The notes under the pieces are model-generated. The model made no database searches and was not told the DNA's origin. It worked only from the letters and a program-made list of their open reading frames with translations. From the NCBI GenBank assembly GCA_050299175.1, contig JBNKVM010000074.1, positions 19,912 to 83,911 on the forward strand: DNA of 64,000 nucleotides. The letters are read 5' to 3'. The DNA is from Thiohalomonadaceae bacterium. Lineage in GTDB: Bacteria > Pseudomonadota > Gammaproteobacteria > Thiohalomonadales > Thiohalomonadaceae. Below, in pieces: positions 1-64,000 of the stretch; within the stretch, counting starts at the first letter, position 1; every line of letters begins with the position of its first letter. The translations under genes were made by a program, and so were the position numbers.

Positions 1-2
1 GC

Positions 3-119
3 ACCGTCGCCCTCTCCCTCTACACCCTGGGCCGCGCCGCCAGCCGCGAAGAGGCGGAGATCCAGGCTCGAACCATGTGGGATGCGCGCAACCGCGCCCG
101 TTTCGCCAACGCTGCTTAG
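3..119 (+). CDS. 3'-terminal fragment of a gene truncated by the window edge (product unknown; its position fits the dsr gene that precedes dsrN)
   Basis: Frame 3 is open from the window edge to TAG at 117-119, with strong G/C third-position bias (TVALSLYTLGRAASREEAEIQ...). Only 38 aa are visible, so no function can be assigned. Confidence 0.3.
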   Translation, partial: TVALSLYTLGRAASREEAEIQARTMWDARNRARFANAA

Positions 120-135
120 GCAACCTGAGGAATCG

Positions 136-1551
136 ATGTCACGACTGCTGCTCGGCGCCAGCCATAAATCCTCCGGCAAGACCACCATCACCCTGGGGAT
201 CTGCGCCGCCCTGGCCCACAGCGGGGTCAGAGTACAGCCGTTCAAGAAGGGCCCAGACTACATCGACCCGATGTGGCTGGGACGCGCCGCAGGACAGACC
301 TGCTATAACCTCGACTTCAACACCATGGGCCACGACGAGATCCGTGAGGTATTCGTCCGCCGCAGTGAGGGCAGCGACATCGCTCTCATTGAGGGCAACA
401 TGGGGCTGTTCGACAGCATTGATGTGGAAGGCAGCGTCAGCAACGCAGAGATGGCCAAGCTGCTCGACGCCCCGGTAATACTGGTGCTCGACGTCAAGGG
501 CGCTACCCGCAGCGTGGTGCCGGTGATTATGGGATTCCAGCAGTTCGACCCGGCGCTCAACATCGCCGGGGTGATCCTCAACAAGGTAGCGGGCAACTGC
601 CACGAAGACCGCCTGCACCAGGCAATCGAGCACTACTGTGACATCCCGCTCATCGGCTCCATCCGCCGTGATAAACGACTGGCCATTGATGAGCGCCACC
701 TGGGGCTGATCCCCGGTAATGAAGCCTCCGAGGTGGATGCCAAGCTGGTGCAGATCCGCGAGCTGATCGCCGCCCAGGTAGACCTGGAGGCGCTTCGGAC
801 CATCGCAGACACCGCACCCGCCCTGCCCGCTCCCCAGCCAGTGTCCTTCCCGCCAGCAGCCGAGACAGTACGTATCGCCATCGCCCGTGACTCCGCCTTT
901 GGCTTCTACTACCCGGACGATCTGGAGGCCCTGCAAGCAGCCGGCGCGGCGTTGGTGCCGTTCAGTACTCTCAACGACAGCGCACTGCCCGAGGACATCG
1001 ACGGCCTGTTCATCGGTGGCGGCTTCCCCGAGACCCATCTGGCCGAACTGGAGGCCAATCGCCCCCTGCGCGAGGCGATTCACAGCGCCATCGACGCGGG
1101 CCTGCCCGCCTACGCCGAATGCGGTGGCCTGATGTATCTCTGTCGTTCCATCCAGTGGAAAGAGCAGCGCGGCGAGATGGTTGGTATCATCCCCGGTGAC
1201 GTGGTGATGCACCGCATGCCGGTGGGCCGCGGGCTGGCCGAGATCGACGAAACCGAACATGCCCCCTGGCCCGGCAGCGAAACGGGAAAGCGTTACCCGG
1301 TGCACGAGTTCCACTACTCCGCCATCGAAAACCTGCCCGACGGGCTGACCTATGCCTACCGGATGGAGCGGGGTCAGGGAATCAAGGACGGTCATGACGG
1401 CATCGTCTACCGCAATCTGTTGGCCAACTACGTCCACCTGCGGGATGTAGCAGGCAATCACTGGGCGCAACGCTTCGTTGACTTCGTCCGACTGCGGCGT
1501 CATGAGTATCAACCGGAACCGGCCGCGGCCGCGCTCCCACCATTTATGTAA
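136..1551 (+). CDS. dsrN: cobyrinate a,c-diamide synthase-family amidotransferase, DsrN-like (siroheme amidase candidate)
   Basis: ORF 82..1551. The N-terminal nucleotide-binding loop is GASHKSSGKTTITLG and the C-terminal GATase-like part contains ECGGLMYL. The ATG at 136 is preceded by GAGG. A Cys-less IscA-like gene follows 15 nt downstream, matching the dsrN-dsrR order known from the Allochromatium vinosum dsr operon. Confidence 0.7.
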   Translation: MSRLLLGASHKSSGKTTITLGICAALAHSGVRVQPFKKGPDYIDPMWLGRAAGQTCYNLDFNTMGHDEIREVFVRRSEGSDIALIEGNMGLFDSIDVEGSVSNAEMAKLLDAPVILVLDVKGATRSVVPVIMGFQQFDPALNIAGVILNKVAGNCHEDRLHQAIEHYCDIPLIGSIRRDKRLAIDERHLGLIPGNEASEVDAKLVQIRELIAAQVDLEALRTIADTAPALPAPQPVSFPPAAETVRIAIARDSAFGFYYPDDLEALQAAGAALVPFSTLNDSALPEDIDGLFIGGGFPETHLAELEANRPLREAIHSAIDAGLPAYAECGGLMYLCRSIQWKEQRGEMVGIIPGDVVMHRMPVGRGLAEIDETEHAPWPGSETGKRYPVHEFHYSAIENLPDGLTYAYRMERGQGIKDGHDGIVYRNLLANYVHLRDVAGNHWAQRFVDFVRLRRHEYQPEPAAAALPPFM

Positions 1552-1566
1552 ACCAGAGGTATTCCG

Positions 1567-1875
1567 ATGATTACACTCACCGATAAAGCGAAAGAGCAGG
1601 TACTGAAAGCCGCCGAGCAGAGCGATGCCGCGGGTCTGGCGCTGCGTCTGGCAGCAAAGCGTAATTCCGATGGCACCATGGAGTACGGCATGGGTTTCGA
1701 CGACCCGCAGGACGACGACATGGTGTTCCGCTTCGGCGATGTGGAAGTGGTGATGAACGGTGAATACGGTCCCCTGCTAAAAGGCACCACCATTGATTTC
1801 GTTGAGATCGAACCGGGCCAGTGGCACTTCATCTTTATGAATCCTAACGATGCCAACTTCCAACCCGCTCAATAA
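1567..1875 (+). CDS. dsrR: IscA/HesB-fold protein lacking all cysteines (DsrR-like)
   Basis: The 102-aa sequence has an IscA-like layout (MITLTDKAKEQV...GLALRLAAK...FVEI) but contains no Cys residue. That absence is the described hallmark of DsrR. Confidence 0.65.
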   Translation: MITLTDKAKEQVLKAAEQSDAAGLALRLAAKRNSDGTMEYGMGFDDPQDDDMVFRFGDVEVVMNGEYGPLLKGTTIDFVEIEPGQWHFIFMNPNDANFQPAQ

Positions 1876-1974
1876 AAACGCGCTCGCGTGTTTGAGACAG
1901 GTTCACATTAACCGGGAGCCATTACTGGCCCTGTGGTATTATCTGCCGCTTCGTGAATAACCGGCACGAATGAC

Positions 1975-3624
1975 ATGTTGAACATGACCGACACCCATCG
2001 TCAGGGACGGCGGCACAACCTGCTGGAGACACTGACCGCACTGTTCCTGCACAGTGGCGGCGGCGTTTTCGGCAAGCGCATGCGCCTGCTGCTGATCGGT
2101 GTCGGCAATACCTTCGCCCTGCTGGTTCTCAATCTCGCGCTGCTGCTCAGCTTCCCCGAATACAAAGATATCCTGCTGTTCACCTTTGGTGTCCTGATAC
2201 TTGGTGGCATAGTCCAGCTCATTGCTATCACCATCGCCTTCCGCCGCTTCCTGCTCCATCCCAGCGAAGAGCTGAAAGACTGGTCAGATGAGATCCGCGG
2301 CGGCAACCTGAGCATCCGCCTGCAACCGGAAGAGATGGGAGAATTGAAGGAAGTCTCCAAGGACATCAACAACCTGCTCGATTACCTGCAGAATCTGACC
2401 CGTCACATGGACGACGAGATCAAACGCCAGACCAAGCGCTTCGAGCAGAAAGCCAACTCGCTGCAGGTACTCTACGACGTCGCCGCCAGCCTCAACGCCT
2501 CCCGCGACCTCAAGGACCTGCTAACCCGTTTCCTCCACACCATGCGCGACATCGTCAACGCCAAAGCGGGCACGGTGCGGCTGCTCAATGAGAGCAACCA
2601 AATGGAACTGGTAGCCAGCATCGGCCTGGACGAAGCGGTGGTGGAACAGGAACGGCTGGTGCCGGTACAGCGCTGCCTCTGTGGTAATGCGTTAACCGGC
2701 GGCGAGGTGCTGTTCCAGCACGATCTCAACCCCTGTAACCAGTGGATTGGTCGTCCGCTGCTGGACGACGTCGATCTGGAGATGATCGCCGTGCCGTTGC
2801 AGTACCACGGCAAGAACCTCGGGGTTTACAACCTGTTTGTGGAAAAGGAAGACCTCGACTCCCGCGACGAGGTCAAGGCGCTGTTCACCAGCATCGGCCG
2901 CCACCTGGGCATGGCCATCGAAAAGGCCCACCTGGACGACGAATCGAAGCGCCTCTCCATTATTAATGAACGCAACGCCATGGCCCATGAGCTGCACGAT
3001 TCGCTGGCGCAGACCCTCGCCAGCCTGCGTTTCCAGGCGAGCATGCTTGGCGAGGCGGTCGATAAGCAAGGTGCCGACGTCACCCACGAAGACATTGAGC
3101 AGATCAAGAGTGGTCTCAACGACGCCTATACCGAACTGCGCGAACTGCTGGCCCATTTCCGCGCACCGATCAGTTCCCGCGGCCTACTCCCTGCGCTGGA
3201 AGATCTGATCAGCAACTTCCGCAAGCAGACCGGCATGCATGTACTCCTGCAAAAAGAGTGGGACTCCACCCGCCTCTCACCGCACATGGAGATGCAGGTG
3301 CTGCGCATCATCCAGGAAGCGCTGGCCAATGTGCGTAAACACAGCAAGGCCAACACCGTGCGGGTGCTGCTGCGCTGTGACAACGAAGGCCACTACAACA
3401 TTCTGGTCGAGGACGACGGTGTCGGTCTGGCGATGCAGCCCTTCAGCGGTCACCCCGGCGAACACCTCGGCCTGTCGATCATGGAAGAGCGCGCCCGCTA
3501 TCTGGGCGGCGAATTGCGTATTGAGAGTGAATCCGGAGAGGGAACAAGGGTACAATTGGCCTTTAGCACCGCCGATGGCGGTGACGATAAAGAAAAACCA
3601 CAACAACATTTCGCCCTCATTTAG
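1975..3624 (+). CDS. membrane sensor histidine kinase (TM-HAMP-GAF-HisKA_3-HATPase; NarX/NarQ-like architecture)
   Basis: The N-terminus is hydrophobic. The HisKA_3 H-box is HELHDSLAQTLASL. The C-terminal ATPase motifs are EALANVRKH and DDGVGL...GLSIMEERA. Confidence 0.8.
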   Translation: MLNMTDTHRQGRRHNLLETLTALFLHSGGGVFGKRMRLLLIGVGNTFALLVLNLALLLSFPEYKDILLFTFGVLILGGIVQLIAITIAFRRFLLHPSEELKDWSDEIRGGNLSIRLQPEEMGELKEVSKDINNLLDYLQNLTRHMDDEIKRQTKRFEQKANSLQVLYDVAASLNASRDLKDLLTRFLHTMRDIVNAKAGTVRLLNESNQMELVASIGLDEAVVEQERLVPVQRCLCGNALTGGEVLFQHDLNPCNQWIGRPLLDDVDLEMIAVPLQYHGKNLGVYNLFVEKEDLDSRDEVKALFTSIGRHLGMAIEKAHLDDESKRLSIINERNAMAHELHDSLAQTLASLRFQASMLGEAVDKQGADVTHEDIEQIKSGLNDAYTELRELLAHFRAPISSRGLLPALEDLISNFRKQTGMHVLLQKEWDSTRLSPHMEMQVLRIIQEALANVRKHSKANTVRVLLRCDNEGHYNILVEDDGVGLAMQPFSGHPGEHLGLSIMEERARYLGGELRIESESGEGTRVQLAFSTADGGDDKEKPQQHFALI

Positions 3625-3642
3625 GGCCATTCAAAAAAACCT

Positions 3643-4293
3643 ATGCGCGTACTGCTGGTAGATGACCATACCCTTTTCCGTAGCGGCCTCGAGACCCTGC
3701 TGGAACGTCATGGAATTGAGGTGATTGCCACCGCCGGCAACGGACGGGAAGGCTTTTTCGTGGCGCAGGAACTCAAGCCCGATGTGGTGTTGCTGGACAT
3801 GCGCATGCCGGAGATGAGCGGCCTCGAAGTCCTTTCAGGTCTACGCGCTGTGGGATTTAAAAGCCCAATTGTGATGCTCACCACCAGTAATGAAGAACAG
3901 GATTTGGTAGAGTGCCTGCGTAACGGTGCCAGCGGCTATCTGCTTAAGGATATGGAGCCGGGTGAACTGGTTAACGCCCTGCGCGGCATCATGGAGGGCA
4001 AGACCATTGTTGCACCCGAGTTGGGCGCGGTATTGGCCCGCGTGGTACAGGGCGAAGGGGAACAGACTGAGCCGAAAGAGGTCAGTCCCTTTGGCGACCT
4101 GACACCGCGGGAACTGGAGATCCTCTGCCTGCTCGCGGAAGGCCAGAGCAACAAGGTGATCGCCCGTAACCTGGGGATATCCGACGGTACGGTGAAACTC
4201 CACGTGAAGGCGATCCTGCGCAAGCTCGATGTCCATTCACGGGTCGAAGCCGCCGTGATGGCCGTGGAACAGAATTTCTGCAACAAGGAATAG
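3643..4293 (+). CDS. NarL/FixJ-family response regulator (REC + LuxR-type HTH)
   Basis: The receiver motifs are MRVLLVDDH...DVVLLDMRMP. The C-terminal HTH reads LTPRELEILCLLAEGQSNKVIARNLGISDGTVKLHV. The start is 19 nt downstream of the kinase gene. Confidence 0.85.
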   Translation: MRVLLVDDHTLFRSGLETLLERHGIEVIATAGNGREGFFVAQELKPDVVLLDMRMPEMSGLEVLSGLRAVGFKSPIVMLTTSNEEQDLVECLRNGASGYLLKDMEPGELVNALRGIMEGKTIVAPELGAVLARVVQGEGEQTEPKEVSPFGDLTPRELEILCLLAEGQSNKVIARNLGISDGTVKLHVKAILRKLDVHSRVEAAVMAVEQNFCNKE

Positions 4294-4296
4294 ATT

Positions 4297-5157
4297 GTGT
4301 TGTCGCTACTGCATACCTGTCGTAAATCGCTGCTACCCCTTTTGCTTGCGCTGGTTTCGCAATCGGCACTGGCCGAGATCGCCGATACCCGCTGGTACGA
4401 TGTCGAAGTCATCCTCTTTGCCCAAACCAACCCGGATTACCGTACCTCTGAAACCTGGCCCATCGATTACACCCCGCCGGATATGGAAAACGCCCGTGAG
4501 CTGCTTCCCCAGGATGTAGCGAAACGCGATCCGCTCCGCCCTACCGCATTCCGCCTACTCGATCCGAAAGAGTTGAATCTGGACGCCGACGCCAGGCGTA
4601 TCGATGAGGCCCGCGACCTGCAGCTACTGACCCACTTCGGCTGGCGCCAACCCGGACTACCGCAACAGGCGGCGCTGGCGGTGCGCGTCGATCAGCCGTT
4701 ATTCGACCGTATTCAGGCCATGAATGAGGCCGCGGCACTGAGTGAAGGAAAACCCGTTGAAGTTAAAAGCGATGGGATGGAGATGGTCGAGAAACCACAG
4801 CTGGAAGGAACACTGCGGCTGATCCTGTCACGCTACCTGCACATCGAAACCGACCTGCTGCTGAAAGAACCCGTTGAGGGGCAACCGCTCTACAGCGATG
4901 CCGAACAGGCCAATGTGGTACTGTTCAGTGAACCTGCCATGGGTCCAGGCACCGCTGCGGGACAGGCACAACCCGATCTGTTTGCCATGGCAGCAGAGAA
5001 CGCCGCGCAGGCCCCCTATCGGGTTTATTTCATGCACCAGTCACGCCGTATGCGTAGCAGTGAGGTGCACTATCTCGATCACCCGGTGTTCGGCATGGTG
5101 ATCAAAGTTGTTCCCTACCAGCCACCCGAAACAGAACAGACGTCACCACAACAGTGA
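4297..5157 (+). CDS. secreted protein, tentatively CsiV-like peptidoglycan-binding family
   Basis: GTG start with AAGGAA upstream and a signal peptide (LLPLLLALVSQSALA). The N-terminal motif WYDVEVILFAQ resembles what I recall of CsiV-family proteins. The call is tentative. Confidence 0.4.
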   Translation: MLSLLHTCRKSLLPLLLALVSQSALAEIADTRWYDVEVILFAQTNPDYRTSETWPIDYTPPDMENARELLPQDVAKRDPLRPTAFRLLDPKELNLDADARRIDEARDLQLLTHFGWRQPGLPQQAALAVRVDQPLFDRIQAMNEAAALSEGKPVEVKSDGMEMVEKPQLEGTLRLILSRYLHIETDLLLKEPVEGQPLYSDAEQANVVLFSEPAMGPGTAAGQAQPDLFAMAAENAAQAPYRVYFMHQSRRMRSSEVHYLDHPVFGMVIKVVPYQPPETEQTSPQQ

Positions 5158-5163
5158 TGCCAT

Positions 5164-5192
5164 AAAAAAGCCCGCATCAGCGGGCTTTTTTT
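5164..5192. terminator. bidirectional intrinsic terminator between convergent genes
   Basis: AAAAAA-GCCCGC-atca-GCGGGC-TTTTTTT. The stem is flanked by an A-run and a T-run, so it can act on both strands. Confidence 0.8.
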
Positions 5193-5199
5193 CGTGGCG

Positions 5200-5943
5200 T
5201 TACGCAACTCTCGGCACGATATGTTCCAACAGGCGCCGGACTTCGGCCATCCCTGAGATCAGGTGATGCTCAATCATCTCCATGGTGATCGCCCCATCGC
5301 CTCTCCCCGCGCCCATGTTCGCCACCACGGCGACACAGGCATAACAGAGCTCCAGTTCTCGGGCCAGCGCTGCCTCGGGCATCCCGGTCATACCTACCAG
5401 GTCGCAACCGTCGCGCTCCAGTTTGTCGATCTCGGCGGCAGTCTCCAGGCGCGGTCCCTGGGTCGCGGCGTAGGTGCCTCCGGCAATCAGCGGCACACCG
5501 GCTTCATCGCCGCACATCAACAGTGTTTTACGTAGCTCTTCACAATAGGGCTCGGTGAAGTCGATGTGGGTCACATGACTCAACCCCTCCTCGAAGAAGG
5601 TGTTGATCCGTGACCAGGTGTAATCGACGATCTGATTCGGTATCACCAGCTTGCCCGGCTGCATGTCGGCACGAATGCCACCCACCGCGTTAACCGCGAT
5701 CACCTGCTCCACTCCGCTCTCTTTCAGCGCCCAAAGGTTGGCACGATAGTTCACCTTATGCGGCGGAATGGTGTGGCCCGCACCGTGACGCGGCAAGAAC
5801 ACCACTTCTCGATCCGCCACCTCGCCGAACACCAGCGGTGCGGACGGTTCACCATAGGGCGTGTGCATCACCTCGCGGCGGGTAATCTTCAGGTCTTTCA
5901 GTGACGTCAGACCGGTGCCGCCGATAATGGCCAGTTTTGCCAT
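5200..5943 (-). CDS. mtnP: 5'-methylthioadenosine / methylthioinosine phosphorylase (PNP family)
   Basis: MAKLAIIGGTGL..., 247 aa, with typical MTAP-family length and motifs (LPRHG.GH.IPPH, VGMT). Confidence 0.8.
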   Translation of the reverse strand: MAKLAIIGGTGLTSLKDLKITRREVMHTPYGEPSAPLVFGEVADREVVFLPRHGAGHTIPPHKVNYRANLWALKESGVEQVIAVNAVGGIRADMQPGKLVIPNQIVDYTWSRINTFFEEGLSHVTHIDFTEPYCEELRKTLLMCGDEAGVPLIAGGTYAATQGPRLETAAEIDKLERDGCDLVGMTGMPEAALARELELCYACVAVVANMGAGRGDGAITMEMIEHHLISGMAEVRRLLEHIVPRVA

Positions 5944-5959
5944 GAATACTTCCTCGTCG

Positions 5960-6517
5960 TTAACTGTTTTTTACTGCGTAGATACCCGGCGCGTTGCGCA
6001 GGTACTCTTTATAGTCCATACCGAAACCGAAGACGTAGCGATCTTCCACTTCGAGACCCACATAGTCCGCCTCGATACCGCAATTACGATCATGTAGCTT
6101 CTGTACCAGTACCGCGCTCTTGACCGAAGCGGCGCCGGCATTTTCACAGGAGTGGACGATCTCCTTCAGGGTCAATCCTTCATCGAGAATATCGTCGACG
6201 ATCAAGACATGCCGACCTTCGATAGCAAAACGAGGCGTGACGCGCCACTCCAACTCGGTGCCCCCGGCAGTCTCACCGCGATAACGGCTGGCGTGAAAGT
6301 AATCGAGTTGCAACGGGAAATCGAGGTAACTCAACAAATAGCCTGCGGGAATCAATGCCCCACTCATCACCACCAGTACCAATGGATTCTTATCGCTGTA
6401 TTCCGCGGTAATCGCAACGGCCATTTTCTCGATGGCGGCCTCGACCGCAGCACGATCATGCAGGCAATCCGCCTCACGATAAATCTGTTTGATGTGTTCT
6501 TCGGTAACGCTCATCAA
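5960..6517 (-). CDS. hpt: hypoxanthine-guanine phosphoribosyltransferase
   Basis: 185 aa with the PRPP-binding motif VLIVDDILDEGLTL. Confidence 0.8.
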   Translation of the reverse strand: MMSVTEEHIKQIYREADCLHDRAAVEAAIEKMAVAITAEYSDKNPLVLVVMSGALIPAGYLLSYLDFPLQLDYFHASRYRGETAGGTELEWRVTPRFAIEGRHVLIVDDILDEGLTLKEIVHSCENAGAASVKSAVLVQKLHDRNCGIEADYVGLEVEDRYVFGFGMDYKEYLRNAPGIYAVKNS

Positions 6518-6524
6518 TGGTTCC

Positions 6525-7571
6525 TCACAGATCGAGATCCAATGTGGGGTTTTCGTCCAGTTCCTGCATCGCGGCGATCGCCTGACGCCAGGCCGGATCC
6601 TTGTGCAATGCCTCCAGGGTCACCGGGTGACGACCGTGCAGTCTTGCCAGTCGTGCGTGCAACACCGGGGTAGGTTTGTAGTCGAGGCCGCGCAGGATCA
6701 TTCGCGCCGCATCGGGATTGTTACAGATCAGCACCATGTCGCATCCAGCCGCCAACGCTGCCTCGGCGCGGGCCACATAATCACCAGCAACACTGGCCCC
6801 TTCCATATTGAGATCATCGCTGAAGATCACGCCCTGAAAACCGAGGCGCTTGCGCAAAATCTGTTGTAACCAGAAGGGAGAGAAGCCTGCAGGTTTCTCA
6901 TCCACTGCGGTATAGATGACATGGGCTGGCATCACCGCCGCCATGCCATTGGTGATCATCAATTCGTAGGGAGCGACGTCCTCGGCGAGGATATCTTCCA
7001 GGCGACGATCGTCTTCAGGGATCGCCTCGTGGGAGTCGGCCTCCACCGCTCCGTGGCCAGGAAAATGTTTTCCTGTGGCGGCCATTCCCGCGCGCTGCAT
7101 ACCGTGCATGGTCGCTGCGGCCAGTTCGGCAACGATATGCGGACGGCGGTGGTAAGCGCGGTCGCCGATCACGGCGCTGATGCCGTAGTCGAGATCGAGC
7201 ACCGGAGCGAAGCTGATATCGACACCGATGGCGCGCAGTTCCGAGGCCATGACCCAACCGGCCTGCTCCGCCAGTTGGCGCGCACGACGACGATCGTGTT
7301 CATAGATTTCGCCGAAACGGCGCATCGTCGGCAAGCGGGTAAACCCCTGGCGAAAGCGCTGTACCCGCCCCCCTTCCTGATCCACGGCGATCAGCAATGG
7401 CGGGCTACGCAATGCGTGGACCTCGGCGATCAATGCGGCGACCTGTTCGGGACTCTCAAAGTTGCGGCTGAAGAGGATCACCCCGCCCACCAGCGGATGC
7501 AGCAGGACCTCGCGCTCTTCGTCGTCCAACTGCGTACCGCGCAGGTCGAGCATTATCGGACCCAATGACAT
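6525..7571 (-). CDS. nagZ: beta-N-acetylhexosaminidase NagZ
   Basis: MSLGPIMLDL...ILFSRNF...IAVDQEGGRVQRF...KHFPGHG are glycoside hydrolase family 3 motifs. I chose the ATG at 7571 because it aligns with the E. coli NagZ N-terminus; the ORF-track start is 7589. Confidence 0.85.
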   Translation of the reverse strand: MSLGPIMLDLRGTQLDDEEREVLLHPLVGGVILFSRNFESPEQVAALIAEVHALRSPPLLIAVDQEGGRVQRFRQGFTRLPTMRRFGEIYEHDRRRARQLAEQAGWVMASELRAIGVDISFAPVLDLDYGISAVIGDRAYHRRPHIVAELAAATMHGMQRAGMAATGKHFPGHGAVEADSHEAIPEDDRRLEDILAEDVAPYELMITNGMAAVMPAHVIYTAVDEKPAGFSPFWLQQILRKRLGFQGVIFSDDLNMEGASVAGDYVARAEAALAAGCDMVLICNNPDAARMILRGLDYKPTPVLHARLARLHGRHPVTLEALHKDPAWRQAIAAMQELDENPTLDLDL

Positions 7572-7572
7572 C

Positions 7573-8085
7573 CTATACGCTTCCTTCAAATGGTTCTTCG
7601 GTAATCACCACCGGAATGCCCGGCGCCACCTGATCAAACAGCGCAATGATATCGTGATTACGCATCCGCACACAGCCATGAGAGTGCGGTACGCCCATCG
7701 GTTCCGTATCGGGCGTACCGTGGATGTAAATATAGCGACGCATGGTGTCGACACTGCCCAGCCGATTGTGGCCCGGTTCGCAACCGCTGAGCCAGAGGAT
7801 GCGGCTCAAAATCCAGTCACGTTGCGGCGCACTTTGTCCCAGTTCGTCGTTGTAGATTTCACCTGTTGGGCGGCGACCGACAAACACCGTACCCGATTCG
7901 CAACCTGCACCGATCTTTGCCCGTACGATATGCCGACCACGCGGGGTGCAGTTGCTGCCGTTCTCCTCACCCGGACCGTTGGTGGCCGTGGAAACAGGCA
8001 CATCAAACAGTACCGTGTCATCCTCCAGCAGTCGCAAGCGCTGCTCGGCGATACTGATATGAATCAGGCGCTCGCTCACGTCCAA
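7573..8085 (-). CDS. L,D-transpeptidase (YkuD domain) protein
   Basis: Catalytic motif HGTPDTEPMGVPHSHGCVRMRN. Confidence 0.75.
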   Translation of the reverse strand: MDVSERLIHISIAEQRLRLLEDDTVLFDVPVSTATNGPGEENGSNCTPRGRHIVRAKIGAGCESGTVFVGRRPTGEIYNDELGQSAPQRDWILSRILWLSGCEPGHNRLGSVDTMRRYIYIHGTPDTEPMGVPHSHGCVRMRNHDIIALFDQVAPGIPVVITEEPFEGSV

Positions 8086-8546
8086 TCCTTGTAAGGGTGT
8101 TTAACCAGACAGACGTTGTAGTAACGGGTATCGCCACTCACCTCTTCACCGATCCAGGATGGACGTTCGAAGGTTTCATCTTCTGCTGCCAACTCCACTT
8201 CGGCCACCACCAGACCGGCATTGTCACCGTCGAAGACGTCGATCTCCCAGGTGTGCTCACCATAGGGGACCAGATAACGAGTCTTGATGATCTGCGGCTG
8301 TTCGCAAAGGGTATCGAGCAACTCTTCCGCCTCGTCCAGCGGGATCGGATATTCGAACTCCTGGCGATGGATACCGAGGGTGGCGCTCTTGATATTGAGG
8401 TTGGCCTGCTCGCCTTCGATGCGCACCCGCACCGAAGCACGCTCCGCACCAACGAGATAGCCCTGGCGAAAACGGGTGCCGCTATCGGCGATATCGCGCC
8501 AGCTCTCGTCGCGCAGCAGGAATTTGCGTTCTATCTCGGTTGCCAT
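8076..8546 (-). CDS. CYTH-domain protein (class IV adenylate cyclase / triphosphatase family)
   Basis: N-terminal EIERKFLL signature in a 156-aa protein. Confidence 0.7.
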   Translation of the reverse strand: MATEIERKFLLRDESWRDIADSGTRFRQGYLVGAERASVRVRIEGEQANLNIKSATLGIHRQEFEYPIPLDEAEELLDTLCEQPQIIKTRYLVPYGEHTWEIDVFDGDNAGLVVAEVELAAEDETFERPSWIGEEVSGDTRYYNVCLVKHPYKDWT

Positions 8547-8564
8547 GGCTGCATTGTCTCTCAG

Positions 8565-9896
8565 CTATTTTTTAGTGAACAGAGCTATTGATTCCACATG
8601 TGCCGTATGTGGAAACATATCCATCACGCCGACCTTTGCCAGAGTGTAACCATGTTCGTTGACCAATAGCCCCGCGTCACGCGCCAGGGTCGCCGGATTA
8701 CAGGAGACGTAGACGATCCGTTTCACACCCAGTTTGGCGATATGTGGGATCGCCTCCATTGCCCCGTCGCGTGCCGGGTCTAACAGCACCTTATCGAAGC
8801 CCTGCGACCACCAGGGTAACTGCTCCACCTCTTTCGCCAGATCGGCGACGTGAAACTCGACGTTAGTAATCGCATTGAGTTCGGCATTTTCCCGCGCTCG
8901 TTGCACCAGCAACTCCAGCCCTTCCACGCCGACTACCTCTCGAGCACGGCGCGCCAGTGGCAGGGTAAAATTACCGACGCCACAGAAGAGATCCAGCACC
9001 CTCTCGTCGGGCTGAACCTCCAGCAACTCAATGGCATAGGGCACCATCTTGCGGTTAATGTCGGTGTTTACCTGGGTGAAACCATTAGGGGTGAAGTTAA
9101 AACGCACGTCGAACTCGGGCAACGCATAACTCAACTGAGTTTGTTCGGGCCAAAGCGGCTCGACGGTGTCAGGGCCACCGGATTGCAAAAAGAAATGCAA
9201 CTCGTGCTGTTTGGCAAAGGCGATCAATTTCTCCTGGTCCGTGGTAGTTAACGGTTTCAGGTTACGAAATACCAGGGCAGTTTGGTTGTCGTCCACCGCC
9301 ACTTCGATCTGTGCGATCTCGCGACGCGCCTCCAGTGAGGCGATCAGGGTTTGCAGTTCCTGCAGATGTTCGCCAACCGTCGGATAGAGAATTTCGCAAC
9401 GCTGCATGTCGACCACGTAGGGTTTGCGCTTTTCGCGGAAACCGATCAACGCACGATCTTTTTTATCCACAAAGCGCACACCCATACGCGCCTTGCGTCG
9501 ATATCCCCAATGTGGCCCGGTCAGCGGCTGCAGTACTTCGGCGGGGTTTACCTTGCCGAGACGCTCGAAGTTTTCAAGCAGCACTTCCTGTTTGGCCAAT
9601 ATCTGCGCTTGCGCATCCATGTGTTGCAGGGCGCAACCACCGCAGATGCCGAATACCGCGCATTTCGGTTCTACCCGCTCTGGCGCAGCCTGATGTATCT
9701 CCTGCGCGACCCCGACATCGTAGCTACGCTTCTTCTCCACGTAGAGGAAACTCACCTCTTCGCCTTTCAGCGCACCTTCGACAAATACCGTCTTGCCGTC
9801 GATGTGGGCGACACCACGGCCGTCGTGTGAGAGATCGTCAATAGTGACTCTAACCGGATCGGTAGGGAGTTGCGGGCGTTTACGTCTTCTTGCCAT
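8565..9896 (-). CDS. rlmD: 23S rRNA (uracil1939-C5)-methyltransferase
   Basis: TRAM-like N-terminus, a 4-Cys cluster (CAVFGICGGCALQH) and a SAM-methyltransferase motif (VLDLFCGVGNFTLPLA). Confidence 0.85.
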   Translation of the reverse strand: MARRRKRPQLPTDPVRVTIDDLSHDGRGVAHIDGKTVFVEGALKGEEVSFLYVEKKRSYDVGVAQEIHQAAPERVEPKCAVFGICGGCALQHMDAQAQILAKQEVLLENFERLGKVNPAEVLQPLTGPHWGYRRKARMGVRFVDKKDRALIGFREKRKPYVVDMQRCEILYPTVGEHLQELQTLIASLEARREIAQIEVAVDDNQTALVFRNLKPLTTTDQEKLIAFAKQHELHFFLQSGGPDTVEPLWPEQTQLSYALPEFDVRFNFTPNGFTQVNTDINRKMVPYAIELLEVQPDERVLDLFCGVGNFTLPLARRAREVVGVEGLELLVQRARENAELNAITNVEFHVADLAKEVEQLPWWSQGFDKVLLDPARDGAMEAIPHIAKLGVKRIVYVSCNPATLARDAGLLVNEHGYTLAKVGVMDMFPHTAHVESIALFTKK

Positions 9897-9994
9897 AAAT
9901 CCTCAAAACATAAAAATTCAGCGCAAAAATGCAGAGGTCGCAGATAGACCTGAATGAAGGCTTTTGCGTACTTCACATCTTCGCGGTGTGTTAA

Positions 9995-10888
9995 TTACTC
10001 AGCTGGGAAGACTCCGGTAGAAAGATAGCGATCGCCACGGTCACAGATGATGGTAACAATCACCGCATTTTCCACCTGTCTGGAAAGCTCCAGTGCCGCA
10101 GCCACCGCACCGCCGGATGAAATACCGCAGAAGATCCCCTCTTCCGCTGCCAGACGACGGGTGATGGTCTCCGCCGACAACTGATCCACATCGATAGTCT
10201 GATCGACACGACTGGCATCGAAGATGGTCGGCAGATACTCCTTGGGCCAGCGGCGAATACCGGGAATGCTGGCCCCTTCGGCCGGTTGCACGCCGACGAT
10301 CTGAATGGCCGGGTTAACCTCCTTCAGGTAGCGCGAAGTGCCCATAATGGTTCCCGTGGTACCCATGGCACTGACAAAGTGGGTGACCTTGTGATCGGTA
10401 TCGCGCCAAATCTCCGGCCCGGTCGTTTCATAATGGGCCAGCGGGTTATCCTGATTGCCAAACTGATCCAGCACCTTGCCTTTGCCGTCGGCTTCCATCT
10501 GTTTGGCCAGATCACGCGCCCCTTCCATGCCCTGTTCACGGGTAACCAGCACCAGTTCGGCACCGTAAGCGCGCATAGAGGCACGGCGTTCGGTACTCAT
10601 ATTCTCAGGCATGATCAGGACCATCTTGTAACCCTTGATCGCGGCGGCCATCGCCAGGGCGATCCCGGTATTGCCCGAGGTGGCCTCGATCAGGGTATCC
10701 CCAGGTTTAATATCGCCGCGCTTCTCCGCCTGTTGTATCATCGACATCGCAGGACGATCCTTCACTGAACCGGCCGGATTATTACCCTCAAGTTTTACCA
10801 GAATAGTATTACTGGTCTCACCAGGGAGCCGTTGCAGGCGCACCAGGGGCGTATTGCCGATAAAGGATTCGATGGTAGGGAATGTCAT
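9995..10888 (-). CDS. cysM: cysteine synthase (PLP-dependent; CysM/CysK family)
   Basis: IGNTPLVRL...GSVKDRPA...TSGNTGIALA motifs. The ATG at 10888 is preceded by an SD-like GGAAG; the ORF-track start is 10915. Confidence 0.8.
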   Translation of the reverse strand: MTFPTIESFIGNTPLVRLQRLPGETSNTILVKLEGNNPAGSVKDRPAMSMIQQAEKRGDIKPGDTLIEATSGNTGIALAMAAAIKGYKMVLIMPENMSTERRASMRAYGAELVLVTREQGMEGARDLAKQMEADGKGKVLDQFGNQDNPLAHYETTGPEIWRDTDHKVTHFVSAMGTTGTIMGTSRYLKEVNPAIQIVGVQPAEGASIPGIRRWPKEYLPTIFDASRVDQTIDVDQLSAETITRRLAAEEGIFCGISSGGAVAAALELSRQVENAVIVTIICDRGDRYLSTGVFPAE

Positions 10889-11013
10889 GCTTCCGCCTAT
10901 TGTGATTTTGGTCAAAGGATGAGTTTAAGGATTATAAACATCCTTGAATCGAATGACGATTAACACTAAATTTTATTGCAGAAGAACATATAACAACCAC
11001 GAGGAACACAAGG

Positions 11014-11361
11014 ATGAGTTCAGAATTACCAGTCATCGATATGGACATTGCCCTGGAAAGGGCTGGCGGCAACGCTGACCTGGCCCGGGATCTCTACCAG
11101 ATGCTACAGAAAGAACTTCCAGGCTATCTGGAAAACCTTCCTGATCTGTTCGCAGACAACGACCTCACCAGCCTCACCGCCAGCGTGCACAAGCTGCATG
11201 GCTCCGCGACCTATTGCGGTGTTCCCGCATTGAAAGAGGCGACGGAAGCCTTCGAATCCTGCCTCAAGCGCCGTGAAGCCGAGCACTATCAAGAAGGAAT
11301 GGATGCGGTAATGGATGCTATTCAGCGACTGTTGCTGCACCCCAAGCTACCCAATTCCTGA
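11014..11361 (+). CDS. stand-alone histidine phosphotransfer (Hpt) domain protein
   Basis: 115 aa with the Hpt signature VHKLHGSATYCG. Confidence 0.7.
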   Translation: MSSELPVIDMDIALERAGGNADLARDLYQMLQKELPGYLENLPDLFADNDLTSLTASVHKLHGSATYCGVPALKEATEAFESCLKRREAEHYQEGMDAVMDAIQRLLLHPKLPNS

Positions 11362-11363
11362 TG

Positions 11364-11390
11364 ACAGGCCGGGTACGCTACCCGGCCTGT
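11364..11390. terminator. 12-bp GC-rich hairpin between convergent genes (possible terminator without a U-tract)
   Basis: ACAGGCCGGGTA-cgc-TACCCGGCCTGT. There is no flanking T-run on either strand. Confidence 0.35.
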
Positions 11391-11406
11391 CGGCGGCTCG
11401 CCATAC

Positions 11407-12456
11407 TCAGGCAATGGTGATCGTTTTGTCGAGATAGACGTCCTGAATACTGTTGAGCAACTTGACCCCGTCGGCTATCGGCTTCTGGAATGCCTTACGC
11501 CCTGAGATCAACCCCATACCGCCCGCACGTTTATTGATCACTGCCGTTCGCACCGCCTGGTGTAGATCGTCCTTACCCGAAGGTCCGCCTGAGTTAATCA
11601 TTCCCACCCGCCCCATGTAGCAATTGGCCACCTGATAGCGCACCAGGTCGATAGGATGGTCGCTGGTCAGTTCTGAGTAGACTTTTGGGTGGGTCTTACC
11701 GAAACCGATGGCGTTGTAACCGCCGTTTGTCGTGGCCTGTTTCTGTTTGACGATATCGGCATTAATCGTCGCGGCCAGGTGGTTGCCCTGCCCGGTCAGA
11801 TCCGCGCTTTCGTGATAATCGGTACCGTCCTTCTTGAAGGCACTGTTGCGCAGATAGGCCCACAGCACGGTCACCATCCCCAGTTCATGGGCATGCGCAA
11901 ACGCCTCGCTCACCTCCTGGACTTGCCGCCGCGATTCGGGTGAACCGAAGTAGATGGTTGCTCCCACCGCCACAGCACCCAGTTCAAACGCCTGATCCAC
12001 CGAAGCGAACAGGGTCTGATCGAACATACTCGGATAGGTCAGCAATTCGTTGTGATTAATTTTGACCAGGAACGGAATCCTGTGTGCGTAGCGGCGCGAG
12101 ACCGAACCGAGCACACCAAGGGTTGAAGCCACCGCATTGCAGCCCCCCTCGATGGCCAGTTCGCAGATAGTACCCGGGTCGAAGAAGGCCGGATTCGGTG
12201 CAAACGAAGCGCCCGCCGAGTGTTCCACCCCCTGGTCCACGGGCAATAGCGACATATAACCTGTCCCCGCCAGTCGTCCCGTATTGAACAGTAGTTGCAT
12301 ATTGCGCAGTACAGCGGGGGGACGCTCTTTTTCCACCATCACCCGACTGACATAATCGCTACCAGGCAGATGTAACATCGAAGCAGGTATCCCCTTGCAT
12401 TCATGCCCGAGCAGGTAGGCCGCCTCGTCCTCCAACATATCAATGATCGCACTCAT
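11407..12456 (-). CDS. fbaB: class I fructose-bisphosphate aldolase (FbaB type)
   Basis: Near-colinear with my recollection of E. coli FbaB ([37 protein letters not shown]...[18 protein letters not shown]). Confidence 0.9.
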
Positions 12457-12568
12457 ACCGATCTCCTTTTCATAATATCTTTGAAATCATGGCGTTGTCG
12501 TCCATACTTGAAGCAATACCTCTAATTGGTAGAATTCATACAGACTACCCAAGGAACCGTTTCGACTC

Positions 12569-13354
12569 ATGTTTCGCACCACCCTGGCCATCATCCTTTT
12601 ACTGCCGACGTTACTTCAGGCATCAACCACGCTTACCGATCACGGTGCGCCTGCGCTGACCTATCGCGTGGCTACCATGGCGGTATTAAGGGAAAAACCG
12701 GATGGTCGCATTGTGGACATCTGGGACAGCGGCAGACTGTTCACATCAAATGTAGCAGAGGGCGGATGGGTCCGCGTGACCGGATATTTCCCGCAGGATC
12801 AGTGGCAACCGATAGCGGCTCCACTCTGGATAGATGCCCGCTACATCCAGGCGACCTATACCGACAAGGATCATCCTCCGCCGTCCAATCGACCGGATGG
12901 CATCGTGCGCTACGTCGAGGTCAACAAATCCACTTTCGAACTGAAAGTTATCGAAGAGCGACAGCATCAGAAAAAGGTGCTGTTTAAAACCCGTGTCGCA
13001 CTGGGTATGGACCGCTGCCTGCCTGAAGAGAAAGGGGGCAGGTGTTACTACACCGAACCGGGTGAGTATCAGGTGCGATGGAAAGTGCACGATCCCGACG
13101 GCATCGAGTGGTGTATCCCCAAAAGTATGGAGAAGGAGTATCCCCGTAGCATTGCCAGTGGCAAGCGCTGCTTCCGTGGCGCAATCGGCTCCTATGCTCT
13201 CAATATCGGCAAGACCTACGCCATCCACGGTACCAGTAATCCATCCAGCCTCGGCAAACGGGTCTCCCACGGTTGCGTGCGTACGGCTAACCGCGCGGTG
13301 AAACTGATCTACGACCTACTGGATATCGGTGACCGGGTAGTCATCTACGAATGA
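12569..13354 (+). CDS. secreted L,D-transpeptidase (YkuD domain) with an SH3-like N-terminal region
   Basis: Signal peptide (LAIILLLPTLLQA) and catalytic motif HGTSNPSSLGKRVSHGCVRTAN. Confidence 0.75.
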   Translation: MFRTTLAIILLLPTLLQASTTLTDHGAPALTYRVATMAVLREKPDGRIVDIWDSGRLFTSNVAEGGWVRVTGYFPQDQWQPIAAPLWIDARYIQATYTDKDHPPPSNRPDGIVRYVEVNKSTFELKVIEERQHQKKVLFKTRVALGMDRCLPEEKGGRCYYTEPGEYQVRWKVHDPDGIEWCIPKSMEKEYPRSIASGKRCFRGAIGSYALNIGKTYAIHGTSNPSSLGKRVSHGCVRTANRAVKLIYDLLDIGDRVVIYE

Positions 13355-13399
13355 CACGAGGATAATGGACCGACGTCATCCATAGTAAAGGATTGCCCG

Positions 13400-14653
13400 A
13401 TGTCCTGGCGCACCACCACCCTCCTCACGCTTTTACTCACCAGCAGTACCGCCATTGCAAAACCGCTGTGGGATGTACCAGAGCGTCGCAAGGATCCATT
13501 CCCCACCGAAGAGGCACATATGCTGGTGCCTCTGCCCTATAGCATGCCGGGGATCGGCGAAGGCTACTTCCTCATGGGCTATCTCTCCAACGTGTTCGAC
13601 AGCACCTTCGACGCCGCTCTGGTGCTGACCCAGGGAGATGCCACCGGGACGGTGACACAGCTGGATGAAATCCCGTTAATTGAGGATCGCCTACACCTGA
13701 AATTGATGGACATGGACATCAACAAGGCCACGGTCAGTGACTACGAGTCTCGTGGCATGGATAGTGGCAGCACTTACAATTTGGTCGAAGTATCCGGGGT
13801 ACGCCAGCAGAGCACTGAACTGACCTGGAGCATGTGGCAGCGGCGCGTGGCATTCATGGCTCGCTACAAGTCGAATGCCAACGACGTTGAGGCGTTACGC
13901 GACTCTGGCGGCACCCTGCTCGCCAGTTACAATCCGCCCGTACATAGCGAAGGACTCAATCGCAGTATTGGCGCCATGCTCGATCTCACCGATGACTACC
14001 AGGACCCGCGTGAAGGCCTGCGCCTGCGCCTCGATGTCGCCGATCACCCGGCGCATAAAAACAGCGATCCCGATTTTTTCGTCATCGACTACAGCCTGCT
14101 CTACTACCAGCCGTTCAACGGCAGTGACACATTGGTATTCAACTTCTTCCGCTCCGATGCACACGTACGCGATAGTGGTGCAACCGACCCGACAGTCATC
14201 GTGGCAGAGATGGGAGGATCGGCCTGTGCGCCGAGCAATACCGCCTGCCTCAATGCAGAATTACAGCGGGTCAACAACATCATTGCAGCCAACCGCTACG
14301 GTACTGCCACTCCTCTCGGTGGTACCGATCGCCTGCGCAGTTATGCCGACGGACGCTTTTCTGGTGCCCACACCGAGTTCATCGGTATCGAACTACGCAG
14401 TAACTTCGTTGAAGATGCAGAACCGTTTGATTACTTTATCTGGAAGGATATTCGCACCAGCATCCAGCTCGCTGTCTTTGCCGAGGTAGGAACGGTTGCC
14501 GAAACACGTGATGACCTGTGGAAAGAAACACGCAGCAGCATCGGTATCGGCGCACGTCTGGTAACCGCATCGGGCAGTGTCTATCGCGCTGACTGGGCGA
14601 CGGGGGAGGAAGGTTCGGAATTCAGTGTCTTCTTTTTCTATCCCTGGCAATGA
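13400..14653 (+). CDS. outer-membrane beta-barrel protein, Omp85/surface-antigen-like, with no obvious POTRA domains
   Basis: Signal peptide. The C-terminal pattern GIGARLVTASGSVYRADWA...FSVFFFYPWQ resembles Omp85-family barrel ends. Confidence 0.5.
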   Translation: MSWRTTTLLTLLLTSSTAIAKPLWDVPERRKDPFPTEEAHMLVPLPYSMPGIGEGYFLMGYLSNVFDSTFDAALVLTQGDATGTVTQLDEIPLIEDRLHLKLMDMDINKATVSDYESRGMDSGSTYNLVEVSGVRQQSTELTWSMWQRRVAFMARYKSNANDVEALRDSGGTLLASYNPPVHSEGLNRSIGAMLDLTDDYQDPREGLRLRLDVADHPAHKNSDPDFFVIDYSLLYYQPFNGSDTLVFNFFRSDAHVRDSGATDPTVIVAEMGGSACAPSNTACLNAELQRVNNIIAANRYGTATPLGGTDRLRSYADGRFSGAHTEFIGIELRSNFVEDAEPFDYFIWKDIRTSIQLAVFAEVGTVAETRDDLWKETRSSIGIGARLVTASGSVYRADWATGEEGSEFSVFFFYPWQ

Positions 14654-14686
14654 AAAACCCTTCCCGGTTTCCCCGAGAAGGGTTTT
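14654..14686. terminator. bidirectional terminator hairpin between convergent genes
   Basis: AAAACCCTTC-13 nt loop-GAAGGGTTTT. Confidence 0.55.
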
Positions 14687-14698
14687 CTGGACGATTCG

Positions 14699-16057
14699 CT
14701 AGTCATCGTCATCCTCGTATTCATGCTCTCCCCACTCCCGTTCGCGAAAGTAGAATGTAGAATCACCGTTACTGCGTTGTTCAAAGCGCTTCTGTCGCCA
14801 GATGCGCTCCGCCTCGTGTTCGTTACCGCTACGATGACACTCCACGCAGTTCCCAAAATCACGAATCCCCTCTTCCAGGTGTTCGCCGCGAATACGACGC
14901 GGTGAGTGTTCGTGACAGCTATAGCAGGTGTACTTGCTGTAATCGCCGTTCTCATGACAGGTATCGCAGTCATCCCGATGATGTCGGTCAAAGCGGAAAT
15001 ACTTGTCGTGTTTGAACGTCGCCGGTTTCCATTCTTCCTGGCTATGACATTCGCCACAACTCCGTTTGGTTGAGCGGTGCAATGAATCGCGAGGCGACTC
15101 GTGACAGGTCTGGCACTGCTTCAATTCCGCAGGCGGCAGCTTCGAGTGTTTAAAGTCGACCTCATCCCACTCTTTATAGTTGTGGCAACTGTCGCAATTC
15201 TCCTTGAACTGTCGATGGCGCTTGTCGTCCGGTTTGCTATGGCAGTCCAGACATTGTGCAAGCTCCGCAGGTGCTAACTTTTCGTGCTTAAAGTCGACCG
15301 CTTCCCAATCCTTATAACCATGGCAGCTGTTGCAGTTCTCCCTGAATTTACGATGACGCTTGTCATCCGGTTTATCATGACAGTTCAGGCACTGCTTTAA
15401 CTCAGCAACGGGCAGCTTTTTGTGCTCAAACAGGGCAGGTTCCCAAGCTTCGTAGCCGTGACAACTGGCGCAGTTAATCGTCTTGAATCTACGGTGCTTG
15501 TCGTCGCGTGGCACATCGTGGCAGCTGTCGCACTGATCCAGTACCCCAGGTTTCAATGTTTTGTGACTAAATGTTGTTTCCTTCCATTCATCCTGGGTAT
15601 GGCATTGACTACATTCCGCTTCGAATTTACGGTGCAGCTTGTCCTTTGGTTTATCGTGGCAACTGTTGCACTGCTTCTGTAGATCTTTATCTAGCAGATT
15701 ATGGGAGAAACGGTTGATTGGACGGAAAGGTTGCACGCCTTTGTGATCGCTATGACAAGCAACACAGTCGCTCTCAATCAACTGCTGGTGAAAGCGTACT
15801 TTCTTTTCACCGACGATAGGCGCGCCTTTGGTGGTTCGCAGGCCAATCTCGTCGACCTTGTGGCAATCAATACACTTTTCAGGCGTCGCACCCAGAAACG
15901 GGGTATGGCAGGCAAAACAATCGGTCGCTATCTCACTGTGCGCCGGGATAGGCATACCGGGAGTAATCATGTGCTCAGGAGTGTGCACTGTCTTCATTAG
16001 GGTATAGGCGAGCCCGAGACCAACGACAAGCAGAAGGATATGCGTCTTCATTTCCAT
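14699..16057 (-). CDS. membrane-anchored multiheme cytochrome c with 16 CxxCH motifs
   Basis: I counted 16 CxxCH motifs: CFACH, CIDCH, CVACH, CNSCH, CSQCH, CDSCH, CASCH, CLNCH, CNSCH, CLDCH, CDSCH, CQTCH, CGECH, CDTCH, CYSCH and CVECH. The N-terminal anchor is MKTHILLLVVGLGLAY. The start ATGGAAATGA overlaps the stop of the upstream gene. Confidence 0.85.
   Translation of the reverse strand: MEMKTHILLLVVGLGLAYTLMKTVHTPEHMITPGMPIPAHSEIATDCFACHTPFLGATPEKCIDCHKVDEIGLRTTKGAPIVGEKKVRFHQQLIESDCVACHSDHKGVQPFRPINRFSHNLLDKDLQKQCNSCHDKPKDKLHRKFEAECSQCHTQDEWKETTFSHKTLKPGVLDQCDSCHDVPRDDKHRRFKTINCASCHGYEAWEPALFEHKKLPVAELKQCLNCHDKPDDKRHRKFRENCNSCHGYKDWEAVDFKHEKLAPAELAQCLDCHSKPDDKRHRQFKENCDSCHNYKEWDEVDFKHSKLPPAELKQCQTCHESPRDSLHRSTKRSCGECHSQEEWKPATFKHDKYFRFDRHHRDDCDTCHENGDYSKYTCYSCHEHSPRRIRGEHLEEGIRDFGNCVECHRSGNEHEAERIWRQKRFEQRSNGDSTFYFREREWGEHEYEDDDD
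15017..15709 (-). repeat. five intragenic tandem repeats (about 46 aa / 138 nt each, two hemes per unit)
   Basis: The unit is F.H.KL.PAEL.QC..CH..P.D..HR.F...C.SCH.Y..W. It repeats across aa 145-375 of the ORF and is also recognisable at the nucleotide level. Confidence 0.8.
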
Positions 16058-16626
16058 TCCCAGAAGAGCAGGATGCTGATGATGTGAGTCAGGCCAAGTA
16101 CGGCAAAGGCGAGGCTGATGGGCATATGGATGACACGCCACTTATCCATCAGCTCATAGGTGTTGGCATCCCAGAAAAGTTTCTTCTCCAGCTCCTCTCC
16201 GCTGAGGCCCTGTTCCCTGTATACGGCCTGTTTCTCGTTCAGGAAACTGCGTGAACGCTCCAGCAGATACTTGCCTGTCATACCACTGATCAGATTGAGC
16301 ACCATGGCGAGTAGTGCCAGCCAGGGCAGAACGGCATAAATGTGAATACCCGCATGCACCAGTATCATCAGGCCCCCCAGCCAGGTCAGGGATTCGTGCA
16401 GGGTCAACATTCGCTTTGGCGTGCTGAACTGGATTATGTGGCGCTTGCGCAGCGAATAAATAAAGGAGACCAGAATAAGGATGGTGCCCGGAATACCCAG
16501 ATAGCGTCCGATCCAGACAAGGTCGAACTGATGCAACAGAGCGTCGCTGACAATCGTCGCCAAAATTAGCGAACCCAGCAGCAGGAAAAACGGAACAACT
16601 TCTCTACTGAATAGCGAGCGATGCAT
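16048..16626 (-). CDS. His-rich polytopic membrane protein (possible b-heme or quinol-interacting partner of the multiheme cytochrome)
   Basis: 192 aa with 4-5 hydrophobic helices carrying His residues (LLHQF, LVHAGIHIY, HMPISLAF, LTHII). The stop overlaps the cytochrome start. Confidence 0.55.
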   Translation of the reverse strand: MHRSLFSREVVPFFLLLGSLILATIVSDALLHQFDLVWIGRYLGIPGTILILVSFIYSLRKRHIIQFSTPKRMLTLHESLTWLGGLMILVHAGIHIYAVLPWLALLAMVLNLISGMTGKYLLERSRSFLNEKQAVYREQGLSGEELEKKLFWDANTYELMDKWRVIHMPISLAFAVLGLTHIISILLFWEWK

Positions 16627-16777
16627 GACGGCCCTCCACCGCGGCCGGCTGGTTCAAGTCCACACGAACTATACGGGCGTTATATTAACGGAAGCTGAAA
16701 TAGGTAAAAAGCGGAGCTGCAGTGAGGGCACATGCACACCTCGCCGCAGAGACAGATATAAACCTGAGAATGGAATA

Positions 16778-17260
16778 CTATCGCTCGTGGCTTCTTCTAT
16801 CTCCACCGAGCCTTCGCTCACCCAACTCACCCCAACAGCGCCAAAGACCAAACGCATAGGAAAAACCGATCAGGCTGACAATCATTGAGCTCCAAAGCAA
16901 AAAACTATCGGCCATTTCCGGCATGAGGTAGTAAACAGGGATAGCGCCTAAGCCGCGAACGAGGTAAATCCCCGTGACAGCGATCAACACGGGACGAAGT
17001 AGCGGCAATCTTCGCATAAGCCCTGCCCCGGAGAAGGCATAAAGCGCCCAGGCCGTCAGTATGAGGGCAATGACGAATGTCACGATGGCAGGGACGGGTG
17101 AACCACTCTCAGCCATCACCGCCATCGCCTCCCCCGCGCCAAAGAAGCGATACCAGGCGGGACCACCGATAATAATCAAAATGTGCAAAAGCGCGGCAAC
17201 TGCGCTCAATGCACCAGCAAAAAAAAGGAACGGCTCTGTCTTCTTCGAAAAGATTTTCAT
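16778..17260 (-). CDS. hypothetical membrane protein
   Basis: MKIFSKKTEPFLFFAGAL... with about 5 hydrophobic segments. I recognise no family. Confidence 0.45.
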   Translation of the reverse strand: MKIFSKKTEPFLFFAGALSAVAALLHILIIIGGPAWYRFFGAGEAMAVMAESGSPVPAIVTFVIALILTAWALYAFSGAGLMRRLPLLRPVLIAVTGIYLVRGLGAIPVYYLMPEMADSFLLWSSMIVSLIGFSYAFGLWRCWGELGERRLGGDRRSHER

Positions 17261-17456
17261 CTTTCCCCCTCCTGATTCACCGGATGTGCTCAAGCATCAA
17301 AAACCGCACTATGGGATGACGTAAAAGACAACACGTAACTGAAACTCCGTTATGCCACTCAAACTACCGGGCAAACGTTACAGCAGTCACAATCCGGACA
17401 TCTTTTCGAACATCAGGATGAGAGCAGTCAAAACTATTCCTGAAGAGAAAAACGAT

Positions 17457-17900
17457 TTAGTTCTTTTTCCGCCATGCCTGCAATAACAGTTGCTGCCAAC
17501 CATTCCGGCGGTAGAAATTCAGCGCGGGCTGGTTCTGCATATCGGCCAATAGTTGTAACCGGGTGGCCCCCTGCTCCTTGGCCCATATTTCGATCGCATT
17601 GAGCAGTTGTTTGCCGACACCCTTATTACGGTATTGATGGTCGATCACGACATCTTCGACCCAGGCAGAATAGGCCCCTTCGGCGGTAGAGATCACCAGT
17701 TGCGCGCTACACATGCCGATAGCTTTATTCCTGTCTCTGGCAACCAACACGCAGGAACGCGCATCAGCAATAAGTTGTTGCAGGGCACGCTCCGTTTTTT
17801 GTGCATCGAAGTAAAAATCCGCTTCGATGTCGAAGAGTTGCTGAAGCAGTTTGCCTAGTGCGGGAATATCGCTGTGCGTAGCAGATTCGATATTCAGCAT
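17457..17900 (-). CDS. GNAT-family N-acetyltransferase
   Basis: Acetyl-CoA motif HQYRNKGVGKQLL in a 147-aa protein. Confidence 0.8.
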   Translation of the reverse strand: MLNIESATHSDIPALGKLLQQLFDIEADFYFDAQKTERALQQLIADARSCVLVARDRNKAIGMCSAQLVISTAEGAYSAWVEDVVIDHQYRNKGVGKQLLNAIEIWAKEQGATRLQLLADMQNQPALNFYRRNGWQQLLLQAWRKKN

Positions 17901-18937
17901 TACAGTGGATCACTAATTCGAATATCGGAGGGTGGCGCTTCCTGGAACTGCACTCGTTTCTGCATCGCCGAGTTCATATAGACCACGCCGACATCATCCA
18001 CCAGCATGACATATTTAATCCCCATCTGTTTGGCGATGCGGTGCCACTCTTTGGGTCCGGCGACAACCAGTGCCGTGGCAGCGGCGTCTGCCACTGCGCC
18101 GTTGTCATGGATCACAGTGACCGAAGTAACACCATCTACGGGCATGCCGGTTCGCGGATCGAGAATATGGGCATAATGCACACCTTCATATTCGCGGTAG
18201 CGTTCGTAGTTACCTGAGGTGAAAACCGATTCATCACCGCTCACCTCCAGTGAGGCCAATACACCCTGTCCCTGAGGATGCCGGATGCCGACACGCCACG
18301 GCTTGCCGTTTTTGCTGCCAATGGCACGGAGGTCTCCACCAGCATTGACGATAGCGTTGTTGATACCAAACTCCCGTAGCCGCTGGATAGCAAGATCGAT
18401 CGCATAACCCTTGGCGAAAGCACCGAAGTCAAGCTGAACGGCTTTGTTACGACTGGTGAGGATATCGCCGTTAAGGGTAATGTCATCCATACGCGGCGCT
18501 GCTTTGACCCACTTTTCAATCTCAGTTTTTGGCGGCGGCGGACCGTTGGGACGTCCATCACTCTGAAATCCCCACAAATTCAACAGGCCCCCAATCGCCG
18601 GATCGAACAGACCATCGCTCTGATCAGATAGCCGGGTCGATTGCTCAATGATGGGAATTAAAGAAGGAATGACCTTGGCCGGTTTACCCTCGGCAATAGC
18701 CTTGTTGATGTCAACCAGCGGGCCCGGTTTCCAGGCGTGCCAGTCGTGATGCATCTGCTGGAAATCCTGGGTGATGGTCGCAACGGCTTTTTGCTGCTTC
18801 TCCTTGTCAGTGCCGAACAAGGTGACATCCACCAGGGTACCGAAGACAAAGATCTGATACTGCGCGCTCTGCGGTGGCGCATTACAGGCACTCAGAAGAA
18901 ACAGGAATAACAGGGTAAACAGCTTGATTCTTGGCAT
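17900..18937 (-). CDS. apbE: FAD:protein FMN transferase (ApbE) lipoprotein
   Basis: Lipobox LLSAC plus ApbE-family motifs (GAFAKGYA, NAGGDL, SVFTSGNYER). Confidence 0.85.
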   Translation of the reverse strand: MPRIKLFTLLFLFLLSACNAPPQSAQYQIFVFGTLVDVTLFGTDKEKQQKAVATITQDFQQMHHDWHAWKPGPLVDINKAIAEGKPAKVIPSLIPIIEQSTRLSDQSDGLFDPAIGGLLNLWGFQSDGRPNGPPPPKTEIEKWVKAAPRMDDITLNGDILTSRNKAVQLDFGAFAKGYAIDLAIQRLREFGINNAIVNAGGDLRAIGSKNGKPWRVGIRHPQGQGVLASLEVSGDESVFTSGNYERYREYEGVHYAHILDPRTGMPVDGVTSVTVIHDNGAVADAAATALVVAGPKEWHRIAKQMGIKYVMLVDDVGVVYMNSAMQKRVQFQEAPPSDIRISDPL

Positions 18938-19107
18938 GACGGTTCCGTATGCGGTGCAGCGGTCTATTCAGAAAAGCATTTCCCGCCCGCAGGTGGCAGG
19001 ATTGTCTGAAAGACATGATACGCCATCTACCATTCCAGCACACGCCTGTAACGGCTCAGAATCCAGAGTTAAGCTGACCTGCAAGGGTATAACTAATTCG
19101 GCAGCTT

Positions 19108-19884
19108 TTACGCCAGCTTTAGGTTTTTTCTACCCTTGGGTTGCACGGTTGCTTCCGCACGAGTGAGATCGATGACGCGCCAGGAGAGCGCCTCGCTCAA
19201 GCTTTGTGCACCATTACCTTCGGCGATAAGGGTGGTGAGCATATCGGCATCGTCGATCTGGCTGCCGATGAGATAGTCGACACCGAAGTCGCGCCATTCG
19301 TCAAGCCAGGGGGTTTCAGCACCATAGAGTACCACTGTAGCTTCTTCGGAAAGCTCGAGCAGCCTCGGCAGGGTTTTATCGGCCACGGTCTCAGCTGGCA
19401 GGAAGACCCATTCCGCCTTACGTAGCAGATGTGGGGCGTGTGGTGGGATCGCCGCCGGGAGTTCCAGGGAAGCGACTGAGCCCTCCTTGAAATAGCCTGC
19501 ACCATTTCCGGCCACGACTACCCGCTTGCCCTTAACCAACGGACGGAACCACTCGAAGCCTGCCTGCAGTGCCTGGCGTCCTTTGAACAGACCACCTTCA
19601 CGATAGACCATGTCGGCCTCACGATTGATAGCACTATTCACCGCGGCCAGGCCGATAGATGCCTGATGGTGATCCCATTTGCGCAACCACAAGGCCAGTT
19701 CAGCCAGTGAACGCCCTTTAAGAGGTAGTCCCTCACCCGGCTCACTTTGCGGACGGGTAACGGCCATACCGACAGAACCGGCACGACAGACTGTCCAGTT
19801 CCAACCAACGAGAAGCTGCTCGACCTCCGTTTCCAGCTTGGCGTAGTCAAGCAACAGATCGTACAGCTCCTCGTGGCGGTTCAT
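19108..19884 (-). CDS. DUF4213/DUF364-like protein (putative heavy-metal chelation / Rossmann-like domain)
   Basis: The N-terminal pattern ...QLLVGWNWTVCRAGSVGMAVT... and the 258-aa length fit my recollection of this family. It is the last gene of the nifENX-fdx gene string. Confidence 0.45.
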   Translation of the reverse strand: MNRHEELYDLLLDYAKLETEVEQLLVGWNWTVCRAGSVGMAVTRPQSEPGEGLPLKGRSLAELALWLRKWDHHQASIGLAAVNSAINREADMVYREGGLFKGRQALQAGFEWFRPLVKGKRVVVAGNGAGYFKEGSVASLELPAAIPPHAPHLLRKAEWVFLPAETVADKTLPRLLELSEEATVVLYGAETPWLDEWRDFGVDYLIGSQIDDADMLTTLIAEGNGAQSLSEALSWRVIDLTRAEATVQPKGRKNLKLA

Positions 19885-19895
19885 AAGGACAACTC

Positions 19896-20222
19896 CTAAC
19901 TCCAGATATCAGCGGGGGCCAGCAGACGTTCCACCGGCTCACCACCAAGCAGATGTTTTTCGATGATTTCGTTGACGTCTTCCTTTTTCACGCCCGTGTA
20001 CATCACACCTTCCGGATAGACCAGCAGGTTCGGTCCCAGATCACATGGACCCAGACAACCACTGCTGGTCACGGCGATCCTGCCGAACAGGCCTCGTTTT
20101 TCCATTTCTGCCCAGAAGGTCTCCCCTACTGCAGCACAACCTTTCTCACTGCATGAGCCGCGCGGATGACCGGGCGGACGTCCCTGAGTGCATACAAAAA
20201 CGTGTTTTTCGGGTTTAGCCAT
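19896..20222 (-). CDS. thioredoxin-like [2Fe-2S] ferredoxin
   Basis: MAKPEKHVFVCT...GSC...GCLGPCDLGPN shows the four-Cys pattern. The ATG at 20222 is preceded by AAGGAG. Confidence 0.75.
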   Translation of the reverse strand: MAKPEKHVFVCTQGRPPGHPRGSCSEKGCAAVGETFWAEMEKRGLFGRIAVTSSGCLGPCDLGPNLLVYPEGVMYTGVKKEDVNEIIEKHLLGGEPVERLLAPADIWS

Positions 20223-20232
20223 CAAAATCTCC

Positions 20233-20529
20233 TTAAGCTGCCGCTGGTTCGTGAACGTGGCAGTTTTTCGGACAGACTTTTGAACAGGCCATGCAACCGA
20301 TACAGTCCATGGCATCAGCAACGGTCATCACCATTGCTACGTCATCGTCAAAATCGTCATCGTCGTCCATATCATCATCGAGTTCACGTTCAACCAGATC
20401 GAAAACGGTACGCGGGCAGACTTTGAAACAACGTCCACAACCGATACAGTTTGCCTGTTTCACCTCGATAATGAATTGCGGTGTCCAACTAGTACCGCCA
20501 CGAGTTACGCCAGTTATCATTTCACTCAT
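20233..20529 (-). CDS. fdxB: nif-specific ferredoxin III (2x[4Fe-4S]) with an acidic insert
   Basis: CIGCGRCFKVCP ... DDDMDDDDDFDDD ... CIGCMACSKVCP. Confidence 0.8.
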   Translation of the reverse strand: MSEMITGVTRGGTSWTPQFIIEVKQANCIGCGRCFKVCPRTVFDLVERELDDDMDDDDDFDDDVAMVMTVADAMDCIGCMACSKVCPKNCHVHEPAAA

Positions 20530-20561
20530 GCTTACATCCTCAAGTAATAATAAAAAACGTT

Positions 20562-20768
20562 TTAACCTTTTGCTGCCTTGAGGCGCTTATTGGCCTCTTC
20601 CCAGGCTTTACATGCATCGACCGTACTCTGCGCCAGTTCAGGTAATTCGTGATAACCCGCCGGAATACGCTCTTCCACCAGATCGTGCACCTGCCCCGCC
20701 CATTCGCTGGCGATCCGCTTCAGTTTCTTGACCTCTTTCTCCAGTGCCTGAATCTCTTCGTCTGTCAT
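20562..20768 (-). CDS. small nif-cluster helical protein (DUF683 / CCE_0567-like)
   Basis: 68 aa, helical, and positioned after the DUF269-like gene as in other nif clusters. Confidence 0.6.
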   Translation of the reverse strand: MTDEEIQALEKEVKKLKRIASEWAGQVHDLVEERIPAGYHELPELAQSTVDACKAWEEANKRLKAAKG

Positions 20769-20770
20769 GA

Positions 20771-21238
20771 TTAAAGTCCTGCTACGGTTGAGTGCTCGCC
20801 CACCAGTTCAAGGGCAATAGAAAGAATCTTGTCCGCCTCGTCCTTCATTTTCGACAGGCTGGCAAAACCGAATCGATGTACATCGCGCAGGGAGCGGTCA
20901 TGCACCACCAATTTGCCGACGGTGATAATGACACGTCCGAAACCTTCGTGGGTCAGATGCAAAAGCGGCACAGCCATCTTGCCGCATTCGCTTTCAATAA
21001 GGATAGAGATGGCATTGTAGTAAGCCTTCATGCGTGCGATCACGATTTCATCAGGGTCACCGATTACCGGCAGTTCACGCTTGCGTTCCTTGGTCAAGAC
21101 GAAAGGGTCGAGTATCTCCGCAGCACCCATTCCATCAAAGGTGTCATAGGTATCGATGGCACGCATCTGCTTGACCATTTCCTGCATAAAAACTGTTTCC
21201 AGTACCGGATCGTCCTGTGCTACTACCATATCGTTCAT
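20771..21238 (-). CDS. NifX-associated nitrogen fixation protein (DUF269)
   Basis: 155 aa immediately downstream of nifX, with the HEGFGRV.I.VG.LVV motif. Confidence 0.75.
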   Translation of the reverse strand: MNDMVVAQDDPVLETVFMQEMVKQMRAIDTYDTFDGMGAAEILDPFVLTKERKRELPVIGDPDEIVIARMKAYYNAISILIESECGKMAVPLLHLTHEGFGRVIITVGKLVVHDRSLRDVHRFGFASLSKMKDEADKILSIALELVGEHSTVAGL

Positions 21239-21283
21239 CGTTCTACCCTCTTTTCAAAATGTATCGGCACAATAAAGTACCCT

Positions 21284-21718
21284 TTACTCGCACCACTCTT
21301 CCTCTTCCATGGCATCGAAGCGTTTCTCACTTTTCTCTTCACGCGCACTCAATGCGCGAGCCAACCAGCCGCCAGGACCTTCCGTTAGCTCATGTTGTAA
21401 TTCCTTAAGCGTGGCGTTGATCTGCGTACCGTGTGCCACCTTCATCGGTTGAATCTTCAGCGACATCAACTGGCGCACTGCCGACGGCCCAACCGCCAGA
21501 CAGTAGACCGCGACACAACCATCCAGCACCACAAATTTTTCCAGCAGCTTGCTTTCGTTACCGTCCTGCTCCAGTGAGCCGAATTCGGAAACTTCCAGCA
21601 GGGTGATCTCTTCAGGTGTCACCTGATAAATAGCGAAGCGTTCGGCAGAACCGAAGTGCTGATCGACCTTCTTGAGATCTGAGCTGGCGAAGGCAACCTT
21701 GAAACCCGATTTATCCAT
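21284..21718 (-). CDS. nifX: FeMo-cofactor biosynthesis protein NifX
   Basis: FKVAFASSDLKKVDQHFGSAERFAIYQV. The ATG at 21718 has a GGGAGG SD just after the nifN stop. Confidence 0.85.
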   Translation of the reverse strand: MDKSGFKVAFASSDLKKVDQHFGSAERFAIYQVTPEEITLLEVSEFGSLEQDGNESKLLEKFVVLDGCVAVYCLAVGPSAVRQLMSLKIQPMKVAHGTQINATLKELQHELTEGPGGWLARALSAREEKSEKRFDAMEEEEWCE

Positions 21719-21737
21719 CGTCGTCCCTCCCAACTGT

Positions 21738-23159
21738 TCAGTGCGTAGCAGCTTCAACTGGCGCTGTATTGCCATCATTGCCTCCTTGCCACTCATCACG
21801 TTTTTGCGACAGCGGCGAGCGATGCGGTTTAATCTCATGCTCGGCATGGTGTTGCAGCATCAGATTGGCCAGGTCATACAGCGCCTGACGGGTACCGCGA
21901 TAACCGATCCAGGTGCGTTGATAACCACCGACCAGATCGTATTGCGGGAAACCGGCGCGCTGTAGCGGCAGATGCAAACGCTCAGCAGCAGCGGCGCAGT
22001 GAGAGTTACCGATCAACATCTCGGCCTGATTCTCCCTCGCCTGCTTTTCCAGCTCTTCCAGATCGCCGATCTTCACCGCTGCCAACGGCAGCGGTTCCAG
22101 CGCGGGACCACGGGTACTGGTCACGGCCCCGACGACTTCCATACCGATTCCCTGAACCAGTTTGGCCCAGGCCAACAGTTCATCCGGTTCTCCGGCAAGA
22201 CCGACACGTCGCAGACCGAGCATAAAGTGACAGTCGAGCATCGCATCCTGTAACTGCGAGCGGTGACGGTTCAGCTTTGCCGGAACGGGACGCTCGGCCA
22301 GTTTGCTCAGGGCGTAGATAAATTCATCCACCGCCTCAAGTCCCAGCAGCGAGTCAAAACAGTGGACCGGCACTCCGGTTTTCTCCTGCAGCATCTCTGC
22401 GGCTTTATAGACGGAAGGGCCAATGGCTAGCGTGGCAATAGAATCCCCCATCAATGCGATTTCACTCAGTGGTGTGCCGCCGATGGTCAGCGGATTGCTG
22501 TCGCTATCGGTGAGGTGACCATCGAGGGAATCGGAAATATCGGGCAGCAGCAGCGGACGAAGTTCGAACGCTTCCAGCAACTCTTTCAGGGTTTCCAGAT
22601 CGCCCGGCGTCAGTGCAGAGCTGGCCAGCACGTTAACCTGACGCTGGCGGCGCCCCGGTACGGTGCCCGCCTCTTCCGCACTCGGCACCAGCACCTTAAC
22701 CATCGATTCCAACGCGGCGGAAAAACCACCCTCCAGACTGGAGACATAGTCAGGACTGTTGACCGGCACCACGGCGGTTTTTTCAAACTGTGGATACTTG
22801 GCACGAAACTCTTTAATCGCACGCAGGATGTCGGTGCCCTGGGTTTCGGAAAGTCCGGTGGTGACCAGACCGATCACTTCCGGTGAGTTCTTTTCGCAAA
22901 TGATTTTCAAGCCTTCGATAATATTTTCATCGGCACCCATCACCGTACTCACCTGTTCCATTGCCGTCGTCTGCAACGGGATCGGTTCACGGAAGTGGCG
23001 CACAAACATTACCTTGGCGAAGGCGGTGCAGCCCTGTGAGCCGTGCATCATCGGGATGGCACGATTAAGGCCGAGGATCGCCAGTGAGGCACCCAACGGC
23101 TGGGAAGTTTTGAGTGGGCTGACGCTGAGCGCCTTGTTGCGTTTGATGATCTCAGCCAT
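21738..23159 (-). CDS. nifN: nitrogenase FeMo-cofactor biosynthesis scaffold NifN
   Basis: [24 protein letters not shown]...[10 protein letters not shown]. The start overlaps the nifE stop by 8 nt. Confidence 0.9.
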
Positions 23160-24537
23160 GACTTTTCTCCCATGGTGCGGGACGGCGTAAAGCCTCCCAG
23201 ATCGGATTTTCAATGGACTGAGCTAACTGACGCGCCAGTTCCAGCATACCGTCGTAACCGGCGTAGCCGAACTCGCGCTCCTGATTGATATCGAGAAAGG
23301 GAATACGCGCCTTGAGCGCGGTGTACATGTTGCGACCACCGGCGATCAACAGGTCGGCCTTGTAGTGGTAAACCGTGTCGAGCAGAGCGCGCGGACTGCC
23401 GTCGTCAAGCATCAATGCCTCTTCACCCATCAGTTCACGGATGCGCGCCTTATCTTCCTCGGTGGACTTCTTGGTGCCGGTAGCGACCACCTCCATGCCG
23501 AGGTCCTGCAGCGCTGAGATCACCGACCAGGATTTCACCCCACCGGTATAGAGCAGTGCACGCTTGCCACGCAGACGTTCGCGCCACGACTCCAGCAGCA
23601 CGTCGATACGTGCCTCCTGGTGTTGGATCAGAGCCTCGGTACGGGCCGTCAGATCCGCATCGCCGAGCAGTTTGGCAAACTGGCGCAGGGCATCGGAGGT
23701 ATCACGGATACCGTAGAAACTACCTTCGAACCAGGGGGTGCCGTACTTGTCTTCCAGCTTACGAGCGACGTTCACCATCGCCTTGGAGCAGACCATCATG
23801 TTGGCCTTGCTGCGGTGCATGGTCTGGATCTCGTGGAAGCGTGAGTCACCGGACAGGGTGCCCAGCACGCGCAGACCCAGTTCATCGAATAACGGGGTCA
23901 CGTTCCACAGCTCACCAGCGATGTTGTACTCACCGACCATGGCAATATCGTGAATGGTAATGCCCCGCTCCAACGCCTCGGGCGGCAGCGGATCCGGCTC
24001 GCGGGTACCGATGACGTGTTTGACCATCGCCTCACCGGCAATGCGGTTGCCGAGATTCTTGGTGCCGTAGAAACCGGCGCCATCGACGGGGACTACCGGT
24101 ACGCCCCACTTCTCAGTCGCCGCTTTGCATACTGCATCGACGTCATCACCGATCAGCGCCGGGACGCAGGTGTTGTAGACGAAGACCGCCGCAGGGGAAT
24201 AGCCGTCGATGGCCTGCTTGATGGAGTGGAACAGACGCTTCTCGCCGCGTCCCATGATCACGTCCTGCTCGGTCAGGTCGGTGGTCATGCCGATTTTGTA
24301 GAGGCTTGGGCCGGATGAGCGGGTACCACGGTTATCCCAGGAGGAACCGGCACAGGCAATAGGACCATGGACGATATGCGCCACGTCGGCGATGGGTAGC
24401 AATGCGATCTGCGCACCGTCGAAGGCACAGCCCCCGGCAGTGGCACCTGGCTTGGGCTTGGCACAGCCGGACTTCGATTTCTTGTTGTGGGCGCAGGCCG
24501 GTTCATCCAGCAGGGCGGCAATATCTTTAGGCTGCAT
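23152..24537 (-). CDS. nifE: nitrogenase FeMo-cofactor biosynthesis scaffold NifE
   Basis: ...GCAFDGA...VHGPIACAG... NifD-like fold in a 461-aa protein directly upstream of nifN. Confidence 0.9.
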
Positions 24538-24576
24538 AGCGACACCACTCTCGATAGATTCTGTTGCCTATCCTTC

Positions 24577-24592
24577 TGCAACCGCCGTGCCA
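24577..24592 (-). promoter_or_regulatory. sigma-54 (-24/-12) promoter of nifENX
   Basis: The minus strand reads TGGCAC-GGCGG-TTGCA, a perfect consensus, about 40 nt upstream of the nifE ATG. Confidence 0.8.
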
Positions 24593-24636
24593 CCATCTAT
24601 CACATTGATTTATATAACTTTGTCGCGTTGTCACAT

Positions 24637-24652
24637 TGTCGCAATTGCGACA
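24637..24652. promoter_or_regulatory. NifA upstream activator sequence (TGT-N10-ACA)
   Basis: TGTCGCAATTGCGACA is a perfect palindrome centred about 80 nt upstream of the predicted nifE transcription start. An AT-rich stretch lies between it and the promoter. Confidence 0.7.
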
Positions 24653-24757
24653 ATACCGGACATTGCCGACGACATCACACACTCACTCTGCGATGTCCCA
24701 GTATTGGACTACACTTTTTGCTTCAGCGGCAGACAAACAGGCGGGAGGCCTTCGTCC

Positions 24758-25930
24758 ATGAGTCCGCGCAACGCATCCTCATTACATTTCTCCAATCAAA
24801 CGACCGCCTTCCCTTCTCCCCCTGCAGTGCTGGAGAAGTTGGTCAATGAAGCAGGAATACGCTTCAACGGTGATTCGCCGTGGGATATCCAGATTCACGA
24901 TGCGGAAACTTACCGGCGCATCCTCAGCCAGGGATCGCTCGGTTTCGGCGAAGCCTACATGGACGGACTATGGGACTGCGAACAGCTGGATGAGCTATTC
25001 CACCGCCTGCTTGCATTTGACATCAACGACAAGATACGTGGCCTGACCCGGCTGCGCTTCTTCGGAGAAATCCTGAAGCACAATCTGTTCAACCTGCAAT
25101 CTGCTCGCCGTGCATTCCAGGTAGGGGAGAAGCACTACGACATCGGTAACGACGTCTTCGAAGCGATGCTTGACCCCAGCATGAGCTACTCCTGTGCTTA
25201 CTGGACCAATGCCGACAACCTGGAACAGGCGCAGTACAATAAGCTCGACCTGATCTGCCGCAAGCTGGAGTTGCGCCCCGGCGACCACCTGCTCGATATC
25301 GGTTGTGGCTGGGGCAGCATGGCACGCCATGCGGCAGAGCACTACGGCGTCAGAGTTACCGGCATCACCATCTCCCGAAAACAGCAGAAGCTGGCACAGC
25401 AACGCTGCCGCGATCTACCGGTCACCATCGAACTGATGGACTATCGCAAGATGGAGGGACGTTTCGACAAAATCGTCTCTGTCGGTATGTTCGAGCACGT
25501 GGGTCCGAAGAATTACCCGGTCTACTTCAACAAGGCATACAAACTGCTGGAGGATCACGGCCTTTTCCTGCTACACACCATCGGTGACTACGCGACTTCG
25601 CATGGCACTGATCCCTGGATTGATCGCTATATCTTCCCCAACGGCAAACTCCCTTCGGCGCTCCAACTCACCGCATCGCTGGAGAAACGATTCCTGATCG
25701 AAGACTGGCACAATTTCGGCCCTGATTATGACCTGACCCTGATGGCCTGGTGGCGCAACTTCGACGCTGCCTGGGGTGAACTGAAACAACGCTACGATCA
25801 GCGTTTCTATCGTATGTGGAGATACTATCTGATGTGCTGTGCGGGAATGTTTCGTGCCAAGCAGGGCCAACTCTGGCAACTGGTACTAAGCAAACGCAGT
25901 CGCCCCGGAGTCTACCGTTCCGTACGCTGA
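24758..25930 (+). CDS. cfa: cyclopropane-fatty-acyl-phospholipid synthase
   Basis: LLDIGCGWGSMARHAAEHYGVRVTGITIS... The ATG at 24758 has a GGGAGG SD. The 5' part of ORF 24392..25930 overlaps nifE and its promoter, so I discarded it. Confidence 0.85.
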   Translation: MSPRNASSLHFSNQTTAFPSPPAVLEKLVNEAGIRFNGDSPWDIQIHDAETYRRILSQGSLGFGEAYMDGLWDCEQLDELFHRLLAFDINDKIRGLTRLRFFGEILKHNLFNLQSARRAFQVGEKHYDIGNDVFEAMLDPSMSYSCAYWTNADNLEQAQYNKLDLICRKLELRPGDHLLDIGCGWGSMARHAAEHYGVRVTGITISRKQQKLAQQRCRDLPVTIELMDYRKMEGRFDKIVSVGMFEHVGPKNYPVYFNKAYKLLEDHGLFLLHTIGDYATSHGTDPWIDRYIFPNGKLPSALQLTASLEKRFLIEDWHNFGPDYDLTLMAWWRNFDAAWGELKQRYDQRFYRMWRYYLMCCAGMFRAKQGQLWQLVLSKRSRPGVYRSVR

Positions 25931-25975
25931 AAATGACGGTTGCAGGCATCGCGCGCCGGTGTTCCAATACTGTCC

Positions 25976-26674
25976 ATGCGTATCCACTATCTACAACATG
26001 TCCCTTTCGAGGGGCTCGGCAGTATCGAAAGCTGGGCGTTAAACCACGGCCATACCCTCACAGCAACCCGCCTCTATGCCGGTGAGCAATTGCCGACTCT
26101 GGACCGTTTTGATCTCCTGGTGATTCTGGGTGGCCCAATGAGCGTCCACGACGAAGCGGAATATGTCTGGCTCAAGGCGGAAAAATGGTTTGTACGTCAG
26201 GTCGTTGAAGCAAAAAAACCAACCCTGGGCATCTGCCTCGGGGCACAGCTGCTGGCAGAAGTACTTGGTGCCAAGGTCACTCAGAACCACCATAAAGAGA
26301 TCGGCTGGCTCCCTATCACCCTGACGGATGCCTTTGCCGATGTGGAGCCGGGCCGTCGACTACCGCGCCAGGCCGAGGCATTCCACTGGCACGGAGAAAC
26401 CTTCTCCCTGCCCAAGGGGGCCATGCGCATCGCTTCCAGCGAAGCCTGTGAGAACCAGGGATTCATCTACGGTGGCCACATCATCGCCCTGCAATTCCAC
26501 CTGGAGATGACCCTGCTCGGTGCGGAAGAGCTGATCCTTCACTGTGGCGACGAACTGGTTCCCGACAAATACATCCAGCAGGAAGAGGATATCCTGCAGG
26601 AGACCCAACTCTACCAGCGGGCCAACCACATCATGCAGGCCTATCTTGAATACCTTATCCTGCACGTTCATTAA
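25976..26674 (+). CDS. class I glutamine amidotransferase-like protein
   Basis: Nucleophile elbow GICLGAQLLA and a distal His-x-Glu (FHLE). Confidence 0.7.
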   Translation: MRIHYLQHVPFEGLGSIESWALNHGHTLTATRLYAGEQLPTLDRFDLLVILGGPMSVHDEAEYVWLKAEKWFVRQVVEAKKPTLGICLGAQLLAEVLGAKVTQNHHKEIGWLPITLTDAFADVEPGRRLPRQAEAFHWHGETFSLPKGAMRIASSEACENQGFIYGGHIIALQFHLEMTLLGAEELILHCGDELVPDKYIQQEEDILQETQLYQRANHIMQAYLEYLILHVH

Positions 26675-26818
26675 TGCATTCAGGCGCATAAACACTTGCC
26701 CCGGCGCCATTTATTACCTAATTTTTATAGATGAGTTCCGCAGTTTTCCGTCAGTTGGCGCGGTCCTCAGTCGACACCCGGCTGTTTCGGGTAAAACCTG
26801 TGCTTCTGGAGGCAATAA

Positions 26819-27109
26819 ATGAAGAAAAGCCACATCCGTCTCGATCGTCGTAAACTGCTGCAGGGACTTGCCGCATTACCCGTTGTCACCCTGCTCGGCC
26901 ACTCCGGTCGCGCCGAGGCGGAGATGCTCAGTGTCGACGACCCCATTGCCAAAAACTTTCAGTATGTTGAAAAAAGCACCGTTGCCGGTCAAACCTGCTC
27001 CAACTGCAAACTCTATACCGGTGGTGCTGCCCCGACCGGTGGCTGCCCGCTGTTTGGCGCCAAACAGGTGGTTGCCGAGGGCTGGTGTAAGGCATGGGTA
27101 GCTAAATAA
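26819..27109 (+). CDS. hip: high-potential iron-sulfur protein (HiPIP) with a Tat signal
   Basis: Twin-arginine signal DRRKLLQGLAA. The HiPIP Cys pattern is C.NC...GGCPLF...WCKAW. Confidence 0.85.
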   Translation: MKKSHIRLDRRKLLQGLAALPVVTLLGHSGRAEAEMLSVDDPIAKNFQYVEKSTVAGQTCSNCKLYTGGAAPTGGCPLFGAKQVVAEGWCKAWVAK

Positions 27110-27132
27110 AACCCTAACCGACGGCAAATCTC

Positions 27133-27981
27133 ATGAATAAAAAATTCCAGTCCCTGCTGCTACTGGCGATGTTACTCGTCCCGACGCTGGGGATGAGTGA
27201 AGAGAGCCTGTTGATGGGCGTTTTTCCACGCCGCAGCGCCACTCTCACCTCACAATTTTTCTCACCCCTGGCGGAATATCTCAGTGAAAACTTGGGAAGA
27301 CCGGTCAAGCTGGTGACAGCCAAGGACTTCCCCACTTTCTGGGAGGGAGTGACGGAAAAACGCTACGACATCGTGCACTACAACCAGTACCACTACATCG
27401 AGTCCTCGCAGGACTACCAGGTGGTGGCCTGCAACCAGGAACAGGGACGGGACGTGATCGCTGGCGCGCTCTACGTTCGCAACGATAGTGGGATAGAAAA
27501 CATCGAACAGTTGCGTGGAAAAAACATCATTTTTGGCGGCGGCACCGACGCAATGATGAGCTATATCGTGCCCCGCTACCTGTTACTGAAAGGAGGTCTT
27601 GGCAAAGACGACTTCACCACCACCTTTGCCACCAATCCGCCCAACGCGGTACTAGCCGTCTTCTTCAAACAGGCCGATGCGGGTGGTGCAGGGGATGTGG
27701 TAATGAACCTGCCTGTCGTCACCAAGATCGCCAATAACAACGAACTGCGTTATCTTGCGGTGAGTGAACCGATCAAGCATCTGCCGTGGACCGTACGCAG
27801 GGATCTACCTGAGGCACTACGGCAAAAGATACGGGACTTAATGACGGGGTTGGGCGAAACTGAGCGTGGCAAAAGCATTCTCAAGGCAGCGCACGTCAAT
27901 GGCTTCAGCCCGGCAAATGACAGCGACTATGACAGTTCGCGAAGAATCATCAAGGATGTGATGCAGGAGCGCGGAGAATAA
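27133..27981 (+). CDS. periplasmic substrate-binding protein, PhnD-like (phosphonate/phosphite SBP family)
   Basis: Signal peptide, 282 aa, with an SBP-like pattern (LLMGVFPRRS...FGGGTDAMMSY). Confidence 0.6.
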   Translation: MNKKFQSLLLLAMLLVPTLGMSEESLLMGVFPRRSATLTSQFFSPLAEYLSENLGRPVKLVTAKDFPTFWEGVTEKRYDIVHYNQYHYIESSQDYQVVACNQEQGRDVIAGALYVRNDSGIENIEQLRGKNIIFGGGTDAMMSYIVPRYLLLKGGLGKDDFTTTFATNPPNAVLAVFFKQADAGGAGDVVMNLPVVTKIANNNELRYLAVSEPIKHLPWTVRRDLPEALRQKIRDLMTGLGETERGKSILKAAHVNGFSPANDSDYDSSRRIIKDVMQERGE

Positions 27982-27989
27982 CGGAAGCA

Positions 27990-30053
27990 ATGCGCGCAAG
28001 TTCCAGGCTGGGTGTTAAATTTGTTGTCCTGATCGTCGGTATTCTTTCACTGACGCTGGTCGTTAGCGCCTCCTGGTTTATGCAGCAGCAACAGAAACAG
28101 CTGCAGGAACAACTCATGGAGCGGGGCAAAATCATCGGGCATTTCCTCTCCCATGTCAGCGTCGAGGCGATTCTGGCTTATGATTTCGTCTCCCTCGAAA
28201 GCTATGTTAAAGATACGAATCGACGCCAGGACATCGTATTTAGCTTGATCCTGGATGAAAAAGAGGTGCCGCTGACCAGTTACATCAATAACGACAACCC
28301 ACAGGTGCGCTCTCTTGCTGAAGGCAATGAGTTCACCGATGTAAGTGAGCTGCTCCAGGCAGCACTGCAATCACCCTCCATCACCGTCGCCCGCTTCCCG
28401 ATAAAGAATCAGGATAAACTGTTGGGTCATGCAATTCTTGGCATCAGCAAGGAACGTATGGAACGCGAAGTACTGGACTACTTCTACACTCAACTCGTGA
28501 TCTACAGCGCCATTATTCTATTCCTCAGCCTGGCCATCTATCTGGTATTTCGTTTCAATGTTCTACATCCAATTCGCCATCTGATCAGCGGAGCAAAACG
28601 CATCGCAGATGGACACTATGAAGAACCGGTCAAAATTGTTTCCAACGACGAGATGGGCAGTCTGACTACCGCCTTTAACAGCATGATGAGCGAAGTACGC
28701 AAGGATCGCGAACTCCTCAATTTCCAGGCCAACTACGATGCACTGACCGGCCTGCCCAACCGGGTCCAGGCCATTGAACGACTCGGCAGCGAGATCGCCC
28801 GTGCACAACGTAGCAATCAAAGCTTTAGCGTCATCTTCATCGACCTCAATAACTTCAAGTATATTAACGACAGCATGGGACATATGGCTGGCGACAAACT
28901 TCTCGCCGCACTGGGCCAGCGTTTTCGTTCTGTGCTGCGTGAGTCCGATGTATTGGCGCGCCTGGGGGGAGATGAATTTCTTGTCATTTTGCCGACCGCC
29001 ACGCGCCCGACAGAAACGAAAGAAGTCGCACAGCGACTGATCTCCAGCCTGACAGACGCCATACTGATTAGCGATCGCGAGGTTTTTATCCGTTGCAGCA
29101 TGGGTATTGCGCTCTACCCCAACGATGGTAAGACCGCAGAAGAACTCATGGCGAATGCCGATAATGCCATGTACCAGTCGAAGCTATCCCGTACCGAAGA
29201 TATCAGCTTCTTCGAAGCCGAAATGAACAAGGCGATAAAAGAGCGACTGGAGCTGGAACACGACCTGCATCTGGCACTGGATCGTGAGCAGTTCGCCCTC
29301 TACTACCAACCGATTCTGGATGCTAAAACACAGCGTCCCGTCGGTGCCGAGGCTCTGTTACGTTGGCACCATCCAGAACGCGGACTCATCCATCCGCTCA
29401 CTTTTATTCCATTGGCAGAATCCACCGGGCGCATTGTTAATATCGGGCAGTGGGCACTTAACAATGCACTTCAGACAACACGACACCTGCTGGAACAGGG
29501 TCTCAATCCTGGTTTCATCACAGTGAACGTTTCCCGGGTACAACTGACTCGGGATTTTGAAGCCTTGGTGCAGCGGGCACTGGATGACGCCAACCTGCCA
29601 CCCAGCCGTCTGCGTATGGAAGTAACCGAAAGTGCGCTGATGGAACGCCACGGCGAGCTGCCGGATATGCTGCGCCGTCTCGACAATCTTGGCGTCAAGC
29701 TGGTGCTTGATGATTTCGGGACCGGCTTTTCGTCTCTTAACTACCTTAAGTATTTCCCCTTCCACACACTGAAAATCGACAAGAGCTTCATCGATAATGT
29801 GCCAGAGAGCGAGGACGACGCCTCGCTGGTCCGTGGCATCATCGCTATGGCCCGTAGTCTGGGTCTGAATGTGGTGAGTGAAGGTGTGGAAAGGGAAGAT
29901 CAGTACCGCTTCCTGGTCGGTTCAGGGGTCGACTCCATCCAGGGCTACCTGTTTGCCCGGCCGATGTCGCTGGAAGATTTCACCAACTATCTGCAGCAGT
30001 TCAAGAACGATACCACCATCACCGGTGCGACACCGGCAAAGCTCGTTCGCTAA
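27990..30053 (+). CDS. membrane sensor diguanylate cyclase/phosphodiesterase (periplasmic domain-TM-HAMP-GGDEF-EAL)
   Basis: GGDEFLVIL, EALLRW and DDFGTGFSSLNYL motifs, with two TM segments flanking a roughly 150-aa loop. Confidence 0.85.
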   Translation: MRASSRLGVKFVVLIVGILSLTLVVSASWFMQQQQKQLQEQLMERGKIIGHFLSHVSVEAILAYDFVSLESYVKDTNRRQDIVFSLILDEKEVPLTSYINNDNPQVRSLAEGNEFTDVSELLQAALQSPSITVARFPIKNQDKLLGHAILGISKERMEREVLDYFYTQLVIYSAIILFLSLAIYLVFRFNVLHPIRHLISGAKRIADGHYEEPVKIVSNDEMGSLTTAFNSMMSEVRKDRELLNFQANYDALTGLPNRVQAIERLGSEIARAQRSNQSFSVIFIDLNNFKYINDSMGHMAGDKLLAALGQRFRSVLRESDVLARLGGDEFLVILPTATRPTETKEVAQRLISSLTDAILISDREVFIRCSMGIALYPNDGKTAEELMANADNAMYQSKLSRTEDISFFEAEMNKAIKERLELEHDLHLALDREQFALYYQPILDAKTQRPVGAEALLRWHHPERGLIHPLTFIPLAESTGRIVNIGQWALNNALQTTRHLLEQGLNPGFITVNVSRVQLTRDFEALVQRALDDANLPPSRLRMEVTESALMERHGELPDMLRRLDNLGVKLVLDDFGTGFSSLNYLKYFPFHTLKIDKSFIDNVPESEDDASLVRGIIAMARSLGLNVVSEGVEREDQYRFLVGSGVDSIQGYLFARPMSLEDFTNYLQQFKNDTTITGATPAKLVR

Positions 30054-30062
30054 GCGGTTTGC

Positions 30063-31304
30063 CTAGAAGTAAAAGCGTAGACGAACCGTCATGGCCGCAG
30101 GAAGATGGCCAAATTCCGATTGCACTTCCCCGATATTATTCATCCCTCGCCCGTTAGGCAGTAACAGGGAAAATAACAGATCTGATTCGTTGCTGACTGA
30201 ATAGGTCAAGGTGAGTTGATGCAGGAACGACGCAGCGAGTCTGTCTCGCTCATCATCGACCGCCGCCGCAAACAGACTGTAGCTGCCATGTAACAACGGC
30301 GTAATATCGCGATCGACCATCAAGCCTAAGACCTGCCTGCCCAGTTGCTGCTGCAGTCCGGAAGTCACAAGCGGATCGAGTACCTGCACCGCAAGGGCGG
30401 CTTCCGAACTGGCACCATGACTATTGTCATACCACTCGGCAGCGATCAGCGTACCGTCGGAAAACTGATAATCGATCCCAGCGATCCAGAAAAGAAATTG
30501 CTCGTCTGTTTCCTTGAGATTGTAATGGGCACCCTCCACTCGCCACCCCATGCCGGCCCAGGCACTCTCAAATGCTGCGCCGAAAACATTGTTACCCAAT
30601 ACGCTGCCGCCTAGCAGGGATAATTCGGAGATATCACCAACCTGTCGCCGATAATAGAGTCCGCCGCTGTTCTCCACCGCATCATTGTCTTTCGGTTTCA
30701 ACACATAGGCAGCCGTCAGTGAAGAGAATGCAGAGGGATACCAGTCGAAGACAGCCGCATCGATCCCGGGTTTAAAATCGGTATCAAGATCGGTGGGTGC
30801 GAAGGCGCCGAAAATATTCAACGGCTGCCAGAACCTGCCACTACCCCAGTCGACAGGCTGACGCCCCAGTGCCAGTGTCATATTGCCGAAACGCTGTTTG
30901 TAGACAGCACGGTCTATTTCATAGCCGATACGGGTAAGGTTATTGCCGCTAACCTCATCCAGCCAGTTATCAGCCAGGTCATCGTAACGAAACAGCGAGG
31001 TGGAACTGGCAAACGAAGGATAACCATCGAGATGTTGTCGTACAGTTTTGATATGCACCGACCATTCGTTACTGTCACTACTGTTGTCCAGCATCAGGCG
31101 CACACTTTGCTGATCGGCATTAAGCACCTGGTCGCTGGCATCGACATAACCGAAATCCCCTGGTTGGGCCAGAGCGGTAGTCTCCAACATGGAAAAACGA
31201 CCGGTTAGTTCGACGGCATGGGCAGCCGTCGTACCTGACATTGTCAGGATGGCGACAATACCAAAGCTAAAAAGTCTCATGCGAGTGACGTTCAACCTTT
31301 TCAT
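30063..31304 (-). CDS. porin-like outer-membrane protein (family unknown)
   Basis: Signal peptide (...ILTMSGTTAAHA), alternating beta-strand pattern and a C-terminal ...VRLRFYF. The start is uncertain (31304, 31280 or 31325). Confidence 0.45.
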   Translation of the reverse strand: MKRLNVTRMRLFSFGIVAILTMSGTTAAHAVELTGRFSMLETTALAQPGDFGYVDASDQVLNADQQSVRLMLDNSSDSNEWSVHIKTVRQHLDGYPSFASSTSLFRYDDLADNWLDEVSGNNLTRIGYEIDRAVYKQRFGNMTLALGRQPVDWGSGRFWQPLNIFGAFAPTDLDTDFKPGIDAAVFDWYPSAFSSLTAAYVLKPKDNDAVENSGGLYYRRQVGDISELSLLGGSVLGNNVFGAAFESAWAGMGWRVEGAHYNLKETDEQFLFWIAGIDYQFSDGTLIAAEWYDNSHGASSEAALAVQVLDPLVTSGLQQQLGRQVLGLMVDRDITPLLHGSYSLFAAAVDDERDRLAASFLHQLTLTYSVSNESDLLFSLLLPNGRGMNNIGEVQSEFGHLPAAMTVRLRFYF

Positions 31305-31974
31305 CACTGTCGATACGACCATCACGCAGGGTAATGATACGCTCAGCCCGTTCCATTACTCGAGGATCATGAGTCGAAAAAATAAAGGTGGTTTTCTCCT
31401 CGTGGGAAAGCCTGTGCATGATATCGAGTAGCGCGCTGGCGTTTTCCGAATCGAGGTTTGCGGTTGGTTCATCAGCGAGCACCAGGCGTGGACCTGCCGC
31501 CAGGGCGCGGGCTACCGCCACCCGTTGCTGCTGTCCGCCGGAAAGTGCCGCCGGACGACGATGCATCAGATTCTTAAGACCGACCAGTTCCAGATAGTGT
31601 TCAGCCCGTTCGCGCTGTTCGTGCAGTGAACGCCCTTGCAGCACCATCACCATTTCAACATTTTCCAGTGCACTCAGTACCGGCACCAGGTTATAGGCCT
31701 GAAAGATAAAGCCGAGCTGAAACAGACGGAAATCGGAAAGCGCAGCCTCGCTCAGGTCGGTCAGGTCGGTGCTGTTGAGGTTCACATGACCGCTGCTTGG
31801 CGAATCAAGACCACCAATAATATTAAGCAGTGTGGTCTTACCCGAACCTGATGGGCCAACCAGGGCAGCAAACTCACCCTCTTCCACTTCCAGATCGATA
31901 CTCTGCAGTGCCTGCACTTCCACCTCTCCCTGACGGTAACGTTTATCGATCCCTTCCAATTTCAGAAGCGCCAT
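31267..31974 (-). CDS. ABC transporter ATP-binding protein (LolD/MacB-type)
   Basis: Walker [10 protein letters not shown], signature [15 protein letters not shown] and Walker B LVLADEPT. Confidence 0.85.
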
Positions 31975-31996
31975 AATTCAGTTCTCCACATTCATT

Positions 31997-33274
31997 TCAG
32001 GTACGCAGTGCTTCAACTGGCGTCACCCGTGCTGCTTTGATCGCCGGGTAGATCCCGGAAGCCAACGTGGCAAGAAAAACTATCAATGTCAGTTGTATGA
32101 CCCGGTCCTGCGACAGTTCGGTGTAGATCACCGGATCCATAAAGGTTCCCATGATCGACATATCGCCGCCCATCATAGCGGAGAAATCGAGACCGTGTGC
32201 GGAGAACCACCAATGAGTGCCACCACCGACAATCCAGCCGATCACCACGGCCAGAATACTGAGTAGCATCGATTCACAGAACACCAGCATCAACAGGTGA
32301 TAACGGCCCAGCCCAAGGGCACGCAATAGACCGAATTCACGAGTCCGTTCCAGCACACTCATCAGAACCGTATTGAGGATACCGAAGACCACCATGGTCA
32401 GAATCAGTACCAGGAAAACATAGTTACCTGCATCATCAATGACGATGAACTGCACCAGATCGGGCATCATTTCGTGCCAGTTCAATACCGCCACGTTGTC
32501 GTCTGTAATGGCCGACTTAATCGTCTGCTGCCACTGCCCCATGCTGTCCGGATCATCGAGAAAAATCGCAAAGCGGGTAACCGGCAACTGCTGTGGATCG
32601 GCACCCTCGCCTTCGAGGAAACGTCGAGCAAAGGTGATATCGCCAAGGACCAGATAATCGTCGAGTTCATCGACGTGGGAATCGAAGATGCCGCGCACCC
32701 TGCCGAGCTGTGCCTGGGTATCGCCGCCCTGAGTACCTGCCATCAGGACGATCTTGCCACCGATTTTGACCTTGAGCTTGCGCGCCATACCATCGCCGAT
32801 CAAAACCCCACGATGATCGCCCGGCTCAATCCAGTTGCCATCGACCAGTTTCGGTTTAAGCATCTCGACCCTTGGATCAGTCACGACATCCATCCCCTCC
32901 ATCGCTGCACCGACAGAGTTATTGGCGCTACTGGAGAGCACCTGTAAAGAGATGCGCGGTGCGACATTGCCGGGGATCGCCAGACTATCCAGTATTGCCT
33001 TAAGTGCCTGCCCATCGCCAAGGTATTTATGGTTGGCGGGTGCCTCCAGATAACCCTTGGCCTGTACCGTGAGATGCCCCTCTCCCAGTTTGATTGCGTT
33101 GCGGATCATCGAGTTGTGGCTGCCGTCGCCGATACCGATGGAGAAAACTGCCAGACCGAAACCGATCCCGATGGAACTCAGGGTGATAATGGTACGTCGA
33201 CGATGGCGCCAGAGATTGCGCCAGGCCAACTTGACCAACATGCCTAATGGCATACGACTGTGCTGCGCCATCAT
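31997..33274 (-). CDS. ABC transporter permease, FtsX/MacB-like
   Basis: TM1, a large periplasmic domain, then three C-terminal TMs. The ATG overlaps the upstream stop. Confidence 0.75.
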   Translation of the reverse strand: MMAQHSRMPLGMLVKLAWRNLWRHRRRTIITLSSIGIGFGLAVFSIGIGDGSHNSMIRNAIKLGEGHLTVQAKGYLEAPANHKYLGDGQALKAILDSLAIPGNVAPRISLQVLSSSANNSVGAAMEGMDVVTDPRVEMLKPKLVDGNWIEPGDHRGVLIGDGMARKLKVKIGGKIVLMAGTQGGDTQAQLGRVRGIFDSHVDELDDYLVLGDITFARRFLEGEGADPQQLPVTRFAIFLDDPDSMGQWQQTIKSAITDDNVAVLNWHEMMPDLVQFIVIDDAGNYVFLVLILTMVVFGILNTVLMSVLERTREFGLLRALGLGRYHLLMLVFCESMLLSILAVVIGWIVGGGTHWWFSAHGLDFSAMMGGDMSIMGTFMDPVIYTELSQDRVIQLTLIVFLATLASGIYPAIKAARVTPVEALRT

Positions 33275-34593
33275 CGCAATACCTCCGCGGGCTTGAGCCG
33301 CACCGTACGCCAGGAGGGAATCAGCGAGGCCAGCAGGCTGACCACCAGCATCAGTATGCACGCTTCGACGAGCTGCCCCGGCTCGAAGTAAGCACGCATG
33401 ATCGGTTCGAAAACGATACCGCCCCAGTCATAGCCGTCAGGCATGCTGGCGCTGAAATCGATCCCATGCGTTTCAAGATAACGGGCCGCAAGCGTTCCCA
33501 GCACCGCCCCAATCAGCGCCGACACCAGGGCAAGGAAAAAGGATTCCAGCAGAACCATCAACAACAACCAGCGCCGCTTCATACCAATGGAAAGCAGGAT
33601 GCCAAACTCATGGGTCCGCTCATGCACCGCCATCAGCATGGTGTTGAGCATCCCCAGGGAGGCCAGGCCGACAACGATCAGTCCCATCAACCAAAGAAAG
33701 GACTTACTCAATTCGAGCATATCGGAAATGGCGGGATTGAGTTGACGCCAGTTCCGCACCACCGCCGCACCACCCAGCTCGTCCAGCGGTTCCATCTGTT
33801 GCAGCTGTTCCAGCTCAGTCGTCAGCGCACTCTGCACCGTCGGCAGGTTATCGATATCATTCAGCTTTATCGCAAGCTCATGAAAACCGTTATCGAGGTA
33901 CATCAGCGCCTGATAGGCCTCGACCGACATCAACACACCCATACGATCAAAACCGGGATCCAACGGTTTAAGTATTGCAGCGACACGATAAAGGGCATTA
34001 CCGATACTGCCGTCTGCCGCCTGAGTCACCAGTACCAGTTCATCACCGGGATTTAACTTCATGTTCTTTGCTAGCTGTGCCCCAACCACCACGTTATAGC
34101 GTGTCAGGCCGGACATATTTACGGCTGTGTCAGCCACATCCAGGCGCGCCTCACCGCGGCGTACATGGCGGAGCATGGAGGTTGTTGTCGCCTCCCGCTG
34201 GGGGTCGACTGCCTTGATCAAAACGCCGGTAGAGGTGTTGCGGGAACTGGCGAGGCCAGCGGCATAGAGACGCGGCGCAATATGCAACTGCGGGAACTTC
34301 TGTTCCAGTTGTTCAAGATAATCCCACGGCATGGTGGCGTAGATATCCTGATCGTCGATAAAGGCCTGCCTATGGACCTGCAGATGGCCTGTGGTGACCT
34401 CGGTCGCGTACTGCACCATCTGACGCGACATGCCTTCCAGTAGTGCGGCATAGAGAATCACCATCACCAATCCGCCGACCAGGGCGGAAATGGTCAGCAC
34501 ACTACGCACGGGGTTGCGCCAGATATTGCGCCAGGCGATGAACAATAGCATCGGTACACGACTGAATGGCGAGGTGTTTTGAGTATTTTGCAT
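33271..34593 (-). CDS. ABC transporter permease, FtsX/MacB-like (paralogue)
   Basis: It has the same topology as the neighbouring permease and abuts the LolA-like gene. Confidence 0.75.
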   Translation of the reverse strand: MQNTQNTSPFSRVPMLLFIAWRNIWRNPVRSVLTISALVGGLVMVILYAALLEGMSRQMVQYATEVTTGHLQVHRQAFIDDQDIYATMPWDYLEQLEQKFPQLHIAPRLYAAGLASSRNTSTGVLIKAVDPQREATTTSMLRHVRRGEARLDVADTAVNMSGLTRYNVVVGAQLAKNMKLNPGDELVLVTQAADGSIGNALYRVAAILKPLDPGFDRMGVLMSVEAYQALMYLDNGFHELAIKLNDIDNLPTVQSALTTELEQLQQMEPLDELGGAAVVRNWRQLNPAISDMLELSKSFLWLMGLIVVGLASLGMLNTMLMAVHERTHEFGILLSIGMKRRWLLLMVLLESFFLALVSALIGAVLGTLAARYLETHGIDFSASMPDGYDWGGIVFEPIMRAYFEPGQLVEACILMLVVSLLASLIPSWRTVRLKPAEVLR

Positions 34594-35355
34594 CTAACGT
34601 CGCTGCTGCAAACTTTGCAGGGAAAAGAAGGAAGGCTCCAGCGGTACGCCGAAGTCGATGGACTGATAGGTAATCACTGTCGACTCTTCAGGTTTGTCCT
34701 CTGGCTGCAGACTCATACGCATCGGTACGTCACGTCCATCGATCTTTTGCAATTGATCGAAGATCAGGGTGCGAATTAATACCCCCTCCTCGTCATAATA
34801 AAGGGCACGGTATGGTGCGAGGGTTTTCTGTTCGATCTCCATCACCACCTTACCCCAGACCACCGCCGCATTGGGTTTGGGCAGGGATGTCAGTTCGTAG
34901 ACCTGCCTGCCATCACGGGCGCCTTCATAGGTGATGCTGGAGTCGTAATCATCGGCAAAGGTACTGTCTTTCACCAGATCGTCGTTGGTGAAGTGGCTAC
35001 CCATCCAGGAACCCGACATCATGCTCGAGGGTACCTTGGTGACGCGATTAATCTTGGGCAGGTAATTCCAGATGTTCTCTTTGACTTTCAGGGTAGAAAT
35101 TCCGCGATCCTTGACTGGCTGACGGATCACGATGAGGGAATAGTCCTTGCCGCGAGACCATGCTTCCATGGTCATACTGCGTTGGTAGCGGCGGGTTTTG
35201 ACCGTCATGGTCATAACGGCCTGTGAGGTTTCGCCACGCCACAGCTCGTCGATGTGGCGAATCAACTCGTCCACCTCGATCGCCTGTGCAGGAGCAGCAG
35301 CGACCAGTAATAAAATCAGGAGAGCCTTCCGGCACCAGGCTTTGTGAGCAAACAT
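34594..35355 (-). CDS. LolA-like outer-membrane lipoprotein-sorting protein
   Basis: Signal peptide (LLLVAAAPAQA) and a WRGETSQAVMTMTV...MEAW pattern typical of the LolA_like family. Confidence 0.6.
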   Translation of the reverse strand: MFAHKAWCRKALLILLLVAAAPAQAIEVDELIRHIDELWRGETSQAVMTMTVKTRRYQRSMTMEAWSRGKDYSLIVIRQPVKDRGISTLKVKENIWNYLPKINRVTKVPSSMMSGSWMGSHFTNDDLVKDSTFADDYDSSITYEGARDGRQVYELTSLPKPNAAVVWGKVVMEIEQKTLAPYRALYYDEEGVLIRTLIFDQLQKIDGRDVPMRMSLQPEDKPEESTVITYQSIDFGVPLEPSFFSLQSLQQRR

Positions 35356-35432
35356 TTCGCCTCCCTTGCGCTAGTCCCACTACCGTAGCAGCAAAAACTG
35401 TACGAAACCGTGATTCTGGTTTATCCTAGCAA

Positions 35433-35450
35433 TGACTGACTGGTCAGTCA
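35433..35450. promoter_or_regulatory. 8-2-8 palindrome, candidate TetR operator in the divergent promoter region
   Basis: TGACTGAC-tg-GTCAGTCA lies 22 nt upstream of the TetR ATG. Confidence 0.45.
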
Positions 35451-35471
35451 ACATTGGGTACGGAACCGAGA

Positions 35472-36074
35472 ATGGCAAAACAAGTCGACAAAGAGCAACG
35501 ACAGGCTGAGTTGCTGGAAAAGGCAATAGAAGTCTTTGCCGAGCGCGGCTATCAGGCGACCACCATGGACGAAATCGCCGAACGCGCCGGGGTCAGCAAA
35601 GGAATGCTCTACATCTACTTCAAGAACAAGGAGGCGCTGTTTGGCGCAGTGTTCCGCTGGTTCGGTAAAGTGACCGGCGAGATGGTCATCGAGGCGCTCA
35701 GCGGTATTGATGATGAAGCTGAACAGATTCGATGCATCGCATCCACCTGGGCCAGAGTGGCGACTGAGCAGCGAGAATTCGTACCGCTGTTTCTCGACTT
35801 CTGGGCCGCCGCCAGCATGAAGGGAATGCGCAACGACTACGCCGAAGATCTGGAAACAATGTATGAAGAGTATCGCAGCATGATCATCGGCATCATCGAG
35901 CAGGGCAAAAGCAGGGGAAAATTCCGAAAGGATGTCAATTCACAGGCCATTGCCTATCTGTTAGTTGGCGGAATGGATGGTATTTTCATTCAGTCATGGC
36001 TATCAAACCCGGACAACATCGACAAACTGATGATGAACGCAACAGAACTCCTACTGCGAGGTATCACTGCATAG
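35472..36074 (+). CDS. TetR-family transcriptional regulator
   Basis: N-terminal HTH FAERGYQATTMDEIAERAGVSKGMLYIYFKNKEALF. Confidence 0.8.
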   Translation: MAKQVDKEQRQAELLEKAIEVFAERGYQATTMDEIAERAGVSKGMLYIYFKNKEALFGAVFRWFGKVTGEMVIEALSGIDDEAEQIRCIASTWARVATEQREFVPLFLDFWAAASMKGMRNDYAEDLETMYEEYRSMIIGIIEQGKSRGKFRKDVNSQAIAYLLVGGMDGIFIQSWLSNPDNIDKLMMNATELLLRGITA

Positions 36075-36252
36075 AAACGGTCTCAAAATTAGCGAGTGCA
36101 AGTGAGACAAGGTGCCCCAAAGGTAATGCCCCTTGGGTGCAAAAATGGACGACGGAGCAGAAAGCGGAGTTTACACGCCAGTAAATGAGCATTCTGAGTT
36201 CATTCTTAACACCGCATCAGCAAGCACAACCATTTTGAGACTGCTTCTAATT

Positions 36253-37338
36253 TCAGCCCGGGGTTTGAGCCAGACTCATACTCTTTATCTGCGCCTGTAC
36301 CGCCATACCTTCGTGCAGTCCGAGCCGTTCCCAGGAGTAACGCGATATCCGTGACAGCAAAAGAGTCTCGCTTCCTTCCAGGCAAAGCTGTACCAGTACC
36401 CGACCCGGATCACCTTCACTGTGATCGATGATCTTTGCCGGCAGGATATTGAGGATCGAGGTACCCTGCGGCACGTTGAGGGCGATGCTCACCTCTCTTG
36501 CCGGGATGCGCACCCTTGCCCTGCTGCCAATTGTGGCATCAAGGCGCGGCGCCAGAATCTTTAATCCACCGGGCAGGCCGAGTGTCGTGAGGTGATGGTG
36601 CTCGTCATGTTCGGCGATCTCCGCCTCAATGATCGCGCCAGGCTCTTCGCCCGGAACAAAATGCTGGTGCAAGCTGGAAAGCAGTTCCACCGCAGCGCCC
36701 TGCTCCACCACCCTGCCCGCTTCCATTTGCACGATGTAATCGGCAAGACGCGACACCTCAGCAATGGAGTGGCTGACATAGAGCACCGGGATGGCCAATT
36801 CATCGTGCAGTCGTTCCAGATACGGCAGGATCTCCTGCTTGCTCGCCTCATCCAGTGCCGATAGTGGCTCGTCCATCAGCAGCAGTTTCGGGCTGGTCAG
36901 CAGTGCCCTGCCGATGGCGACCCGCTGACGTTCACCGCCAGAAAGACGCTGTACCCCCCGTGACAACAGGTGACCAATCCCCAGCCATTCGATGACCTGC
37001 TCACGTTTGATCTGCTGCGCACTCTGCGGAATACGACGCAGGCCGAAATCGAGATTCTCCTCAACACTCAGATGGGGAAACAAACTCGCTTCCTGAAAGA
37101 CATAACCGATGGGACGTTGATGTACAGGCAGGAAATGTTTTCCCCCCTGCCACACCTCACCATTCACCTGTAATTGGCCAGCGAAACGCTCCAGTCCGGC
37201 GATAGCCCTGAGCAGGGTCGTCTTACCCGAGCCGGAATGACCAAACAGGGCAATGACGCCACGCCCCGGCAACTGCAGATCCACATTGAGGGAGAAGTTG
37301 CCCAGCGTGGCGGTAAAACTTGCTGCGATCCCGTTCAT
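36253..37338 (-). CDS. modC: molybdate ABC transporter ATP-binding protein
   Basis: Walker [10 protein letters not shown], signature [15 protein letters not shown] and a C-terminal TOBE-like domain. Confidence 0.85.
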
Positions 37339-38012
37339 GTACCCTGCTCCCTACTGATACGCCCGTTAACCAGATAGAGCGCCAGCAATACCAGGAAGGC
37401 GAAGCCGATCATGCCTGCCGAAAGAATATGTGCCTGCCCATACTCCAGCGTCTCCACATGGTCGTAAATCGCCACCGACAGCACCTTGGTCTGGCCGGGA
37501 ATATTACCGCCTATCATCAGCACCACGCCGAACTCACCGACGGTATGGGCAAAGCCGAGCACCATCGCGGTGAGAAAACCGGGCCGCGCTAACGGTACCG
37601 CAACATGGATAAAGCGATCCCAGGCTGAGGCCCGTAAGGTAGCTGCCACCTCAAGGGGACGTTTGCCCAATGCCTCGAAGGCATTCTGCAACGGCTGAAC
37701 TACAAACGGCAGCGAATAGAGCACCGAGGCAAACACCAATCCGCTAAAGGTAAACGGCAGGGTTCCGATCCCCAGCGCCTGAGTCAGCTGGCCTCCCGGA
37801 CCATTCGGCCCGAGAAACACCAGCAGATAGAAACCCAGTACGGTCGGCGGCAATACAATAGGCAAAGCTACCAGTGCACTAAGTGGATGTTTCAACCGCG
37901 AACGGGTTTGCGACAACCACCAAGCGATGGGCGTGCCAACGACGAGCAGTAGTAGCGTCGTCAACGAAGCCAGTTTCAGGGTCAACCATACAGGCTGCCA
38001 GTCGAAAATCAT
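37335..38012 (-). CDS. modB: molybdate ABC transporter permease
   Basis: 225 aa, 5 TM segments, located between modA and modC with 4-nt and 1-nt overlaps. Confidence 0.85.
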
Positions 38013-38758
38013 TATTCCACTCCGTAACCGTAATCAGTGATCACCTTACGTGCCTCACTGCTTTTGAGGAATTCGAGAAATGCCTGCGCCGCTACACTGG
38101 CCTCGCCCTTTTTGAGCAACACGGCCTGCTGCTCGATGGGCGCGTAATACTCCTGAGGAATATCCCAGACACTATCCCCGCGCTCTTTCCATGCCTTCAC
38201 CTGCGACATGGCAACAAAACCAGCCTCTGCATTGCCACTGGCGGCAAACTGAAAGGTCTGGGCAATGGGATCACCACGCACAATTTTACTCTGTAGCTTG
38301 TCCCAAACGCCCAGATGTTGCATCACCTGTTGCGCCGCCAAACCATAGGGGGCGGTTTTGGGATTAGCAATGGATACATGGGCAAAATCACCTTTCTGCA
38401 GATACGTTGGCGCATCAGCAAAGCGTCCCGCCTGCGCACTCCACAACGCGAGCTTACCCATCGCATAAGTGATGCGGCTGCCTTTCACAGCCAGTCCCTC
38501 TGCTTCGGCTTTCTTCGGTCGCTTGCTATCGGCAGCAAGAAAAACTTCGAACGGCGCCCCGTTTTCAATTTGCGAATAGAGCTTACCCGTAGAACCGAAG
38601 CTAACTTTGACCTTGTGCCCGGTCGCCTGCTCAAACAACAGTACGATATCGCGAGTAGCATCAGTAAAGTTGGCGGCAACCGCCACGCTAGCCTCCTGCG
38701 CAGTCACGGGCAGTACAAAAATAGTCATCAATAATCCAATCAGGGGGAGCTTTTTCAT
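38012..38758 (-). CDS. modA: molybdate-binding periplasmic protein
   Basis: [10 protein letters not shown]... signal peptide and the ModA pattern AANFTDA...[25 protein letters not shown]. Confidence 0.85.
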
Positions 38759-38800
38759 CTTGCATACCTCATAAAATAAAACAAACCCGGTTGTCACGAT

Positions 38801-39625
38801 TCAATCGTGCACCGCCAAAATGACACTGGATGCCTTAACCAGTGCACACACCTCAACTCCCTCCTTCAACCCCAGGGAGTGAATACTATCGTTGGTAATA
38901 ATGGCGGTAAGGATTTTGTTGCCGGGCAAAGCAATGCCCACCTCGCCATTAACCGCCCCCTCAATGCAGGTCGTCACCGTGCCGCATAGTCGATTACGCG
39001 CACTGCTACGTATCCCATCCTCCCCTGTTGTCAAAATCGGCACCGAAGCCTTGATCAGGGCATGGGCCTCACGACCTTTCCTTAATTTAAGATCCTCGAT
39101 GCTTTCGTTAGTGATTACTGAAACGATGCGTAGGCCATTGCCGATATCCAGTTCCACTTCACCGTTGACCGCGCCTTTGGTTACTTTGGTTACCTTGCCG
39201 AGATACTGGTTACGGGCACTACTGCGCATAGAAAACCTCCTCATCAACTGATTGAATCGGTCAAAATCGATCAGGCCATCACTGAGCCGTGACATAAATC
39301 GTCGATACTCGTCTTCTACCTGGTGAAACATCTCGACCGTACGCCGACCTTCATCGGTCAGCTGAGTACCTCCACCATGCTTACCACCGGTCATCCTTTC
39401 GACCAAAGGCTTATCAGCAAGATTGTTCATCGCCTCTACCGCCTGCCAGGCCGCCTTGTAACTCATGCCAAGGCTACGCGCGGCGGCGGAGATCGACCCG
39501 GTTTCATCGATAGCCGAAAGCAAACGTACCCGGCCGCTACCGAGAAAGGCTTCACCCGCCTTATCGAGCCAAACCCGCCCGTCGACGGTGTTGGTCGTGC
39601 GCTTTTTACGTTTCGTTACCGCCAT
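38801..39625 (-). CDS. modE: molybdate-responsive transcriptional regulator ModE (HTH + two Mop/TOBE domains)
   Basis: GSISAAARSLGMSYKAAW HTH and two repeats of SARN...G.V......GAVNGEV. The ATG at 39625 has a GGAGG SD. Confidence 0.8.
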   Translation of the reverse strand: MAVTKRKKRTTNTVDGRVWLDKAGEAFLGSGRVRLLSAIDETGSISAAARSLGMSYKAAWQAVEAMNNLADKPLVERMTGGKHGGGTQLTDEGRRTVEMFHQVEDEYRRFMSRLSDGLIDFDRFNQLMRRFSMRSSARNQYLGKVTKVTKGAVNGEVELDIGNGLRIVSVITNESIEDLKLRKGREAHALIKASVPILTTGEDGIRSSARNRLCGTVTTCIEGAVNGEVGIALPGNKILTAIITNDSIHSLGLKEGVEVCALVKASSVILAVHD

Positions 39626-39640
39626 ATCCAACCTCCACAC

Positions 39641-39664
39641 CGTTATATCCTTCAGGATATAACG
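39641..39664. promoter_or_regulatory. Mo-box-like palindrome (candidate ModE operator)
   Basis: CGTTATATCC-ttca-GGATATAACG has perfect 10-bp arms and lies 16-39 nt upstream of the modE ATG. The TATAT/ATATA cores flanked by CG resemble published ModE sites. Confidence 0.55.
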
Positions 39665-39819
39665 CTTGCCAGACGCCTGTCATTGTCGACTTCTCTACAG
39701 AGCTGGGGAAATTGTCACAACAAATCGTACAAACTAGCGAAATTTGTCGTTATTTCCTCAGGGTTATAACGCTAAAGGCAAGCTATGTGCCAACAGCTCG
39801 ATTGGCTACATTCGCGTTG

Positions 39820-40197
39820 CTAAAACTGTTTCAATGCTGCCGCAAGCATACTATCCATGCGGCTAATGTGGAGGTTAAGACGTTCGGGCAGTCGTTCACG
39901 AACATAGGCCCGGGCAAAAGGTTGACGACGCAGGAGTAGCTGGCGGATCTCTGTCAATAGTTGACGATGATCTTCCTTGTGTTCCGCGGTGTGACGAAAA
40001 TCGACCTGTTCCATCAACCGTTCTTCATCAGCGAAATGCTCCTCCATCTTCCCTAACAGAGAAAGAAAGCGGGGTGGAAATTCCTCTTCGCTGGCCACGT
40101 TTAACTGCTGGGCGAATTCAGCCAGATGCCGGTGAATTTCGTCCAACGGCGAATAATCAAGCACCACAACAGAAAAAGGTTTGAGTGTCTCAGCCAT
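39820..40197 (-). CDS. hemerythrin-like (HHE cation-binding) domain protein
   Basis: His/Glu spacing: EIHRHLAEF, EEHFADEE, HTAEHKEDH and HISRMD. Confidence 0.6.
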   Translation of the reverse strand: MAETLKPFSVVVLDYSPLDEIHRHLAEFAQQLNVASEEEFPPRFLSLLGKMEEHFADEERLMEQVDFRHTAEHKEDHRQLLTEIRQLLLRRQPFARAYVRERLPERLNLHISRMDSMLAAALKQF

Positions 40198-40498
40198 CTG
40201 CCCTACCCGGCCGTTGCGACAGTTTATGCAGCAGCAGCAAATAGTCTCGCAGATCGCTGATACAAAGAATCAGACGGCGGTCATCGGCAAACATTTCATA
40301 CACGTTGCGATTGCCATCGTTATAGGCACGAAAGGTATTACGAAATTCGTTGGGCAGAACCGACTGCTTTGGCAACACCGCACATATCTGCTGCCAGGCA
40401 TTACGACACTGTGCGGCAGTTTCACTATCTTCGTCGAATGAACTGGCGTCCAATCGATTCCACCGCAGGATGCGCCAGTACCGCTCCAGCTCTTGCAT
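40190..40498 (-). CDS. hypothetical protein (nif-operon tail, no recognised family)
   Basis: 102 aa. It overlaps the downstream gene by 8 nt and abuts the upstream gene, so it is placed within the operon. Confidence 0.45.
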   Translation of the reverse strand: MQELERYWRILRWNRLDASSFDEDSETAAQCRNAWQQICAVLPKQSVLPNEFRNTFRAYNDGNRNVYEMFADDRRLILCISDLRDYLLLLHKLSQRPGRADG

Positions 40499-40499
40499 A

Positions 40500-40928
40500 T
40501 CAATCCTCGATCACGCGTCCACGATAAACCCGCTTACCCTTGGGCGATGAATTCTGCTGTGCCGGTTCCGTTTTGGCTTTAACGGGTGCACTTTTCTGGT
40601 TCTCCACGGCCTGTCCCCGGTACATACGCGTACCAGGGGTAACGCCCTGGGCAGGTGGTTCTTCCGCTACAGGATTCACCACCGCACCACGGTAGATGTT
40701 GGCACCCTGTGCCGCCAGCGCTTTAATCTCCAGCGGAGTCAGTAGTCGGCGAAACAGCTCATACTGTTTCGATATCTCTTCATTAATGCTGTCTACGGCA
40801 TAGTTAATCAACATGACGATATCTTCGTCACGTGACATGCGAATCCTTGCGCCGCGCTCCCTTTCGTAGACCATGCTCATCTTTGCCAGCATCATGCGGG
40901 CATCGATCGACATCTCGAATGGAACCAT
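40500..40928 (-). CDS. hypothetical protein with three C-terminal x-YRG-x-x-V repeats
   Basis: IYRGAVV, MYRGQAV and VYRGRVI are separated by Pro/Gln-rich linkers. The N-terminal half is helical. Confidence 0.5.
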   Translation of the reverse strand: MVPFEMSIDARMMLAKMSMVYERERGARIRMSRDEDIVMLINYAVDSINEEISKQYELFRRLLTPLEIKALAAQGANIYRGAVVNPVAEEPPAQGVTPGTRMYRGQAVENQKSAPVKAKTEPAQQNSSPKGKRVYRGRVIED

Positions 40929-40943
40929 TGTTAATCTCGCTTT

Positions 40944-41219
40944 TTATTCTTCTTCTGGATACTTCTCAGCTATTACGACTCCGGTTGCCAGGGCGTAATC
41001 ATTGGTCAGAGTCAGGCAGTGATCGCTGCTCCCCACCAGATAGATATCAAAGCCTTCGTTTTCCAGAACAGGCTTTCCCACATGGATATCGTCCTCACTG
41101 CAAAGCGTGAAACGGATCCCTGGGAAATCTTGCTTGAGCGATTCGTGCAGCACGGCATCAATGACACGACCATTCACCATGGTCGCAACCTTGGATACCA
41201 TGGTCTCATCGATAACCAC
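40944..41219 (-). CDS. small hypothetical nif-cluster protein (91 aa)
   Basis: It starts where nifY stops and has coding-like codon bias. I cannot name the family with certainty. Confidence 0.5.
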   Translation of the reverse strand: MVIDETMVSKVATMVNGRVIDAVLHESLKQDFPGIRFTLCSEDDIHVGKPVLENEGFDIYLVGSSDHCLTLTNDYALATGVVIAEKYPEEE

Positions 41220-41938
41220 TACAACGCTTCCTCTTCTTCACGCTCGAAACGTACACGTTCTTCTGCAGCCTTGCCCATAATCTTGGCCAGCCACGGTGGC
41301 GGATTTTTATCCAGCACGGAACGCAATTCGTCAAGGATATCGATAGCACTACCGCCATTAGGAATTTTGACAGGATGGATATCCTGCTTAATTACCTTGG
41401 CCGCAGCAGGACCGCCGATGGAAACGACATAAAGCACATCGCAATCCTTGATCTGCTCGGCGCGATAGGCGTTTTTGTCTTCGCTGTTACTTGGCGACGA
41501 AGCCATGGAAGCGATTTCGATCAGGCGCGCTTCTTCAGGTGCAACCTGATAGATCAGAAAACGGGCACAGGAACCGAAATGGCCATCCAGCATTTCGCCG
41601 TTATTGGAAGCGATAGCCACACGGATTGAACCGGGCATATCACCATCGCGATAGGGTTTGGTTTCTGGCAGAGCCAGATCGCTGACTTCTACGGACTCTT
41701 TGCCCCACAGATAGTCGAGCGCCAGTTTAATGGAAGGCAATGGCGTCTGGTTAAACAGATCGTCAGCCGCTTCTTGCAACTCGCGTACCGTGAGGCGGGT
41801 CAACTTTTCCTCAGTAAGCGGCAGCTTCAGGGCCTTGACCAACACCTGCATCAGTTGCGCAGATTCGATGTCAGGCAGGGCCCTGGCCGCCAGGCCGATA
41901 CGGAGCGCCACATCACGGGATATGGAAGTTCCGTCCAT
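41219..41938 (-). CDS. nifY: NifY/NafY-like FeMo-cofactor carrier (NafY N-domain + NifX/NifB-like C-domain)
   Basis: The C-terminal core is IRVAIASNNGEMLDGHFGSCARFLIYQV. It sits downstream of nifT-fdx. Confidence 0.7.
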   Translation of the reverse strand: MDGTSISRDVALRIGLAARALPDIESAQLMQVLVKALKLPLTEEKLTRLTVRELQEAADDLFNQTPLPSIKLALDYLWGKESVEVSDLALPETKPYRDGDMPGSIRVAIASNNGEMLDGHFGSCARFLIYQVAPEEARLIEIASMASSPSNSEDKNAYRAEQIKDCDVLYVVSIGGPAAAKVIKQDIHPVKIPNGGSAIDILDELRSVLDKNPPPWLAKIMGKAAEERVRFEREEEEAL

Positions 41939-41943
41939 GACTG

Positions 41944-42138
41944 CTAGGCCGGGATAATGCAATTTGGCACAGCGCAAACTTCTTCGCACTGCGGCATATC
42001 GAACTCACCTTCACACTCGGTGCAGGCTTCGGCATCGATGATGTAGGTGCCCTTCTTTTTCAGAATCGCACCCATCGGGCAGACCGGCATGCAGTCACCG
42101 CAGGAGGTGCACTCTTCCGCAACAATAGTCATAGCCAT
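41944..42138 (-). CDS. small 2x[4Fe-4S]-type ferredoxin
   Basis: CTSCGDCMPVCP ... CTECEGEFDMPQCEEVCAVPNC in a 64-aa protein. Confidence 0.8.
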   Translation of the reverse strand: MAMTIVAEECTSCGDCMPVCPMGAILKKKGTYIIDAEACTECEGEFDMPQCEEVCAVPNCIIPA

Positions 42139-42168
42139 GATTATTTACTCCTCAATCGTCTATGCAGG

Positions 42169-42381
42169 TTACAGGCGTTTGGCTCTGAGTGTGATAGGAA
42201 GCTTTGGCGCAGGCTCCATCGGATCAAGATAGAACTTTGAACCATCGGAAAGCTCCACTTCGCCACCCCACTTTTCCGGGCTGTCGAATTCGAGAGAAGC
42301 TATGGTCTCTTCCATGTCTTTTTTGGCGACGTAGAAAGAGAGTTCACCACTCTCGGTCTGACGAATCATTACACTAGGCAT
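42169..42381 (-). CDS. nifT: nitrogen fixation protein NifT/FixU
   Basis: MPSVMIRQTESGELSFYVAKKDMEE is the characteristic NifT N-terminus. Confidence 0.85.
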   Translation of the reverse strand: MPSVMIRQTESGELSFYVAKKDMEETIASLEFDSPEKWGGEVELSDGSKFYLDPMEPAPKLPITLRAKRL

Positions 42382-42396
42382 TGGTAGTCACCTCTC

Positions 42397-42441
42397 TTTT
42401 TAAAACCCCGGAACCGCGCAACACACGCCACGGCTCCGGGG
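42397..42441 (-). terminator. terminator-like hairpin between nifK and nifT (probably partial)
   Basis: The minus strand reads CCCCGGAGCCG-12 nt-CGGUUCCGGGG followed by UUUUAAAAA. The stem is 11 bp with one G-U pair. Confidence 0.5.
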
Positions 42442-42449
42442 CCCACAAC

Positions 42450-44018
42450 TTAGCGAACCAGGTCGTAGTTGTAGTCGGTGGTTCCCATACCGCGGGTCTC
42501 TTCGTCCAGACGCTCCAGTACCGAGTTCACCAGGGTGGTGAGCACCTGCATGGCGCCCTCGTAACCCAGAGTGGTTGAACGGTGCAGGTGGTGACGATCG
42601 AAGATCGGGAAACCGATACGAATCAGCGGTACCTCGAACTCCTTACCCTTGTACAGGGTGTCACGCTGGATGAACTTGCCGTAGCTGTTACCGATCATGA
42701 AGTCCGGCTTGTTGGTGAACATCAGTGAACGGAAGTGCCATAGGTCCTTACCGACGTGAACTTTGGTCTCCTGACCGTACGGAGAGGCTTCCAGCATCTT
42801 GTTCATCGCCTTCATCCAACGCTTGTTACCGTTGTTCGCCAGTACGTCGGTCGGCTCGGCACCCAGTTCCAGCAGGAAGCGGGTCATGCCCATGACAAAG
42901 TCTGGGTCACCGTAGAGAGCGAACTTCTTACCATGCAGCCAGGTGTGGCTGTCGGTCATCATGTCCACCAGACGGCCACGCTCCTTCTCCAGGCTGGCCG
43001 GGATCGGCTTGCCAGTGATTTCGGAGACCTTCATCAGGAAGGCGTCGGTTGCTTCCAGACCCATCGGGATATCGATCTTCGGTGCTTCATGCTTCCAGGT
43101 GCCTTTGGCAAACTTCATCGACTTGTCTGACTGCCACTGTTGCAGGAACAGGGTGTCCTTGGCATTCGGCGCGTCCTTGATCTCGTCGATGGTGGTACCG
43201 CCTTCATACATACGGAAGGTACCGTCCGCCGGGGTATCCAGCACTTCAGACGGGTCAGAAAGCAGGCTGTAACCAACACCCATTTCGTCCATCATCCGCT
43301 TCATGACACGGTAGTTGCCCAGATAGGTTTCGAAGCCCGGCACGATGTTGATCTTACCGTTGCTACCAACTTCTTTACCTTCCATGTCATTCAGGGTGAA
43401 GTAGCGGGCAATCCCTTCGAACATGTTGTCCCAACCGGTGGTGTGGGAGCCAACAAAGCTCGGGGTATGCGCGAACGGAGTCGGGAACTCTTCCGGCACG
43501 CTGCCGCCTTTTTTCGCATTGCCGATAAAGGCATTCAGGTCGTCACCGATAACCTCGGCCATACAGGTGGTGGAAACGGCAATCATCGCCGGCTTGTACA
43601 GGGCCTTGGCATTTTCCAGACCGGCAAACATGTTTTTCTGCCCACCGAATACCGCTGCATCTTCAGTCATGGAGTCGGAAACACAGGCGACCGGCTCTTT
43701 GAAATGACGGTTGAAGTAGGTACGGAAGTAGGCAACACAACCCTGGGAACCGTGTACGTAAGGCAGGGTCTTTTCAAAACCCAGTGAACACAGTACCGCA
43801 CCCAGAGGCTGACAAGCCTTGGCGGGGTTGACGGTCAGAGCTTCACGGTTAAAGTTCAGCTCCTGATACTCCATGGTGGTGGTCCAGTTGAAGGTCTCGT
43901 CGATCTTTTCCTGGGGCACCTTGTTTTCGTATTGCTCCTTGTTCTTGAGAGTGGTTTTGTATTCCTCCTCTCGGAACAGCGGATAACACGGCATTACTTT
44001 TTCAGCTGACTGAGGCAT
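42450..44018 (-). CDS. nifK: nitrogenase molybdenum-iron protein beta chain
   Basis: 522 aa containing ...PAKACQPLGAV...VHGSQGCVAY... Confidence 0.95.
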   Translation of the reverse strand: MPQSAEKVMPCYPLFREEEYKTTLKNKEQYENKVPQEKIDETFNWTTTMEYQELNFNREALTVNPAKACQPLGAVLCSLGFEKTLPYVHGSQGCVAYFRTYFNRHFKEPVACVSDSMTEDAAVFGGQKNMFAGLENAKALYKPAMIAVSTTCMAEVIGDDLNAFIGNAKKGGSVPEEFPTPFAHTPSFVGSHTTGWDNMFEGIARYFTLNDMEGKEVGSNGKINIVPGFETYLGNYRVMKRMMDEMGVGYSLLSDPSEVLDTPADGTFRMYEGGTTIDEIKDAPNAKDTLFLQQWQSDKSMKFAKGTWKHEAPKIDIPMGLEATDAFLMKVSEITGKPIPASLEKERGRLVDMMTDSHTWLHGKKFALYGDPDFVMGMTRFLLELGAEPTDVLANNGNKRWMKAMNKMLEASPYGQETKVHVGKDLWHFRSLMFTNKPDFMIGNSYGKFIQRDTLYKGKEFEVPLIRIGFPIFDRHHLHRSTTLGYEGAMQVLTTLVNSVLERLDEETRGMGTTDYNYDLVR

Positions 44019-44036
44019 GACATTTCTCCTACCGCG

Positions 44037-44050
44037 CCACTAATCCGTGG
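44037..44050 (-). promoter_or_regulatory. conserved leader hairpin upstream of the nifK RBS
   Basis: The minus strand reads CCAC-GGATTA-GTGG inside the shared motif GTCCAC(C)GGATTAG(G)TGGCG. It lies about 10 nt 5' of the SD. Confidence 0.4.
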
Positions 44051-44077
44051 ACAACGGCGTTATGGACTGTTTCAGCA

Positions 44078-44100
44078 CCGCGGGCCACGTGGGCCCGCGG
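44078..44100 (-). other. 9-bp GC hairpin in the nifD-nifK intergenic region
   Basis: CCGCGGGCC-acgtg-GGCCCGCGG with no U-tract. It could be an mRNA stabiliser or processing site. Confidence 0.4.
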
Positions 44101-44107
44101 CAACCGT

Positions 44108-45574
44108 TTAGGCTGCGGCGCTATCCGCGTCGCTGGCTTCACTCTTCTTCCACGGCGCCTGCAACTTGCCCCAGCAGGGGTTGTTGAGGGTCATATCCAT
44201 ATCGCGGGCAAAGATGGCAAAGCCGTCATAACCATGGTAAGGACCGGAATAGTCCCAGCTGTGCATTTGACGGAAAGGAATGCCCATCTTCTGGAAGATG
44301 TACTTCTCTTTGATGTCGGAACCGACCATGTCAGGCTTGACCTTCTTTACGAACTCTTCGAATTCGTAGCCGGTTACGTCATCGTAGATCAGCGTAGCGT
44401 TACCCATATCCTTGATGGTGCGGTCGTAGTCGTCGTTATGCGCGAACTCATAACCGGTACCAACAACTTCCATGCCGAGATCTTCGTAAGCGCCGATAAC
44501 GTGACGCGGACGCAGACCGCCGACATAGAGCATGACTTTTTTGCCTTCCAGGCGCGGCTTGTACTTATCGATGATGGCTTGCATCAGCGGCTTGTACTTT
44601 TCGATTACCTTTTCGGCATTAGCCTGGATGGTTTCGTCGAACTTGGCCGCAATCGCACGAAGAGACTCTTCGATTTTGGTCGGACCGAAGAAGTTGTACT
44701 CCATCCACGGAATACCGAACTTCTCTTCCATGTGACGAGAGATGTAGTTCATGGAACGGTAGCAGTGCAGCAGATTCAGTTTCACCTTGGGGGTGTTTTC
44801 CATCTCTGCAACGGTGCCATCACCGGACCACTGGGCAACAACATTGAGGCCCATCTCTTCAAGAATGGTACGTGAAGCCCAGGCATCACCACCGATGTTG
44901 TAGTCACCGAGGATGGCTACATCGTAAGGACCCGCTTCGCCTTCGGCTTTATCCAGCATGTGATCGCGGATAGCGTCGTTAGCGATGTGGTGACCCAGTG
45001 ACTGGGACACGCCGCGGAAACCTTCGCAACGCACAGGAACAACCGGCTTACTCAAGTCGGCTGAAGCCTTTTTGGAAACTGCTTCGATGTCGTCACCGAT
45101 AAGACCGATAGGACACTCGGACTGAACAGAGATACCCTTGTTCAGCGGGAACAGTGTTTCGACTTCGTCGATCAGTTTGGCCAGTTTCTTGTCACCACCG
45201 AATACGATGTCCTTCTCCTGGAAATCCGAGGTGAAGTTCATGGTACCGAAGGTATTAACACCGGTAGCACCAACGTAGTAGTTGCGGCGACCAGCACGGG
45301 AGTACTGACCACAACCTACCGGACCGTGGGAGATATGGATCATGTCCTTAATCGGACCCCATACCACACCCTTGGAACCGGCATAGGCACAACCACGAAT
45401 GGTCATTACACCCGGCAGGGATTTACGGTTGGAAGTAATGCACTTCTTAGACTGCTCAACGCTCTGGTCGTTTGCAGTCAAGTGCTTGGCGCGATCTTTC
45501 TTCGCGTCCTCAGGATAGACTTCGAGCACTTCCTGAATAAGCGCTTCTGTCTCTTCACGAGTCATCGTTGCCAT
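44108..45574 (-). CDS. nifD: nitrogenase molybdenum-iron protein alpha chain
   Basis: 488 aa with ...[30 protein letters not shown]... Confidence 0.95.
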
Positions 45575-45593
45575 TGTTTAACTCCTATCATCG

Positions 45594-45609
45594 CCACCTA
45601 ATCCGGTGG
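45594..45609 (-). promoter_or_regulatory. conserved leader hairpin upstream of the nifD RBS
   Basis: The minus strand reads CCACC-GGATTA-GGTGG, the same motif as upstream of nifK. Confidence 0.4.
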
Positions 45610-45666
45610 ACGTTGAAGTTGAGGGACGGGACGCGGCCATTCCGCGCCCCTGAACAACCAAATAGC

Positions 45667-46584
<918 letters not shown>

Positions 46585-46608
46585 TTAGACCGATGTCGAG
46601 TGTTGTTG

Positions 46609-46624
46609 AGCAAGGAGCGTACCA
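46609..46624 (-). promoter_or_regulatory. sigma-54 (-24/-12) promoter of nifHDK
   Basis: The minus strand reads TGGTAC-GCTCC-TTGCT, about 50 nt upstream of the nifH ATG. Confidence 0.75.
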
Positions 46625-46721
46625 ACGCAGAAAACACCACCTAAGACACTGTTATTTATGGATATATTTTTTAACCAACAAAGATCTTGTAAGGTTTGAT
46701 CTACGACAAAGCCACGACTGC

Positions 46722-46737
46722 TGTATGGATACCGACA
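46722..46737. promoter_or_regulatory. NifA UAS (TGT-N10-ACA) for nifH
   Basis: TGTATGGATACCGACA is centred about 130 nt upstream of the predicted nifH start site. An AT-rich tract lies in between. It overlaps the draT ATG at 46725. Confidence 0.6.
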
Positions 46738-47573
46738 AAACCTCAAAGCCCCGCGAAGCCGCCGCACAGACCCTGCCCCGCCAGGCCTGCCTGCCGATTA
46801 ACCGCTGCAATCTGCCCGCGGTCATCCTCGGCAGCCTCACCTTCCAACAGCATCCCACCGCACTCTCTATTGATGGGGTGGAGGTGTTACACCGCGATCT
46901 ACTGCGCCGGCTGGACGGGATCAAAGACCCGGGCAACCGCGCACAACAGTTTATCGATTACATGACGGTGCACTTCCTATTGAATGCACTCGATGAAGCG
47001 GGACTGGATGAAGAGAGCCGACTGGATCGCAGCAAGGCTGACTATCGGCGCCTGCTGCGCGGCTGGTCCTTCGACTCCGACAGTCGGGACGCCGCCGTCA
47101 TGAAGGGCTGGGTGGAGACGCGTTTTGGTCTGCTGCCCCGCTTTCATCAACAACCGATCCGTAGTAGCGACGACGAGGCCTACCATCAATATCAGCACGC
47201 CTACGCCCAGGGAATCTACAACACCAACTCACTGGAGGCGCAGCTGGACCTGCTCTACACCTATTGCCAATACGAACTGCAGCGTCAGTTTCCTGAGCAG
47301 ACACATATTGCACTCTACCGTGGCAGTAACGACACCGAGCAGATGCGTCACCCAAAAGCCAACAACAACAAAAAGCCCCTGCTGCTACTCAATAACCTGA
47401 ATTCATTTAGCAGCAGTATCGAACGCGCCTCGGAATTCGGCGATCGGGTATTTTGCATCGAGGTGCCGTTAAGCAAGATCGTCTTCTATTCAGAACTCAT
47501 CCCCAGCTATCTCAAGGCAGAAAATGAGTACATTGTCATCGGCGGTGTCTATCAAGCCGAACAGGTAATGTAA
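46725..47573 (+). CDS. draT: NAD+--dinitrogen-reductase ADP-D-ribosyltransferase
   Basis: RRLLRGWSFDSDSRDAAVMKGWVETRFGLLPRFH, QLDLLYTYCQYEL, LYRGSND and NNLNSFSS...VPLSKIVFY...ENEYIVIGG match my recollection of Azospirillum and Rhodospirillum DraT. The gene is divergent from nifH, as in those organisms. Confidence 0.85.
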   Translation: MDTDKTSKPREAAAQTLPRQACLPINRCNLPAVILGSLTFQQHPTALSIDGVEVLHRDLLRRLDGIKDPGNRAQQFIDYMTVHFLLNALDEAGLDEESRLDRSKADYRRLLRGWSFDSDSRDAAVMKGWVETRFGLLPRFHQQPIRSSDDEAYHQYQHAYAQGIYNTNSLEAQLDLLYTYCQYELQRQFPEQTHIALYRGSNDTEQMRHPKANNNKKPLLLLNNLNSFSSSIERASEFGDRVFCIEVPLSKIVFYSELIPSYLKAENEYIVIGGVYQAEQVM

Positions 47574-47584
47574 GCCGACAGAAT

Positions 47585-47600
47585 TGTCGACTTTGCGACA
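47585..47600. promoter_or_regulatory. NifA UAS-like palindrome upstream of the SIR2-like gene
   Basis: TGTCGACTTTGCGACA fits TGT-N10-ACA and closely resembles the nifE UAS TGTCGCAATTGCGACA. Confidence 0.6.
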
Positions 47601-47651
47601 AAGTCCAAACGATGCATAACGCTCTACCTATAAAAACAACACCTTAGAAAG

Positions 47652-47667
47652 CGGCCCGATAATTGCT
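47652..47667 (+). promoter_or_regulatory. sigma-54-type promoter (GG-N10-GC)
   Basis: CGGCCC-GATAA-TTGCT lies 40 nt upstream of the ATG at 47707 and about 60 nt downstream of the UAS, with AT-rich DNA between. Confidence 0.55.
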
Positions 47668-47706
47668 GTAACCAAGTAAATCCATCAGACACTAGTGGAA
47701 TCACTC

Positions 47707-48570
47707 ATGGAACAGCATCTCATCGACACCATTAAATCCGGTCTTCAGGACGGCAGCATCATCCCCTACCTGGGGCCACAGGCGTTGACCGGTTCCGTTA
47801 ATGCGGATGGCGAACCAATCCCTGCCGACAGCGACAGCCTGATCCTGGCGATGAACAACGGCCGCCCGATGGCACCGAAACTGATGTACGAATTCCCCCG
47901 CGCAGCCATGAACCTGGAATTGAAGCGTGGCCGCTCTTTCATTACCCGTTTCCTGAATAAACTTTACGGCGATACCGAATGGAGCCGTGCGCCGATTCAT
48001 GACTGGCTCAAGGCGACAAAACCTGCCTGTGTGATTGATATTAACCGCGATCTGCAACTGCAACAGAGCTATAGCGATACACCGCATAATCTGATGATCG
48101 GCATCGCCCGTATCGGTGGCACCGACTTCCGTTACAAGCTCTATTACTACGATGGTTCCAGTTACAAAGAGATCACCAATGAGGAAGCGGATCCGTCATT
48201 GCCCCTGTTGATTAAACCGATGGGGGCACCACAACCGGAGGCTAACTACATCGCCTCCGATGCGGACTATGTGGATTACATTACCGAGCTGATGGGTGGC
48301 TTCGGTGTTCCGAAATTTTTCAAGGAGTACCGCAAAAAGAAACGCTATCTGTTGCTCGGGCTAAGTCTGAATCGTGATACCGAACGCATGGTGCTACATG
48401 ACATCAGTCTTGATCGTGCCTCAGAGTCCGGCTGGGCAATTATCCCCGGCGCAACCGACAAGGAAAAACGCTTTTGCAAAACCAAACTGAATATAGAAGT
48501 GATCGATATTCCTCTGTCAGAGTTCATGCAGGCCTTTGGTGTTGAAGTGCCAGAACCGGTCGAGGCATAA
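47707..48570 (+). CDS. divergent SIR2_2-like (sirtuin-fold) protein; not DraG
   Basis: The motif order resembles the SIR2_2 family: IIPYLGPQAL, VIDINRDLQLQQ, LIKPMGAP, IASDADYVDYI and RYLLLGLSLNRDTERMV. The GAG loop and the catalytic His of the HG motif are substituted. No ADP-ribosylglycohydrolase motifs are present. An alternative GTG start lies at 47695. Confidence 0.45.
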   Translation: MEQHLIDTIKSGLQDGSIIPYLGPQALTGSVNADGEPIPADSDSLILAMNNGRPMAPKLMYEFPRAAMNLELKRGRSFITRFLNKLYGDTEWSRAPIHDWLKATKPACVIDINRDLQLQQSYSDTPHNLMIGIARIGGTDFRYKLYYYDGSSYKEITNEEADPSLPLLIKPMGAPQPEANYIASDADYVDYITELMGGFGVPKFFKEYRKKKRYLLLGLSLNRDTERMVLHDISLDRASESGWAIIPGATDKEKRFCKTKLNIEVIDIPLSEFMQAFGVEVPEPVEA

Positions 48571-48572
48571 AC

Positions 48573-48800
48573 ATGACACATCACTTCAAACCCTGTGTCA
48601 GTCGTATCGCCTGCACCGAGGACGGTACACATTGCCGTGCCTGTGGCAGAAGTCATGAAGAGATCAATGCACTACGTAACCTGGTCAATCAGGTCACAGA
48701 TTTTGCGTTGGGGATGGATTACGACAACAACGAGGAATTCCTTGAATACCTGAAATCCAAGGTATTGAAGAAAGTAAAAAGCGCCAGGCAATCTGCCTAG
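48573..48800 (+). CDS. small four-Cys protein (DUF1289-like C-x5-C-x6-C-x2-C)
   Basis: KPCVSRIACTEDGTHCRACGRSHEEI. The start is 2 nt after the SIR2-like stop. Confidence 0.4.
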   Translation: MTHHFKPCVSRIACTEDGTHCRACGRSHEEINALRNLVNQVTDFALGMDYDNNEEFLEYLKSKVLKKVKSARQSA

Positions 48801-48817
48801 TGCTAACAAGAACTTCC

Positions 48818-48858
48818 TGCCTCTACCAGCATTGATGATGTTGGTAGAGGCAGTTTTT
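48818..48858 (+). terminator. intrinsic terminator
   Basis: CTGCCTCTACCA-12 nt-TGGTAGAGGCAG followed by TTTTT. Confidence 0.7.
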
Positions 48859-48868
48859 CAAACAAATT

Positions 48869-49336
48869 CTAATCGAGATAAAAAAAACGCTTCAACCAGC
48901 CACTGCCTTTGCGCGCTTCACTGGTCTGGATAATCGTGTCGATATTGGCCTTAACCGCCGGCACGTAATCCGCATCATCATGTTTGATGTGATTCACCAG
49001 CCAATTGGCCAGCATACCGTGCAACTCCACCGCAACATCTTCCCCATCATCCAGTCGCTTGCGATACTCGCCGACGCGACGGGTGAAAAGTTCGTGGACT
49101 TTTTTGTGCGGTCGACAATATTCGTACCCGGCCTCTTCCTGTATCTCTTCTTCAAAGGCAAAGTGAGACATTGTGTATTGCACACACTCTTCAACAACCT
49201 GGCGTACTGTATCGGGTCGCTGTGTCTCTTTTACTGTTTCCAACTGATTAATAAAATCGACAATCTGTCGATGCTGCTCGTCAATAAGTTCGATACCTGT
49301 ATTCAGGTCTTTTGTCCAAGTAATAGGCATAGACAA
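48869..49336 (-). CDS. bacteriohemerythrin
   Basis: W...L.TGIELIDEQHRQIV...HF..EE...H...H..F...NWLVNHIKHDDADY. Confidence 0.85.
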   Translation of the reverse strand: MSMPITWTKDLNTGIELIDEQHRQIVDFINQLETVKETQRPDTVRQVVEECVQYTMSHFAFEEEIQEEAGYEYCRPHKKVHELFTRRVGEYRKRLDDGEDVAVELHGMLANWLVNHIKHDDADYVPAVKANIDTIIQTSEARKGSGWLKRFFYLD

Positions 49337-49536
49337 AACCTCCAGTTCCGCTCTTCTTTATTAAAGTCGTTATTCCATGAGCTTATGCACTGTGCATACA
49401 TGGCATGAAGTGCCATGTGACGATTATGACACAATAACGACTAAATTGGTGGGGAATTACTAATGAAATATATCTATTCACATTTTTGTACGCTATAGAG
49501 TGGTTCTATCTTCTGCACCGCATCCTGAGCGCACTA

Positions 49537-49986
49537 TTACCCCAACAGTCTGCGGATAAATCCCTTGCCGCCCCTTTTCTGCTTACGCAGTGTCGCCTGA
49601 TGCAGCTTCACTGCGCCGACGTAGTCGGCATCATCCAGCTTAATGTGATTAACCAACCAACGTGCCAGCATATCGTGTAGTTCAGCAGCAACATCTTCAC
49701 CAGCCTTGAGTCGCCGCTGATATTCCGAAATACGTTGTGTAAACAGCGCATGAACCTTGCGGTGAACATCGAGAAATTCGTATCCCGCCTGTTGCTGCAA
49801 CTGTTCCTCATAAGAAAAGTGAGTACAGGTATAGTCGACACAGGCGCCGACTACGTCCGCCACTGAATCCTTGTCCTGTTGCTCGCGAGCTATCTCCAGG
49901 TTATTGATAAATTCGACAATGCGTCGGTGCTGTTTGTCGATTTCCGCTATCCCTGTGTCCAGTTCGTCGGACCATACAATTGACAT
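49537..49986 (-). CDS. bacteriohemerythrin (paralogue)
   Basis: It has the same motif set (IDKQHRRIV...[14 protein letters not shown]) and is clearly paralogous to 48869..49336. Confidence 0.85.
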
Positions 49987-50261
49987 CCAAACCCCCTAAA
50001 CGGCCCAGAAGCGCACTGTGCTCCGCTAACCAAAATATACCCGGGCAAACATCATTGATACGATTCGCGCAAACCCTCTGTTACTGCATCCTGCAGCGGC
50101 ATGATCGTGTCATTAACTTACTTATAATGTGGAATTTCGACGCCATTCTGACCGATCAGCGCCTCTGGAGAAAGGACCCTGACCACAGATTAACATTGTT
50201 TACAATCCCTATAACAACAGAATTTATATGGTTTTGGCAATTTTGCCAGAGTAACAGGCAC

Positions 50262-50312
50262 AAAAAAGCCGACCAGTTGGTCGGCTTCTTCATTATTGGT
50301 CGGGGCGAGAGG
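50262..50312 (-). repeat. imperfect 51-nt copy of the tRNA-Pro 3' end (16 nt) plus its downstream terminator
   Basis: AAAAAAGCCGACCAGTTGGTCGGCTTCTTCATTATTGGTCGGGGCGAGAGG is compared with 50407..50457. The offset is 145 nt and there are a few mismatches. Confidence 0.8.
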
Positions 50313-50405
50313 GTGAGGTGCGACCCTTTGTCCAGTGGACAAAGGAAGCGCAACGAACGCCCGAAGCATCAGCGCAGGGCCGGGAATCCTGAGCACCTTC
50401 AGATC

Positions 50406-50431
50406 AAAAAAAGCCGACCAGCTGGTCGGCT
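50406..50431 (-). terminator. intrinsic terminator of tRNA-Pro
   Basis: The minus strand reads GCCGAC-CAGCTG-GTCGGC followed by a U7 run. Confidence 0.75.
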
Positions 50432-50440
50432 TTCTCATTA

Positions 50441-50518
<78 letters not shown>

Positions 50519-50647
50519 AAATTTCGACTCCCCTGCGGGGGAATGAGCCGCGCATCATACACCAGTTGTCCCCGGTTGAGAACACGAATGTTGGATTGCG
50601 GAATATTACTCGTAAGAAAGGCAGACCCCTGAAAAACGCGGTAAAAA

Positions 50648-51004
50648 CTAGCGTTTCAGGATATCCAGTACCTCTTCCAGCTCTACCCTCAATTGCTTGA
50701 TGATCTGCTGGCTTTGATTGGCGTCAGTCCGGTTATCGTCGCTCTCCAGCTGCTGGCGGGCGCCACCAATGGTGAAGCCCTGTTCGTACAGCAGGGCGCG
50801 GATCTGACGAATAATGATAACGTCCTGGCGCTGATAATAGCGGCGATTGCCACGACGCTTGACCGGCTTGAGCTGAGGGAATTCCTGCTCCCAGTAGCGC
50901 AGCACGTGGGGTTTTACGCCACAAAGCTCGCTCACCTCACCGATGGTGAAGTAACGCTTGCCGGGAATGGGTGGTAATTCGTTATTGTTGCTGGGTTCCA
51001 GCAT
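50648..51004 (-). CDS. MerR-family transcriptional regulator
   Basis: [28 protein letters not shown]. It follows ihfA, as in many gammaproteobacteria. Confidence 0.8.
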
Positions 51005-51284
51005 ACGCCTCTACTCGTGCCTTGAGTTTTTGTCCTGGACGGAAAGTCACCACACGACGGGCGGTGATCGGTATCTCCTCGCCTGTCTTGGGGTTTCTTC
51101 CGGGTCTTTCGTTCTTATCGCGTAGGTCGAAGTTGCCGAAACCGGACAATTTAACCTGGTAGCCGTTCTCCAGCGCGACACGCACTTCCTCGAAGAACTG
51201 CTCGACCAGTTCCTTGGCCTCGCGTTTATTCAGTCCAAGCTCATCAAAGAGCTTTTCGGCAATGGTAGCTTTGGTCAATGCCAT
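50982..51284 (-). CDS. ihfA: integration host factor subunit alpha
   Basis: [28 protein letters not shown]...[12 protein letters not shown]. Confidence 0.9.
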
Positions 51285-51286
51285 GA

Positions 51287-53665
51287 TTACTCTCTTAAAG
51301 TCGCTCCCAGTTCTCGAACCAGGGAATTCACCACCCGCTCGATTGCAGCATCAACTTCTTCGTCAGTAAGAGTGCGCGATTGTGCCTGTAAGGTCAAGCC
51401 CAAAGCAAGACTTTTTCTACCTGAATCAATGCGTTCCCCAGCATAGAGGTCAAACAGCTTTAAGTTTTGCAGACCCTCTGGAGCGGCGTTATTGATGCAG
51501 TTTAGCACCTCATCTGCGGTGATCGCCTCGTCCACCAAAACAGCAAGATCGCGACGAATAGCCGGAAATTTAGATATTTCGGCGAATTTCGGCACACTTT
51601 TCTCGCTCAACATATCTGCTTTAATTTCAAAGAGATAGCAATGTCCGCGCAGATCAAAGGACTTTTCCAGGGCCGGATGGAGTGCTCCAAGCCACCCCGC
51701 TGGCTGATCACCAAAATAGATTCTGGCGCTCTGACCGGGGTGCAATGCGGGGTGATTTTCCGCCACAAAACGGAACTGATCCGCCTTTCTGGTCAGCGCC
51801 AGCAGCGCCTCCACATCCGCCTTGGCATCGTAGAAATCGACCTTGCGCTCGGCACTACCCCACTGCTCCGGCAAGGCAGGGCCGTAGATCAAGCCAGCCA
51901 GCATGTTTTCCTGAAGCAGATCATCCCCCTGCCCGACAAAGCTAAGGCCGTACTCGAACAGGCGAACCCGACTCTGCTGACGATTCAGGTTACGTTGCAG
52001 CAGCGGCAACATGCCCGCCCACAGCGTAGTGCGCATCACCGACAGATCATTGGAGATAGGGTTGGCCAGGGTAATACCCTGCCCTTGCGGATCGAGCTGC
52101 TTCAGTACTGATGGATCGACAAAGCTGTAACTAATCGCCTCCTGATAACCACGGTCGACCAGCAGACGGGAGAAATCACTGCGTCCAAGTCGCGCCTCAG
52201 GCTGCGGTTGCATCATCAGCGATCCCAGCGGACGTTTGCTGGGCAGGTTCTCGTAACCGATAATCCGTCCGACCTCTTCGATCAGATCGACTTCGATCGT
52301 AATGTCGAAACGGAAAGACGGCACGCTCACCTGCCAGCCATCGTCGACTTTATTCAGGCTCATGCCAAGGCGCTTCAGAATATCCTCAACATCGGCTGCC
52401 GCGATCTCAGCACCGAGAATTCGTGCAATACGCTGCAGGCGAAGATGGATCGGATGACGAGCCGGCAACGCCGCTTCACTCACCACCTCTTCCAATCGTC
52501 CCGCTTTACCGCCAACAATCTCCAGCAACAACGCCGTTGCACGTTCCATTGCACGCTCGGCAAGCGCAGGATCGACACCGCGTTCAAAGCGGTGCGAAGA
52601 ATCGGTGTGCAAGCCATAGCGACGCGCACGGCCGGCAATACTATCGGGGGCAAAGAAGGCGCTCTCAAGGAAGATATCGAACGTCGCATCGTTCACCGCA
52701 GAGGCATCGCCACCCATCACACCGGCCATCGCCAGCGGACCTTTATGATCAGCAATAACCAGGGTTTCAGAATCGAGCTCTACTTCCTGCTCGTTAAGCA
52801 GCAACAGCTTTTCACCCTGTTTGGCGCGACGAACAATGATGCCTTTGTTCAGTTTTGCCAGGTCGAAGGCATGCATCGGTTGCCCCAACTCCAGCAACAC
52901 GTAGTTGGTTACATCGACGATCGGACCGAGACTGCGAATACCGCTACGACGTAGGCGCTCCTGCATCCACAGCGGTGTTTCAGCTTTAACATTAACGCCG
53001 CGAATCACACGGCCGATGTAACGCGGGCAATCATCAGCTGCATCAACGGTGATGGAAAAGGTATCGTCGATGGCAGCGGGAACGCTTTTGATCTCCGGTC
53101 CATTCACCGCAGCCTGATTCAGTACACCCACTTCACGGGCAATCCCTGAAACACTCAGGCAGTCACCCCGGTTAGGCGTCAAACCCAGTTCGATAGTGAC
53201 ATCATCGAGCTTTAGATAATTACGAATGTCCTCACCCACCGGTGCATCGGCAGGCAGTTCCAACAGGCCACTGGCACTTTCAGCAAGACCCAGTTCTGAA
53301 GCGGAACAGAGCATGCCCGCAGATGGCACGCCGCGCAGCTTGGCTTTTTTGATCTTGAAGTTACCGGGAAGTACAGCACCGACCACCGCAACAGGCACTT
53401 TCAAACCTTCACGAACATTGGCCGCACCGCAAACAATACCGAGATTTTCCTTGTCGCCAACCGTGACTTCGGTGACACGCAACTTGTCTGCATCCGGATG
53501 CGGCTCAACTTTGACAACCTCACCGATCAACACACCACTAAACTCACCGGCCACCGGCTCGATGGCATCCACCTCAAGACCGGCCATCGTCAGTTGATGA
53601 GACAACTCATCGGTAGAGTTGGCGGGATTCACCCATTCGCGCAACCATGCTTCACTGAATTTCAT
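51287..53665 (-). CDS. pheT: phenylalanine--tRNA ligase beta subunit
   Basis: [14 protein letters not shown]... in a 792-aa protein. Confidence 0.95.
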
Positions 53666-53713
53666 ATCGTTTTAAACCTGAGTAATTTTTATTTGCGCCA
53701 GAACGAAACGGAC

Positions 53714-54799
<1,086 letters not shown>

Positions 54800-54845
54800 T
54801 TCTGTGTGAAGCGGCGGTCTATGCCGTACCGCTTCGATTCGTTGC

Positions 54846-55202
54846 TCAGGCCAGTGCGTTTTTCGCGGTGTTCGCCAGGGCAGCAAAACCTGCCTTGTCG
54901 GTCACAGCGATATCAGCCAGTACCTTACGGTCGATAGCAACGCCAGCCTTGCTCAGGCCGTTGATCATGCGGCTGTAGGAAATACCGCACTCACGGGCAG
55001 CAGCGTTGATACGTGCGATCCATAGTGCACGGAACTGACGCTTGCGCTGACGACGGTCACGATAGGCGTATTGACCTGCCTTGATAACCGCTTGCTTGGC
55101 GACGCGGAAAACATTCTTGCGACGACCGTAGTAGCCCTTGGCCTGGGCCATAATCTTTTTGTGTCGGGCACGAGCCTGAACACCACGTTTTACTCTTGGC
55201 AT
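54846..55202 (-). CDS. rplT: 50S ribosomal protein L20
   Basis: [17 protein letters not shown]... Confidence 0.95.
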
Positions 55203-55215
55203 CGTTCCTTACTCC

Positions 55216-55410
55216 TCAGCTATAGGGCAACATGCGGCGTACCATTGGTACGTCGACGGCGGCAACCATTTCACCAGAACGCAGCTGACGCTTACGCTTA
55301 GTCGGTTTCTTAGTGAGGATGTGACGACGGAACGACTGGTTTCGCTTGAAACCGCCAGCGCTCTTTTTGAAACGCTTGGCCGCGCCACGATTGGTTTTCA
55401 TCTTTGGCAT
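55216..55410 (-). CDS. rpmI: 50S ribosomal protein L35
   Basis: [16 protein letters not shown]... Confidence 0.95.
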
Positions 55411-55515
55411 TGCTTATTACTCCAAAACCACGCATTGCATTTTAGTTAAAACGCGCGTTTGCGACTGTGGGCACCTTAATGGATGGACAGTAGCGCGTCG
55501 CGAAGCAGGCAGAGC

Positions 55516-56040
55516 CTACTTCTTCTTTTTCGGGGCAAGCAGCATCACCATTTGCCGACCTTCCATCTTCGGAAACTGTTCCACTGTTCCCAGTTCAGCA
55601 AGGTCTCCCTCGATCCGCTTCAACAAATCGCGGCCGAGTTCCTGATGTGCCATTTCACGGCCACGGAACCGTAAGGTTACCTTGACCCTGTCCCCGTCAT
55701 TGAGGAAGCGTGTCAGGTTGCGCAGTTTGACCTGATAGTCTCCCTCTTCCGTCCCTGGACGAAACTTAATCTCTTTTACATGAACCTGTTTCTGGTTCTT
55801 TTTCGCTGCCTGAAGTTTCTTCCGCTGTTCGAACTGGAACTTGTTGTAGTCCATGATGCGGCAGACTGGCGGCTCGGCGTCCGGCGACACCTCAACCAGA
55901 TCCATTTCCGCGTCTTCGGCGAGCTCCAGTGCTTTTTCGGTGGAAATCACACCTACCTGCTCACCATCCTGATCGATGAGCCGTACTTCCGGGACCCGAA
56001 TTTCTTCGTTCAGGCGGGTCTGTTTCTCTTTGGCAGCGAT
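55516..56040 (-). CDS. infC: translation initiation factor IF-3 with a non-AUG (ATC) start
   Basis: The ORF-track entry begins at an internal GTG (55950). The frame stays open upstream to a TAA at 56044-56046 and encodes [31 protein letters not shown], which aligns with the E. coli IF3 N-terminus. The ATC at 56040 has an AGAGGA 8 nt upstream. Confidence 0.8.
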
Positions 56041-56052
56041 TGCTTAAATCCT

Positions 56053-57969
56053 CTAAACAGTTAAGCCGCGGCTCGCGATCTCGGTGGAGAGCAGGTTGGC
56101 AAACTCCTCAATGGGCATACTGCCAAGGTCTTCACCACTACGCGTGCGCACGGCCACGGAACGATTTTCGACTTCGCGATCACCGACTACCAGCAGGTAA
56201 GGGACGCGGAGTAACGTGTGCTCGCGGATTTTAAAGCCGATCTTCTCATTTCTCAAGTCGGATTTGACCCGAATCCCCTGATTTTTCAAAGAATCTTCGA
56301 CTTCACGGACAAACTCGGCCTGATTATCGGTAATGTTCATCACCACAGCCTGGGTCGGCGCCATCCACAACGGGAACGCACCGGCGTGGTGTTCGATGAG
56401 AATCCCGATAAAACGCTCCATCGAACCGACAATGGCACGGTGCAGCATCACCGGCACCTGTTTGCTGCCATCCTCGGCCACATAGTGGGCATCGAGACGG
56501 CCCGGCATGGAGAAATCGACCTGAATGGTGCCGCACTGCCAGACCCGACCGAGGCAGTCCTTGAGGGAGAACTCGATCTTTGGTCCGTAGAATGCGCCCT
56601 CGCCCGGCTGCAGATCCCACTCCAGGCCCTTGGCGTTGAGCGCCCGCTCCAGCGCGTGCTCCGCCTTGTCCCACACCTCGTCGGAACCGACGCGCTGCTC
56701 GGGACGGGTGGATAGCTTAATAATGATGTCGTTAAAGCCGAAGTCCGCATAGACCTTGTACAGCAGGTCGATGAACACCGAAACCTCATCCTGGATCTGA
56801 TCTTCGCTACAGAAGATATGTGCATCGTCCTGGGTAAAGTTACGTACCCGCATAATGCCGTGCAGGGTACCGGACGGCTCATTGCGATGGCAGGAGCCGA
56901 ACTCCGCCAGGCGCAGCGGCAGGTCGCGGTAGGATTTCAGTCCCTGATTGAACACCTGAACGTGACAGGGACAGTTCATCGGTTTGATCGCGTAATCGCG
57001 ATTCTCCGAGTGAGTGGTAAACATGCCGTCACCGAACTTGTCCCAGTGGCCCGACTTCTCCCACAGGCTGCGATCCACCACCTGTGGTGTACGGATCTCC
57101 TGATAACCGTTGTTGCGGAATACTCCGCGCATGTACTGCTCCACCACCTGCCACAGGGTCCAGCCCTGCGGGTGCCAGAACACCATCCCCGGTGCCTCTT
57201 CCTGGGTGTGGAACAGCGACAGCTGACGACCGATCTTGCGGTGGTCACGCTTCTCCGCCTCTTCCAGGCGATGCAAATAGGCTTTGAGTGCTTTCTTGTC
57301 GGTCCAGGCGGTGCCGTAGATGCGGGTCAGCATCTCGTTGTTCGAATCGCCACGCCAGTAGGCACCGGCCACCTTCATTAATTTAAAGGCCTTGAGGCGA
57401 CCGGTTGAAGGTACGTGCGGACCACGGCAGAGGTCGGTGAAATCACCCTGTTTATAGAGGGAAAGCTCCTCGCCGTGAGGAATCGCCTCGATGAGTTCGG
57501 CCTTGTACGCCTCACCCAATCCACGGAAATATTCGATAGCCTCTTCCCGCGACATCACCGAGCGCTCGAGCGGGATATCGGCGGAGACGATCTTCGCCAT
57601 CTCCTTTTCGATCAGCTCCAGGTCTTCAGTGGTAAAAGGACGCTCGAAGGCAAAGTCGTAATAGAAACCATCTTCGATCACCGGACCGATGGTCACCTGC
57701 GCCGAGGGGAACAGATGCTTCACCGCCTGAGCCAGCAGGTGCGCGGTGGAGTGGCGGATGATCTCCAGCCCCTCTTCGTTCTTGTCGGTGATGATCGCCA
57801 GTTCGACGTCATCCTCGATGCAGTAGGAGGTATCCACCAGCTTGTCGCCGATCTTGCCAGCCAGTGCAGCCTTGGCCAGACCGGGGCCGATATCGGCAGC
57901 AACTTCGTGAACGGTTACGGGGTGATCAAATTGACGTTTGGAGCCGTCGGGGAGGGTAATACCGGGCAT
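56053..57969 (-). CDS. thrS: threonine--tRNA ligase
   Basis: [20 protein letters not shown]... in a 638-aa protein. Confidence 0.95.
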
Positions 57970-57990
57970 TGCTTTCCTTCCGCTTCAGTG

Positions 57991-58011
57991 GTGATCCATA
58001 CGAGAGACCAC
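57991..58011 (-). promoter_or_regulatory. candidate ThrRS translational operator (tRNA-Thr anticodon-arm mimic)
   Basis: The minus strand reads GUGGUCU-CUCGUAU-GGAUCAC: a 7-bp stem and a 7-nt loop with U at loop position 2, CGU at positions 3-5 and A at position 6. It ends 10 nt 5' of the GGAAGG SD. Confidence 0.45.
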
Positions 58012-58021
58012 GTGACTCAAT

Positions 58022-58055
58022 AAAAAAAGCACCGAGCCGACGTGCGCGGTGCTTT
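58022..58055 (-). terminator. intrinsic-terminator-like hairpin about 55 nt upstream of the thrS ATG
   Basis: The minus strand reads AAAGCACCG-12 nt-CGGTGCTTT followed by a U run. It may end an unannotated minus-strand transcript or form part of the thrS leader. Confidence 0.5.
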
Positions 58056-58330
58056 AACTGTCCAGATATGCGGCTGACGAACAGCCCTCTATATCGTTGA
58101 TTTTGAATGCTATCACAGCGTTTTCCGCCAAGTCAAAAGCCGCATGATGAATGTCGTTTGCGCGCCGCATTTTCCGGGTAAGGCAATGCAACACAAAGAT
58201 TTTTTCCGTGGGGATGCGGTATTCCACAGGGGTTTTGGGTACAATGCGTCGGCTCAGCGCCCGCGGCGTGACCTTATAAATGTAATGGTTTTCATGCACT
58301 TGGGCCGAACTCAAGGTGAACAATAAATAG

Positions 58331-58993
58331 ATGAACGCACAGACACAGGAACGGGTAAACGTCGTTATCGACGGCAAATCGATCCAGGCCTCCCCCTCCC
58401 TGTCGGTGATCCAGGCACTATGGAATGCCGGGTATCCGCGGGTGAAAGGTGTCGGCTGCCTGGAGGGGGTTTGCGGTTCCTGTCGTGTCATGGTGCGCCG
58501 CGGCGGTGAAGATAAAGTCCGCATGGAGCTGGCCTGCCAGACCCTGGTAGAGGAAGGGATGCAGGTGCTGTTCATGGTCTTCCCCAGCCCGACCCACCAC
58601 CATTACGAACTCACCGATATCCAGAACTCCTGGGACGTGCAGGCGAAATTCCACCGCGTCTTCCCCGAAGCCAGCAACTGCCGTCACTGCGGCGGCTGTT
58701 ACAGCGCCTGCCCCAAGGGCATCAATGTCGAACTGGGCGTGAAACTGGCCGTCGATGGCCGCTTCCGTGAGGCGGGCGAACTGTTCGTCGACTGCATTAT
58801 GTGCAACCTCTGCATGACCGGCTGTCCGGAGGAGATCGCGCCCAACCACGTCGGGGTCTTCTCCCGCAGGGTCACCGCCTATTTCCATATCCGCCCCTCC
58901 AATTTGATCCACCGCCTGGAAGAACAGCGTAAAGGTGGGCTGGAGATCGACATCCATAGTCCCGGCAGTCAGCCGCAGCAGGTGGCGGAATGA
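58331..58993 (+). CDS. iron-sulfur protein, SdhB/FrdB-like (2Fe-2S + two 4Fe-4S-type motifs)
   Basis: GCLEGVCGSCRV...C (2Fe-2S), plus CRHCGGCYSACP and CIMCNLCMTGCP. Confidence 0.7.
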   Translation: MNAQTQERVNVVIDGKSIQASPSLSVIQALWNAGYPRVKGVGCLEGVCGSCRVMVRRGGEDKVRMELACQTLVEEGMQVLFMVFPSPTHHHYELTDIQNSWDVQAKFHRVFPEASNCRHCGGCYSACPKGINVELGVKLAVDGRFREAGELFVDCIMCNLCMTGCPEEIAPNHVGVFSRRVTAYFHIRPSNLIHRLEEQRKGGLEIDIHSPGSQPQQVAE

Positions 58994-60624
58994 ACTGTAA
59001 AGGCACCCCGTACGAAGAGGCGCTGGCCGCGTACAAACCGCTGGCGGAGCGCCCGCTGGAAGAGAAGGTGGACGACCATCGCGCCCTGCTGCGCGCCTTC
59101 CACCCGGACTACCGTGCCGACACCCAGACCACCATTAAGGTCGGCGCCAACAGCGGCGACCAGTGCCACCGCCAGCTTGCCGAGATCCTGCAGGCCGATG
59201 CCCGCATCGACGAAGCCGATCTGGCGGGCGCCCCCATCGTCAAAACCGATGTACTGGTCATCGGCGGTGGCGGTGCCGGTTGCGCCGCGGCCCTGACCGC
59301 AGCCCAGTCGGGCGCCGAGGTGATCCTCGCCACCAAGCTACGCCTCGGCGACAGCAACACCGTGATGGCCGAGGGCGGCATCCAGGCATCTATAGAGAAG
59401 AACGACACGCCGCAGATGCACTTCGACGACACTATCAAGGCCGGCCATTTCAGCGCCGACCGTGAGCTGGTCGGTACGCTGGTCTCGGAAGGCCCGGAAG
59501 TGATCCGCTGGCTGATCCAGCAGGGCATGCAGTTCGATCTGGATGAGTTCGGCGACCTGATGACCCGCCGCGCGGGCGGCACCTCCGCCAACCGCGTCTG
59601 CTACTACCGCGACTACACCGGTCTGGAGATGATGCGGGTGCTGCGCGAAGCGGTGCAGAACAGCGACATCGACGTCTGGGAATACAGCCCGGCGGTAGAA
59701 CTGCTGGGCAACGAATCGGGCCACTGCGCCGGTGCGGTGCTCTCCAACCTGAAAAACGTCAGCTACGTGCAGGTGGTCGCGAAGACCGTGATCATCGCCA
59801 CCGGCGGCATCGGTCGCATGCATCTCAACGACTTCCCCACCTCGAATCACTTCGGCGCCACCGGCGACGGCCTGGTACTCGCCTATCGTCTCGGCGCCAA
59901 ACTGCGCGACCTCGACTCCTTCCAGTATCACCCCACCGGCATCGCCTACCCGCAACACCTGGCGGGCAGCCTGATCACCGAGGGTGTGCGTTCCGCCGGT
60001 ACCTGGCTGCTCAACGCCCGCGGCGAACGTTTCGTCGACGAACTCAAACCGCGCGACGTCGTCGCCGCCGCGATCATGCGCGAGTGCGCCGAAGGCCGCG
60101 GCATCACCACCGGTGAAAATGAAGGCGGCGTCTGGCTCGATACCCCGGGACTGGAGATGCGTTATCCCGGCACCCTGCAACAGCGTTTCCCCAAGCTGCT
60201 GCAACTGGGCAAAAAAGCGGGCATCGACCCGTCCAAATCACCGATGCTGATCTACCCCACTCTGCACTATCAAAACGGTGGCGTGGTGATCGACGAACAC
60301 GGCCGCAGCAGCGTGCCGGGACTCTACTGCGTCGGCGAAGTCAGCGGCGGTATTCACGGCACCAACCGCATCATGGGTAACGCCCTGCTGGAGATCATCT
60401 GCTTCGGTCGTCGCGCTGGTGCGCACGCCGCGGAAAAGTCTCATGGCCGCGGCCACAAACAGGTTGGTCTGGAACACCTGAGTCGCCTGCGCCGCGACCT
60501 GATGATCTCAGGTATGCCGATGGAACTGAAAAGCCCGATGCTCTTCCCGGACGTGGCCAAGTTCGACAACGACGCCGACTACGACGGCCTGCGTCACCAT
60601 CGCCGCAAGCGGGTCAAGGAGTAA
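58990..60624 (+). CDS. FAD-dependent flavoprotein of the SdhA/FrdA/NadB family with an ~85-aa N-terminal extension
   Basis: DVLVIGGGGAGCAAAL, QYHPTG, ITEGVRSAG and GLYCVGEVSGGIHGTNRIMGNALLE. An ATGA overlaps the upstream stop. Confidence 0.8.
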   Translation: MNCKGTPYEEALAAYKPLAERPLEEKVDDHRALLRAFHPDYRADTQTTIKVGANSGDQCHRQLAEILQADARIDEADLAGAPIVKTDVLVIGGGGAGCAAALTAAQSGAEVILATKLRLGDSNTVMAEGGIQASIEKNDTPQMHFDDTIKAGHFSADRELVGTLVSEGPEVIRWLIQQGMQFDLDEFGDLMTRRAGGTSANRVCYYRDYTGLEMMRVLREAVQNSDIDVWEYSPAVELLGNESGHCAGAVLSNLKNVSYVQVVAKTVIIATGGIGRMHLNDFPTSNHFGATGDGLVLAYRLGAKLRDLDSFQYHPTGIAYPQHLAGSLITEGVRSAGTWLLNARGERFVDELKPRDVVAAAIMRECAEGRGITTGENEGGVWLDTPGLEMRYPGTLQQRFPKLLQLGKKAGIDPSKSPMLIYPTLHYQNGGVVIDEHGRSSVPGLYCVGEVSGGIHGTNRIMGNALLEIICFGRRAGAHAAEKSHGRGHKQVGLEHLSRLRRDLMISGMPMELKSPMLFPDVAKFDNDADYDGLRHHRRKRVKE

Positions 60625-60627
60625 GCC

Positions 60628-61881
60628 ATGAGTCAGTTGAATCAGGTACTGCTCCATCAGGCCCATCGGGTCGGCGCCGATCTGGAGGCGTGGCTCGCCG
60701 GTGTCGGCGGTCAGGCGCTGGAAAAGGCACTGGCCGATCCACAGGCGATCATCGGCTTCGCCAAAGATGCCGATCTGCGTGGCCTCGGCGGCAGCGGTTT
60801 CCCCACCTACAAAAAGTGGGAACTGCTGGCAGCCCAGGAGACCCGCGGCGACAAATACCTCATCTGCAACGGCAACGAAGACGAGCCGGGCACCTTCAAG
60901 GACGACATCCTACTGCGCGAAACCCCGCACCAGGTAATCGAAGGCGCCACCATCACCGCCCTCGCCTGCGGCATCAACCGCATCATCTTCTACATCAACC
61001 CGGACAAGGAACAGGCCATTGAGGCCATGTACCGTGCGGTGGAACAGTGGAAAGAGTCGGAATGGTTCTCTCGCGTCGGAGAGGCGATCGGCAAAGAGTT
61101 TGAATATCGCGTCCTGCCCAGCTCCGGCCACTACATCGGCGGCGAAGAGACCGCGGCGATCGAAACGGTGGAAGGCAAAGCCTTCCCCTTCCCGCGCGGC
61201 AAACCACCCTACCCGTCCGAGTACGGCGTACACGGCTGCCCGACCCTGATCAACAACATGGAAACCATGGCCAACGTTTCGCACCTGCTGCGCAACGGCG
61301 TCGAGTGGTTCCGCAATCTGGGCCTGGGCAACGCCACCGGCACCAAGATCTACTGCCTCACCGGCGACGTGCTCTACCCCGGCGCCTACGAACTGCCGAT
61401 GGGCACACCGCTGTCGACGCTGATCAATGAATACGGCGGCGGCATGCTGCTGGATAAAGACCTCAAAGCGGTCTTCACCGGCGGCCCGTCCAACACCATC
61501 CTCACCCCGAAAGACCTCGACGTCCCGCTCGACTACGAATCCGTACGCGATCGCCACTCCAGCCTCGGCACCGGCGCAATGATCGTGATCTCCGAAGGCA
61601 CCGGCATCGTTAAGCGCGTCACCGAATACGTTAACTTCTTTGCCCACTCCTCCTGCGGCCAGTGCCCGCCGTGCAAAACCGGCACCTTCTACGCTGCGAT
61701 GCTGCTGAACAAAATCGACACTGGCCAGGGCAATCGTGCTGACCTGGAAGCGTTGGTCAATATGGTGAAGATTCTGCCCAACGCCGGGAAATGTCATCTG
61801 CTGGATGGGGCGTTAAAGGTGTTGGAAAGTTCTCTCTATCACTTTAAACACGAATATGAGCAAGCCTTAGTAAGGCAGTGA
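60628..61881 (+). CDS. NuoF/HoxF-like NAD(H)- and FMN-binding iron-sulfur protein
   Basis: GLGGSGFPTYKKW, NGNEDEPGTFKD and SCGQCPPCKTG. Confidence 0.8.
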   Translation: MSQLNQVLLHQAHRVGADLEAWLAGVGGQALEKALADPQAIIGFAKDADLRGLGGSGFPTYKKWELLAAQETRGDKYLICNGNEDEPGTFKDDILLRETPHQVIEGATITALACGINRIIFYINPDKEQAIEAMYRAVEQWKESEWFSRVGEAIGKEFEYRVLPSSGHYIGGEETAAIETVEGKAFPFPRGKPPYPSEYGVHGCPTLINNMETMANVSHLLRNGVEWFRNLGLGNATGTKIYCLTGDVLYPGAYELPMGTPLSTLINEYGGGMLLDKDLKAVFTGGPSNTILTPKDLDVPLDYESVRDRHSSLGTGAMIVISEGTGIVKRVTEYVNFFAHSSCGQCPPCKTGTFYAAMLLNKIDTGQGNRADLEALVNMVKILPNAGKCHLLDGALKVLESSLYHFKHEYEQALVRQ

Positions 61882-61887
61882 ATAAAG

Positions 61888-62253
61888 ATGCTTCGGCATA
61901 TAGCTGATAGAGCACTCTTTCTTCCAATAGCCATTGGACTGGCTTTTATCGCCATACGTTATGATTTCACATACATCGGCCTAGGAATCTTATTTGGTGT
62001 CGCACTCGTAATATATGAGTACGTAAAAGAGGGAGAAACCTACTCCCTGAAATTCGGCATTATATTTCTAGCGATAGGGATTATCGGTTTTATACTCTCC
62101 CTCTATTTTTCGTCAAAATATGGACTCTCATTTCAGGAACTCACTGACTCACGTGAATTTCCAAGATATATTCGACGGATGCCGTATTATTCAGTTTCTC
62201 TGCTTATGACTGGTATGGTCGTAGTCATATATCGCTTACTCGGCCAAAAATGA
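61888..62253 (+). CDS. hypothetical small membrane protein (start of the low-GC segment)
   Basis: 121 aa with 3-4 hydrophobic helices. Base composition becomes abruptly AT-richer from about 61885. Confidence 0.5.
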   Translation: MLRHIADRALFLPIAIGLAFIAIRYDFTYIGLGILFGVALVIYEYVKEGETYSLKFGIIFLAIGIIGFILSLYFSSKYGLSFQELTDSREFPRYIRRMPYYSVSLLMTGMVVVIYRLLGQK

Positions 62254-62287
62254 CAAAGAGGTTCAAGAATAAGCAACTCCACTCGGA

Positions 62288-62518
62288 GTCGCTTCGCGAC
62301 GTATAACTGCATATAAAGCGGGGGCTGCCCCGCATGCAGGTCACTTTCTCTTGCGCGGCCAAGAGAAAGTAACCAAAGAGAAGGCCGCCCGAAGACTTGC
62401 CGCTAACGCGGTGCCCTCCGCGCTTCGCCCGTTGAAGGGGGATGGCAGACGGGCCTCCTGCCCGACTGCCACCGCGCGCCGTCCATGGCGCGCCCCTAAC
62501 GGGCTATTCCTTCAACGG
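62288..62518. other. GC-rich hairpin-dense element (candidate structured RNA or repeat element)
   Basis: Hairpins at 62288-62300, 62307-62339 (nested) and 62343-62370 (11 bp). A three-way junction at 62429-62518 is closed by CCGTTGAAGG/CCTTCAACGG and encloses stems 62443-62471 and 62474-62493. Confidence 0.35.
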
Positions 62519-62768
62519 ACTCCAGTGCTCGGCTGCGTCTACGGGACCCAAAACCGCTTCGTTATAATCATGCCACAACCCCCACAATTGAGCCCTCCTC
62601 TCTCCCGTGCTATAACCGCAAAACACACCACAGGGAGGAAGAACAATGTTTAAGGGAACCACCCCGACGGGTCTGGAATGCTACGCATGAGGATTACCAC
62701 TGTTACGCCATTTTCAGTAATGTTTAAGTACCACTAGTAGTACGACAAAAGAATATTAGGAGCGAATA

Positions 62769-63743
62769 ATGACGGATGAACGCAAAAGTTTTGGCAGTGT
62801 GAGTCTGGTTCGCCAGGGAGATCACACATTTTATTCGCTTACACTACCTAGTGAACTCCTTGCTCATACATGCTTTGTAGTAAATCGCGAAGAAGATCCG
62901 ATCGAAGGATTTCAGAGAGAGTTAGATGAAAAACGCGCCAAAGAAATTGCATCATACATTGATAGCGGATTAGGAACGATACCAAGCTCGATTGTATTGT
63001 CAGCCCAAGAGGACGCCGATCTTAGATATGATGCGAGACGAAAAAGCATTAGCTTCAACCCAATTCCAACAGCATTTTTGATCATTGATGGACAACATCG
63101 TGTATATGGATTTATGCATGCAAGAAAGGCATTTCGTGTACCAGTTGTTATTTATGACAATTTATCAAAACGTGATGAAACTAGACTTTTTATTGACATC
63201 AACTCAAAACAGAAAGGTGTACCACCAGAGCTTCTTCTAGACATTAAAAAACTAGCCGAATACGAAAACGACCAAGAAGAATTTCTAAGGGAAATATTTG
63301 ATATTTTCCAGAAGGATGCAAACAGCAGCCTTTATGGCAAACTCTCACCCGCAAGCAAAACTAAAGGAAAGTTAACTCGCGCCACGTTTAACACTGCAAT
63401 CAAACCGCTTGTAAAAACTTTTGGAGGCAAAAGCGAGGCGGAAATTTATGAGATATTGAACAGCTATTTCATCTCATTTAATGAGGCTATTTTATTAAGA
63501 CATGACGCCCAAGATCAAATGATTAACACCACATTCTTCAAAGCAATGTGCGGATTTTTCCCGATCGTCGCCGCAAAAGTTAAGGATAGATTTGGTGCAA
63601 TATATGATGCTGACAACTTTTATCATTTTCTTGACATAATTGGCGAATCAATAAAGTCAGGAAAGCTTAAAACCATAGGAACGGCATACAAGCCTTTAGT
63701 TAAGACTCTCGAAGAATGTTTAAAGGATGAGTTTACGCTGTGA
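62769..63743 (+). CDS. DGQHR-domain (DndB-like / ParB-fold) protein
   Basis: FLIIDGQHRVYGF motif, an upstream FQRELDEKRAKEIASYI and LFIDINSKQKGV. The gene is low in GC. Confidence 0.7.
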   Translation: MTDERKSFGSVSLVRQGDHTFYSLTLPSELLAHTCFVVNREEDPIEGFQRELDEKRAKEIASYIDSGLGTIPSSIVLSAQEDADLRYDARRKSISFNPIPTAFLIIDGQHRVYGFMHARKAFRVPVVIYDNLSKRDETRLFIDINSKQKGVPPELLLDIKKLAEYENDQEEFLREIFDIFQKDANSSLYGKLSPASKTKGKLTRATFNTAIKPLVKTFGGKSEAEIYEILNSYFISFNEAILLRHDAQDQMINTTFFKAMCGFFPIVAAKVKDRFGAIYDADNFYHFLDIIGESIKSGKLKTIGTAYKPLVKTLEECLKDEFTL

Positions 63744-64000
63744 AGTCAGCAATTACCAACGTATTGGTTCCACAATCCAATATAGAAATATTTGGCTGCA
63801 CCAGAAAAACTGCTGTTGATGTAAAAGGCTGGGTAGCCAACCAACACTATTTGGTAGATGACGATTTAGAATCTGGCCATTTTACTGTCAGAACTACTGA
63901 TATTAGCTATCTGCAGGCAGCCTATGCTAACGACTGCAATCGCATGGCAATGGCCGCTATTGAAACAGCCGCAGGACTTCAAATTGACCCCACGATGAAC
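63740..64000 (+). CDS. partial CDS, unknown function, translationally coupled to the DGQHR gene
   Basis: A GTG at 63740 overlaps the TGA of the upstream gene (GTGA). The frame is open to the window end (VKSAITNVLVPQSNIEIFGC...). It is absent from the ORF track because no stop lies within the window. Confidence 0.5.
   Translation, partial: MKSAITNVLVPQSNIEIFGCTRKTAVDVKGWVANQHYLVDDDLESGHFTVRTTDISYLQAAYANDCNRMAMAAIETAAGLQIDPTMN

Follow-up and report, generated by a model that had tools for sequence, protein, structure and literature searches.

Downstream of draT, the window (the whole 64-kb stretch of DNA analysed here, from a sulfur-oxidising member of the Thiohalomonadaceae) carries a gene for a 287-aa SIR2-like protein and, starting 2 nt past its stop, a 75-aa open reading frame with four cysteines, referred to below as p75. 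All of the sequence features listed in a preliminary description of this DNA were recovered where it had placed them. The features are as follows:

45667-46557, minus strand: nifH, divergent from draT as previously described
46725-47573, plus strand: draT (dinitrogenase reductase ADP-ribosyltransferase), full-length match to Pfam DRAT at E 1e-98; outside the operon
47585-47600, plus strand: NifA upstream activator sequence (UAS) TGTCGACTTTGCGACA, a strict palindrome conserved upstream of orthologs
47630-47639, plus strand: A/T-rich block ATAAAAACAA between UAS and promoter, conserved in Thiohalomonadaceae relatives
47652-47667, plus strand: sigma-54 -24/-12 promoter CGGCCCGATAATTGCT (GG-N10-GC), assigned from sequence pattern and conservation
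47707-48570, plus strand: pnfA-type gene, 287-aa SIR2_2-fold product without the catalytic His (M172) and with N113, R114 and D115 kept
48573-48800, plus strand: 75-aa DUF1289-like Cys4 ORF (p75), a C-x5-C-x6-C-x2-C knuckle plus a helical hairpin
48817-48858, plus strand: intrinsic terminator closing the operon, a 17-bp stem (48817-48853) followed by a T run

The terminator hairpin has eight G-C pairs in its stem and a 3-nt loop and is followed by TTTTT, which agrees with the strong terminator reported earlier. The two genes, 2 nt apart, are predicted to be co-transcribed and p75 to be translationally coupled to the SIR2-like gene. The interval 47585-48858 is, on this prediction, a two-gene nif operon with its own NifA/sigma-54 promoter.

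Fold and active site of the SIR2-like protein

A SIR2_2-like assignment had been proposed from the segments IIPYLGPQAL, VIDINRDLQL, LIKPMGAP, SDADYVDYI and RYLLLGLSLNRD, all of which are present in the 287-aa ORF. HMM searches agreed, with Pfam SIR2_2 (PF13289) scoring 27.3 bits (cut-off 24.5; E 4e-6), a match that is barely over threshold and covers residues 155-266 alone. It was the sole model at E<=1; canonical Pfam SIR2 (PF02146) did not match, and no NCBIfam model matched either the 287-aa or the 75-aa protein. A profile search against PDB sequences gave a match spanning the N-terminal half. The AlphaFold2 model (pLDDT 87.7, pTM 0.88) was matched by Foldseek to the SIR2 NADases KomC, AVAST5, DSR2 and ThsA at E ~1e-8 and TM ~0.6, so that structure prediction also upheld the sirtuin-like fold. 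No Zn-binding Cys4 motif or Zn-ribbon was found inside the 287-aa polypeptide.

Sirtuin folds bind NAD+, and ThsA, DSR2 and canonical sirtuins require the catalytic His for activity. In the window protein, M172 occupies the column of this residue (DSR2 H171; KomC H146; ThsA H152). Of 81 orthologs, 64 have Met here and 14 have Leu, with Ser, Thr and His found once each, while the Asn and Asp of the TTNYD-type motif (N113, D115) are kept in 81/81, and G23, R114, D185, D187 and E194 are likewise invariant. The earlier claim of a lost catalytic His was therefore borne out, but the accompanying claim that the Gly-rich loop had been replaced was not, since the loop is only partly changed (LGPQAL vs LGAGxS) and its G23 is invariant. 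As read from the alignment, the Gly loop and the nicotinamide-ribose-pocket Asn and Asp are kept and the catalytic His is gone. The loss of the His in 80 of the 81 members appears to go beyond the published descriptions that we found.

Recent papers name these genes 'SIR2 deacetylases' and base regulatory ideas on that name. The window protein does share with canonical sirtuin deacetylases (CobB/Sir2, PF02146) a superfamily and a Rossmann-type NAD-binding core, but it lacks the PF02146 match, the internal Zn-ribbon and the catalytic His, which together make a deacetylase role unlikely; the near-universal absence of the His beside an invariant Asn/Asp motif likewise argues against the role given in the literature. 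A broader alternative is a working enzyme whose catalytic residues are non-canonical; it could be an NAD+-consuming deacylase, ADP-ribosyltransferase or hydrolase modifying Nif proteins. The family is under very strong purifying selection (members of different classes are 57-92% identical, and some 70 alignment columns do not vary), and E71, R76, H98, H127, K170, R223, D224 and R227 are invariant in addition to the kept TTNYD-type residues. Such conservation is typical of enzymes, and the invariant H98 or H127 could stand in as a catalytic residue. NifA, NifH and NifK of Zymomonas mobilis are also acetylated (PMC8600466). Nevertheless, we consider an active enzyme unlikely, given the features missing from the protein and the fact that the same His is the target of point mutants in structural relatives (DSR2 H171A, KomC H146N). 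A closely similar role, that of a 'SIR2 deacetylase', has been proposed for ZMO1821 and for Thalassolituus genes. With the His missing and the pocket residues fixed, the question becomes one of ligand binding or sensing and no longer one of deacetylation.

Conserved promoter elements, linkage to nif and probable identity as pnfA

The strict form of the UAS, TGTCG-N6-CGACA, occurs twice in the 64 kb, compared with 0.1 copies expected by chance. The two copies are the palindrome upstream of the SIR2-like gene and one upstream of nifE, in keeping with the resemblance to the nifE UAS that had been pointed out before. Loose UAS and promoter patterns were no commoner in the window than expected by chance and were therefore not counted alone as evidence. 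Among related loci, TGT-N10-ACA was found upstream of the ortholog in 74/81, where shuffled sequences gave ~8. A comparable -24/-12 element, placed around -50 to -60, was present in 46/81 (~7 after shuffling). In close relatives the UAS is retained while the flanking sequence drifts, and the promoter core CGGCCCGATA[ATC]TTGC is identical in 7/7. The A/T-rich block reads ATAAAA[AT]CAA across Thiohalomonadaceae relatives and is possibly a DNA-bending (IHF-like) site. These patterns support the predicted membership of the pnfA-type gene in the NifA/sigma-54 nif regulon, as first suggested.

Homologs of the SIR2-like protein form 4377 clusters. The family is present in at least 588 species, and its protein tree agrees with taxonomy. 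Neighbourhood statistics were obtained by tblastn over related loci. Nif genes were observed within 10 kb in 37/43 fully flanked loci, a conserved linkage, and nifH lies divergently upstream in 35 of the 58 loci for which 5 kb or more of upstream sequence was available. At least 80 species keep both the nif context and the NifA sites. Hemerythrins, flavodiiron-like genes and ferredoxins are recurrent neighbours of these loci, as named from crude ORF calls and all-against-all clustering of 80 loci, a procedure in which 18/81 SIR2-like genes were lost to overlapping spurious ORFs. Homologs from Dechloromonas are 61-62% identical to the window protein, and a clade of rhizobial and Methylococcus-plasmid members, at 25-28% identity, is located in nifZ-nifT operons.

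The pair had been presented as an undescribed module, but the family has carried the name pnfA since 2010, when its member in Pseudomonas stutzeri A1501, PST1325, was described together with its expression and a mutant (Yan et al. 2010, BMC Genomics 11:11; PMC2820453), and the annotation 'SIR2 family protein' is routine in nif clusters (PMC11332353, PMC6925177, PMC8594446, PMC8600466, bioRxiv 10.64898/2026.08.28.747955). PnfA is a diazotroph-restricted protein of 31.7 kDa whose gene is divergent from nifHDK and has a TGT-N10-ACA UAS and a -24/-12 promoter; homologs occur in Dechloromonas, Rhodocyclaceae and Azoarcus-type bacteria, and a second subfamily lies at about 20% identity (PMC2820453). 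PST1325 is induced 9.7-fold and needs nifA and rpoN. It is required for full nitrogenase activity, with 23% left and about 77% lost in a non-polar mutant, in which nifH transcription is unchanged; P. stutzeri is the single organism from which such a mutant phenotype is available. The defect shows in microaerobic or nitrate-respiring cells and is absent in plain anaerobiosis, and electron transfer or O2 protection was proposed by the authors (PMC2820453).

The window gene matches this account in its product of about 32 kDa, its restriction to diazotrophs, its linkage to a divergent nifHDK, its TGT-N10-ACA and -24/-12 elements, its homologs in Dechloromonas, Rhodocyclaceae and Azoarcus-type bacteria, its distant second subfamily and the annotation 'SIR2 family protein', which is also carried by PST_1325, adjoining nifH. 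Based on the matching descriptions, the annotation and the shared homolog-bearing taxa, it is almost certainly the local pnfA ortholog. Unlike the P. stutzeri locus, the window has draT between nifH and the pnfA-type gene and a coupled 75-aa Cys4 gene downstream, and its host is a Thiohalomonadaceae sulfur-oxidiser with draT; the likeness to PST1325 is one of description. The NifA/RpoN dependence and the 23% activity phenotype are likewise taken from the literature on PST1325. Hundreds of proteobacterial diazotrophs have a pnfA-type gene beside nifH.

The alphaproteobacterial 'SIR2 family proteins' belong to the same fold family and are NifA-dependent or induced by N2 fixation (the Rcc03262 protein is missing from a Rhodobacter capsulatus nifA mutant, and ZMO1821 of Z. 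mobilis is upregulated during N2 fixation), but they constitute a separate subfamily. The SIR2 gene closes nifB-fdxN-nifZ-nifT operons in R. capsulatus and Rhizobium etli and lies between nifA and nifHDK in the case of ZMO1821, unlike the arrangement in the window. The R. etli p42d protein aligns at 25% identity over 92% of the window protein, with the motif Asn changed to Trp and the His position to Tyr.

The preliminary description had itself raised the doubt that this might be a SIR2-type anti-phage NADase effector lying beside draT by chance. The nearest solved structures are indeed the defence NADases ThsA (Thoeris), DSR2, KomC (Kongming) and AVAST5, which share the fold, the TTNYD-type Asn/Asp and the (S/T)xxDY motif. 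However, the window protein is only 11-16% identical to them, has lost the catalytic His, is a single-domain protein with no sensor or partner domain and lies outside a defence-island context, and PADLOC defence models matched neither it nor p75. Together with a nif context and NifA sites kept across species, a tree that follows taxonomy and a pnfA mutant with a nitrogenase phenotype (PMC2820453), this makes a defence role extremely improbable, and the stray defence sirtuin was rejected.

The published phenotype under microaerobic or nitrate-respiring conditions, and the electron-transfer or O2-protection proposal attached to it (PMC2820453), would also suit re-use of the fold as a nucleotide-free scaffold that serves the Fe protein, electron delivery or oxygen protection as a chaperone or adaptor; in this lineage, a metal or Fe-S site would come from the Cys4 protein. 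The recurrent hemerythrins, flavodiiron-like genes and ferredoxins are consistent with this, as is subfamily II, which has neither the Asn nor the His. We nonetheless give this alternative a low probability, because the invariant pocket motifs of clade I (G23, N113, D115 and D185/D187 of SxxDY) are hard to explain without a ligand.

Independence from draT and draG

The pair had been placed "where draG is expected" and linked to the DraT switch. It is correct that the gene after draT encodes no ADP-ribosylglycohydrolase (neither the SIR2-like nor the p75 ORF matches PF03747) and that draG was not found in the 64-kb window by tblastn with DraG from a related locus. However, the usual place of draG in related loci is beside nifQ-nifB, which were likewise not found in the window. 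The draT-SIR2-p75 layout of the window recurs in the sibling assemblies GCA_050302275.1 and GCA_050304195.1, both of which carry a canonical draG beside nifB-nifQ on another contig, and the same is true of assembly JBFEWO01 (holding locus L009), with draG on a separate contig. A draG substitute was rejected once these canonical genes had turned up in the siblings.

We also weighed whether the pair belongs to the NAD+-dependent DraT switch and occupies the place of draG, acting as a sensor, a modulator of DraT or an alternative reversal activity. The direct succession to draT here, the lack of draG in the window and the NAD+ binding of sirtuin folds favour this. Across related loci, draT separates nifH from the SIR2-like gene in 28/80 and is less than 450 nt from the SIR2-like gene in 14, and most loci of the p75 subclade appear to retain draT or draG nearby. 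Against this, draT and draG are both absent within 10 kb in 21/43 fully flanked loci and both present in 8/43. The gene abuts nifH, with draT absent, in Methylococcales and Marinobacterium, and the rhizobial nifB-nifZ-nifT-SIR2 locus has annotated genes without draT or draG. P. stutzeri A1501 has no DraT and no DraG, yet its pnfA mutant loses most of its nitrogenase activity (PMC2820453). With draG encoded elsewhere in the siblings and in JBFEWO01, we find the switch module quite improbable, and the special link to DraT did not hold up.

In its distribution the pnfA-type family is independent of draT and draG. Some members accompany draG, others are found where both draT and draG are lacking, and others again belong to rhizobial nifZ-nifT operons. 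As the siblings, too, carry draG, the gene is neither a draG stand-in nor a defence sirtuin. As a whole, the preliminary reading stood with respect to the sirtuin fold, the His loss, the nif regulon, the Cys4 partner and the dismissal of a stray defence gene and fell with respect to novelty, the draG site and the DraT tie. The locus is an ordinary nif accessory operon, and the practical message for the window is a negative one, namely that it holds no draG replacement.

The Cys4 partner and the proposed role

The predicted 75-aa ORF after the SIR2-like gene is present as described, with its cysteines spaced C8-x5-C14-x6-C21-x2-C24. Searches gave 51 homologs in all, and the four cysteines are invariant in the family. 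The protein resembles DUF1289/YdhL (PF06945, COG 'predicted Fe-S protein') in its N-terminal four-Cys motif and in weak but consistent HMM matches, with 29/32 family members matching DUF1289 at E<=0.01. It differs in scoring below the Pfam cut-off (19.1 bits, cut-off 27) over the model's first half alone, in a family-specific C-terminal helical hairpin and in its fixed place after the pnfA-type gene. In every context read, the p75 gene is immediately 3' of the SIR2-like gene, except at L076, where some 1.3 kb separates it from that gene. The AlphaFold2 model has a pLDDT of 87.3; a PDB fold search with p75 gave no match, and no functional literature on DUF1289 was found. p75 is probably metal-binding. 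Its distribution, as judged from the homologs, is limited to one sulfur-oxidiser subclade, a partnership that seems to lie beyond the published descriptions we found. All lineages carrying p75 appear to have the DraT/DraG system.

The reading that we consider reasonably probable is that of a two-gene nif operon encoding a pnfA-type binder of an NAD-type ligand and a Cys4 partner, independent of DraT/DraG. The pnfA-type product would be a diazotroph-specific accessory protein with a SIR2_2 Rossmann fold, its gene usually divergent from nifHDK, whether or not draT intervenes. It would bind an NAD-type dinucleotide or ADP-ribose without catalysis, and would be neither a lysine deacetylase nor a defence-type NADase. 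Its action, independent of DraT/DraG, would aid nitrogenase activity post-transcriptionally and chiefly in respiring cells, with p75 as a lineage-specific DUF1289-like partner subunit.

For the p75 subclade, a more specific and rather improbable proposal is that the His-less PnfA acts together with its metal-binding partner as a pseudo-enzyme sensor of NAD(H), ADP-ribose or redox state, signalling to the Fe protein or to DraT/DraG. If true, such a sensor would couple nitrogenase activity to respiratory state and provide a mechanism for an accessory gene unexplained since 2010. Since the p75 lineages seem to have DraT/DraG and draT adjoins in a sizeable minority of loci, there may be functional contact with DraT/DraG within this subclade.

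Locus and predicted promoter

The SIR2-like gene lies directly beyond draT, and the arrangement reported in the preliminary description proved accurate, including the draT assignment.

Features around the SIR2-like gene in the window
42450-46557 (-), nifK-nifD-nifH
46725-47573 (+), draT, full-length match to Pfam DRAT (E 1e-98)
133 nt, spacer from draT to the SIR2-like ORF
47707-48570 (+), SIR2-like ORF, 287 aa
48573-48800 (+), ORF of p75, the four-Cys protein (75 aa), beginning 2 nt past the SIR2-like ORF
48817-48853, hairpin terminator, 17-bp stem
48869-49336 and 49537-49986 (-), two bacteriohemerythrin genes directly beyond the SIR2-like/p75 operon

Only two copies of the strict palindrome TGTCG-N6-CGACA exist in the 64 kb, one preceding nifE and the other the SIR2-like gene, against 0.1 expected by chance. 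Loose UAS and -24/-12 patterns were found at chance frequency within the window, so the promoter evidence from this single sequence is modest. Comparative evidence is strong. Of 81 loci, 74 have TGT-N10-ACA in the 400 nt preceding the ortholog (~8 in shuffles), usually between -105 and -170, and 46 have a -24/-12 element with a score of 8 or more out of 10 (~7 in shuffles), usually between -50 and -60. The seven closest relatives keep the UAS, an ATAAAA[AT]CAA block and CGGCCCGATA[ATC]TTGC, while the remaining spacer drifts. The claim that the gene carries its own putative nif-type UAS and promoter therefore holds, with the strict palindrome common only to nifE and the elements kept across orthologs. 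At the sequence level, the pair forms a predicted NifA/sigma-54 bicistronic operon. Reading by eye also placed a nifH -24/-12 element at 46609-46624 (-), TGGTACGCTCCTTGCT on the minus strand. Another TGT-N10-ACA (46722-46737) takes in the start codon of draT, which places the beginning of this gene within the nifH control region.

A probable PnfA-type protein and its active site

The pair had been proposed as a possibly undescribed module, which does not stand: PST1325 of P. stutzeri A1501 was named pnfA in 2010 (PMC2820453), is currently annotated (as PST_1325) 'SIR2 family protein', and is paired with the window protein by description and annotation. PnfA is a 31.7 kDa protein known from diazotrophs only, with homologs in A. 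vinelandii, Azoarcus BH72, Dechloromonas aromatica and Halorhodospira halophila and a second subfamily at ~20% identity (PMC2820453). Its gene is linked to nifHDK in opposite orientation, has a -24/-12 promoter and TGT-N10-ACA upstream, requires nifA and rpoN for expression, and is induced 9.7-fold under N2-fixing conditions (PMC2820453). A non-polar mutant retained 23% of the nitrogenase activity of the wild type when tested microaerobically, and its nifH transcription did not change; it matched the wild type under plain anaerobiosis and lost fixation with nitrate as electron acceptor, and A1501 lacks DraT and DraG (PMC2820453). The family supports nitrogenase activity post-transcriptionally, mainly in respiring cells (PMC2820453). 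The hemerythrins, O2-binding proteins beside nif genes, fit this oxygen-dependent phenotype. A third hemerythrin-like ORF (39820-40194, -) is located at the tail of the nifHDKTY-side operon.

Related genes are reported elsewhere. In R. capsulatus, Rcc03262 ('SIR2 family protein') belongs to a nifB1-rcc03265-nifZT-rcc03262 operon and could not be detected when nifA was missing in a double mutant. Z. mobilis ZMO1821 is up during N2 fixation, and a deacetylase role was proposed (PMC8600466). A SIR2_2 gene adjoins nifH in 23/25 diazotrophic Thalassolituus genomes, and Paenirhizobium strains without draT and draG carry a SIR2-like gene in the nif-fix island. Our literature search found no biochemical study of any family member. 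The window gene is a member of a known nif accessory family, matched to PnfA by description.

All the peptide motifs quoted in the preliminary description were found in the protein. It narrowly passes Pfam SIR2_2 (27.3 bits, threshold 24.5) over residues 155-266 only, and matched no NCBIfam or PADLOC model. An AlphaFold2 model built from 64 homologs was confident (pLDDT 87.7, pTM 0.88), and its Foldseek neighbours were the prokaryotic SIR2 NADases KomC, AVAST5, DSR2 and ThsA (E ~1e-8, TM ~0.6, identity 11-16%), pointing to a shared sirtuin-like fold. The family profile matches the same NADases by sequence over the N-terminal half, with VIDINRD falling on the TTNYD motif. P0231, a distant member with canonical motifs (FKFHG), aligns its His with that of DSR2 'KVHG', and the PDB contains an H171A mutant of this DSR2. 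M172 of the window protein occupies the same column, where the 81 orthologs have Met (64), Leu (14), Ser (1), Thr (1) and His (1). G23, E71, R76, N113, R114, D115, K170, G173, D185, D187 and E194 are invariant among them. The catalytic His is thus replaced, as had been proposed; the Gly-rich loop, also called replaced, is changed to LGPxAL, not lost altogether. Together, the residues and fold matches indicate a SIR2_2 fold with fixed dinucleotide-pocket motifs and no catalytic base. The near-universal loss of the His argues against a deacetylase label, a modest addition of the present analysis.

We infer that the protein would bind NAD(H) or ADP-ribose and act as an accessory or sensor, non-catalytic or at least not sirtuin-like in catalysis. 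The main rival holds that it is an enzyme despite the missing His, relying on other invariant residues, H98 and H127.

Co-inheritance with nif and independence of draT and draG

Homologs fall into 4377 clusters at 90% identity and only ~218 representatives at 50%, many of them fragments, so the family is compact; at least 588 species carry it in a scan of species-representative genomes. The window is from a Thiohalomonadaceae bacterium; the protein of locus L008 is 92% identical to the window's, and a Logan contig from run SRR36185848 matches with 100% DNA identity. We mapped nif, draT, draG and p75 by tblastn at the best 80 loci (57-92% identity to the window protein; Gamma-, Beta- and Alphaproteobacteria), and counted genes within 10 kb at the 43 loci flanked by ~10 kb on both sides. 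There, nif genes were present at 37/43, draT at 15/43, draG at 15/43 and both together at 8/43. Three layouts recurred. In Methylococcales and Marinobacterium the SIR2-like gene itself is divergent from nifHDK and draT is missing, whereas in Thiohalomonadaceae, Rhodocyclales and Methylocystaceae draT is the gene divergent from nifHDK and the SIR2-like gene comes after it. The third layout adds draG-nifQ...nifB, downstream on the opposite strand, to either of these. The protein tree mirrors taxonomy, showing that the gene moves with the nif cluster and is co-inherited with it. A defence sirtuin is excluded by this co-inheritance, the missing His and the lack of a PADLOC match. A second subfamily (~25% identity) is the final gene of nifA-nifB-fdx-nifZ-nifT operons on rhizobial symbiosis plasmids, and also occurs on a Methylococcus nif plasmid.

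As first noted, draG is absent from the 64-kb window; nifQ and nifB, its usual neighbours in related loci, are missing too. Loci L006 and L007, from assemblies GCA_050302275.1 and GCA_050304195.1, share the window's gene order (L006 at 91-94% DNA identity), and each assembly has a canonical draG (product P0360, Pfam ADP_ribosyl_GH) on a separate contig, in the former as nifB-fdx-arsC-nifQ-(PD40-like)-draG. JBFEWO01 likewise has the pair (L009) and nifQ-draG on different contigs. In this lineage, then, the pair occurs alongside draG, and the suggested replacement of draG fails. A special tie to draT is not supported either, since draT and draG are both missing within 10 kb at 21/43 loci; the family is independent of both. 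Modulation of DraT, within the p75 subclade, has a small probability.

Several neighbours recur or vary. In L092 (5604-6107) and L093 (611-1424), draT is in 167-aa and 60-aa fragments, the pair is intact and no draG was found within 8 kb, possibly DraT decay with the pair retained. In sibling genomes (L100 5072-6894, L101 3069-4894, L102 2406-4231), draG overlaps the stop of a ~310-aa gene that follows nifQ and has a faint PD40 match; these two genes appear to be conserved together and coupled in translation. In L001-L005 (9209-9846), draT and the SIR2-like gene are separated by a vapBC-type toxin-antitoxin pair, a MazE antitoxin with a PIN protein. In L014 (2431-3024, 3126-3869), the SIR2-like match ends at residue 197 and the adjoining draG has a masked stretch, translated as X; assembly or masking is the probable cause, not truncation. 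Downstream of the SIR2-like gene (loci L030, L041, L053, L063 and L078), Methylococcales have a conserved ~145-aa protein of unassigned function and a Cys-rich protein resembling GlcF/heterodisulfide reductase. Other recurrent neighbours of the family are a SagB/nitroreductase-like gene, LRV Fe-S proteins and a flavodiiron-like gene.

A probable Cys4 partner

The p75 protein (C-x5-C-x6-C-x2-C) scores 19.1 bits against DUF1289, below the threshold of 27, and weak DUF1289 matches occur in 29/32 members. It has only 51 homologs and is limited to one subclade (~14/81 loci) of Thiohalomonadaceae, Sedimenticola, Ca. Thiodiazotropha and a few other Gammaproteobacteria, a modest addition of this analysis. 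Its gene lies directly 3' of the SIR2-like gene in every context read except L076 (~1.3 kb downstream), and in most loci 2-35 nt separate the two. The four Cys and a TEDGTHCRACGRSHEEI core are near-invariant, and the model (pLDDT 87.3) combines a Cys knuckle at the N terminus with a helical hairpin and found no match in a PDB fold search. We infer that p75 is probably a lineage-specific metal-binding partner, with which the SIR2-like protein may work in this lineage. In L001-L005, an EAL-domain gene overlaps the 3' end of the p75 gene.

A direct repeat of 51 nt lies at the edge of the window's nif region, its copies (50262-50312 and 50407-50457) being 94% identical and 145 nt apart. The second of them includes the 3' end of tRNA-Pro(GGG) (50442-50518, -), and the repeat may represent either the scar of an att-like site or a terminator that was duplicated.
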